Positions 1 to 39,711 of a DNA stretch of 39,711 bases are shown one piece after another (the stretch's first letter is position 1; each line of letters opens with the position of its first letter). The notes below the pieces were generated by a model. That model did no database searches, was not told the origin of the DNA, and saw only the letters and a list, made by a program, of their open reading frames with translations. The stretch lies in the sequence record PZ379184.1; one strand, given 5' to 3'. This stretch comes from a phage. A program made the translations under genes and the position numbers.

Positions 1-51
1 AGAACCTCAAGTCTCCCCATAGGCCCTCTTTCAGTCCAGACAAAGGCCCTA
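1..51. repeat. Partial left copy of the direct terminal repeat; identical to 39558-39608
   Basis: Exact 51-bp match between window start and 39558-39608. Downstream sequence to about 170 resembles the T7 terminal-repeat region. Confidence 0.8.
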
Positions 52-174
52 CCCCAGTCTATCATAAGGCTGGACCGATGGTCAAGACGTTAGGTCAACG
101 ATAGGTCTAGGCTATGGCTTAGGGAAGGACGATAGGTTGGGACTATTGGTCTTCTTTGAGTCTCTATCTGTATA

Positions 175-297
175 ACCATAAGTCACAACCATAGGTCACA
201 GCCTACCTCTCACAACCATAAGTCATAACCTACAGTCTCACTAACCTACAGTCTCAACCATAAGACACCAACACCTACAGTCATAGACCTACAGTTA
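175..297. repeat. Array of about 9 short direct repeats (CCTACAGTC / CCATAAGTC), analogous to T7 ACCTAAAG repeats next to the terminal repeat
   Basis: Recurring 9-mer at 12-20 bp spacing, read directly; similar motifs recur at 39469-39507. Confidence 0.7.
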
Positions 298-546
298 ATA
301 GACACAAAGCTATAGACTTGAGGTCTAAGACATGTTAGTCAAAGACTATATCCTCTTACACCATGGGGCCGACGATAGCTTAATCAATATTATTTCGAAT
401 TACCCATTGACTATAGGTCCAGACTATGGCCTAATAGCTTCCGTCAACACGACACGGCAACAACCGGATAGTGAAGACGCCGGTCCGGTCCGGTTAAGTA
501 GTCAGCCTGTAAGACATACGAACAACAGGCAACCGACAGAAAGTAG

Positions 547-576
547 TTGACAGGCAGTAACGACTTAAAGTAATAT
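547..576 (+). promoter_or_regulatory. Host sigma70 early promoter (A1-like): TTGACA, 18-nt spacer, TAATAT
   Basis: Consensus -35 and near-consensus -10 upstream of the early genes, at the position where T7 has A1-A3. Confidence 0.55.
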
Positions 577-695
577 GTACCACATCGAAACAACGGTGAT
601 GACCAACACTGAATGGTCTACCTGAAGTCCTCTGACTGAAGGGAATGCTCTTTAACAATCTGGATAAACTCTTAATGTGCGCCGATAGCGGCTAA

Positions 696-749
696 CTACA
701 GGGCCTTTGAGTCTACATCTGAAGGCCCTGACTGATAGTCACTAACTTA
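696..749 (+). promoter_or_regulatory. Intergenic hairpin element (R0.3-like RNase III site candidate); 9-bp stem CAGGGCCTT/AAGGCCCTG then CTGACTGATAGTCACTAAC
   Basis: Perfect inverted repeat 699-707/722-730. Flanking CTCTTTAACAATCTGG (642-657) matches the T7 R0.3 region as recalled. Related copies at 1018-1065 and 1748-1790. Confidence 0.5.
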
Positions 750-762
750 AAGGATGGACACT

Positions 763-1008
763 ATGAAACACTTAAGCACAATCACTAATCGCAATGAAGT
801 ATTCGTGAACACTAAAGGTTATGCTTGGATTCAGCTTAAAGAGATGACAGGAGCGCGTCACCGTGTGGTAGTGCGCAAGGTATCAAGCAAGCAGTTCAGC
901 AACTACAGCGTCGATACTGTGCGTATAGACAACGAGACATACCTGATAGACTCGCAGATAACCGTGAGTCCTACAGTGGGCGTCTCAGCTCCTTATTTCG
1001 CTAACTGA
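763..1008 (+). CDS. Hypothetical early protein, first gene of the early operon
   Basis: ORF with SD-like AAAGGATGG 9 nt upstream of ATG 763 (alternative ATG 754). No homolog recognised; no T7 gene lies upstream of 0.3. Confidence 0.6.
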   Translation: MKHLSTITNRNEVFVNTKGYAWIQLKEMTGARHRVVVRKVSSKQFSNYSVDTVRIDNETYLIDSQITVSPTVGVSAPYFAN

Positions 1009-1091
1009 GAGTGATTAACTACAGGTCGTTAGACTGATAGCGGCCTGACTGATAGTCACTAACACATAATTAACTTTGAGAGGATATAACT

Positions 1092-1595
1092 ATGGAACGT
1101 AATGCTAACGCATACTATGAGCTGCTGGCTGCAACCGTTGAGGCATTTATCGAGCGTATTCAGTACGACCACCTGACTCAAGATGACGACTACAGCGCTG
1201 CGCTGCATGAGGTCGTAGACGGTCAGGTTCCACACTATTACCACGAGATTTTTACGGTGATGGCTGCTGATGGTATAGACAACGAGTTCGAAGACTCTGG
1301 GATGATACCTGAAACCAAGGACGTAACGCGTATCCTACAAGCTCGCATCTATGAGGCACTTTATAACGACGTGTCTAATAGCTTGGATGTAGTCTGGTTT
1401 GAGGATGAAGAGGCAGACGAAGAGGATGAATATTGGGTAGTTGACGCTAAAACAGGCGCAATAATTGTGCAAGCTGTAGCTCTTGAGGTCGCTACTGCAT
1501 GTGCCAAGGTCAACTATGTGATAGGTCGCCACCTTCAGGTGGAAGACATCAATGATAACGTAGTGTTTGACCCTGCTGCTGAGGACTGCGAGTGA
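1092..1595 (+). CDS. 0.3: Ocr-like DNA-mimic anti-restriction protein (T7 gp0.3 homolog) with a C-terminal extension of about 45 aa
   Basis: VPHYYHEIFTVMAADGIDNEFEDSGMIPETKDVTRILQARIYEAL aligns closely with recalled T7 Ocr; acidic tail; 167 aa versus 117 aa in T7. Confidence 0.85.
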   Translation: MERNANAYYELLAATVEAFIERIQYDHLTQDDDYSAALHEVVDGQVPHYYHEIFTVMAADGIDNEFEDSGMIPETKDVTRILQARIYEALYNDVSNSLDVVWFEDEEADEEDEYWVVDAKTGAIIVQAVALEVATACAKVNYVIGRHLQVEDINDNVVFDPAAEDCE

Positions 1596-1744
1596 TGGTA
1601 ACTTATGGCCTCTGCCAGCACCACGTCACTAACGCCCGGCTTATGGTCAAGACCGGGCAGTTAAACCACGATGCGACTATGCGTCACCTGAAAGCGGTCT
1701 ACGAGGGCCGCAAGCGTATACACGACAGTTTACACGCTAAGTGA
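1595..1744 (+). CDS. Hypothetical small early protein (49 aa)
   Basis: ATG overlaps the Ocr stop (ATGA coupling); ends just before the next intergenic element. Below the ORF-track cutoff. Confidence 0.4.
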   Translation: MVTYGLCQHHVTNARLMVKTGQLNHDATMRHLKAVYEGRKRIHDSLHAK

Positions 1745-1807
1745 CAGACTACAGGTCATCAATGCTGGTGGCCTGACTGATAGTCATTAACAACTGAGAG
1801 GGAAGAT

Positions 1808-2035
1808 ATGAACACAATCACTGGTGCCATAACCAAAGGTTTTCGAGCAATTTTCGGTGAAACGCAAGAAGTATGCACCAATCATAAATTCGTACTTTCT
1901 TGCGTAGCAGGTGACGAGTTTGACGGGTTCGATAAACTGGTGGTTTGCGACCATTGCGGACAAGAGGCTATCCAACACTCAAACGGTAAATTTGAATTAA
2001 TAGACGATAGCCTTACAGAAGGAGACGGCGAGTAA
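1808..2035 (+). CDS. Hypothetical early protein (75 aa) with cysteine/histidine cluster; possible small zinc-binding protein
   Basis: SD GAGAGGGA before ATG; contains C..H, C..C, CDHC spacing. Confidence 0.6.
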   Translation: MNTITGAITKGFRAIFGETQEVCTNHKFVLSCVAGDEFDGFDKLVVCDHCGQEAIQHSNGKFELIDDSLTEGDGE

Positions 2036-2167
2036 CCTAAATAAACAGGAGAGAACCAAATCATAGCTTTACCATAACACTGACGTGATGGTACTGAGTG
2101 ATAGACGAGAGGTCATCGACTGATAGGTGGCCTCAAAGATTACCACTTAAATTGATAGAGGTTAACT

Positions 2168-2257
2168 ATGAGTGTTGGACATTGGGTCTGCCTAGCGCCA
2201 GTTGTCTGGATGATAGGCTATGGGTTATACGACTGTATTAAACGGAAATCACTATGA
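2168..2257 (+). CDS. Hypothetical small hydrophobic peptide (29 aa)
   Basis: SD AGAGG before ATG 2168; hydrophobic core WVCLAPVVWMIGYGLY; stop overlaps the next ATG. Confidence 0.35.
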   Translation: MSVGHWVCLAPVVWMIGYGLYDCIKRKSL

Positions 2258-2451
2258 GTATCGAACTATTGATAGCCATAGGCTATGGACTTATCGCCTA
2301 CATGCTGATGAGAGACATCAACAAGGCAAGTAAAGTCTACAGATTCAACTATGTACGTCGGGGCCGCTGGACTGTACGTCAACCTAACGGACGATTCCTG
2401 CGCAATTTAGCGAACGTCTGGGATATAGCAACTCTTGGGAGCAAACTGTAA
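2254..2451 (+). CDS. Hypothetical early protein (65 aa), N-terminal transmembrane helix and basic C-terminus
   Basis: ORF coupled to neighbours by ATGA/TAATG overlaps. Confidence 0.55.
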   Translation: MSIELLIAIGYGLIAYMLMRDINKASKVYRFNYVRRGRWTVRQPNGRFLRNLANVWDIATLGSKL

Positions 2452-2777
2452 TGAACAAGTCATACGGGATTAATCTGGTACACTCTATGGACGCAGAAAT
2501 GAACATGTTAAGCCTACTGGCTACCGGGTATCGTCACGGAACGTCAAGTCACTCCGCACGTCAACAGCAGGAGCGGGACCGGGTACTGCAAGCAAGACTC
2601 CGGGCTGAGGGCCATAAGTCCGAACTGATGTGTCTGGCGTATGGTGGACGACCAATCACCGACGATGGTAAACTTCTGGTATCAGGCTGGAAGGCGATAG
2701 ACCAACGGTCAACCATCAAGCACACGACTCATGGTGACTTCAGTCATCTCCACGCTAACCCGCTGATATGCAAGTAA
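2451..2777 (+). CDS. Hypothetical early protein (108 aa) at the position of the T7 gp0.7 kinase, unrelated to it
   Basis: ORF immediately before the RNAP gene; far too short for a protein kinase. Confidence 0.55.
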   Translation: MNKSYGINLVHSMDAEMNMLSLLATGYRHGTSSHSARQQQERDRVLQARLRAEGHKSELMCLAYGGRPITDDGKLLVSGWKAIDQRSTIKHTTHGDFSHLHANPLICK

Positions 2778-2782
2778 TTCTG

Positions 2783-2805
2783 ACTTAACTATCACTATAG
2801 GACTC
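2783..2805 (+). promoter_or_regulatory. Phage RNAP promoter directly upstream of the RNAP gene (TTAACTATCACTATAGGAC)
   Basis: Matches the consensus of the other ten phage promoters in the window. Confidence 0.65.
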
Positions 2806-2874
2806 AAGGTCTAAGACTCCAAGTGAAAGACCAAAGAGACTTTAAGTGAAAGACTAATAACAAGGACTTTAAGT

Positions 2875-5556
2875 ATGAGCGTCATCTCTATTGATAAACA
2901 CGACTTCTCTGATGTGTCGAACGCCATTGAGCCGTTTAACCTGCTGGCCGACCACTACGGGCAAGACCTTGCAGTCAAACAGCTTCAGCTTGAGCATGAG
3001 GCATATACAGAAGGCGAGCGACGTTTCATCAAGAACCTTGAGCGCCAGACCGAGCGCGGGGAACTGGCAGACAATCAGGTCGCCAAGCCTTTGATGCAGA
3101 CTCTGGTCCCTAAGATTGCGCAAGCCGTCAGGGAGTGGCACGAAGGCCTAGACGGGAAGCTGTCAACCTCGCGTCCTAGCGTAGCGTTCACCATGTTGAG
3201 CACTGAAGAGAAGGCCGTAAAGGACCGCTCTATGCGCATCCCCTGTGAGTCCGCTGCGGTTATCATACTGAAGGTCATACTCTCCAAGCTGGTCAAGCCT
3301 GAAGGGATACCGATTACACCGATGGCCTCCGCGATAGGTCGCACACTTGAGGACGAAATCCGCTTCGGTCGCATCCGTGACAAAGAGAAGGAGCACTTCA
3401 AGAAGGCGATAGCTGAGAACCTGAACAAGCGAGCTGGGGCATCCTACAAGAAAGCATACATGCAAGCGGTCGAGGCGTCCATGCTGGAGCAAGGCCAACT
3501 GGAAGATGCATGGGGGACTTGGAGTCCTACAGAGGCTGTCCACGTTGGCATCAAGATGCTCGAGATTGTCATCCAGTCAACACAACTGGTCGAGCTTAAG
3601 CGGTACGGTGCTGGTAATGCAGCGGCTGACGTAGAGATGGCCCACCTGTCAGACTTCTGGGTCAAGAAGATGGCACAACGAGGATTCAGCCTTGCGGGTA
3701 TCGCTCCAGTCTACCAGCCTTGCGTCGTTCCACCTAAGCCGTGGACTGGTGTCGTAGGTGGTGGGTACTGGGCCAAAGGTCGCAGACCGTTACCATTGAT
3801 TCGCTTAGGGTCTAAGTCTGCGGTAGCACGTTATGAAGACGTATACATGCCTGAAGTCTATGACGCTGTGAACATCATTCAGAATACACCTTGGAAAGTT
3901 AACAAGAAGGTATTGGACGTGGTGAACATGGTCGAGAAGCTGAACAACACGCCTATTGATGACATCCCTCAGTTGGAACCGCTGAAGCCTGAGGACTATG
4001 CTGGTGAAACCGAGGAGGAACTCAAGGCATGGAAGAAGGCTGCTGCTGGTATCTATCGCCGCGAGAAGGCCAGACAGTCACGCAGATTGTCCATGAGTTT
4101 CATCGTATCACAGGCCAACAAGTTCTCACAGTTTAAGGCCATCTGGTTCCCGTACAACATGGATTGGCGAGGTCGTGTCTACGCTGTCCCGATGTTCAAC
4201 CCTCAGGGTAACGACATGCAGAAGGGTCTACTGACTCTGGCGGTCGGAAAGCCTATCGGGGCGGATGGTTTCAAATGGCTTAAAGTCCACACCGCCAACT
4301 GCGCGGGTGTCGATAAGGTAACCTTTGAGGAGCGTATCAAATGGGTGGAAGACAATCACGAGAACATTCTGGCAGCAGCCAAATCACCGATGGACAGCAT
4401 CGAGTGGTGGGGGAGTATGGACAGCCCCTTCTGCTTCCTAGCGGCTTGCTTCGAGTATTCTGGGGTGATGAACCATGGCTTGACCTACAATTGCTCACTT
4501 CCGATTGCCTTCGACGGCTCGTGTTCGGGGATTCAGCACTTCAGCGCGATGCTGAGGGACCACGTAGGCGGACATGCAGTGAACTTAACGCCGTCTGGTC
4601 AGGTGCAGGACATCTACCGTATAGTCTCAGACCGTGTGTCAGACCAGTTGAAAGAGCTATTACTGAGCGGTACGGACGACGAGCTGGTGACCGTAGAGGA
4701 CAAGAAGACTGGGGAAATCAGCGAACGCCTGAAGCTTGGGACCAAGAGTCTTGCGCGTCAGTGGCTGCAATTCGGTATGTCTCGCTCGGTCACTAAGCGC
4801 TCGGTCATGACTCTGGCCTACGGGTCGAAAGAGTATGGGTTCGCCGACCAAGTGTTCGAAGACACCGTGATGCCAGCGATTGACTCCGGTAAGGGAGCAA
4901 TGTTCACCGAGCCAAGCCAAGCGTCTCGCTTCATGGCTAAGATGATTTGGGAAGCTGTGAGTGTGACAGTAGTTGCTGCGGTTGACGCGATGAAGTGGCT
5001 TCAAGGTGCCGCCAAGCTGCTGGCTGCTGAAGTGAAGGACAAGAAGACTGGTGAAATCCTGAAGCCATGCCTTCCGGTACACTGGGTCACACCTGATGGG
5101 TTCCCGGTCTGGCAGGAATACCGCAAGAAGGATACCACTCGTCTGAACCTGATGTTCTTAGGGTCCTTCAACCTTCAACCTACGGTCAACAAAGGTACGA
5201 AGAAAGAGCTGGACAAGCACAAGCAGGAGTCAGGCATTAGCCCGAACTTCGTCCACTCACAAGATGGTAGCCACCTCCGCAAGACTGTAGTCCACACTCA
5301 CCGAAAGTATGGCGTGATGTCATTCGCAGTGATTCACGATAGCTTCGGGACCATCCCGGCTGACGCTGAGTATCTGTTCCGTGGCGTCCGTGAGACGATG
5401 GTAGAGACTTACCGCGATAACGATGTGCTGCTTGACTTCTACGAGCAGTTTGAATACCAGCTTCATGAAAGTCAGCGCGACAAGTTGCCTGAGCTTCCGA
5501 AGAAAGGTAAACTGAATATCGAAGACATCTTGTCTTCAGACTTTGCATTCGCTTAA
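2875..5556 (+). CDS. 1: DNA-directed RNA polymerase, single subunit (T7 gp1 homolog, 893 aa)
   Basis: Collinear similarity to recalled T7 RNAP (FSDxxxxIEPFNLLADHYG, CVVPPKPWTG, WFPYNMDWRGRVYAV, HDSFGT, C-terminal SDFAFA). Confidence 0.97.
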   Translation: MSVISIDKHDFSDVSNAIEPFNLLADHYGQDLAVKQLQLEHEAYTEGERRFIKNLERQTERGELADNQVAKPLMQTLVPKIAQAVREWHEGLDGKLSTSRPSVAFTMLSTEEKAVKDRSMRIPCESAAVIILKVILSKLVKPEGIPITPMASAIGRTLEDEIRFGRIRDKEKEHFKKAIAENLNKRAGASYKKAYMQAVEASMLEQGQLEDAWGTWSPTEAVHVGIKMLEIVIQSTQLVELKRYGAGNAAADVEMAHLSDFWVKKMAQRGFSLAGIAPVYQPCVVPPKPWTGVVGGGYWAKGRRPLPLIRLGSKSAVARYEDVYMPEVYDAVNIIQNTPWKVNKKVLDVVNMVEKLNNTPIDDIPQLEPLKPEDYAGETEEELKAWKKAAAGIYRREKARQSRRLSMSFIVSQANKFSQFKAIWFPYNMDWRGRVYAVPMFNPQGNDMQKGLLTLAVGKPIGADGFKWLKVHTANCAGVDKVTFEERIKWVEDNHENILAAAKSPMDSIEWWGSMDSPFCFLAACFEYSGVMNHGLTYNCSLPIAFDGSCSGIQHFSAMLRDHVGGHAVNLTPSGQVQDIYRIVSDRVSDQLKELLLSGTDDELVTVEDKKTGEISERLKLGTKSLARQWLQFGMSRSVTKRSVMTLAYGSKEYGFADQVFEDTVMPAIDSGKGAMFTEPSQASRFMAKMIWEAVSVTVVAAVDAMKWLQGAAKLLAAEVKDKKTGEILKPCLPVHWVTPDGFPVWQEYRKKDTTRLNLMFLGSFNLQPTVNKGTKKELDKHKQESGISPNFVHSQDGSHLRKTVVHTHRKYGVMSFAVIHDSFGTIPADAEYLFRGVRETMVETYRDNDVLLDFYEQFEYQLHESQRDKLPELPKKGKLNIEDILSSDFAFA

Positions 5557-5571
5557 CAACAGGAGAAGTAT

Positions 5572-5802
5572 ATGTCAATGAAACTTGTAGCACACAACAG
5601 GGTATTCAACGATGGGTCGGGACGTTGCCATGTAGAGCTGACTTATAAGGATTTAATCATTCTCCGAGACAGATTACAGTCGGGTGTGACTGGGTGGATT
5701 CAACCTAACGAGTACAACCTTATAGCTTCGATTGATGAAGTTCTTAACGCGTGGATGGAAGACGAGCGCATTCAGTATCCGTCATTCCCTCTAATTAGAT
5801 AA
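5572..5802 (+). CDS. Hypothetical protein (76 aa)
   Basis: SD AGGAG before ATG; no counterpart recognised in T7 between genes 1 and 1.1. Confidence 0.55.
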   Translation: MSMKLVAHNRVFNDGSGRCHVELTYKDLIILRDRLQSGVTGWIQPNEYNLIASIDEVLNAWMEDERIQYPSFPLIR

Positions 5803-5812
5803 GGAGAGAGTT

Positions 5813-6028
5813 ATGAAATTTGCACACAAGCATACTGGCGTTAATGGTGGGACTCAAATCGTGACCGTAACAGAACACAACGGCAAGGGTCTGGTGAAGA
5901 CCACGGTCATCCCTACCGAGATGTCCAAGCAGCTTAACATCCCGTTCAAGACTCTTGTATATCTTGTGGAATCCAGCCACGAGAAATACCTGAAAGACGC
6001 AGTGACCAAGCTGGAGCAGACCAAATGA
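5813..6028 (+). CDS. Hypothetical protein (71 aa)
   Basis: SD AAGGAGAG before ATG; no homolog recognised. Confidence 0.55.
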   Translation: MKFAHKHTGVNGGTQIVTVTEHNGKGLVKTTVIPTEMSKQLNIPFKTLVYLVESSHEKYLKDAVTKLEQTK

Positions 6029-6102
6029 CAGACCTACAGTTACTGGCCTTGTGGCTGGGAGCACTCGCAGTATTCACTTTAATCCAAAGCAGAAGAGGTT
6101 AA

Positions 6103-6125
6103 CCTAAACTATCACTATAGGATTA
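6103..6125 (+). promoter_or_regulatory. Phage RNAP promoter (phi1.1 position)
   Basis: AAACTATCACTATAGGATTAG; consensus match. Confidence 0.75.
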
Positions 6126-6165
6126 GACTCAAGGTCATGACTCAAAGTCGTGGCCTTCATGATTA
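6125..6165 (+). promoter_or_regulatory. RNase III processing site candidate (R1.1-like): AGACTCAAGGTCAT..GTGGCCTTCATGATTA
   Basis: Resembles recalled T7 R1.1 (ACTCAAGGTCAT...GTGGCCTTTATGATTA); same element recurs at 13224-13261 and 36548-36588. Confidence 0.65.
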
Positions 6166-6195
6166 ACCCTAACTCATTCAATCAGGAGCTACACC

Positions 6196-6375
6196 ATGTA
6201 TCAGAACACTATCAACTTCGAGCGAATCCGTGAACGTCAGCAGACTGAAGATTATATTCCGAAGGGACGCAAGCTGAACAAGACCAAGCGTGGTGGAGGT
6301 GTCAAGGGTGCTTTCCGTAACGCTGAAGGCAAAGACTCTATGGTCAACCAAGAGAAGTATTTCGTAGGAGCGTAA
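6196..6375 (+). CDS. 1.1: gp1.1-like small basic protein (59 aa)
   Basis: Contains KGRKLNKTKR, matching the recalled T7 gp1.1 motif; below the ORF-track cutoff. Confidence 0.65.
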   Translation: MYQNTINFERIRERQQTEDYIPKGRKLNKTKRGGGVKGAFRNAEGKDSMVNQEKYFVGA

Positions 6376-6378
6376 GAC

Positions 6379-6666
6379 ATGAGCATGTTCTCAAGAGCGC
6401 ATAGCGGCAACCTGAACACTCTTCGTACAGCCATCCACAACTGGCAGACCGAGACGGACTACAATGCAGAGGTCAGCACTTGGTTTGACCAAGTGATGCA
6501 CAGGACTTGTATCAAAGCTGTAATAGTCCACGTTCACACACGAGAGGTCCTCATTGAGAAGGACTTCACGGAGTACCCGAATATCCACGACGAAGATGTG
6601 CAGACCGTAGCGGTTGCCACTTGGTTTAACAAACAGTTCAACGACTACACTGGTCGATTCCTTTAA
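6379..6666 (+). CDS. 1.2: gp1.2-like protein (in T7, inhibitor of host dGTPase)
   Basis: Shares SGNL near the N-terminus and HDEDV with recalled T7 gp1.2; position between 1.1 and ligase. Confidence 0.65.
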   Translation: MSMFSRAHSGNLNTLRTAIHNWQTETDYNAEVSTWFDQVMHRTCIKAVIVHVHTREVLIEKDFTEYPNIHDEDVQTVAVATWFNKQFNDYTGRFL

Positions 6667-6683
6667 TTCTGGAGACATTAACG

Positions 6684-7769
6684 ATGATAACTATTAAAAC
6701 TAACCCGCACCGCGCTGTAGATTACTCTGAGTCTGGCGTTAAGAAGGCTCTGGAAGCTGCCGGGTCGCTGGAAGCTGAAGTGAAGTACGATGGCGTCCGG
6801 TTGAATCTTCTGGTCTTCCCTACTGGTGAGACTCAATGGTTGAGTCGTGAGTCTAAACCTCTCCCAGCTCTTGAGTGGCTGTCAGTCCTTACCAACATCG
6901 ACAACATCGTTGATGACCAGCAAAAAGCTAGCGACTGGCGGTGGTTCCTTAAACAGGCTGGCTACGAAGGTACGGGCCTGATGATTGACGGTGAGGTAAT
7001 GGTTCCTGCAACCGACTTCAACACTTCCTCAGGTCTAGTCCGTACCATGTGGTCAGACACTAAGAACTACGCTTGGAATGGCAACCCCGATGCTGACATC
7101 GACACCAAGAAGAAGCATAAGGTCCCTTTCCATCTGGCAACCGACCACATCCGCGTGGTTGTCTACGGTATCGTTGACCTTAACGTCATCAACGACCCGA
7201 AAGCCGAAGGTCCTATCCATAGCGTCACACGCCTGAAGGCCGAAGCTATCGTCCCTCTCCTCCAGAAATACTTCCCGGAAATCGACTGGGTTCTGTCTGA
7301 GTCACACACGGTCTATGACCTTGAGTCGCTCAACTCCCTGTACGAAGAGAAGCGTCTGGAAGGACACGAGGGTCTGGTGGTCAAGGACCCACTGGGTAAA
7401 TACAAGCGCGGTAAGAAGTCAGGAATGTGGAAGATGAAGCCTGAGGAGACCATCGACGGGACCGTATGTGGCCTCGTGTGGGGGACTCCTGGTAAGGCCA
7501 ACGAAGGCAAGGTCATTGGCTTTGAGGTACTGCTGGAGGACGGCATGGTAGTGAATGCGTGCGGACTGACTGAGGAGCAGAAGGATGAGTTCACCGCTTC
7601 CGTTCTAAACTGGCGTAAGGGGTTAGGCTCAAGCACTATTTATGGAAACCCGTTTTCTGGTAATCAGGTGGAAGTCCTATTCATGGAGCGCTTCCCTGAT
7701 GGCTCCCTTCGTCATCCCAGCTTCAAGTGCTGGCGTGGAACGGAAGACAATCCAACCGTTAAGAGCTAA
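6684..7769 (+). CDS. 1.3: ATP-dependent DNA ligase (T7 gp1.3 homolog)
   Basis: Adenylation motif KYDGVR; 361 aa versus 359 aa in T7; gene order. Confidence 0.92.
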   Translation: MITIKTNPHRAVDYSESGVKKALEAAGSLEAEVKYDGVRLNLLVFPTGETQWLSRESKPLPALEWLSVLTNIDNIVDDQQKASDWRWFLKQAGYEGTGLMIDGEVMVPATDFNTSSGLVRTMWSDTKNYAWNGNPDADIDTKKKHKVPFHLATDHIRVVVYGIVDLNVINDPKAEGPIHSVTRLKAEAIVPLLQKYFPEIDWVLSESHTVYDLESLNSLYEEKRLEGHEGLVVKDPLGKYKRGKKSGMWKMKPEETIDGTVCGLVWGTPGKANEGKVIGFEVLLEDGMVVNACGLTEEQKDEFTASVLNWRKGLGSSTIYGNPFSGNQVEVLFMERFPDGSLRHPSFKCWRGTEDNPTVKS

Positions 7770-7778
7770 CTAAACGTC

Positions 7779-7815
7779 AACCCAGTGGTCTTCGGACTGC
7801 TGGGTTTCTTTGCTT
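7779..7815 (+). terminator. Rho-independent terminator after the ligase gene (TE-like)
   Basis: GC stem CCCAGTGGTC/GACTGCTGGG with TTCG loop followed by TTTCTTTGCTTTG. Confidence 0.75.
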
Positions 7816-7852
7816 TGTGCTAGAAAGCTATCGTCTGGGCCACCAGCATGAC

Positions 7853-7875
7853 ACTAAGCTATCACTATAGGAAAA
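7853..7875 (+). promoter_or_regulatory. Phage RNAP promoter
   Basis: AAGCTATCACTATAGGAAAAC; consensus match. Confidence 0.7.
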
Positions 7876-7901
7876 CCATAACTCGACCTAAGGAGGCCGA
7901 T

Positions 7902-8159
7902 ATGTTTAAGAACTTAATGTTCAATCGTTATACCAGTACATTCCACCTGTCTCACAACCCATTCGCTTGCATTAAGCGTAACGAGAAGCTGGGCTACTTC
8001 GGGAAGGCCGTTAAGCTGTCACCTACAGTCTTCGCTCTGATTACTCCGAGCAAAGCTGAAGAGGCTCTCCAGAAGCGTGAGTCCAACGTACCTGTGGTCT
8101 ACACTAAGTGGCCTCGCGTTCGTCTGTTCGTTGAGGTAATAAAGGAGCTAACAGTATGA
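7902..8159 (+). CDS. Hypothetical protein (85 aa) at the T7 gene 1.6 position
   Basis: SD AAGGAGG 6 nt before ATG 7902. The track ORF from 7848 would include the promoter, so the internal ATG is preferred. Confidence 0.6.
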   Translation: MFKNLMFNRYTSTFHLSHNPFACIKRNEKLGYFGKAVKLSPTVFALITPSKAEEALQKRESNVPVVYTKWPRVRLFVEVIKELTV

Positions 8160-8629
8160 ACGCACTTGAACAAGAGATTATCATTAAGTTGGTAGATAAT
8201 AACGAAGGTCGCCCAGATGATTTGAATGGCTGCGGTATTTTCTGCCATAATGTCCCTTGCTACCTCTGCCCTGTAAATATCAATAAAAAGATAACCTTAG
8301 GTGAAATCCGAGCGATGGACATACGTAAGCCTAAACTGGAGAAACCAGAGGTAACTACTACAGACGACCAGCCTTACGCTAAGGCTATCGACGACGTACG
8401 CAAGCCGTCCCACTATCAGGTCTTTGACGGTGTGGAGTCCATTGAGATTATCGCTCGGTCCCTGACTGTCAGCGAGTTCCGTGGTTTCTGCATGGGTAAC
8501 GTCCTGAAGTATCGACTCCGAGCTGGTAAGAAGTCCGAGCTGGCTACTATGGAGAAGGACCTAAACAAAGCGGCCTTCTATCAGGAGCTGTTCGACCTGC
8601 ATAAAGGTAAGTGCTATGCTGCCGAGTGA
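8156..8629 (+). CDS. 1.7: gp1.7-like nucleotide (dGMP/dTMP) kinase
   Basis: IIKLVDNNEGRPDDLNGCGIFCHNVPCYLCP, KITLGEIRAMD and GNVLKYRLRAGKKSEL match recalled T7 gp1.7. Confidence 0.85.
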   Translation: MNALEQEIIIKLVDNNEGRPDDLNGCGIFCHNVPCYLCPVNINKKITLGEIRAMDIRKPKLEKPEVTTTDDQPYAKAIDDVRKPSHYQVFDGVESIEIIARSLTVSEFRGFCMGNVLKYRLRAGKKSELATMEKDLNKAAFYQELFDLHKGKCYAAE

Positions 8630-8711
8630 GTGGTGCCGGGAGATGTATGAGAAGACTCTCAACCCGGACTACATTACGCTATACAACCAATGGAAGGAGC
8701 GAGGTTTATGA
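8616..8711 (+). CDS. Small protein (31 aa), gp1.8 position
   Basis: Short ORF overlapping the ends of genes 1.7 and 2, both by ATGA-type coupling. Confidence 0.4.
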
Positions 8712-8866
8712 CTGAGGTTGAGAAGAAATACATCGTGGAGCTTGAGGGTCGCGTCCAGTCCTTCGAGGTTCCTGTGTACGCAAAGTCTCTTGAAGAGGCT
8801 ACCATGAAGTCCCAAGAGTATGAGGACGCTGGGTTTGTGGTCGGACGGATTCGTCCTGAGACCTAA
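8708..8866 (+). CDS. 2: gp2-like inhibitor of host RNA polymerase (52 aa)
   Basis: [14 protein letters not shown]...[10 protein letters not shown] resembles recalled T7 gp2 (SFEVPIYAETLDEA...AGFEVTRVRP). Confidence 0.75.
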
Positions 8867-8884
8867 ACTATCACTGTAGGACAG
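8862..8884 (+). promoter_or_regulatory. Phage RNAP promoter variant (CTGTAGG instead of CTATAGG)
   Basis: TAAACTATCACTGTAGGACAG; one mismatch at -3. Confidence 0.6.
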
Positions 8885-8924
8885 ACGTCAAGTTCGTAAC
8901 TTTTAAATTAGGAGATTTACACCA

Positions 8925-9623
8925 ATGGCTAAAGAGCAACTGAAGACTTTCACCACTCCGGTAGCTGGTATCGTTGAGCCTTACGCATGGCTGAACAGAG
9001 CAGACACCAAGTTTAACGAGCGTGGTGAGCATAAGGTTAACCTGACATTCAACCTGAGCGACCCGAAGGTCCGTAAGATGATTGATGTCTTACAGAAGAT
9101 TCACGACGATGCGTATGCGAAAGCACTTGCAGACCACGAGAAGAACCCACCTCAGGTTCAGCGTGGCAAGAAGCCTATTGAACCACGAGAAGGCGACATG
9201 CCGTGGATTGAGAATGGTGACGGTACTGTTACCCTGAAGTTAAAATGCTTTGCGTCTTACCTTAAAGATGGCAAGTCCGAGCCTATCGTATTACGGTTCT
9301 ACGACACCGATGCTAAACGCATCCGTGACGTCCCGAATATTGGCGCTGGGTCTAAGCTGAAGGTCAAGTTTAAAGTCCTGCCGTTCAAGTGGAACGCTGC
9401 GACGGGTGCAAGCGTTAAGCTCCAGCTTGAGTCCTGCCTTCTGGTAGAACTGAAGGAGTGGAAAGGTGATGGTAATGGTGGCGATGGTGGCTGGGGCGAT
9501 GATGAAGACCTCGGTACTGGCTACAAAGCGTCAACCGATGGTGACTTCGGGTCTGATGACTTCGGTGACGATGGTTCCGAAGGTGGGGATGACTCCAACT
9601 CTGGTGGCGATTACGACTTCTAA
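8925..9623 (+). CDS. 2.5: Single-stranded DNA-binding protein (T7 gp2.5 homolog, 232 aa)
   Basis: Same length as T7 gp2.5; GKKPIEPREGDMPW, VPNIGAGSKLKVKFKVLPFKWNAATGASVKLQLES and acidic C-terminal tail ending DF. Confidence 0.92.
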   Translation: MAKEQLKTFTTPVAGIVEPYAWLNRADTKFNERGEHKVNLTFNLSDPKVRKMIDVLQKIHDDAYAKALADHEKNPPQVQRGKKPIEPREGDMPWIENGDGTVTLKLKCFASYLKDGKSEPIVLRFYDTDAKRIRDVPNIGAGSKLKVKFKVLPFKWNAATGASVKLQLESCLLVELKEWKGDGNGGDGGWGDDEDLGTGYKASTDGDFGSDDFGDDGSEGGDDSNSGGDYDF

Positions 9624-10075
9624 TGGCCCAATGGTCTGCAAAACGGGGGCACTCTGTGGGTGCCTACCGCTCTGGACTTGAAGCCAAGAACCAGCAGTGG
9701 CTGGAACAGAACGGCGTCAAAGCGGAGTACGAAAGCCATTATATCAACTATGTGATTCCGGCTTCCGACCACAAGTACACACCAGACTTTATCCTTCCCA
9801 ACGGTATCATCGTGGAGACCAAAGGTATCTTCGATAGTGATGACCGTAAGAAGCACCTTCTGGTACGAGAACAGCACCCAGAGTTAGACATTCGGTTCGT
9901 GTTCTCAAGTTCCCGCTCCAAGTTATACAAAGGGTCTCCGACCACGTATGGCGCATGGTGCGAAAAGAACGGCTATAAGTATGCCGATAAGTTCATCCCG
10001 GTTGAGTGGCTCAGAGAGGCGACTGTACGTCTGCCTTCCGGTATCCTCATCCCCAAGAAGAAAGGAGTTAAGTGA
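9623..10075 (+). CDS. 3: Endonuclease I, Holliday-junction resolvase (T7 gp3 homolog)
   Basis: YVIPASDHKYTPDFILPNGIIVETKG and DDRKKHLLVREQHPELDIRFVFSSSRSKLYKGSPTTYG match recalled T7 gp3. Confidence 0.92.
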   Translation: MAQWSAKRGHSVGAYRSGLEAKNQQWLEQNGVKAEYESHYINYVIPASDHKYTPDFILPNGIIVETKGIFDSDDRKKHLLVREQHPELDIRFVFSSSRSKLYKGSPTTYGAWCEKNGYKYADKFIPVEWLREATVRLPSGILIPKKKGVK

Positions 10076-10545
10076 TGACTCAGAAATATAGACTTAAGGT
10101 TAGTTGCTGCGGGTGGCCTAAAGGTACTATCGTTACGAAATGTGCGAAAGACCCGTGTACAGCATCTGGAATTGTTCTGGTGGAATCCACTGAGCGTGGC
10201 CACTTCAAGCACGGAGCAGCAGGTTATAACACTCAGCCTGACGGTATGTGGGGGGCGTGGGTTGCAAAAGCACATCTTGAGGAAATCGTAGAGGATAAAC
10301 CTCAAGTCATGCCAGCTTCGAGCGTACCGCCTGTGACTGTGAAGCGTGAAGTCCTGACCATCAACAAGATTGGTGTAGGGCAGACGTTCATCGTCCACGG
10401 TAAGCCTGACGAAGTGTACGTGAAGATTAGCAACTCTCACGTCTTCAACCATAAGTTGCTCCAGATGCACACGACTGACGCACATCGCTTCCAGTCACAT
10501 CTGAATCTAGTGGTCGTAGAATTGGTGGTGTACAATGGTAAGTAA
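10075..10545 (+). CDS. Hypothetical protein (about 156 aa) inserted between endonuclease I and lysozyme
   Basis: SD AAAGGAG 7 nt before ATG 10075 (track ORF starts at an upstream GTG, 10072); overlaps the lysozyme start by 11 nt. Confidence 0.6.
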   Translation: MTQKYRLKVSCCGWPKGTIVTKCAKDPCTASGIVLVESTERGHFKHGAAGYNTQPDGMWGAWVAKAHLEEIVEDKPQVMPASSVPPVTVKREVLTINKIGVGQTFIVHGKPDEVYVKISNSHVFNHKLLQMHTTDAHRFQSHLNLVVVELVVYNGK

Positions 10546-10993
10546 GGTACAGTTCAACCCACGGTCCCGGACTGACGCTATCTTCGTTCACTGTTCGGCT
10601 ACCAAGCCAGATATGGACATCGGGGTAGAGACCATCCGTATGTGGCACAAGCAGCAAGGATGGCTGGACGTAGGCTACCACTTTATCATCAAACGTGATG
10701 GCACTGTGGAAGAGGGTCGCCCGGTCAATGTCGTAGGGTCACACGTTAAGGACTGGAACTCCAAGTCCGTAGGCGTCTGCCTTGTAGGTGGAATTGACGC
10801 TAAGGGCAAGTTTGAAGCTAACTTCACTCCGGCCCAGATGAACTCACTGCGCAACAAGCTGGCTGACCTGAAGGCCCTGTATCCTCAGGCAGAAATAAAA
10901 GCACACCATGATGTAGCACCTAAGGCGTGTCCAAGTTTCGACTTGCAGCGCTGGCTATCTACCAATGAACTGGTAACTTCCGACCGTGGTTAA
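10535..10993 (+). CDS. 3.5: N-acetylmuramoyl-L-alanine amidase / T7 lysozyme (gp3.5 homolog)
   Basis: VQF..R..TDAIFVHCSATKP, WLDVGYHFIIKRDGTVEEGR, HHDVAPKACPSFDL and C-terminal ELVTSDRG match recalled T7 gp3.5. Confidence 0.93.
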   Translation: MVSKVQFNPRSRTDAIFVHCSATKPDMDIGVETIRMWHKQQGWLDVGYHFIIKRDGTVEEGRPVNVVGSHVKDWNSKSVGVCLVGGIDAKGKFEANFTPAQMNSLRNKLADLKALYPQAEIKAHHDVAPKACPSFDLQRWLSTNELVTSDRG

Positions 10994-11017
10994 TAAACTC
11001 TAAAGGAGAACAACTCA

Positions 11018-11233
11018 ATGATTAAACTTATCGAATTTCTTGGTCGTCTGGTGGTGCGTGGTTATCGTCGTGCTGCGGTTATGGAACGAAAGGTAGAAAA
11101 GAAGACTGCTGACAGTGCGGCTGATGCAGCTGCTCTGGCTGACAAGCTGACCATCGCGTCACTGGAAGCTGGCATGAAGGCACGTCAAGCTGACACCAAA
11201 GCTGACCAGTTGGCTCAGTTCTTCAAAGCCTAA
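11018..11233 (+). CDS. Hypothetical small protein (71 aa), N-terminal hydrophobic, alanine-rich
   Basis: SD AAAGGAG before ATG; resembles a small T7-family protein that I cannot assign to a gene number with certainty. Confidence 0.55.
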   Translation: MIKLIEFLGRLVVRGYRRAAVMERKVEKKTADSAADAAALADKLTIASLEAGMKARQADTKADQLAQFFKA

Positions 11234-11252
11234 ACTATCACCTTAGGGATGG
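11230..11252 (+). promoter_or_regulatory. Degenerate phage promoter-like sequence followed by hairpin GGGACA..TGTCCC
   Basis: TAAACTATCACCTTAGGGAT has two mismatches in the -4/-3 region; hairpin 11251-11270 then TTTGTTCGC. Confidence 0.35.
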
Positions 11253-11298
11253 GACAATAAGTCCTGTCCCTTTGTTCGCATTCGTGATTAAGGAGTGA

Positions 11299-13002
<1,704 letters not shown>

Positions 13003-13053
13003 ATGTCAATGCCCTGAGTGCGACTGGAAGTCACCATACGGAGGACACCATTA

Positions 13054-13218
13054 GTGTTTAAGAAACTTAAAGCTCGCTACCATCGGTTCATGTACAAATG
13101 GTGGAGTGATGAAGCAGCCTGCCTGTCCAACATTCTGGGAGACCAAAGGTTCGACTCTAAGGCATGGAAGAGAGCTAACCGGAAGTTTATGTATCACTTC
13201 TTGCGTACAGACTTCTAG
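13054..13218 (+). CDS. Hypothetical small basic protein (about 55 aa; 66 aa if started at GTG 13018)
   Basis: SD GGAGGA 8 nt before GTG 13054; start uncertain. Confidence 0.35.
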   Translation: MFKKLKARYHRFMYKWWSDEAACLSNILGDQRFDSKAWKRANRKFMYHFLRTDF

Positions 13219-13223
13219 GTCTA

Positions 13224-13261
13224 GACTCAAGGTCATTCACATCGAGTGGCCTTTATGATTA
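13224..13261 (+). promoter_or_regulatory. RNase III processing site candidate (R4.7-like)
   Basis: AGACTCAAGGTCATTCACATCGAGTGGCCTTTATGATTA; copy of the element at 6125 and 36548. Confidence 0.65.
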
Positions 13262-13281
13262 GACTAAACGGAGGATTAACC

Positions 13282-15297
13282 ATGTTTGACCTTAAGAGTA
13301 TCTGGGGTTCTGACATAGAGACCAACGGTCTCCTTGATACAGTATCCCAGTTTCACTGTGGGGTCCTGATTAACGCCGAGTCGAATGAGACCCTTAAGTA
13401 TGGGGTAGCTCCGATGGTCGGTATCGTCGGTGGCTTCAAAGAGTATGTACAGAAGGTGGAAGAGATTGCCGCATCACCTGATGGTATGCTGGTATTCCAC
13501 AACGGTATCAACTATGACGTCCCGGCTATTGACAAGCTGAAGCGTCTGTACTTTGGGAAACGCTTTAACTTCCCGAAACACAAGATGATTGATACCTTGG
13601 TGCTGGGACGCTTGATGTATCCAAACATTAAGTTCTCAGACATGGGCGCAGTGAAAGCTGGTCGTCTGCCACCTAAGATGATGGGACGCCAGTCTCTTGA
13701 GGCTTGGGGCTATCGTCTCGGTGAGATGAAAGGTGAGTACAAACACGATTACGTTGCCAAGTGCAAGGCTGAAGGTATCGAATATAAGGCTGGGGACGAA
13801 TGGTTGTTCCCATCTCAGGAGATGCTAGACTATAACGTTCAAGACGTTGTGGTCACACTGGCGTTGTTCAAGAAGTTCCTGACTGACAAGTATTACTTCC
13901 AGTCTGAACAGTTCGCTTTCGACCAGATTTATGCGTTGCGTCTGGAACATGATGCTGCGTGGACCTGTGCGAAGATGGAACGTAACGGCTATCCGATGAA
14001 CACCGAGATGGTCGAAGGCTTATATCGTGAACTCACCGTCAAACGTGCAGAGTTGTTGGACAAGCTGCGTTCGACTTTCGGTAGCTGGTATGCACCAAAG
14101 GGAGGCAAGGAGTTCTTCAAGCACCCACAGACAGGCAAGGACCTTCCGAAGTATCCGCAAGTCGTGTATCCTAAGGTCGGGTCAGTATTCAAGAAGCCGA
14201 AGAACAAAGCTCAACGATTAGGTCTGGAGCCTTGCGAGTTCGACTCACGAGACACGATGGAAGGAGCACCGTTCACACCTATCACTTACGTTGAGTTTAA
14301 TCCGGGAAGCGGAGACCACTTAGCGAAAGTCCTGATGGAGCGTGGCTGGGAGCCTGTGGACTTCACTGACACCGGGAAACCTGTAGTCGATGACGAGACG
14401 TTAGAACACGTTAAGTTACCAGACGAAGAGGCTCAGGCTTGCGTAGAGCTGGTCCGTGAGTATCTGGTAGTCCAGAAGCGCATCGGTCAGGCTGCTGAAG
14501 GTAAGAACGCATGGTTGAAACTTGTAGGTCCAGACGGACGTATGCACGGTTCAATCAACCCATGCGGGGCAGTAACCGGACGTGCGACTCATAGTTCACC
14601 AAACATGGCTCAGGTCCCTGCTAACGGTGCTCCGTATGGTGAGATTTGCCGTGGTGCTTTCGGTGCAGCTTGGAACAAGACGGATGGTAAGCCAGACCCT
14701 TGGATTCAAGTGGGCGTGGATGCCTCAGGTCTTGAGCTTCGTTGTCTGGGGAACCGAGCGGCCCCGTTTGATGGTGGAGCCTATGCGAAGACTGTGGTAG
14801 AAGGGGACATCCACTGGGCCAACGCAGTAAACGCTGGGTTAGCACCTAACGTCCCACGCGATAAGTCGAACCACGACCATGAGGCTTTCCGTAACAACGC
14901 TAAGACGTTCATCTATGCGTTCCTGTATGGTGCAGGGGCCGCTAAGATTGGACTGATAGTAGGTGGCGGTAAGAAGGAAGGTTCAGCTCTCATGAAGAAA
15001 TTCATTGAGGGTACACCAGCTATCAAGGATCTGCGAGAGGCTGTGAGTAATACGTTAATCTCAGACTCTAAGTGGGTGGATGGAGAGAACATCGTCAAGT
15101 GGAAACGCCGTTGGTTGCGTGGACTTGATGGTCGCCGTATCCACATCCGGTCGCCACACTCAGCACTGAACGCCTTACTTCAAGGCGATGGTGCGGTAGT
15201 CTGTAAGCACTGGATTGTCGAGACTGAACGTATGCTCGAAGAGGCAGGGTATGTTCACGGCTGGGAAGGTGACTTTGCGTACATGGCATGGGTGCAT
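13282..15297 (+). CDS. 5: DNA polymerase (T7 gp5 homolog), exon 1 (672 codons)
   Basis: Starts MFDLKSIWGSDIETNGLLD (T7 MIVSDIEANALLE) after SD GGAGGA; collinear with recalled T7 gp5 through FAYMAWVH, then an in-frame TAA at 15298. Confidence 0.9.
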
Positions 15298-15895
15298 TAA
15301 CATCATGGTGCACATTAAATCTGGTGAACTCGGTGAACTCCTAATGGGACAATACCGAGCCAAGCCATAGGGAGGATGTATGAGAGGCAAGAAGTTAATT
15401 CTTGAGGCCACTGAGACTGGCTGCATAATCCCTACGTCACATAAATTGAATCAGGATGGATACTTCCGAAAGAGGACTAACGGTGTCCTTGAGATGTATC
15501 ATAGAACTGTATGGATTAAAGCTAATGGTCCAATACCTGACGGTTTCGAAGTAGACCACAAGTGTCGTAATAGAGCTTGTTGCAACGTCGAACATCTACA
15601 AGTATTAGACCGGGACTCACACTTAGTCAAGACCAACAAAGAGCGATACGCTGCTAGGAAGCTAGAAGCACGAGACTACTGGGTAGAGACTGGGTGTACT
15701 GGAACGAAGTTAGCCGAAATATTCAATGTGTCGTTCTCAGCCGCCTGTGGGTGGATTAGAGAGTGGAAGGCGTAGAGACTATCCGAAAGGAGTAGGGCCG
15801 TGGGTGAGATTCCCACGTAACCCGAAGCGCCAGACAGTCACCTCAAAGACTGATGATATAGTCCGACACTTCCAGTAATGGGAGAATACAGAAAG
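15298..15895 (+). mobile_element. Group I self-splicing intron (598 bp) in the DNA polymerase gene, carrying an HNH homing endonuclease ORF
   Basis: Exon ends in T; intron ends in G; intron 5' GTGCA can pair with exon TGCAT (P1 with U-G wobble); R-like AGAGACTA (15775-15790) and S-like GATATAGTCC (15855-15864) elements; downstream exon restores the conserved DNAP C-terminus. Confidence 0.8.
15380..15775 (+). CDS. HNH homing endonuclease (131 aa), intron-encoded
   Basis: HNH motif HRTVWIKANGPIPDGFEVDHKCRNRACCNVEHL; SD GGGAGG before ATG; lies wholly inside the intron. Confidence 0.85.
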   Translation: MRGKKLILEATETGCIIPTSHKLNQDGYFRKRTNGVLEMYHRTVWIKANGPIPDGFEVDHKCRNRACCNVEHLQVLDRDSHLVKTNKERYAARKLEARDYWVETGCTGTKLAEIFNVSFSAACGWIREWKA

Positions 15896-16051
15896 GATGA
15901 GTTACAGATTGCTTGTCGTACTCAAGAAATAGCAGAACGTACAGTAGAAATTGCTCAACTTGCTATGCGTAAGGTGGGTGAGTTTTATAACTTTAAATGT
16001 GTCCTTGATACCGAAGGTAAGATTGGACCAACGTGGAAGGAGTGTCACTAA
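15896..16051 (+). CDS. 5: DNA polymerase (T7 gp5 homolog), exon 2 (51 codons)
   Basis: Encodes DELQIACRTQEIAERTVEIAQLAMRKVGEFYNFKCVLDTEGKIGPTWKECH, matching the recalled T7 gp5 C-terminus. Confidence 0.85.
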   Translation, partial: DELQIACRTQEIAERTVEIAQLAMRKVGEFYNFKCVLDTEGKIGPTWKECH

Positions 16052-16335
16052 TGGCTATTACTAAACGTATTCGTGTGAGTTTTGACCTGAAGATGGTTGT
16101 TAGCTCAAAGGAAGAAGAGACCGTGTGTCGCCAACTGGCTGAGATGACTAAAGCCTACGCTGAGGGTGAGAAGCTGGATGGTCTTCAGCTGGCTCTGGTC
16201 AAAGCAGCAATAGAGTCAGGCCCTGAGTCTGCCATTGAAATTGTCGCCAAGAAGACCATCAAGGAGGTGCTGGTAGCTGCCTTTGATGATTACACGTTCG
16301 GAGTATCCAACCTGCGATTCGAGGTCAAGCAATGA
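16051..16335 (+). CDS. 5.5: gp5.5-like protein (in T7, binds host H-NS)
   Basis: MAITKRIRVSFD resembles T7 MAMTKRFKVSFD; ATG overlaps the DNAP stop (TAATG). Confidence 0.7.
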   Translation: MAITKRIRVSFDLKMVVSSKEEETVCRQLAEMTKAYAEGEKLDGLQLALVKAAIESGPESAIEIVAKKTIKEVLVAAFDDYTFGVSNLRFEVKQ

Positions 16336-16541
16336 GTGAATACTTACGGGTCCTAGCGGCCCTTAAGTCCTGCCCGAAGACCTTCCAGTCCAACTATGTG
16401 CGCAACAACGCTGCACTTGTGGCTGAGGCTGCGAGTCGTGGACATCTAAGCTGCCTGTCTATGGATGGGCGTAACAACGGTGCGTGGGAGATTACCGCTG
16501 AAGGCACCAAGTTCCTAAATCAACACGGAGGCTGTCTATGA
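16332..16541 (+). CDS. 5.7: gp5.7 homolog (69 aa)
   Basis: LKSCPKTFQSNYVRNNAALVAEAASRGHLSCL...GAWEITAEGTKFL closely matches recalled T7 gp5.7. Confidence 0.85.
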   Translation: MSEYLRVLAALKSCPKTFQSNYVRNNAALVAEAASRGHLSCLSMDGRNNGAWEITAEGTKFLNQHGGCL

Positions 16542-16756
16542 ATCAAGACGTATCAGGACGAGAACTTAAGGTAGGACAGAAGGTTGCTTTCTGTCTGGCT
16601 GGAAAGTCATACGCAATGTGTATAGGCGAAGTAGTCCGGGTAATGCCTAAGACTGTAGCCATCAAGCACAAGACATTTATTCGCTGGAATGGAATGACCG
16701 AGGAGGTCGAAACGGTACGTGCCTTCTCTTCAGTTTGCATCGCTGAGGAGGCATAA
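16538..16756 (+). CDS. Hypothetical protein (72 aa) at the T7 gp5.9 position, not similar to gp5.9
   Basis: SD GGAGG before ATG; coupled to flanking genes. Confidence 0.6.
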   Translation: MNQDVSGRELKVGQKVAFCLAGKSYAMCIGEVVRVMPKTVAIKHKTFIRWNGMTEEVETVRAFSSVCIAEEA

Positions 16757-17622
16757 TGTCAGAGAAGAAAATAGCTCTGGTTCTGGATGGTGACTATCTG
16801 GTCTTCTCTTCTATGGCTGCTGCCGAGGACGAGACAGACTGGGGTGATGACATCTGGACCCTTATCTGCGACCACGCCAAGGCTCGACGTATCCTTGAGA
16901 ACACCATCGCTGAAATCGTTAAGAAGCGCAAGGCGTGGAAAGACGCTAAGATTGTGATGTGCTTCACCGACGATTACAACTGGCGTAAGGACGTTCTGCC
17001 AACCTATAAGGCCAACCGTAAAGGTTCCCGCAAGCCTGTAGGTTACAAGAAGTTCGTAGCCGAAGTGATGGCTGACCCACGGTTCAACAGCTTCCTGCGT
17101 CCTACGCTTGAAGGTGATGACTGTATGGGTATCATCGGGACCCGACCTCAGATTGTTGGCTGTGATCATGCGGTTCTGGTGTCCTGTGACAAGGACTTCA
17201 AGACCATCCCGAACTGTGAGTTCTTCTGGTTAACCACTGGTGAAATCCTGAGTCATACGACTGCCGAGGCAGACTACTGGCACATGGAGCAAACCATCAA
17301 GGGTGACACTACAGATGGCTACGGCGGTATTCCGGGGATGGGTGGGGACACCACTCGTGCGTTCCTTGACGAGCCGTACTACTTCGTGCAGGAGAGCCGT
17401 GAGCTTAAGACTGGTAAGAACAAAGGCCAGATTAAGACTGAGTGGAAGAAGTATCCAAAGCGTGAAGACATGACGCTGTGGGACTGCATGGTTACACTGG
17501 CTGCTAAGGCTGGTATGACCGAGGAGGAACTTCTGGTCCAAGCTCAGGTCGCTCGTATTTGTCGAGCCTCCGACTATGACCCTAAGTCCAAGGAGGTCAT
17601 CCTGTGGACACCATCCATGTAA
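16756..17622 (+). CDS. 6: 5'-3' exonuclease (T7 gp6 homolog)
   Basis: CDHAKARRILE, YKANRK, KPVGY, SCDKDFKTIPNC, TIKGDTTDGY and WDCM...AKAGMTEEEL match recalled T7 gp6. Confidence 0.92.
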   Translation: MSEKKIALVLDGDYLVFSSMAAAEDETDWGDDIWTLICDHAKARRILENTIAEIVKKRKAWKDAKIVMCFTDDYNWRKDVLPTYKANRKGSRKPVGYKKFVAEVMADPRFNSFLRPTLEGDDCMGIIGTRPQIVGCDHAVLVSCDKDFKTIPNCEFFWLTTGEILSHTTAEADYWHMEQTIKGDTTDGYGGIPGMGGDTTRAFLDEPYYFVQESRELKTGKNKGQIKTEWKKYPKREDMTLWDCMVTLAAKAGMTEEELLVQAQVARICRASDYDPKSKEVILWTPSM

Positions 17623-17748
17623 TTTACTGGGTCGGACTTCTGGCCCTTTACTGCATGTACAAGTGGTTCGGGTCGAACAACCGCCCTAAACACTGAGTCT
17701 AACCGATAGTCATATCCTATCAATCCAACAGTCATCCATAGGTGAAAC

Positions 17749-17771
17749 ACTAAACTATCACTATAGGGACT
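17749..17771 (+). promoter_or_regulatory. Phage RNAP promoter (phi6.5 position)
   Basis: TAAACTATCACTATAGGGACT. Confidence 0.8.
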
Positions 17772-17832
17772 TTAGGACCTAAGATATGACTATAAGATAG
17801 ACTTTAGTCTTAACTTAAAGAGGAGATTCAAG

Positions 17833-18105
17833 ATGGCTATTAATGCTATTGAAAACGTTGTTAAGCAGTTACAGGAAGAAAGACTCGATGTCCCGAACAT
17901 CTCCCAGTCTGCTATCCAGTTCCTGCACGTATTGTTCAACGCAAGCTACGCTGAGAAGATGGGAGCTATTAGTCTCCTCAAGCAGCAGGGCTACAGCGAT
18001 GCGTTCATTGCCGGATTCATCAAGGGTCTCCAGTATTGCTCTGACACTCTCGACTCTGCGATTGCTATGCGTCGTGAGCTGAAAGATACCGTTCAGTTCG
18101 ATTAA
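17833..18105 (+). CDS. Hypothetical protein (90 aa), gene 6.5 position
   Basis: SD AGAGGAG before ATG; position-based assignment only. Confidence 0.6.
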   Translation: MAINAIENVVKQLQEERLDVPNISQSAIQFLHVLFNASYAEKMGAISLLKQQGYSDAFIAGFIKGLQYCSDTLDSAIAMRRELKDTVQFD

Positions 18106-18119
18106 CTGTAGGAGGGACT

Positions 18120-18344
18120 ATGTGTTTCAGTCCAAAGATTAGCACTCCGAAGCCTTCGGTCCAAGCACCTGAACCAGCACCCCTGAGTGAGGAAGTTGCG
18201 TCAGTTGACATCGGGGCTGAATCGGATGTGGACACCAACGAGACCAAAGGTATCAAAGACCTGAAGGTCAAGAAGGAGTCTGCAACTAAAGATAAATCGT
18301 CAGTAAGTCGCGCTATGCGAGCCTCTGGCGTCAACATGGGGTAA
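18120..18344 (+). CDS. 6.7: gp6.7-like virion protein
   Basis: MCFSPKISTPK and EPAPLSEEV resemble the recalled T7 gp6.7 N-terminus. Confidence 0.75.
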   Translation: MCFSPKISTPKPSVQAPEPAPLSEEVASVDIGAESDVDTNETKGIKDLKVKKESATKDKSSVSRAMRASGVNMG

Positions 18345-18348
18345 GACA

Positions 18349-18771
18349 ATGCTACCATATCTCAACTCACGCGAAGGTCGCCACATGTGCGCTTGTCGCC
18401 TCTGGGAAGACGGGCAGTCTAACTTCAAGTCATTCGAGGACTTCAAGGCTCATACTTACCGTATTGCTGACGAGTTCGACGGTGAAGAGTACACAATCTA
18501 CGATGTCTCAGGTCAACCAGTAGCGTATCTCTACATGCTGGCTACCACATCTTGGCACCGACCGACTCCCGGTCTTGACCTTTCAATCGTCGCTATTCGT
18601 CGTGACTCGCAGTCCTCCCGCAAGGTTCTTGAGACTGTCAGGTACATCATAGACGAAGAGTGCAAGCGTTGGGGTCTTGGCTGGTATTCTCGTGTCAAGC
18701 ATGTTTCCGGGTCGGTAGACATCGTAACAACCAAGTGCGTTAGCACGAACAAGGAGATTAACCGTGGGTAA
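18349..18771 (+). CDS. 7: gp7-like virion assembly/host-range protein (140 aa)
   Basis: Position and size between 6.7 and 7.3; homology not independently verified. Confidence 0.55.
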   Translation: MLPYLNSREGRHMCACRLWEDGQSNFKSFEDFKAHTYRIADEFDGEEYTIYDVSGQPVAYLYMLATTSWHRPTPGLDLSIVAIRRDSQSSRKVLETVRYIIDEECKRWGLGWYSRVKHVSGSVDIVTTKCVSTNKEINRG

Positions 18772-19012
18772 ATCAATCAGTAAGGCCTTCAGTAAAGTAG
18801 TAAAAGGTGCTTTAGGGACCGTTGGTCTTGGTTCTAACGATGCACCTAAGGTTGTTGAGGCTCAGACCCCAGCAGCGCCAGTGGAAGTACCGAACGACAA
18901 AGTGGAAGATGTGGATACCGAAGCGACTGCATCTGACGAGAAGAAAGTGAAGCGTTCCGGTAAGCGGAGCCTTCAGGTCTCTCGCACCTCTGGTGGCGGT
19001 ATTTCTATATAA
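18764..19012 (+). CDS. 7.3: gp7.3-like tail-associated protein; GTG start
   Basis: MGKSISKAFSKVVKG start and SRTSGGGISI end resemble recalled T7 gp7.3 (MGKKVKK... SSGGGINI); SD AAGGAG 7 nt before GTG. Confidence 0.75.
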   Translation: MGKSISKAFSKVVKGALGTVGLGSNDAPKVVEAQTPAAPVEVPNDKVEDVDTEATASDEKKVKRSGKRSLQVSRTSGGGISI

Positions 19013-19023
19013 GGAGGTGACGA

Positions 19024-20592
19024 ATGGCTGAACGTGAAGGGTTCGCTGCTGAAGGCGCTAAGTCAGTTTATGATAGATTGAAGAACGGACGACAGCCTTA
19101 CGAGACCCGCGCACAGAACTGTGCTGCTGTCACTATCCCGTCACTGTTTCCTAAGGAATCAGACAACTCGTCTACTGAATATACCACTCCGTGGCAAGCT
19201 GTAGGTGCTCGCTGCTTGAACAACTTGGCTGCAAAGCTGATGTTGGCGTTATTCCCTCAGTCACCGTGGATGCGACTGACAGTCTCCGAATATGAGGCAA
19301 AGACCTTGAGTCAGGACTCAGAGGCCGCTGCTCGTGTTGACGAAGGGCTGGCTATGGTCGAGCGGGTGTTGATGGCCTACATGGAGACTAACAGTTTCCG
19401 TGTCCCATTGTTCGAAGCTCTGAAGCAGCTTATAGTCTCCGGTAACTGTCTGCTCTACATTCCAGAGCCTGAACAGGGAACCTACAGTCCTATGCGAATG
19501 TACCGCTTAGTGTCATACGTTGTTCAACGTGATGCGTTCGGTAACATCTTGCAGATTGTGACTCTCGACAAGGTAGCGTTTAGTGCTCTACCGGAGGACG
19601 TGAAGTCTCAACTCAACGCAGATGACTATGAGCCTGACACCGAGCTGGAAGTGTATACGCACATCTACCGTCAGGACGACGAGTATCTACGCTACGAGGA
19701 AGTGGAAGGCATTGAGGTAGCAGGGACCGATGGTTCTTACCCACTGACTGCCTGTCCATACATCCCGGTACGAATGGTTCGACTGGATGGTGAAGACTAC
19801 GGTCGTTCTTACTGCGAGGAGTATCTGGGAGACCTCAACTCGCTGGAGACGATTACAGAAGCTATCACCAAAATGGCTAAGGTAGCCTCCAAGGTGGTGG
19901 GCCTCGTTAACCCGAACGGTATCACACAACCTCGTCGTCTGAACAAGGCGGCTACAGGTGAGTTCGTGGCTGGTCGCGTTGAGGACATCAACTTCCTGCA
20001 ACTGACGAAAGGTCAGGACTTTACGATTGCTAAATCGGTAGCTGACGCTATCGAGCAACGTTTAGGCTGGGCCTTCCTTCTTAATAGTGCCGTTCAGCGT
20101 AATGCCGAGCGAGTCACTGCTGAAGAGATTCGTTATGTTGCTGGCGAACTGGAGGCGACCTTAGGTGGCGTGTACTCAGTACAGTCACAAGAGCTTCAGT
20201 TACCTATCGTCCGTGTGCTGATGAACCAGCTTCAGTCTGCTGGCATGATTCCTGACCTTCCGAAAGAAGCAGTAGAGCCTACTGTCTCCACAGGTCTTGA
20301 AGCGTTAGGTCGTGGTCAGGACTTGGAGAAGCTGACTCAGGCGGTTAACATGATGACTGGTCTTCAGCCACTATCTCAGGACCCGGACATCAACTTGCCG
20401 ACCCTTAAGCTACGACTCCTGAACGCTCTGGGTATCGACACCGCTGGCCTACTCCTGACGCAAGACGAGAAGATTCAGCGCATGGCTGAGCAGTCGTCTC
20501 AACAGGCAGTTGTCCAAGGTGCTGGCGCTGCTGGTGCTAACATGGGCGCTGCTGTAGGTCAGGGAGCTGGTGAGGACATGGCTCAAGCCTAA
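19024..20592 (+). CDS. 8: Head-to-tail connector (portal) protein (T7 gp8 homolog)
   Basis: Extensive collinear similarity to recalled T7 gp8 (YETRAQNCA, PWQAVGARCLNNLAAKLMLALFP, MVRLDGEDYGRSYCEEYLGDL, GITQPRRL). Confidence 0.95.
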   Translation: MAEREGFAAEGAKSVYDRLKNGRQPYETRAQNCAAVTIPSLFPKESDNSSTEYTTPWQAVGARCLNNLAAKLMLALFPQSPWMRLTVSEYEAKTLSQDSEAAARVDEGLAMVERVLMAYMETNSFRVPLFEALKQLIVSGNCLLYIPEPEQGTYSPMRMYRLVSYVVQRDAFGNILQIVTLDKVAFSALPEDVKSQLNADDYEPDTELEVYTHIYRQDDEYLRYEEVEGIEVAGTDGSYPLTACPYIPVRMVRLDGEDYGRSYCEEYLGDLNSLETITEAITKMAKVASKVVGLVNPNGITQPRRLNKAATGEFVAGRVEDINFLQLTKGQDFTIAKSVADAIEQRLGWAFLLNSAVQRNAERVTAEEIRYVAGELEATLGGVYSVQSQELQLPIVRVLMNQLQSAGMIPDLPKEAVEPTVSTGLEALGRGQDLEKLTQAVNMMTGLQPLSQDPDINLPTLKLRLLNALGIDTAGLLLTQDEKIQRMAEQSSQQAVVQGAGAAGANMGAAVGQGAGEDMAQA

Positions 20593-20610
20593 ACTATCAC
20601 TATAGGAACA
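20588..20610 (+). promoter_or_regulatory. Phage RNAP promoter (phi9 position)
   Basis: TAAACTATCACTATAGGAACA. Confidence 0.75.
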
Positions 20611-20689
20611 ACACCGTAAGTCCAACTCTAGGGGAGTAAACTAGACGAGGCAGGTGTTGCCTATTAACGACTTAAAGGAGAATGACTCA

Positions 20690-21574
20690 ATGTCTCAATC
20701 AGTTTATGCCGAGTTCGGCGTTAGCTCTAATGCAATCACTGGTTCCGTTGAGGACCTGAACGAACACCAGAAGTCTATGCTTGAACAGGACGTATCGGTT
20801 CGTGATGGCGACGATGCTATTACCTTCAAGCAACTGGAAGCTGAAACCGAAGAGGCTACCGAAGAAGACGATAACGTCGACGAGACTGAAGGTGAAGAAG
20901 ACCACGAGTCCGATGACGAAGAGTCTGAGACCGATGGTGAGCAGCCTGAGTTCATCGAACTGGGTGATGCACCAAAAGAGCTGACCGAAAGTGTCACCGC
21001 TCTGGATGAAAACGAAGCTGCATTCGACGACATGGTGTCTTCTGCTGTAGAAGCTGGCAAGGTCACTGCTGATGAAATTACCGCTATCAAGGCTGAATAC
21101 GCCAAGGACGGTAAGCTGTCTGACGCATCCTACGCTAAGTTGCAGGAAGCAGGTTACACCAAGCGTTTCGTAGATTCGTTTGTCCGTGGTCAGGAAGCTC
21201 TTGCTGAACAGTATGCTGCTGGTGTGGTTCGCTACGCTGGTGGTGCTGAACAGTTTAATCGCATCCTGTCACACCTTGAGTCCAACGACCCGTCAACTCG
21301 TGAAGCACTTGAAGCTGCTATCGTTCGTAAGGACATTGCGACTACCAAAGCTCTGCTGAATCTGGCTGGCAAGACTCTGGGTAAAGCTGTGGGTGTTAAA
21401 CCTCAGCGTACCATCACCACTCAGGCTAAACCTGTGGTCGCACCTAAGGCTCCTCAGACCGAAGCATTCAGCTCCAAGGCTGACATGATTAAGGCTATGA
21501 GTGACCCTCGATACCTGCGTGACGCTAAATACACGATGGAAGTTCGCGCTAAGGTAGCTGCCTCAAGCCTGTAG
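20690..21574 (+). CDS. 9: Capsid assembly (scaffolding) protein (T7 gp9 homolog)
   Basis: Acidic protein; VYAEFGV, SYAKLQEAGYTKRFVDSFVRGQEALAEQY and IKAMSDPRY match recalled T7 gp9. Start at ATG 20690 after SD AAGGAG (track ORF begins at an upstream GTG). Confidence 0.9.
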   Translation: MSQSVYAEFGVSSNAITGSVEDLNEHQKSMLEQDVSVRDGDDAITFKQLEAETEEATEEDDNVDETEGEEDHESDDEESETDGEQPEFIELGDAPKELTESVTALDENEAAFDDMVSSAVEAGKVTADEITAIKAEYAKDGKLSDASYAKLQEAGYTKRFVDSFVRGQEALAEQYAAGVVRYAGGAEQFNRILSHLESNDPSTREALEAAIVRKDIATTKALLNLAGKTLGKAVGVKPQRTITTQAKPVVAPKAPQTEAFSSKADMIKAMSDPRYLRDAKYTMEVRAKVAASSL

Positions 21575-21575
21575 G

Positions 21576-21598
21576 ACTAAACTATCACTATAGGGAGA
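21576..21598 (+). promoter_or_regulatory. Phage RNAP promoter (phi10 position), full consensus TAAACTATCACTATAGGGAGA
   Basis: Only copy with GGGAGA initiating sequence; precedes the major capsid gene. Confidence 0.85.
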
Positions 21599-21700
21599 CC
21601 AAGAGAAAGACTCAAGGTTTCCCTATTACTTCAGTCCATACGGATTGGGCATACAGTAAGTAATAAACTTTATCTTTCAATTGAATAGGAGAATTATCAT

Positions 21701-22750
21701 ATGGCAAACGTTCCGGGTCAGAAAGTTGGTACAGACCAAGGTAAAGGCAAATCTGGTTCCGACGCTCTGGCGTTGTTCCTGAAGGTCTTTGCTGGCGAAG
21801 TCCTGACAGCATTCACTCGCCGCTCTGTAACTGCTGACAAGCATATTGTCCGTACCATTCAGAACGGTAAGTCTGCTCAGTTCCCGGTCATGGGTCGCAC
21901 CTCTGGTGTGTATCTGGCTCCGGGTGAGCGACTGTCCGATAAGCGTAAAGGTATCAAACATACCGAGAAAGTGATTACCATTGATGGTCTGCTGACTGCC
22001 GATGTGATGATTTTCGACATTGAAGACGCGATGAACCACTATGACGTGGCTGGCGAGTACTCCAACCAGTTGGGCGAAGCTCTGGCTATCGCTGCCGATG
22101 GTGCGGTACTGGCTGAGATGGCTATTCTGTGTAACCTACCGGCTGCATCTGATGAAAACATCGCTGGTCTTGGCAAAGCGTCTGTGCTGGAAGTTGGTAC
22201 TAAAGCAGACCTGAACACTCCGGCTAAGCTGGGTGAAGCAATCATCGGTCAACTGACCATTGCTCGTGCGAAGCTGACATCCAACTACGTTCCTGCTGGC
22301 GACCGTTACTTCTACACCACGCCGGACAACTACTCTGCAATCCTCGCGGCTCTGATGCCGAACGCTGCTAACTATGCTGCGCTGATTGACCCAGAGACTG
22401 GTAACATCCGTAACGTAATGGGCTTCGTGGTTGTTGAAGTTCCACACTTGACTCAGGGTGGTGCTGGGGAAACTCGTGGTGCCGATGGTATCACTATTGC
22501 GACTGGTCAGAAGCACGCCTTCCCAGCTACTGCTACTGGTGATGTTAAAGTTGCTCTGGACAACGTTGTGGGCCTGTTCTCTCACCGTTCTGCTGTAGGT
22601 ACTGTTAAGCTGCGTGACTTGGCGCTGGAACGTGACCGTGACGTCGATGCTCAGGGCGACCTGATTGTTGGTAAGTACGCTATGGGTCACGGTGGTCTGC
22701 GTCCAGAAGCAGCAGGCGCACTGGTTTTCACAGCGGCGTCAGCGGGTTAA
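21701..22750 (+). CDS. 10A: Major capsid protein 10A (T7 gp10A homolog, 349 aa)
   Basis: DALALFLKVFAGEVLTAF, SAQFPV, IKHTEKVITIDGLLTADVMIFDIEDAMNHYDV, AILAALMPNAANYAALIDPE and AMGHGGLRPEAAGA match recalled T7 gp10A. Confidence 0.96.
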   Translation: MANVPGQKVGTDQGKGKSGSDALALFLKVFAGEVLTAFTRRSVTADKHIVRTIQNGKSAQFPVMGRTSGVYLAPGERLSDKRKGIKHTEKVITIDGLLTADVMIFDIEDAMNHYDVAGEYSNQLGEALAIAADGAVLAEMAILCNLPAASDENIAGLGKASVLEVGTKADLNTPAKLGEAIIGQLTIARAKLTSNYVPAGDRYFYTTPDNYSAILAALMPNAANYAALIDPETGNIRNVMGFVVVEVPHLTQGGAGETRGADGITIATGQKHAFPATATGDVKVALDNVVGLFSHRSAVGTVKLRDLALERDRDVDAQGDLIVGKYAMGHGGLRPEAAGALVFTAASAG

Positions 22751-23013
22751 CGACCTTTAAGGCCCTCTCTACAGAGGGTCCTACCTTAGAGACGTATAGT
22801 TCTACGGTGGGAACCAGCCTGAAGGTTGACTTCCCTGAGCTTTCAGATGTGACCGATTGGTCGCTGCTTGAGGTGACTACGCCTGATGGTGTTAGCTACT
22901 CCCGTAGAACCAACAGTCTCTACTTCAAGGCCACCTCTGGCGTGGAAGGTCTGGTGATTGTTGGGTATGACGGTACGCCTGTGCGTTCCTTCAACGTATC
23001 TTTCACAAACTAA
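21701..23013 (+). CDS. 10B: Minor capsid protein 10B, predicted product of a -1 frameshift at GGTTTTC (22723-22729)
   Basis: The -1 frame is open from the slip site through track ORF 22807-23013 with no stop; mirrors T7 10A/10B. Confidence 0.6.
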
Positions 23014-23015
23014 TT

Positions 23016-23058
23016 GAAACCCCTTGGGTGCCTTCGGGTGCTTGAGGGGTTTTTTTGC
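23016..23058 (+). terminator. Tphi-like rho-independent terminator
   Basis: AAACCCCTTGGGTGCCTTCGGGTGCTTGAGGGGTTTTTTTG; resembles recalled T7 Tphi. Confidence 0.85.
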
Positions 23059-23071
23059 TTAAGGAGGGACT

Positions 23072-23161
23072 ATGGTCCTTATTTACACAGGGTTAGCACT
23101 ATTCGTCTTATTCTGGGCGTACCTGCTGTCCAGCTCACCGTCTAGCGCCTATGACCGTTAA
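23072..23161 (+). CDS. Hypothetical small membrane peptide (29 aa) between Tphi and gene 11
   Basis: Strong SD AAGGAGGG 5 nt before ATG; hydrophobic core LALFVLFWAYLL. Confidence 0.4.
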   Translation: MVLIYTGLALFVLFWAYLLSSSPSSAYDR

Positions 23162-23172
23162 GGAGTAAACCT

Positions 23173-23739
23173 ATGGCTCAATACATTCCACTGAATGCTA
23201 ACGATGACTTAGATGCCATCAACGATATGTTAGCAGCTATCGGTGAACCAGCAGTCCTACAGCTTGACGAAGGTAACGCTGACGTCTCGAACGCTCAACG
23301 TATCCTGCATCGTGTCAATCGTCAGGTCCAAGCTAAAGGCTGGAACTTTAACATCAACGAAGCTGCTGTCCTGACACCTGATGTCCAAGACAATAGGATT
23401 CGATTCCTGCCGTCTTACCTTCGGGTCATGACTGCTGGTGCTACCAGTTACTACAGCAACATGGGGGGCTATCTCTATGACCTGTCCACTCAGTCCACGA
23501 CCTTCACTGGACCAATTACAGTCGAACTGGTGGAGATGAAACCGTTCGCTGAGATGCCTGTAGTATTCCGTGACTACATCGTTACCAAGGCTAGCCGTGA
23601 GTTCAACGCTAAGTTCTTCGGTAGCCCAGAGTCTGAACTGTACCTTCGTGAGCAGGAAGCAGAACTCTACCAGCAGGTGATGGAGTACGAGATGGACACT
23701 GGTCGCTACAACATGATGTCCGACATCGGGAGGGACTAA
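23173..23739 (+). CDS. 11: Tail tubular protein A (T7 gp11 homolog)
   Basis: INDMLAAIGEP, NAQRILHRVNRQVQAKGWNFN, YIVTKASREFN and MEYEMD match recalled T7 gp11. Confidence 0.92.
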   Translation: MAQYIPLNANDDLDAINDMLAAIGEPAVLQLDEGNADVSNAQRILHRVNRQVQAKGWNFNINEAAVLTPDVQDNRIRFLPSYLRVMTAGATSYYSNMGGYLYDLSTQSTTFTGPITVELVEMKPFAEMPVVFRDYIVTKASREFNAKFFGSPESELYLREQEAELYQQVMEYEMDTGRYNMMSDIGRD

Positions 23740-23966
23740 TGGCTAGTCACAACCTGAAGATTCACCGCCAGCACTTTGGTCCGGTACAACTGGGTCTAAA
23801 GACAGCAGAGCTGAGACTTAACGACCGGGACTTTAAGGTTGGCGATTGGCTTATCCTGAATGAGTGGGACAACGGGTATACTGGACAACAGGTAGCACGT
23901 AAGGTTGTCCATGTGGCTGACGTTGGTGACATCGCTGAAGGATACGTCCTAATCAGTATGATTTAA
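23739..23966 (+). CDS. ASCH-like (PUA-fold) small protein, 75 aa, inserted between tail genes 11 and 12
   Basis: Carries GLKTAELR, which fits the ASCH-superfamily GxKxxExR signature; SD GGGAGG; ATG overlaps gene 11 stop. Confidence 0.6.
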   Translation: MASHNLKIHRQHFGPVQLGLKTAELRLNDRDFKVGDWLILNEWDNGYTGQQVARKVVHVADVGDIAEGYVLISMI

Positions 23967-23975
23967 GGAGGGCCT

Positions 23976-26333
23976 ATGCCACTTATCACACAAAGCATAA
24001 AAAATCTTAAAGGTGGAATTAGCCAGCAGCCTGACATACTGAGGTTCTCAGACCAAGGCGAGGCGCAGGTTAACTGCTGGTCATCAGAGAGTGATGGCCT
24101 CCAGAAGCGTCCACCTACAGTCTTCAAGCGACGTCTTAACATCGACGTTGGGAGCAACCCTAAGTTCCACCTGATTAATCGTGACGAGCAGGAGCAGTAC
24201 TATATAGTGTTCAATGGGTCCAACATTCAGGTAGTTGACTTGAGCGGTAATCAATACTCAGTGTCCGGTGCGGTAGACTACGTTAAGTCCTCCAACCCAC
24301 GAGATGACATCCGTGTCGTTACCGTGGCAGACTATACGTTCGTCGTTAACCGTAAGGTTGTCGTCAAAGGTGGAAGCGAGAAGTCACACTCTGGTTATAA
24401 CCGCAAAGCACGAGCTTTAATTAACCTGCGTGGTGGGCAGTATGGTCGAACCCTTAAAGTTGGAATCAACGGTGGCGTTAAGGTCTCGCATAAGCTACCA
24501 GCAGGTAATGATGCCGAGAATGACCCACCTAAGGTGGACGCTCAAGCCATTGGGGCAGCTCTGAGAGACCTTCTTGTTGCTGCTTACCCTACCTTCACGT
24601 TCGACCTTGGGTCTGGCTTCCTGTTAATCACTGCCCCTTCAGGGACTGACATTAACTCAGTGGAGACGGAGGATGGTTACGCTAACCAGCTAATCAGCCC
24701 AGTACTCGACACAGTGCAGACAATCTCTAAGTTACCTCTTGCAGCTCCAAATGGGTACATCATTAAGATTCAAGGTGAGACCAACAGTAGCGCCGATGAA
24801 TACTACGTGATGTATGACTCCAACACTAAGACGTGGAAGGAGACAGTGGAGCCGGGAGTTGTCACTGGGTTCGATAACACCACAATGCCACACGCTCTGG
24901 TACGACAATATGATGGCTCCTTTGAGTTCAAGACTCTGGATTGGTCCAAGCGTGGTGCTGGTAACGATGACACAAACCCTATGCCTAGCTTCGTGGATGC
25001 TGCGATTAATGATGTGTTCTTCTACAGGAATAGGCTGGGGTTCTTGTCAGGCGAGAACGTAATCATGAGCCGTTCAGCCAGCTACTTTGCGTTCTTCCCT
25101 AAGAGTGTGGCGACACTGAGTGATGCTGATCCTATTGATGTAGCTGTAAGTCACCCTCGAATCTCAATCCTTAAGTATGCCGTTCCGTTTAGCGAGCAGC
25201 TACTACTTTGGTCGGATGAGGTTCAGTTCGTGATGACAAGCTCTGGGGTCCTTACCTCGAAGTCTATCCAGCTTGATGTAGGCTCAGAGTTTGCTTTAGG
25301 AGATAATGCCAGACCGTTCGCTGTAGGACGCTCAGTCTTCTTCTCAGCTCCTCGTGGGTCATTCACCAGCATTAAGCGATACTTCGCTGTAGCTGATGTG
25401 TCTGATGTGAAGGATGCTGATGATACAACCGGTCACGTATTGTCCTACATCCCTAACGGGGTGTTTGACATTCAGGGGACAGGGACTGAGAACTACATCT
25501 GCGTCAACTCTACAGGTGCATACAACCGAATCTACATCTACAAGTTCTTGTTTAAGGACGGCGTACAGCTTCAAGCCTCTTGGTCACACTGGGAGTTCCC
25601 TAAAGCTGATAAGATTCTGGCGTCTGCGTCGATTGGCTCTACCATGTTCATTGTTCGTCAGCACCAAGGCGGCGTGGACCTTGAGCACCTTAAGTTCATC
25701 AAGGAGGCAACTGACTTTCCGTTAGAGCCATATAGACTCCACGTTGACTCCAAGGTGTCTATGGTAATACCAATTGGCTCATACAACGCTGACACCTATA
25801 AGACTACGGTTGACATTGGTTCTGCTTATGGTGGAAACGCTCCGTCTCCCGGTAGGTACTATCTGATTGACAGTCAGGGTGCCTACGTGGACCTTGGTGA
25901 ATTGACCGACATCTCAACTGTGGCTGTACTCAATGGTGATTGGTCAGGACGTACAGTGTTCATCGGACGGTCTTATCTGATGTCCTACAAGTTCTCACGG
26001 TTCCTGATTAAGATTGAAGACGAGAGTGGCACTCAGTCTGAAGACACTGGTCGTCTACAGCTTCGTCGTGCTTGGGTAAACTACAAGGACACTGGCGCTC
26101 TTAGACTCATTGTCAGAAACGGTGAGCGGGAGTTCGTGAACACCTTTAATGGGTACACCCTTGGTCAGCAAACCATAGGGACTACCAACATTGGGGATGG
26201 TCAGTATCGATTCGCTATGAATGGCAACGCATTAACCACGAGTCTAACCTTAGAGTCCGACTATCCTACCCCGGTGTCCATCGTTGGGTGTGGCTGGGAG
26301 GCGTCATACGCTAAGAAAGCTCGTTCCGTCTAA
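23976..26333 (+). CDS. 12: Tail tubular protein B (T7 gp12 homolog, 785 aa)
   Basis: Size and position; assignment not checked residue by residue. Confidence 0.9.
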   Translation: MPLITQSIKNLKGGISQQPDILRFSDQGEAQVNCWSSESDGLQKRPPTVFKRRLNIDVGSNPKFHLINRDEQEQYYIVFNGSNIQVVDLSGNQYSVSGAVDYVKSSNPRDDIRVVTVADYTFVVNRKVVVKGGSEKSHSGYNRKARALINLRGGQYGRTLKVGINGGVKVSHKLPAGNDAENDPPKVDAQAIGAALRDLLVAAYPTFTFDLGSGFLLITAPSGTDINSVETEDGYANQLISPVLDTVQTISKLPLAAPNGYIIKIQGETNSSADEYYVMYDSNTKTWKETVEPGVVTGFDNTTMPHALVRQYDGSFEFKTLDWSKRGAGNDDTNPMPSFVDAAINDVFFYRNRLGFLSGENVIMSRSASYFAFFPKSVATLSDADPIDVAVSHPRISILKYAVPFSEQLLLWSDEVQFVMTSSGVLTSKSIQLDVGSEFALGDNARPFAVGRSVFFSAPRGSFTSIKRYFAVADVSDVKDADDTTGHVLSYIPNGVFDIQGTGTENYICVNSTGAYNRIYIYKFLFKDGVQLQASWSHWEFPKADKILASASIGSTMFIVRQHQGGVDLEHLKFIKEATDFPLEPYRLHVDSKVSMVIPIGSYNADTYKTTVDIGSAYGGNAPSPGRYYLIDSQGAYVDLGELTDISTVAVLNGDWSGRTVFIGRSYLMSYKFSRFLIKIEDESGTQSEDTGRLQLRRAWVNYKDTGALRLIVRNGEREFVNTFNGYTLGQQTIGTTNIGDGQYRFAMNGNALTTSLTLESDYPTPVSIVGCGWEASYAKKARSV

Positions 26334-26357
26334 CTTATTGAAGGGCCTATAGATTTA

Positions 26358-26380
26358 CCTTAACTATCACTATAGGGACT
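26358..26380 (+). promoter_or_regulatory. Phage RNAP promoter (phi13 position) within a 12-bp inverted repeat
   Basis: TTAACTATCACTATAGGGACT; flanked by AAGGGCCTATAG (26341-26352) and CTATAGGCCCTT (26379-26390). Confidence 0.8.
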
Positions 26381-26409
26381 ATAGGCCCTTAAGGTTATAA
26401 GGAGACTTT

Positions 26410-26880
26410 ATGTATATTCGCAAGGCTACGGAACAGGATGTCCACTACTTTCTGTGGCATCTTTCAGCAGATGATGTTAATGAGTGCAAAGCAAACTATG
26501 GGTCAACCGTTGGTCTCTCTGAAAGACTGCTTAAGCATCTATCTCCGTCATCTGTGGTTTTAACGAATGGTGTAGGCGAAGTGTTTGCCTATGGTGGAAA
26601 CCAAGGGGATAACGTATGGTTCTTGACTTCAGGTCTGGTCAACAAGCTGAGACCTAAAGAGAAGCGAGAGTTCATAAAGCGTATCTCTGAGTACAGGGAC
26701 TTAATGTTAGACCAATACGGGACCATCTGGAACTACGTGTGGTCAGGCAATAAGTCTCACATTAAATTCTTGAAGTTGCTTGGGGCTAAATTCCATGATG
26801 ATTGGACTATAAGCCCAGTAACTGGTGATCGTTTTCAACTATTCACTATCTCTAAGGAGGACGTATGTGCGAGCCAGTAA
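26410..26880 (+). CDS. 13: Internal virion protein A (gp13 position)
   Basis: SD AAGGAG; position and size; homology not verified. Confidence 0.6.
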   Translation: MYIRKATEQDVHYFLWHLSADDVNECKANYGSTVGLSERLLKHLSPSSVVLTNGVGEVFAYGGNQGDNVWFLTSGLVNKLRPKEKREFIKRISEYRDLMLDQYGTIWNYVWSGNKSHIKFLKLLGAKFHDDWTISPVTGDRFQLFTISKEDVCASQ

Positions 26881-27452
26881 GTATCGGCATGGGCATTATG
26901 ACTGTAGCTGGTGCCACTATGTCCGCATCTCAACAGGCAAAGGCTGAGGGTGCTGCTATCGACGCTCAGAACCGGCAGGCTCAGGAGATGATTAAACAGA
27001 TGAACTACTCTGACGCCAACCTGAGGATGCAGGAGCGAGACCTTAAGGAGCAACAGGTCGCTGAACTGACTGAGACAACTCTGAATGGTGTTCGCAATCA
27101 AGGCATGGTCCGAGCAGCAGTGGCTGAGTCCGGTCTGGAAGGTAACTCTATGGATAGGATTGAACGTCAAGTCGCGGGAGACACAGTCAAGGAGAGAGCC
27201 GGGATTACCGAAAGCTACAACCGTGACTATGCGGCTATCTTCGGGAACCGTATCGCCAACATTGAGAACACCAAGTCTGCTATCCGTGGTCAGGGTAAAA
27301 TCATCAAGACCAGCCCACTGGCTCATGCACTTAATGTTGCTACCGCCGGGATGCAAGGTTACGCCGCTGGTAAGTCAATCTCTGGAGCGTCCAGCTCTGG
27401 TGGTGCTGCACCAATTAGTGCTGCTAAAGGTACACCTACAGGTCATAGCTAA
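26865..27452 (+). CDS. 14: Internal virion protein B (T7 gp14 homolog)
   Basis: 195 aa versus 196 aa in T7; MC start, SMDRI and C-terminal AAKGT match recalled T7 gp14. Confidence 0.8.
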   Translation: MCEPVSIGMGIMTVAGATMSASQQAKAEGAAIDAQNRQAQEMIKQMNYSDANLRMQERDLKEQQVAELTETTLNGVRNQGMVRAAVAESGLEGNSMDRIERQVAGDTVKERAGITESYNRDYAAIFGNRIANIENTKSAIRGQGKIIKTSPLAHALNVATAGMQGYAAGKSISGASSSGGAAPISAAKGTPTGHS

Positions 27453-27463
27453 GAGGAGGACTA

Positions 27464-29746
27464 ATGGCTAGTAATATTGAATCAGCTCTGGCTAATCGGA
27501 CTATGGGTCGCGGCAGAGCGCCGGGTAAAACTATCGCCGTCAACTATCAAGCAGCCAACGTTCAGGCTCCGACTGGGGACTCCGGTCTGGCTCGTGCGTT
27601 AACCAACTTCGTTGAGTCTGGGACTGGATTGTACAAGCAGTTCAAGGACGAGGAGAAGACCAGAGCTGACGAGCGGTCTAACGAGATTATCCGTAAACTG
27701 ACACCTCAGCAAAGACGTGAGGCTATCCAGAACGGCACATTGCTGTATCAGGATGACCCTTACGCTATGGAAGCACTTCGAGTCAAGACTGGTCGTAATG
27801 CTGCCTTTTCTGTAGACGACGAGATTAACGTTAAGATTCAGAACGGTGAGTTCCGTACACGTCAGGACATGGAAGAGTATCGCCACCAGCGACTTCAGGA
27901 CGCCGCTAAGTCCTATGCTGAAGAGGCAGGTATTAACCCTACAGACGAGTTCTTCCAGCGTGGTTTCAACGATAACATCACAGACCGCAACATCGCTATC
28001 TACGGGTCATTCAATAAGTATTTCAGCAAGCAGTCTGAAGAGACAGCAATGTTGAACACTCGTATTGAGATGAACTCGTTCCTTAACGATGGGGACCTGA
28101 TGCGTTCGCCTGAGTCTGGAAAGACCTTCATGGCCTACCTTCGGGATGGACTAACGACTGCCGCTATCCCTTCGGACCAGCGAGCACGAGAGGTCATTGC
28201 CCAGACGGTCCGTGACGCAATCCAGAAGTCAGGCGGCTCAAACTTCCTACAGCAAGTACGAGGCGAGCGAATCACCCTTAACGGCGTGGATGCTACAGTC
28301 GAAGAGATTGTAGGACCTGATGTCTTCAACGCTGCTATTGTTGAGGCACAAGGAACTGAGTACAAGCTGGTGGCTAAGTATCAGGAAGACTTAGCGTTAG
28401 GCGTGCAGTCTGCGATTCTTCAGGACGACCCAACCATCGGTCTGGCCCAGATTCAAAAACTCAAGGAGCAGAACAACCTGCTTCAACCGGGTGAAGAACT
28501 CACACCTCAGCGTCAGATGCTTATTAATGCCGAAGCCAGCTTACTGGAAGCGGTAAAGCGTAAGTCCGCTGAACAGGCGAAGGAGAACACTAAGTTAATC
28601 CAGACCCAGAACAAGCAACTGGTCATAGACCAAGTATATCAGCGACGGCTGGCTGGTGACAACGTGTCCACTAACTATGAGGACCTTCCGGTCTCAGATG
28701 CTACAGGCGAGTTCAAGCGTTCTGACATGAACAATTATGCGTCTGCCAAGCTACAGCAGATTGACCAGATGGACATCCCTGAGGCTGCTAAAGACGCGCA
28801 AAAGGTTGCATTGTTAAGGGCTGACACTAACAATGGTCCGTTCCGTAATGCCTTCCAGACGCTGACTCAGGACGCTGCTGGTGAGTGGCAAGCTGCGGTC
28901 ATCCGTGGGCAGTACGACCCAGACAAGATGCAACGCTTCGAATCTCTTCGTCGTGCCTACACTCAGGACCCTTCAAGTTTTGCTGCTCTGTATCCTGACC
29001 AAGCTCAGTTGTTCTCTACGTTCGACCAGATGGACAAGATGGGTCTGGACCCTCAGACGATGATTGAAGCTGATAAGCAAGCTGCAAGTCAAAGCCGTGA
29101 GATGCGCATGGAGTCAGACAAGGCGTGGCAGGAGTTGAAGAACGACTCTCGGAATAAGGACCTTTCGCGTCTTCCTACGTCTCTAGACTCAAGTGCTCGT
29201 AAGGTCTGGGACTCATGGTACTATCGTACAGGTAACGCTGACGCTGCAACTCAGCAGACTCAACGCTGGCTGAATGAGAATACAGTAACGTTCCAGTCTG
29301 AAGGTTCTGACGGTAAGTCCATCGGCATGGTGTCCAAGCACCAGCTTATGGTAGGGGATAACCCAGAGTCATGGCAGGTTGGTCGAGACATTATCGACAC
29401 CGCTCGTAAGCAGCTCATTAAGGCCAACCCTTGGGTAGTGAACTCTCAGTTGTCCGTTGTTGAACAGAACGGCTCTATCTTCCTCCAAGACGCTACAGGG
29501 ACTATTCGTATTCGGTACGATAAAGAACTTGTAGGTAAACTCTACCGCGAACAACAGCAGAAGGCACAAGATGCCGCATACGCTCAGGCAGAACGTGACG
29601 CTAACAAGCGAGCGCGTATAGTCGGTACTAAAGCTGCTGGTGACAAACGTCGAGCTGACCGAGAGGCCAACATCGAGAAGCGCGGTGGGATGTATAATGA
29701 CGTCTCACTGGAGGGTATCGCAAACGTACTAATTGGTAAGGAGTAA
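27464..29746 (+). CDS. 15: Internal virion protein C (T7 gp15 homolog)
   Basis: 760 aa versus 747 aa in T7; gene order. Confidence 0.85.
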   Translation: MASNIESALANRTMGRGRAPGKTIAVNYQAANVQAPTGDSGLARALTNFVESGTGLYKQFKDEEKTRADERSNEIIRKLTPQQRREAIQNGTLLYQDDPYAMEALRVKTGRNAAFSVDDEINVKIQNGEFRTRQDMEEYRHQRLQDAAKSYAEEAGINPTDEFFQRGFNDNITDRNIAIYGSFNKYFSKQSEETAMLNTRIEMNSFLNDGDLMRSPESGKTFMAYLRDGLTTAAIPSDQRAREVIAQTVRDAIQKSGGSNFLQQVRGERITLNGVDATVEEIVGPDVFNAAIVEAQGTEYKLVAKYQEDLALGVQSAILQDDPTIGLAQIQKLKEQNNLLQPGEELTPQRQMLINAEASLLEAVKRKSAEQAKENTKLIQTQNKQLVIDQVYQRRLAGDNVSTNYEDLPVSDATGEFKRSDMNNYASAKLQQIDQMDIPEAAKDAQKVALLRADTNNGPFRNAFQTLTQDAAGEWQAAVIRGQYDPDKMQRFESLRRAYTQDPSSFAALYPDQAQLFSTFDQMDKMGLDPQTMIEADKQAASQSREMRMESDKAWQELKNDSRNKDLSRLPTSLDSSARKVWDSWYYRTGNADAATQQTQRWLNENTVTFQSEGSDGKSIGMVSKHQLMVGDNPESWQVGRDIIDTARKQLIKANPWVVNSQLSVVEQNGSIFLQDATGTIRIRYDKELVGKLYREQQQKAQDAAYAQAERDANKRARIVGTKAAGDKRRADREANIEKRGGMYNDVSLEGIANVLIGKE

Positions 29747-29750
29747 CATA

Positions 29751-32700
29751 ATGGCGACTCGTGGTATTCGCAATAACAATCCGGGTAACATCCGGGTAAG
29801 TAAGGACCAATGGGAAGGAATGACTGGAGATGATGGCGCATTCGTCACCTTCGATAGTCCAGAGTCTGGCGTCCGAGCTTTAGGTAAAAACCTGCTGTCC
29901 TACGGTCGCCAAGGCTATGACTCCATCGAGAAGATTATCAACCGATGGGCACCTCCTAACGAGAACGACACTAAGGCTTATATCGACTCAGTGGTGGCTG
30001 CAACTGGTATTCCAGCTACCCAGAGTCTCGACCTATCGAACCCGGACACCCTGTCTGCTCTGGCGCAAGCTATCAGCTTCCATGAGACAGGCTCCCGGTA
30101 CAATCCTGAAGTCTATCAGAAGGGAGTCGAAAGAGCACTTAACGGCATTAGCCCAAAGACTCCACCAGTAAGCGCTAACGTATTTGACGCACTCACGGAA
30201 GGACTCAAGGCTAAACCTAAAGTAGCTCTGGGTGAGAACCTTCCGACCGCTGCTGGTCTAAACATTGAGGGTCAAGCACCTGAAGCTCCCAACGAATCGT
30301 TCGGTGAGATGTTCTATAAGTCTACTGGCGAGACCATGCAGGAACGAGAGGATCGTTCTACGTGGTTCGGTTTCGACTCGGCTACAGAAGCTGAAGTGAA
30401 GAACTCTATGGTCGGCGTGGCTATCCGCGCTGGTCAGACCGAGGACTCACTTGATGTCATTGGTGATGTGTTCAACCCTACCCGCTGGAACAACCATAAG
30501 TGGTCTCGTGAGGAGCTGGACCAGATTCGTAACGCTGGAGTTCTCCCTCAGTATTACGGTGTCATTACTGGTGGCTCTCCTCAGAACCTGACCGAGCTTA
30601 TTAACTTGGCGCTTGAGAACCAGAAGTTGGACCAAGAGAAGGCCAAGGCTGGGACTGGTGCTCAGCTAGCAGCTGGTGTGATTGGGGCTGGTGTAGACCC
30701 GCTGACCTACGTTCCTATCGCTGGACAGGTTGGCAAAGGTGCGAAGCTGGTCAACAAGATGTTCACCGTGGCTGCTCAATCTGGAGCACTTGCTGGTGTA
30801 TCAGAGATGGCCCGTACCTCAGTGGCTGGTGGGGATGCTCATGTGGCTGAAGCTATCCTTGGTGGTGCTCTCTTTGGTGGTGGTATGACTGCCATAGCTG
30901 ATGGGTTAGGCAGAGCCTTAGGTCGCAACACTAATGAGTTTGCTGGCCCAGCTACACGTCTGGAAGCTCGTGAGACCGCTCGTAACGTTGATGGTCAGGA
31001 CCTGTCTCGTCTTCCTATTCAGGAAGGTGAGCAGACCTTTAGTCATCAAGGCGTTAAGTTCGCTGACGTTCCTAATGAGCCGGGAAGTGTACGATTAGAA
31101 GATGGTTCAATCCTGATTGGTGAGAACCCTCTGAACCCTAAGACACGTCAAGTCTTCGACGAAGTGATTGAGCCGGAGCGTGCCGCTGCTGGTGTGAACC
31201 TTGGTGGACTTACCGAGATTGGACTGAAGCTGCTTCGGTCTGAGAACCCTGAGATTCGTGGAGTAGCTGCTGACTTAGTTCGTTCACCGACTGGTATGCA
31301 GTCTGGGGCCTCAGGTAAAATAGGGACAACTGCGTCAGACGTGTTCGAGAGACTTCGTGCTGTGGACCATCGGTTTTACAACGACATCGACGATGCGGTT
31401 ACTGAGGCGCTAAAGGACCCGTACTTCCAGACAGCATTCTGGAGAGACTCTGGAGCATTCCGTCAGGACATCTACCAGCGCGTGTCTATGGCTATCGAAG
31501 ATGGTAGCGGAAACCTGAAGGCTGAACTGACTCCGGGAGAACTGAAAGTCTATGACCTGCTGAAGAACCAGTTCGACGCCAAGCGTGAGATGATGGAGAA
31601 CCCAGCTATGTTTGGTCGCCCAGACGCTCAGCCTATCTTTCCGGGTAGCCGCTTCAAGGGGACCTACGTCCCTCATGTGTATAGCAAACAGATGAAGGAG
31701 CTGTACATCAAGGAGCTTGGGAGTCCAGAGGCGTTGCAGGAGGCCATCAAGAAGTCATGGTTGACCAGCTATGCGTCTCGACCTGAAGTCAAGAAACGCG
31801 TGGACGAGGCACTCTTAGAGGCTGACCCTACGTTGACTCCAGAGGGACTTGCTGCTGCGGTCGATAAGTACGCCAACGATAAGGCTTACGGTATCTCTCA
31901 CACCGAGCAGTTCGAACGTTCATCCGTAATGGAAGAGAACATCAACGGTCTGGTTGGTCTGGAGAACAACAGCTTCCTTGAGGCTCGTAACCTGTTCGAT
32001 AGTGATATGTCAATCGTCCTGCCTAACGGTCAGACCTTCAGTGTCAACAACCTGCGTGAGTGGGACATGGACAAGATTGTCCCGGCCTACAACCGTCGAG
32101 TTAATGGCGATATTGCTATCATGGCTGGTACAGGCAAAACCACGAAGGACATGAAGGACTTGGTTGAGACGATGATGAACAAGGCTGGGGATGACGGTAA
32201 GTTGAAAGGTGAGGTATCTACCTTACGTGACACCCTGAAGATTCTCACTGGTCGTGCTCGACGTGATGGTGCTGATGATGCTGCCTTCGCTACCGTGATG
32301 CGCACGATGACAGACCTATCGTTCTTCGCTAAGAATGCCTACATGGGTGTTCAGAACTTAACGGAGATTGGTGGTATGCTGGCTCGCGGTAACGTTCGTG
32401 CAATGCTTCATGGAGTCCCGATGTTCCGTGACCTAGCCTTCCGTAACAAGAAGGTCGGAGCCTCAGAGATTAAGGACCTTCACAATGTTCTCTTCGGTAA
32501 GGAACTTGATGACTCAATCCGCCCGTCTAAACAGGATGTCATTGACCGTCTGCGCTCCTATAGCGACCTAGGTCGCGGGGCAGCTACAGCTCTGGGGACT
32601 GCCAAGTATTACACTGGTGAACTTGCAGTGCGCTCTCCGTTCACTAAAGTCCTCAACGGTACGACCAACTACCTGTTAGATGCTGGACGTCAAGGCTTCC

Positions 32701-33638
32701 TGTCTGACATCGTGGAGCATAGCCTGACTGGCAGTAAGCGTAAGTTCGATGACCGCTGGCTGAAGACCGCTGGTATCTCTGACGAGCAGTGGAAGGGCAT
32801 TAAGTCCCTAATCCGTGAGTCAGTGACTCGTGGTCCAGACGGGAAGTATACCATCAAGGATAAGAAGGCATTCAGTCAGGACCCAAGGGCTATGGACCTG
32901 TGGCGTATGGGTGATACCATCGCTGACGAAACGTTACTCCGTCCTCATAAGCTGTCCAACATGGACGCCAAGGCTTATGGCCCACTCGCTAAGACTGTCC
33001 TTCAGTTTAAGAACTTCGTCATCAAGTCCATCAATGGGCGAACCATGCGTACCTTCTATAACGCCACGAAGAACAACCGAGCGATTGACGCTGCACTATC
33101 GACCGTGATGTCTATGGGTCTGGCTGGTATCTACTACATGGCTCAGGCGCACGTCAAGGCTTATGCTATGCAGGATGGTCGAGACCGAGATTATCTCAAG
33201 CAAGCTCTGGACCCAACGATGATTGGCTATGCGGCCCTGTCCCGTAGTTCACATCTGGGTGGACCACTTGGGGTAGCTAACATTCTAGGTGGCATCGCTG
33301 GGTATGAGGACACTAAGATGCTCCGTTCGTCTATCCTACCTCGTTCTCCTACAGAGAAGCCTGAACGTGCCATCGCGTATGGTGCAGCTACAAGTGACCC
33401 TGTGATGAATGTTGTTGGTAACTTCTTGGAGCAGGTTCCAGCTTTCGGATATGCTGCTAACGTTGGCGCTTCGGCTTACAACTTGGCTGGCTACCTCAAG
33501 GCTGATACTCGTGTTAACGAGCGTGACTACATGACCGGGATGTATAATACGTTCCGTGAACTGGTTCCGAACGACCCAATTACCCAGAAACTATTGCTTG
33601 GAACGTTTGAGGAGCAGGGTATCCACATCAAGGACTAA
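29751..33638 (+). CDS. 16: Internal virion protein D (T7 gp16 homolog) with a divergent N-terminal domain
   Basis: Residues after about 200 are collinear with recalled T7 gp16 (SVAGGDA, RLEARETARN, DLVRSPTGMQSGASGK, ILTGRARR, C-terminal VPNDP). The N-terminal 130 aa (GIRNNNPGNIR...) do not match the T7 SLT domain. Start at ATG 29751 after SD AAGGAG. Confidence 0.9.
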   Translation: MATRGIRNNNPGNIRVSKDQWEGMTGDDGAFVTFDSPESGVRALGKNLLSYGRQGYDSIEKIINRWAPPNENDTKAYIDSVVAATGIPATQSLDLSNPDTLSALAQAISFHETGSRYNPEVYQKGVERALNGISPKTPPVSANVFDALTEGLKAKPKVALGENLPTAAGLNIEGQAPEAPNESFGEMFYKSTGETMQEREDRSTWFGFDSATEAEVKNSMVGVAIRAGQTEDSLDVIGDVFNPTRWNNHKWSREELDQIRNAGVLPQYYGVITGGSPQNLTELINLALENQKLDQEKAKAGTGAQLAAGVIGAGVDPLTYVPIAGQVGKGAKLVNKMFTVAAQSGALAGVSEMARTSVAGGDAHVAEAILGGALFGGGMTAIADGLGRALGRNTNEFAGPATRLEARETARNVDGQDLSRLPIQEGEQTFSHQGVKFADVPNEPGSVRLEDGSILIGENPLNPKTRQVFDEVIEPERAAAGVNLGGLTEIGLKLLRSENPEIRGVAADLVRSPTGMQSGASGKIGTTASDVFERLRAVDHRFYNDIDDAVTEALKDPYFQTAFWRDSGAFRQDIYQRVSMAIEDGSGNLKAELTPGELKVYDLLKNQFDAKREMMENPAMFGRPDAQPIFPGSRFKGTYVPHVYSKQMKELYIKELGSPEALQEAIKKSWLTSYASRPEVKKRVDEALLEADPTLTPEGLAAAVDKYANDKAYGISHTEQFERSSVMEENINGLVGLENNSFLEARNLFDSDMSIVLPNGQTFSVNNLREWDMDKIVPAYNRRVNGDIAIMAGTGKTTKDMKDLVETMMNKAGDDGKLKGEVSTLRDTLKILTGRARRDGADDAAFATVMRTMTDLSFFAKNAYMGVQNLTEIGGMLARGNVRAMLHGVPMFRDLAFRNKKVGASEIKDLHNVLFGKELDDSIRPSKQDVIDRLRSYSDLGRGAATALGTAKYYTGELAVRSPFTKVLNGTTNYLLDAGRQGFLSDIVEHSLTGSKRKFDDRWLKTAGISDEQWKGIKSLIRESVTRGPDGKYTIKDKKAFSQDPRAMDLWRMGDTIADETLLRPHKLSNMDAKAYGPLAKTVLQFKNFVIKSINGRTMRTFYNATKNNRAIDAALSTVMSMGLAGIYYMAQAHVKAYAMQDGRDRDYLKQALDPTMIGYAALSRSSHLGGPLGVANILGGIAGYEDTKMLRSSILPRSPTEKPERAIAYGAATSDPVMNVVGNFLEQVPAFGYAANVGASAYNLAGYLKADTRVNERDYMTGMYNTFRELVPNDPITQKLLLGTFEEQGIHIKD

Positions 33639-33656
33639 ACTATCACTATAGGAAAC
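33634..33656 (+). promoter_or_regulatory. Phage RNAP promoter (phi17 position)
   Basis: TAAACTATCACTATAGGAAAC. Confidence 0.8.
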
Positions 33657-33702
33657 TGGAGGCGCTACCATAGGTCTCCATTTAAATCACAAAGGAGGCA
33701 TA

Positions 33703-35976
33703 ATGTCCACGATTACACAATTCCCTTCAGGAAACACTCAGTACAGGATTGAGTTCGACTACCTAGCCAGAACGTTTGTTGTTGTTACTCTGGTGAATAG
33801 CTCTAACCCTACCCTGAACCGTGTACTGGAAGTTGGTAGAGATTACCGATTCATTAATCCAACGGTGATTGAGATGTTGATTGACCAATCGGGTTTCGAC
33901 ATCGTTCGTATTCACCGTCAGACTGGAACTGACTTAGTGGTAGACTTCAGGAATGGCTCAGTATTGACAGCTAGTGACCTGACCAATGCAGAGCTTCAGG
34001 CTATCCATATTGCAGAAGAAGGTCGAGACCAAACTGTTGACTTAGCGAAGGAATATGCCGATGCTGCTGGTAGCTCTGCTGACAACGCTAAGGATAGCGA
34101 GGACGAAGCACGACGAATCGCTGATAGTATCAAGGCATCTGGTCTAATTGGCTATATTACCCGTCGCTCCTTCGAGAAAGGCTTCAACGTTACAACATGG
34201 AACGAGGTCCTGCTATGGGAAGAGGATGGTGGGTATTACCGCTGGGATGGTGCTCTTCCAAAGAACGTTCCTGTCGGTTCGACCCCTGAAGCTACTGGAG
34301 GTGTTGGTCTGGGTGCATGGGTTAGCGTTGGTGATGCGTCATTACTAGCAAGGCTAAAAAGCAATAGCGCTGGTGAGGGCGCCTCCCTTATTACATTTGA
34401 AAATGGCAATTCTGTTGAGAGTCTTTCCGACAGTGATGGTGCTAAAAACATAGGTAGTGGTGGGAGAAGTTTGCATGAACGTAATAATGATATTAAGCAT
34501 TCTGGGGATTTCCCTACCTTACAAGCTGCGATAGATTCATCGTTACCAAAAAATGACTTACTTATTTCCCCTGGTGAATATACTGAAAAAGTTACTATTG
34601 GTAACGCACAGTTAAAAGGCGTTGGTGGGGCTGCAGTACTAAAAACACCAGCAGACTTTACAAACACTGTTCAGGTTAATTCATCTACACCCCATTGGCA
34701 ATTCCGCCATAGTGGTGGTTTTGCTATAGATGGCTCTGGAACAATCGGGAGCGCAGGCATTAGTTTTGACCCGTCAGACCAATATTCTGGGCGCCATAAT
34801 TTTAGTGATGTATACATCCACAACATCAATAAGGCCCTTCAGAAGCCTTCCGGGAACATCGGTAATACATGGAGAAATATTGGGATATCTACGTGTGATT
34901 GGGGTTACTGGGCGCAGTCTGCTTCTGAGATGCACTTAGGCACCGATACCCTTCAGAACATGCACTTTGATGGCATTAGTACTTACTGCGTTTATATGAA
35001 TGCTACAGTAGGTGCAGTGCCGGGTACATTCGGAGGTGGGGTAGGCGGTTGGTGGATTAAGGATAGTATCATGGAATCCTCTGGCGGCGGTGGCATCTAT
35101 CTCAAGAACAAGGCCGGAGACTGTCCTTCTGCTCCGTGCGGTGTATCCAATGTATGGGTGGAAGCTATCGCTACTACCCCAGCTGTTAATGTAGATGGCG
35201 TAGCTCAGAAGCCTCGTGTGCTTAAGCTCATTGACACCAGTATCTTCTTTGCAGAGTACACGTATCTGAACAACGTAGAGCTTCAGAACTCCAACCTTGT
35301 TGCTTATGGATGTCGTGTAGATAACTCAGATGGACACATGGATATCTCTGTAGATGCCAGCAGCAGCTTTGTGGCTGAGCAATTGTACCTGAACGGTAGT
35401 TCTGGCAAGGATGTAATGGTGCGCTCTGTAGCGGCCCAGACGGGTATGATTGGGCAGAGCTGGACACCTAATATGAGTATGCGTGGTTACCTGCCGGAAG
35501 GATACATCTATCGAGTATCTGGTAATAAGCTAGTAGCTAAACCATTCGATAGCGGTACTGCTGTGTTCGGCGGTACGGCAAGCAGTTCTGGCAGCTTGCA
35601 CCCACAAGGACAGTTATCCCAGAACTGCATGTATTTTGAATTCCAAGGTGCTGCTGAGTTTGAACTTACTGATGCAGCATGGCAGGTAACCTCAGGTAAT
35701 TGGTACGTATGGGGCATTAGCACTGAGCTGCTTCAGGGAACTCCTGCGAGCTTCCGTATTGGTGGGGATATCGGCGTAGGTGAAGTCTTTACTAAGCAGG
35801 GTCAGTGGGTGAGTACCTTCGGCGTAGCTCAAGCAAGTGCTTCAGGTGCAGTGAACCTCAGACTAAGTACTGCTGCAGGTGGCGTAGTAATGCGCTTAGC
35901 TGACTACTTTGTTGCTGAGTTCGCTACTCAGGCAGAGGCTATGCGCTTCGTGAACAGTAGGCGTGCTCTGCGTTAA
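33703..35976 (+). CDS. 17: Tail fibre / tailspike protein (gp17 homolog); N-terminal adaptor plus divergent C-terminal receptor-binding domain
   Basis: N-terminal 150 aa share FDYLARTFVVVTL, DYRF, LVDF.NGS.L.A.DL, IHIAEE with recalled T7 gp17. The C-terminal 600 aa are Gly/Ser/Asn-rich with no T7 counterpart. Confidence 0.88.
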   Translation: MSTITQFPSGNTQYRIEFDYLARTFVVVTLVNSSNPTLNRVLEVGRDYRFINPTVIEMLIDQSGFDIVRIHRQTGTDLVVDFRNGSVLTASDLTNAELQAIHIAEEGRDQTVDLAKEYADAAGSSADNAKDSEDEARRIADSIKASGLIGYITRRSFEKGFNVTTWNEVLLWEEDGGYYRWDGALPKNVPVGSTPEATGGVGLGAWVSVGDASLLARLKSNSAGEGASLITFENGNSVESLSDSDGAKNIGSGGRSLHERNNDIKHSGDFPTLQAAIDSSLPKNDLLISPGEYTEKVTIGNAQLKGVGGAAVLKTPADFTNTVQVNSSTPHWQFRHSGGFAIDGSGTIGSAGISFDPSDQYSGRHNFSDVYIHNINKALQKPSGNIGNTWRNIGISTCDWGYWAQSASEMHLGTDTLQNMHFDGISTYCVYMNATVGAVPGTFGGGVGGWWIKDSIMESSGGGGIYLKNKAGDCPSAPCGVSNVWVEAIATTPAVNVDGVAQKPRVLKLIDTSIFFAEYTYLNNVELQNSNLVAYGCRVDNSDGHMDISVDASSSFVAEQLYLNGSSGKDVMVRSVAAQTGMIGQSWTPNMSMRGYLPEGYIYRVSGNKLVAKPFDSGTAVFGGTASSSGSLHPQGQLSQNCMYFEFQGAAEFELTDAAWQVTSGNWYVWGISTELLQGTPASFRIGGDIGVGEVFTKQGQWVSTFGVAQASASGAVNLRLSTAAGGVVMRLADYFVAEFATQAEAMRFVNSRRALR

Positions 35977-36087
35977 GTGTACTGGAATTACTATTGGTGG
36001 TTCAGGTGCGTGAGTAGTTACTTTATCGCCGACCAACGTATGTAACAACTTTGGGTCACGGACGACCCGCTTTAAACTGGAGGTTTT

Positions 36088-36282
36088 ATGATTGAGTTAG
36101 ACTTCAAGAATGAGGTCCTTAAAGCCTCTCCTATCGTCGGGACCGCTGCGGCTGATGGTGCCAGTCGGTTCTTCTTCGGACTTACACTGAACGAATGGTT
36201 CTACGTTGCAGCTATCGCGTACACCGTTGTCCAGATTGGTGTGCTAGTCTACAAAACGATTAAAGGAGGTGGTAAAACATGA
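36088..36282 (+). CDS. 17.5: Holin (T7 gp17.5 homolog)
   Basis: LDFKNEVLKASPIVGT and FFFGLTLNEWFYVAAIAYTVVQIG match recalled T7 gp17.5. Confidence 0.9.
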   Translation: MIELDFKNEVLKASPIVGTAAADGASRFFFGLTLNEWFYVAAIAYTVVQIGVLVYKTIKGGGKT

Positions 36283-36542
36283 CGCAGATGGACTTAGAGA
36301 AGTTCCTCTTGATGCTTGATACTGAACGTGCTCGACTCATGCTGCAAGACTTGCGGGATGACACTAAGCGTTCACCTCAGCTCTACAACTCCATTGAGAA
36401 GCTGCTTGCTCGTCACAACTTTGTGTTAAGCAAGGTGTCTGTGGACGAGAAGACGCTGGCTGATATGGAGGCCCTGAACGCAGAGTACGATAGGGTTCTT
36501 TCAGCGACTGAGGATAATGACACAGGGTATGGTGTTCAATAA
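36279..36542 (+). CDS. 18: Terminase small subunit (T7 gp18 homolog)
   Basis: LLMLDTERARLMLQDL and KRSPQLYNSIEKLLARH match recalled T7 gp18. Confidence 0.88.
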   Translation: MTQMDLEKFLLMLDTERARLMLQDLRDDTKRSPQLYNSIEKLLARHNFVLSKVSVDEKTLADMEALNAEYDRVLSATEDNDTGYGVQ

Positions 36543-36547
36543 GTGTT

Positions 36548-36588
36548 AGACTCAAGGTCATTACTATATGTAGTGGCCTTTATGGTTA
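36548..36588 (+). promoter_or_regulatory. RNase III processing site candidate (R18.5-like)
   Basis: AGACTCAAGGTCATTACTATATGTAGTGGCCTTTATGGTTA; third copy of the conserved element. Confidence 0.65.
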
Positions 36589-36643
36589 ACACTAACTAGT
36601 GGAGGCAACTCTACGTGAAATCTGATAAACCGGGAGGGCAACT

Positions 36644-37093
36644 ATGCTCGAATTTTTAAAGAGAGCGGCTCCGTGGTTACTTGCAGCAGTGATGTTTGCT
36701 GGTGGCTACCACACCGCTAACAATAAGTGGGAGGCTAAGGTCAATGCAGAATACACCTCGAATCTTAAGGCATCGGAAGATACAAGGCTTGCTGTCCAAG
36801 CTGAAGTCAACAAAGTGTCCAAACGGTTTCAGGACGAAATGTCCTCGTTGGAAGGCAGCACTGATAGGATTATTGCTGACCTTCAGTCTGACAATAAGCG
36901 GCTGCGCATCCGAGTCAAACCAACGAGTGGAACCACGCAAAGTGACGGTCGATGCGTCATTGATGGTTACGCCGAACTTGACGAACGAGATGCTAAACGT
37001 CTTATCGCCATCGGAGTGAAAGGAGACAAGTGGATTAAGGCCCTTCAGGACACTGTGAGAGCCTTGCAGCAAGATAAGGAGGTGACGCATTGA
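36644..37093 (+). CDS. 18.5: i-spanin (Rz-like, T7 gp18.5 homolog)
   Basis: N-terminal transmembrane segment [11 protein letters not shown]; 149 aa; encloses the Rz1-like ORF in the +1 frame. Confidence 0.85.
36744..37019 (+). CDS. 18.7: o-spanin lipoprotein (Rz1-like, gp18.7 position), embedded in the Rz gene
   Basis: Signal peptide plus lipobox [12 protein letters not shown]; start assumed at the Met of MQNTPRIL (track ORF opens at 36696). Confidence 0.75.
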   Translation: MQNTPRILRHRKIQGLLSKLKSTKCPNGFRTKCPRWKAALIGLLLTFSLTISGCASESNQRVEPRKVTVDASLMVTPNLTNEMLNVLSPSE

Positions 37094-38853
37094 GTAAAGA
37101 TTTAGTGGCGCGTCAGGCGCTAATGACTGCCCGTATGAAGGCAGACTTCGTGTTCTTCCTGTTCGTCCTGTGGAAAGCTCTGTCACTACCAGTCCCGACT
37201 CGCTGTCAGATTGACATGGCGAAGAAACTATCGGCTGGGGACAACAGGCGTTTCATCCTACAGGCGTTCCGTGGTATCGGGAAGTCATTCATTACGTGCG
37301 CATTCGTGGTATGGAAACTGTGGAACAACCCAGACTTGAAGTTCATGATTGTGTCGGCCTCAAAGGAACGAGCCGATGCGAACTCCATCTTCATCAAGCG
37401 AATCATCGACCTCATGCCTCAGCTTCAGGAACTTAAACCTAAGCAGGGGCAGCGAGATGCGGTTATCAGCTTCGACGTTGGACCAGCCAAGCCAGATCAC
37501 TCACCTTCGGTTAAGTCCGTTGGTATCACTGGTCAGTTGACTGGTAGTCGTGCTGACATCCTGATTGCCGATGACGTGGAGGTTCCGAACAACTCAGCGA
37601 CTCAGGCTGCACGAGACCGTCTGTCAGAGCTTGTGAAAGAGTTCGACGCTATCCTGAAGCCGGGAGGTACAATCATCTATCTGGGTACTCCTCAGAACGA
37701 GATGACCTTGTATCGTGAGCTGGAAGGCCGAGGATACACCACTACTATCTGGCCTGCTCGTTATCCACGCGATAAGAAGGACTGGCAGTCTTACGGCGAC
37801 CGTCTGGCTCCTATGCTTCAGGCAGAGCTGGAAGAGGACCCTGAGTCCTTCTACTGGCGTCCGACCGATGAAGTACGATTCGATGATACGGACCTGAAGG
37901 AACGTGAGCTGTCCTATGGTAAAGCTGGATTCGCTCTACAGTTCATGCTTAACCCAAACCTGAGTGATGCTGAGAAGTACCCTCTGAAGCTCCGTGACCT
38001 TATCGTAGCCGACTTGGACCCAGCGTCTAGCCCAATGGTATACCAATGGCTTCCTAACCCTCAGAACAAGCGTGAGGACGTTCCTAACGTTGGACTCATG
38101 GGTGACTCATACCACACGTATCAGACTGTAGGTTCTGCCTTCAGCTCATACACCCAGAAGATTCTGGTCATTGACCCTAGTGGTCGTGGTAAGGATGAAA
38201 CTGGTTATGCGGTACTGTACCAGCTCAACGGCTACATCTTCGCTATGGAAGTTGGTGGTATGCGTGGTGGCTATGAAGACTCTACGCTGGAAGCATTGGC
38301 TAAGATTGGTCGTAAGTGGAAGGTCAACGAATACGTCATTGAGGGTAACTTCGGCGATGGTATGTACCTTGAGCTATTCAAGCCTGTAGCGGCCCGTATT
38401 CATCCTGCTGCTGTAACTGAAGTGAAGAGTAAGGGTCAGAAGGAACTCCGCATCTGTGACGTTCTGGAGCCTATCATGGGGTCTCACCGACTTATCGTCA
38501 ACGCTGCTGCTATAGTCCAAGACTACCAGACAGCCTCTGACAAGGATGGAGTGCGTAACCCTATCTACTCTCTCTTCTATCAGATGACCCGTATCTCTCG
38601 TGAACGTGGAGCCTTGGCACACGATGACCGACTTGATGCGCTGGCTATCGGTGTACAGTTCTTCGTTGAGTCTATGGCTAAGGATGCCAACAAAGGCGAA
38701 CGTGAAGTCACTGAGGAGTGGCTGGAGGAACAGATGGAGAACCCACGGAAAGGCTTCGAGTCCATCCACACTGAGTTCTGGGACAATGGGGTCCGGGTGA
38801 CTCACGATACGGACGACGGGCTGGGACTAGGGTCCTACGTTACGTTCCACTAG
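37090..38853 (+). CDS. 19: Terminase large subunit (T7 gp19 homolog); probable TTG start
   Basis: Collinear with recalled T7 gp19 ([106 protein letters not shown]). SD GGAGG 7 nt before TTG 37090. Confidence 0.95.
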
Positions 38854-38947
38854 CTGAATGAATAACTATAGGCGAAAACTGAGTTAATAAGCAGTTAGTA
38901 ACCTATAGTTACTACCAGTCTAACCTACTGTTTTACAAGGAGTTTGG

Positions 38948-38970
38948 ACTTAACTATCACTATAGGGAAG
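38948..38970 (+). promoter_or_regulatory. Phage RNAP promoter near the right end (phiOR position)
   Basis: TTAACTATCACTATAGGGAAG. Confidence 0.8.
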
Positions 38971-39149
38971 ACCCCCGGTTACTTATAGTATTACTATAGT
39001 GAATATACATATGCAGACTTTATGCAAGACCTTAGGAGGCAGACTCCGAGTTCTTACCTAAGGCTTGCACCGATGGGAGGAGGTGATATTAATCATAATA
39101 CCTCCAATACAGATAGTCACAGACCATAGATACAGGAGGTATGTAGCAT

Positions 39150-39308
39150 ATGGCAAAGACCAAAGCTGTACTTAAAGCTCTGGCGACCAATCGAGCTACA
39201 TACAGGTTTCTTGCTGCTGTTCTACTTGCTGCTGGCGTTACTGCTGGAAGTCAGTGGGTCGGGTGGGTCGAGACTCTCGTATGTTCTCTGGTGTCTGAGT
39301 GTCGTTAA
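39150..39308 (+). CDS. Hypothetical small membrane protein (52 aa), gene 19.5 position
   Basis: SD AGGAGG before ATG; hydrophobic stretch FLAAVLLAAGVTAG. Confidence 0.5.
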   Translation: MAKTKAVLKALATNRATYRFLAAVLLAAGVTAGSQWVGWVETLVCSLVSECR

Positions 39309-39468
39309 CGCCGTAATGGTAACAATCAACGAAAGCAAGACCTAAGGTCAGTTCATAGCTGACGCTACTCTACTGACCTTAGCTACTGTAGTCAAGGACT
39401 TTAGGTAACACCTTAATAGAAGCTCACTTAGGGTCATCCTACTTATTGGTCTATCCTAGTGTCGCCTG

Positions 39469-39507
39469 ACCTACGGTCCTTGACCTACAGTGGCTGTGGC
39501 CTACAGT
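39469..39507. repeat. Right-end short repeats (CCTACGGTC / CCTACAGTG / CCTACAGTA), counterpart of the 175-297 array
   Basis: Same motif family as the left end, read directly. Confidence 0.6.
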
Positions 39508-39545
39508 AGTGACGATGAGTTTTGGACCAAAAGTTTGAGACCACA

Positions 39546-39608
39546 TCTCACAGTTCAAGAACCTCAAGTCTCCCCATAGGCCCTCTTTCAGTCCAGACAA
39601 AGGCCCTA
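39546..39608. repeat. Right copy of the terminal repeat, starting TCTCACAGT as in T7; only 63 bp of it present here
   Basis: 39558-39608 equals 1-51; TCTCACAGTTCA matches the recalled first bases of the T7 genome (TCTCACAGTGTA). Confidence 0.7.
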
Positions 39609-39711
39609 TGAAGCGGCGCACGAAAAACGCGAAAGCGTTTCACGATAAATGCGAAAACTTCATGCCACCTGTTGAGTAGTGAGGTTAAACACCCAACATG
39701 CAACTGAAATC
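39609..39711. other. 103 bp of unassigned sequence after the truncated terminal repeat, not found elsewhere in the window
   Basis: Identity to the left end stops at 39608; contains palindrome AAACGCGAAAGCGTTT. Confidence 0.5.

Follow-up and report, generated by a model that had tools for sequence, protein, structure and literature searches.

The tail gene of the T7-like coliphage analysed here raises the question of which of its parts belong to the phage's own lineage, where the others came from and what they recognize on the host. The window, by which we mean the whole 39.7-kb stretch of DNA that was analysed, spans the entire genome of a T7-like phage belonging to Kayfunavirus. Its positions 10000-33700 share 97.5% identity with Kayfunavirus LI10P1 over 23.7 kb, and many other members show 94-95% identity. 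A 51-nt exact direct repeat (1-51 and 39558-39608), whose two copies are followed by unlike sequences, probably belongs to a terminal-repeat region of the T7 type in an assembly with an arbitrary start. The gene of interest (33703-35976) is a single open reading frame on the plus strand, as are all features given below unless stated otherwise, and encodes a 757-aa tailspike, gp17. It is flanked by an internal virion protein gene and a holin gene, which is the position of gene 17 in T7. The protein matched phrog_27367 ('tail fiber protein') over its full length (aa 1-756, 1044.8 bits), and this similarity assigns it to the family of LM33_P1-type tail fibres. The exact 757-aa protein was not found among a collection of 15 billion proteins, and megablast found no phage record matching the gene over more than about 73% of its length, indicating a new combination of a thoroughly documented kind. 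Exchange of receptor modules is a well-known route of host change in phages, and we consider it likely that gp17 is a Kayfunavirus tailspike in which the standard attachment end has been joined to an exchanged beta-helix receptor module.

A preliminary description of this DNA, made from its letters alone, had assigned the first 150 residues to the T7 gp17 attachment domain, had placed a junction at residue 150 and had proposed that the remainder, devoid of T7 similarity, was acquired horizontally. The nature of the N-terminus was borne out: the T7 gp17-type tail-attachment (anchor) domain PF03906 covers aa 10-115 (33730-34047; 59.4 bits, above the Pfam gathering cut-off of 25.2), and the solved T7 gp17 structure PDB 7boz aligned to aa 6-115 only (E 3e-16), the T7 gp17 chains 7boz and 8dsp giving E values of 1e-16 to 1e-17 against the N-terminus. 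Also as proposed, the similarity to T7 ended with the anchor, since the 553-aa T7 gp17 chain showed no alignment of its shaft, pyramid or tip to gp17. The position of the junction had to be revised. A second conserved domain, missed at the time, follows the anchor: Tail_spike_N of the CBA120 TSP1/Gp66 type (PF18668) was found at aa 155-211 (34165-34335; 69.1 bits, gathering cut-off 25), and matches to CBA120 TSP1, TSP3 and TSP4 in the PDB reached aa 151-226. Another solved tail spike, PDB 9vvr, covered aa 1-221 with few substitutions (E 4e-130), and nucleotides 1-640 of the gene were 94-95% identical, by megablast, to many Kayfunavirus records that have unrelated C-termini. Identity to Kayfunavirus is 96-98% up to 34245 and about 82% from there to 34343, so that the two-domain adaptor (anchor plus Tail_spike_N) extends to about aa 182-214 rather than to aa 150.

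The sequence behind this adaptor has relatives in several groups of phages. Homologues of aa 211-757 were found behind three types of adaptor, namely PF03906 plus PF18668 in Kayfunavirus (e.g. P0022), PF18668 alone in proteins of Kagunavirus length (661 aa) and in a Kuravirus-like contig, and the P22 head-binding domain PF09008 in prophage-like contigs; the module was present in Kuravirus, Kagunavirus and Kayfunavirus records. The closest relative, P0001 (91% amino acid identity), is encoded by L004, a 69.5-kb Kuravirus-like contig of Hadza gut-metagenome origin. It differs from gp17 in having an adaptor made of Tail_spike_N only, on a contig that carries SU10-type portal, adaptor and tail genes. 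The tail fibre protein of the Kuravirus ES17 (QPL11059.1) is 86% identical to aa 211-757 of gp17 in its C-terminal 548 residues, but these are preceded by an unrelated N-terminal part of 473 residues and are borne by a 75-kb Kuravirus backbone. LM33_P1 gp17 (YP_009324518.1) shares with the present protein the genus, the gene position, the order of domains and membership of phrog_27367; the two are 71% identical over their full length at the protein level and 94% identical at the DNA level over nucleotides 1-639 of the gene. Prophages carrying the module were sought in 5,426 complete E. coli genomes as a guide to the O-serotype of lysogens, but the only two matches were too distant (about 68% identity) to be informative. 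An 85.7%-identical copy of nucleotides 646-1905 of the gene was also seen inside a 2.7-kb open reading frame of MZ417522.1 ('UNVERIFIED: Mycolicibacterium phage J1'), a 25-kb record labelled as a Microviridae mycobacteriophage, and in all likelihood a chimera or a mislabelled assembly that includes coliphage DNA.

The ancestry of the gene was followed block by block, as DNA identity to the window, in the Kayfunavirus relatives PE3-1 and LI10P1, in LM33_P1, in the Hadza contig, in ES17 and in Golestan. The anchor block (33703-34245) was 96-98% identical to PE3-1 and LI10P1 and 96% to LM33_P1, against 32% for the Hadza contig, 38% for ES17 and 22% for Golestan. Block A (34423-34902) gave 37-39% with PE3-1 and LI10P1, 84% with LM33_P1, 95.8% with the Hadza contig, 82% with ES17 and 89% with Golestan. 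For block B (34903-35142) the values, in the same order, were 38%, 58%, 59%, 86% and 59%, and for block C (35143-35976) they were 39-40%, 57%, 96.5%, 86% and 58%. The linker that precedes block A (34344-34422) is unrelated to that of LM33_P1 (9%), which is the shorter of the two. These block identities show the gene to be a patchwork, with three or more ancestries represented downstream of the adaptor.

The limits of the exchanged cassette were apparent from the same comparison, and we place them at about 34246/34343 on the left and at 36031, i.e. 55 nt past the stop codon, on the right. The left crossover zone (34246-34343) encodes the conserved in-frame motif YYRWDGALPKNVPVGSTPE..GG.GLGAWVSVGDA, which is common to Kayfunavirus and Kuravirus-like spikes. 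Aligned base by base, the window is identical to LI10P1 until about 34245 and then carries variants of the Hadza (Kuravirus-like) type; over the zone as a whole, identity amounts to about 82% with Kayfunavirus and 79% with the Hadza contig, and Kayfunavirus similarity stops entirely after ...GAWVSVGDA at 34343. On the right, a non-coding 3' tail (35977-36031) has moved with the module, as it is shared with the Hadza contig (89%) and falls below 48% in Kayfunavirus (38-47% for PE3-1 and LI10P1, 46% for LM33_P1; 47% for ES17 and 24% for Golestan). From 36032 onwards the window is 90-100% identical to Kayfunavirus relatives: in 36032-36100, PE3-1 and LI10P1 give 90-96% and LM33_P1 100%, versus 42% for the Hadza contig, 36% for ES17 and 29% for Golestan. 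No intrinsic terminator was found when one was sought in the 55-nt tail of the window. In ES17, the stop codon of the tail fibre gene is followed (L001, ~4640-4670) by a GC-rich hairpin of its own and then by T residues (CCCCGCTTAGGCGGGG). Neither the window nor the Hadza contig has a hairpin at this position, so the 3' ends of the cassette differ between carriers. Conserved recombination motifs on either side of the receptor-binding domain have been described for E. coli O-antigen tailspikes (PMC10408124, 2023), and the junctions mapped in gp17 fit this arrangement. Homology therefore strongly supports the horizontal gain of the host-recognition module that had been proposed, the flanks being 96-100% identical to Kayfunavirus.

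Block B indicates that recombination also took place below the level of the domain, inside the beta-helix described below. This 240-nt tract (aa 401-480) is ES17-like, as opposed to 58-59% for the Hadza contig, LM33_P1 and Golestan, and the blocks on either side of it are Hadza-like, with 96% identity. It bears a 6-aa loop insertion, GAVPGT, that gp17 shares only with ES17; LM33_P1 and the Hadza protein are devoid of it.

Base composition had been among the grounds on which the foreign origin of the module was first suggested, and it was examined along the gene. The region 34340-34700 has a GC content of 0.41, which is in the lowest 0.25% of genome windows of the same size, and to this extent the module is AT-richer, as had been stated. 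This did not hold for the whole of 34150-35976, whose GC content of 0.481 lies at the 11th percentile, the gene's first 447 nt being lower (0.461). The lowest GC content at third codon positions (GC3) in any 125-codon window of the long plus-strand reading frames falls within codons 214-360 (0.248, compared with a mean of 0.548 and an sd of 0.077). GC3 is 0.437 in codons 1-213 (adaptor), 0.279 in codons 214-360 (34342-34782; linker, helix cap and first rungs) and 0.469 in codons 361-757, with a baseline of 0.558 in 16 other genes. Hence the contrast concerns a 147-codon patch rather than the adaptor versus the receptor module; the adaptor and most of the module are alike, both being modestly AT3-rich and below the baseline. 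The evidence for horizontal gain comes from homology and not from composition. The predicted richness in Gly, Ser, Asn and Thr was confirmed, these residues making up 35.1% of aa 151-757 compared with 24.1% in other open reading frames of at least 150 codons. Further short stretches of low GC content were seen at 38815-38875, ~17691 and ~1987 (0.36-0.41 in windows of 200-360 nt). An antisense open reading frame on the minus strand (34236-34667, 143 aa), beneath the AT3-rich patch, was rejected as a hidden gene and judged an artefact, because its frame is exactly complementary to that of gp17 and is interrupted by a stop in the LM33_P1 homologue.

As an alternative to foreign origin, we considered that the AT3-rich patch might be due to chance, or to selection on how the linker and helix cap are translated or folded. 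The shift is synonymous, as GC content is normal at codon positions 1 and 2, and a GC3 dip is kept at the matching place in the homologues of ES17, LM33_P1 and Golestan, on backbones ranging from 0.42 to 0.52 in GC content; both observations would agree with selection. Yet most of the patch lies in block A, which shares 96% identity with a Kuravirus-like contig and 89% with a Kagunavirus, as expected for a recent exchange rather than for independent maintenance, and the GC3 of the patch (0.28) is nearer to that of the Kuravirus-like backbone (0.37) than to the Kayfunavirus baseline (0.56). Chance is excluded by the comparison with the baseline (binomial p 9e-12). We therefore regard selection or chance as a rather unlikely explanation of the patch and favour foreign origin. 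The GC content of the module (0.47-0.48) is above that of Kuravirus backbones (0.42) and below that of Kayfunavirus and Kagunavirus backbones (0.50-0.52), and this, together with the dip shared by the homologues, argues that composition travels with the module.

The fold of the receptor module was predicted with AlphaFold2, using aa 150-757 as a monomer and 30 homologues. The model had a mean pLDDT of 82.8, with low confidence in the linker (aa 210-259) and values mostly of 80-97 in the remainder. It comprises a right-handed parallel beta-helix at about aa 284-589 (34552-35469, approximate boundaries read from the model), which is the fold of the tailspike/depolymerase class, and a C-terminal CBM-like beta-sandwich domain at about aa 600-757 (35500-35973). 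A Foldseek search of the PDB returned phage tailspikes at a probability of 1.0, including CBA120 TSP4 (E 2.6e-14), TSP3 and TSP1, Klebsiella K2-2, Sf6 and HK620, and no T7 fibre domain was among the matches listed. The earlier suggestion of a beta-helix tailspike agrees with this predicted fold, and neither uniform composition nor a T7-like fold throughout the protein, which would have spoken against a mosaic fibre, was found. At the sequence level, the C-terminal 540 residues had no match among solved structures and no catalytic family in Pfam or NCBIfam. Solved tailspikes (CBA120 TSP2-4, Sf6, HK620, Klebsiella K2-2 and KP32gp38) have Tail_spike_N, a beta-helix and a beta-sandwich in common with gp17, but their helices are only 8-17% identical to its own, and their catalytic residues are not transferable to it. 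By its predicted fold, and presumably by its mode of action, gp17 belongs with the beta-helix tailspikes and not, beyond the anchor, with fibres of the T7 type.

These findings suggested the following model. Residues 1 to about 213 are the adaptor, conserved across the genus, by which the spike is attached to the tail. Behind it, a flexible linker, the beta-helix and the CBM-like beta-sandwich make up an exchangeable module. This module entered the Kayfunavirus backbone by recombination at the left and right sites mapped above, and the 240-nt tract of the helix was replaced in a later exchange. Judging from solved tailspikes, the spike is presumably a trimer, present in six copies per tail. 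Its helix would bind a polysaccharide of the host surface, in all probability the O25b O-antigen, and cleave it hydrolytically, allowing the virion to reach the outer membrane.

The O25b O-antigen is the probable receptor because relatives that bear the module have O25b-positive or ST131 strains as their isolation hosts. LM33_P1 is said to infect an ST131-O25b host. Both LM33_P1 and ES17 target ST131 strains (PMC7885116). Four Kayfunavirus and Kagunavirus matches (22664BS1, 22664BS2, 101118UKE1 and 101136BS1) come from the collection of PMC8614997, in which the isolation strains are, according to a table footnote, O25b-positive except UTI89. The specificity of gp17 could nevertheless differ from O25b, since LM33_P1 is only distantly similar in blocks B and C (57-58% DNA identity in the loop patch, distal helix and CBM-like domain; 57-59% over 34903-35976, with 35-82% amino acid identity per 40-residue window) and since gp17 carries the loop insertion.

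Concerning the chemistry of the reaction, beta-elimination requires a uronic acid, and the O25b repeat unit is not known to contain one, which favours a hydrolase over a lyase. Seven acidic residues of the helix (D415, D454, E487, D498, D511, D540 and D551) are invariant among 31 homologues and are candidate catalytic residues. We considered the possibility that the spike is instead a capsule (K-antigen) depolymerase or lyase, e.g. similar to K5 lyase, rather than an O-antigen tailspike. The matches that bring such enzymes to mind are generic for the pectin-lyase fold (8-16% identity), hydrolases score equally, and what the reported isolation hosts have in common is O25b or ST131; the apparent lack of uronic acid in the O25b repeat also disfavours a lyase. 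This makes a capsule enzyme very unlikely. We give hardly any credence to the idea that the module modifies the O-antigen, as an esterase or deacetylase, rather than cutting its backbone, as both similarities underlying this idea are weak and fold-generic and no esterase family was found with Pfam or NCBIfam.

A different possibility is that gp17 acts purely as an adhesin, so that its beta-helix and CBM-like domain would hold a glycan without cleaving it. This glycan could be the bacterial O-antigen or, as for ES17, host heparan sulfate or mucin. The ES17 protein was found to bind heparan sulfate, and depolymerase activity was not detected (PMC7885116); in the literature surveyed, no enzymatic activity was reported for any member of the module family. 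Against a mere adhesin stand the solved depolymerase tailspikes among the nearest structural matches and the invariance of the seven helix acids across the homologues, and we hold this reading to be improbable. The hydrolytic O-antigen tailspike is the reading that we favour. It is conceivable, though doubtful, that gp17 also binds mammalian heparan sulfate or mucin glycans as ES17 does, given its overall identity to the ES17 module and the loop insertion peculiar to the two proteins. If this were true, glycan binding would position the phage on the gut epithelium, the targeting of mucosa would move between phage families as a cassette, and the ES17-type 240-nt patch in the helix would be the mucosa-targeting determinant.

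Tailspike modules determine the host range of phages, and among E. coli, O25b (ST131) is a major lineage with multidrug resistance. The present gene represents no new type of system; it provides a clear-cut natural cassette exchange with both junctions placed within tens of bases and, in addition, a swap below the level of the domain. Both exchanges are useful guides for the engineering of host range in T7-like therapeutic phages.

Follow-up and report, generated by a model that had tools for sequence, protein, structure and literature searches.

A foreign tail, very probably an untrimmed nanopore rapid-barcoding adapter, in place of most of the right terminal repeat in the record of a K1F-like phage

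The DNA under analysis, referred to below as the window, is a phage record of 39,711 nucleotides (PZ379184.1) that belongs to a Kayfunavirus, a K1F-like podophage of the T7 type. The phage collection contains no identical record, and the best ones, K1F, HC12, LM33_P1, PSK1 and others, are about 93-98% identical. At the right end, the unique sequence closes with the 20-mer ACCAAAAGTTTGAGACCACA (39526-39545, plus strand), which in identical form stands directly before the right-hand terminal repeat in K1F and EcoDS1. Next come, at 39546-39608 (plus strand), the opening 63 bp of the right repeat, composed of TCTCACAGTTCA (39546-39557), a sequence present as a single copy in the window, and, immediately 3′ of it, an exact 51-bp copy of bases 1-51 (39558-39608). 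There the repeat is cut off, and a tail of 103 bases (39609-39711) runs to the end of the record. The left copy of the direct repeat, at 1-165 on the plus strand, lacks its first 12 bp.

The equality of 39558-39608 with bases 1-51 and the divergence from 39609 onwards had already been pointed out in an earlier note on this DNA, and a direct end-to-end comparison bears both out: the two segments are identical at 51 of 51 positions, identity stops there, and the ungapped identity over the next 103 bases falls to the random level (28/103). A 51-bp exact repeat cannot arise by chance. The tail was also said to occur nowhere else in the window, and indeed none of its words of 11 or more bases recurs elsewhere in the window, whichever strand is read. 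It is entered by open frames of 31-62 codons.

What the ends of such a genome should look like can be read from its relatives. K1F (DQ111067) and EcoDS1 (EU734172) carry direct terminal repeats of 178 bp with 0 mismatches between the two copies, annotated in EcoDS1 at 1-178 and 39075-39252. These repeats begin with TCTCACAGTTCA and open as TCTCACAGTTCAAGAACCTCAAG, so that the sequence before the right copy, regarded in the earlier note as the start of a T7-type repeat, is just that. The window resembles both relatives in this repeat start, in the 20-mer before the right copy, that is, in the junction of the conserved terminal sequence with unique DNA, and in the boundary ...GAGTCTC(T). Base 1 of the window aligns to base 13 of K1F, HC12, HC13, EcoDS1, phiYIO1-1 and Kaz2018, and window bases 1-164 align to K1F 39539-39704, the final 166 bases of the K1F record. 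By homology, the left copy would thus run to 164 (a K1F-like boundary) or 165 (an EcoDS1-like one), in keeping with the earlier estimate of a T7-like left copy of roughly 170 bp, and the repeat would measure 176-177 bp.

The alignments to K1F and EcoDS1 therefore place the start of the right repeat at 39546 and leave the left copy 12 bases short. These are the same 12 bases (TCTCACAGTTCA) that the right copy has, a point that the earlier note did not reach. Of the ~177 bp expected on the right, 63 bp are present and ~113-114 bp are missing, whereas both copies are complete in K1F and EcoDS1. The window ends thus share 51 bp and not a full-length repeat, and because the relatives do have identical full-length copies, this failure is a defect of the record. 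The true genome would be about 39,733-39,734 bp long. The earlier doubts about the right end as a true terminal repeat, and about the record as a correct end-to-end genome, were justified. On both sides of the terminal repeat, at 170-300 and 39460-39510, there are also short degenerate repeat arrays with CCATAAGTCA / CCTACAGT motifs. Repeat arrays of similar appearance lie alongside the concatemer junctions of the T7 group.

The phage collection gives the same picture of the joint. None of 457 related phage records matches the window past 39608, and in every one of the best related records the match ends at precisely this base (query from 38000; query_to 1609). The exact junction between phage and tail has no match in viral contigs either.

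The tail itself is modular. In the phage-collection search, its first 52 bases matched the outermost right end of phage Mu (NC_000929 36666-36717), and likewise that of SfMu, at 100% identity. The Mu end proper spans 50 bp (39609-39658, minus strand; NC_000929 36668-36717) and comprises R1-R2, the MuA-binding sites of the Mu attR end, while bases 51-52 are the first two of the 24-nt block that follows and match by chance. In D108, two sites of transposase binding are annotated in the homologous 50 bp, one spanning bases 11-27 counted from the end and the other bases 32-48. Read on the minus strand, the segment is 5′-GTTTTCGC...GCCGCTTCA-3′, a complete 50-nt right end with ...TTCA-3′ at the insert, whose terminal CA adjoins the phage DNA exactly where the repeat identity stops, as expected of a MuA strand-transfer joint. 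The target-site preference of MuA at the joint (pentamer CCCTA) was also weighed and dropped as uninformative. The likeness to Mu takes in the inverted repeat AAACGCGAAAGCGTTT at 39625-39640, which extends over the inner portion of R1 and the spacer between R1 and R2. It corresponds to the palindrome that had been noticed in the tail, and the inverted repeat does exist there, but as an imperfect palindrome with a 6-bp stem and a GAAA loop; it is not an element of the phage described here. Past the 50-bp end, native Mu continues as TTTAGCTTTCGC... and runs on towards gene mom (TTTAGCTTTCGCGCTTCAAATG... / TTTAGCTTTCGCGC...), whereas the window does not. As the window sequence leaves Mu past base 50, only the 50-bp Mu end is present, and the copy in the window is a synthetic Mu end.

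Beyond the Mu end, a 24-nt slot (TCACTACTCAACAGGTGGCATGAA on the minus strand, 39659-39682) is followed by the 14 bases GGTTAAACACCCAA (39683-39696, minus strand) and by a final noisy stretch of 15 bases, CATGCAACTGAAATC (39697-39711, minus strand). Nanopore rapid barcoding uses the MuA transposase, and in the MuA cargo of the SQK-RBK114 kit the barcode is flanked by 5′-GCTTGGGTGTTTAACC-3′ (preprint 10.64898/2026.04.18.719403). Reverse-complemented, the segment GGTTAAACACCCAA equals the final 14 bases of the 16-nt GCTTGGGTGTTTAACC; it lies on the far side of the 24-nt slot, exactly 24 nt from the Mu end, and is then interrupted by a 1-base deletion with respect to the published 16-mer. This is the one match to the flank in the window (2 mismatches over 16), and both adapter pieces, Mu end and flank, are found at this end of the window only. 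On the minus strand, the last 103 bases thus read flank, barcode slot, Mu end (...CTTCA) and phage, the order expected where a read has its 5′ start and proceeds leftwards into the genome. The cargo oligonucleotide of Oxford Nanopore Technologies (ONT) has the order 5′-GCTTGGGTGTTTAACC, 24-nt barcode, 50-nt Mu end ...CTTCA-3′, of which the literature gives only the 16-nt flank and the fact that MuA is employed.

The 24-mer in the slot, TCACTACTCAACAGGTGGCATGAA, is presumably ONT barcode 56 (BC56). The 24-mer, its reverse complement and its sub-strings gave no match in literature full text, from which the sequences that we take to be BC53, BC54, BC55 and BC57 are likewise absent, and the 24-mer gave none in genome contigs, viral contigs, metagenome contigs and complete E. 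coli genomes. As for the last 15 bases, they share TGCAACTGAA with the end of the plasmid of Streptomyces NBC_01766, which goes on as ...CGAAGTAC and can be compared with the bottom strand of the nanopore Y-adapter, GCAATACGTAACTGAACGAAGT (PMC9965538). The score of the 15 bases against the canonical Y-adapter is not significant, being reached by 751 of 2000 shuffles. Most likely, 39697-39711 is a badly base-called remnant of a sequencing adapter.

The same arrangement is present in other deposited sequences. A search of the tail against vector, host and phage databases had been proposed in the earlier note; in the phage and plasmid collections the tail matched the Mu end and the ends of adapter-bearing records, and its distal 67 bases gave nothing in complete E. 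coli genomes. In the plasmid collection, the 50 bp of Mu appear in records of linear Streptomyces plasmids, right at their termini, with three of these records matching 82-97% of the 103-base tail, and in the phage collection the adapter appears near the end of Proteus phage vB_PmiA_PM1. When the ends of six records unrelated to the window (the Proteus phage PM1 and five Streptomyces plasmids) are aligned, one layout emerges: the invariant 50 bp of Mu, 24 record-specific bases, the constant GGTTAAACACCC(AA) and a noisy ...AACTGAACGAAGTAC. The spacing of 24 nt between Mu end and flank is shared by the window and these records, with 23 nt in a single noisy one. Their 24-mers, which differ in most records, are in the expected orientation the ONT barcodes BC10 (two records), BC11 and BC36, whose sequences are listed in PMC10170163 and PMC12717432. 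PM1 and the plasmids of the Streptomyces NBC strains and of S. laculatispora resemble the window in carrying a modular adapter at or near their termini, and differ from it in their barcodes and, for PM1, in the internal position of the adapter, 129 bp from the end. Residual nanopore adapters at the termini of a phage assembly have been trimmed before, in a work that gives the Y-adapter sequences (PMC9965538). A generic search with the layout (Mu end, N24, flank) gave no match in viral and metagenome contigs, we assume since these are mostly short-read assemblies.

Some of these records deserve a mention of their own. The PM1 sequence, deposited as a 'complete genome' (PQ065999.1), contains within 41610-42188 the 50 bp of Mu, 24 nt and GGTTAAACACCCAA..., and a 'hypothetical protein' CDS (XES61207.1, 41832-42065) is annotated over the adapter. 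Among 'complete' linear plasmids, the adapter sits at the termini of those of Streptomyces NBC_01766, NBC_01463 and NBC_01178, S. anulatus, S. althioticus and S. laculatispora, with the barcodes BC10, BC11 and BC36 and, in one record, an inverted adapter-adapter duplication; telomere analyses of such records would suffer. Partial matches to the Mu end were also found at or near base 1 of PQ621707 (1-29), OP611406 (85-105) and PV591327 (1-19), records of Streptococcus phage 36L, Klebsiella phage mfs and Escherichia phage EcK-vB, which are likely to be partly trimmed copies of the same adapter.

Altogether, we are highly confident that the tail at 39609-39711 is an untrimmed adapter of the ONT rapid-barcoding kits, joined by MuA and left on a long-read assembly of a K1F-like phage, that is, an ordinary assembly artefact and no biological feature. 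With the SQK-RBK cargo it has in common the 50-nt Mu end with CA at the joint, the 24-nt slot, the GCTTGGGTGTTTAACC flank, the outward position at the terminus and a far end where base-calling becomes noisy, and it differs in a flank one base short of 16 and in having only ~15 noisy bases where the sequencing adapter would lie upstream. Among the origins considered in the earlier note were an assembly chimera and vector or host DNA fused to the end. The part that stands is that of an artefact in which non-phage DNA was joined to the end; this DNA is an adapter, and not vector, host or the product of a two-genome chimera.

The way in which the record acquired this end may be pictured as follows. 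In the rapid-barcoding kit, MuA cuts the DNA and attaches the cargo oligonucleotide to the new 5′ ends, and one read would have started at such a cut, between bases 63 and 64 of the right repeat, and run leftwards. We infer that this read was taken as the terminal backbone of the contig with its adapter untrimmed, and that polishing would have been powerless there, because other reads would not align to the tail; the ~113-114 bp that the right repeat still lacks would then never have been appended. The left end, which begins at repeat base 13, plausibly results from the loss of 10-20 bp at molecule ends described for nanopore reads (10.64898/2026.04.18.719403), and since the 12-bp deficit fits that range, the left contig end suggests the physical terminus of the genome. 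Random tagmentation by itself yields a single joint of this kind. That the joint at repeat base 63 marks a structural feature, such as a nick, a site of pausing or a target that MuA prefers, or the true end of a sub-population of molecules is a reading which nothing favours, and we consider it extremely improbable.

Other explanations of the tail were weighed against that of the rapid-barcoding adapter. The one that survives best, though still very unlikely, invokes another MuA-based method, such as a mini-Mu for Sanger transposon-primed sequencing, in-vitro insertion mutagenesis or a short-read fragmentation kit. The 50-bp R1-R2 end is common to all MuA methods, and the 24-mer of the window has no match in literature full text, both of which would suit such an origin. 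However, at a distance of exactly 24 nt from the Mu end there are 14 bases that agree with the published flank of the ONT rapid-barcoding kit, the full layout equals that of record ends with verified ONT barcodes, and the distal part decays into noise as at the start of a nanopore read. Under this alternative, too, the end would be artefactual or an insertion made by engineering, though not an ONT adapter.

We give almost no credence to a genuine insertion of Mu, or of a Mu-like element, in the right repeat, for instance acquired while the phage was grown on a Mu lysogen, the contig then breaking off inside Mu. Such an event would account for 52 bases equal to a native Mu terminus and for the CA at the joint, but the inward continuation of Mu fails, as the window diverges from Mu, SfMu and D108 alike after base 50-52, and the sequence beyond matches the ONT flank instead. 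A Mu insertion of 37 kb would, moreover, be too large for a T7-type head. Finally, the presence of the 103 bp in the contig is all that speaks for authentic phage, host or cloning-vector DNA, either a novel right-end module (the genome segment otherwise missing here that the earlier note had left as an option) or a chimera that includes E. coli or plasmid DNA, an idea that can practically be discarded, as the tail is absent from all 457 related phage records, a search of its distal 67 bases (39645-39711) in 5,426 complete E. coli genomes came back empty, its plasmid matches are solely adapter-contaminated record ends or Mu ends, and the relatives carry exact full-length repeats.

The coding body of the record is sound. 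When the K1F proteins were compared with the window by tblastn, all core genes were collinear and in a single frame, with the exception of the 3′ end of gene 4 (12990-13060). The possibility of an indel-ridden draft assembly was rejected on these grounds, with no frame breaks attributable to the window. In gene 4, the window encodes a product of 566 aa that ends in ...NNDF*, whereas K1F (NC_007456) has one extra G at ~12631 and a primase/helicase of 586 aa. The last 21 aa of this longer product match the window in another frame. The gp4 of T7 is also 566 aa long, with an acidic tail and a terminal Phe. The difference is probably an error or a variant on the K1F side and not in the window, and because the rest of the coding body is collinear, the defect is limited to the termini.

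The tail fibre or spike gp17 (33703-35976, 757 aa), with a Phage_T7_tail N-terminal domain and a Tail_spike_N domain in Pfam, matches the endosialidase gp17 of K1F only at residues 1-226 (87.8%). Since its receptor-binding part is a different module from that of K1F, the phage is probably not specific for the K1 capsule. The DNA polymerase region (~13282-15700) is collinear with that of K1F, and its longest polymerase open reading frame ends at 15300. Gene 5 of K1F is annotated as a two-piece join split by an HNH endonuclease frame, and the end at 15300 is consistent with the same HNH interruption.

The significance of the finding is one of data hygiene only. The record is due a correction in which 39609-39711 is removed, the left end is supplied with its missing TCTCACAGTTCA and the right repeat is completed, giving a repeat of 176-177 bp. 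If the adapter were left in, similarity searches would report a false Mu-like transposon end, gene callers may open frames over it, as has already occurred in the annotation of PM1, and inferences about the termini and the packaging type would go astray. Other phage and linear-plasmid records deposited as 'complete' are contaminated in the same way.
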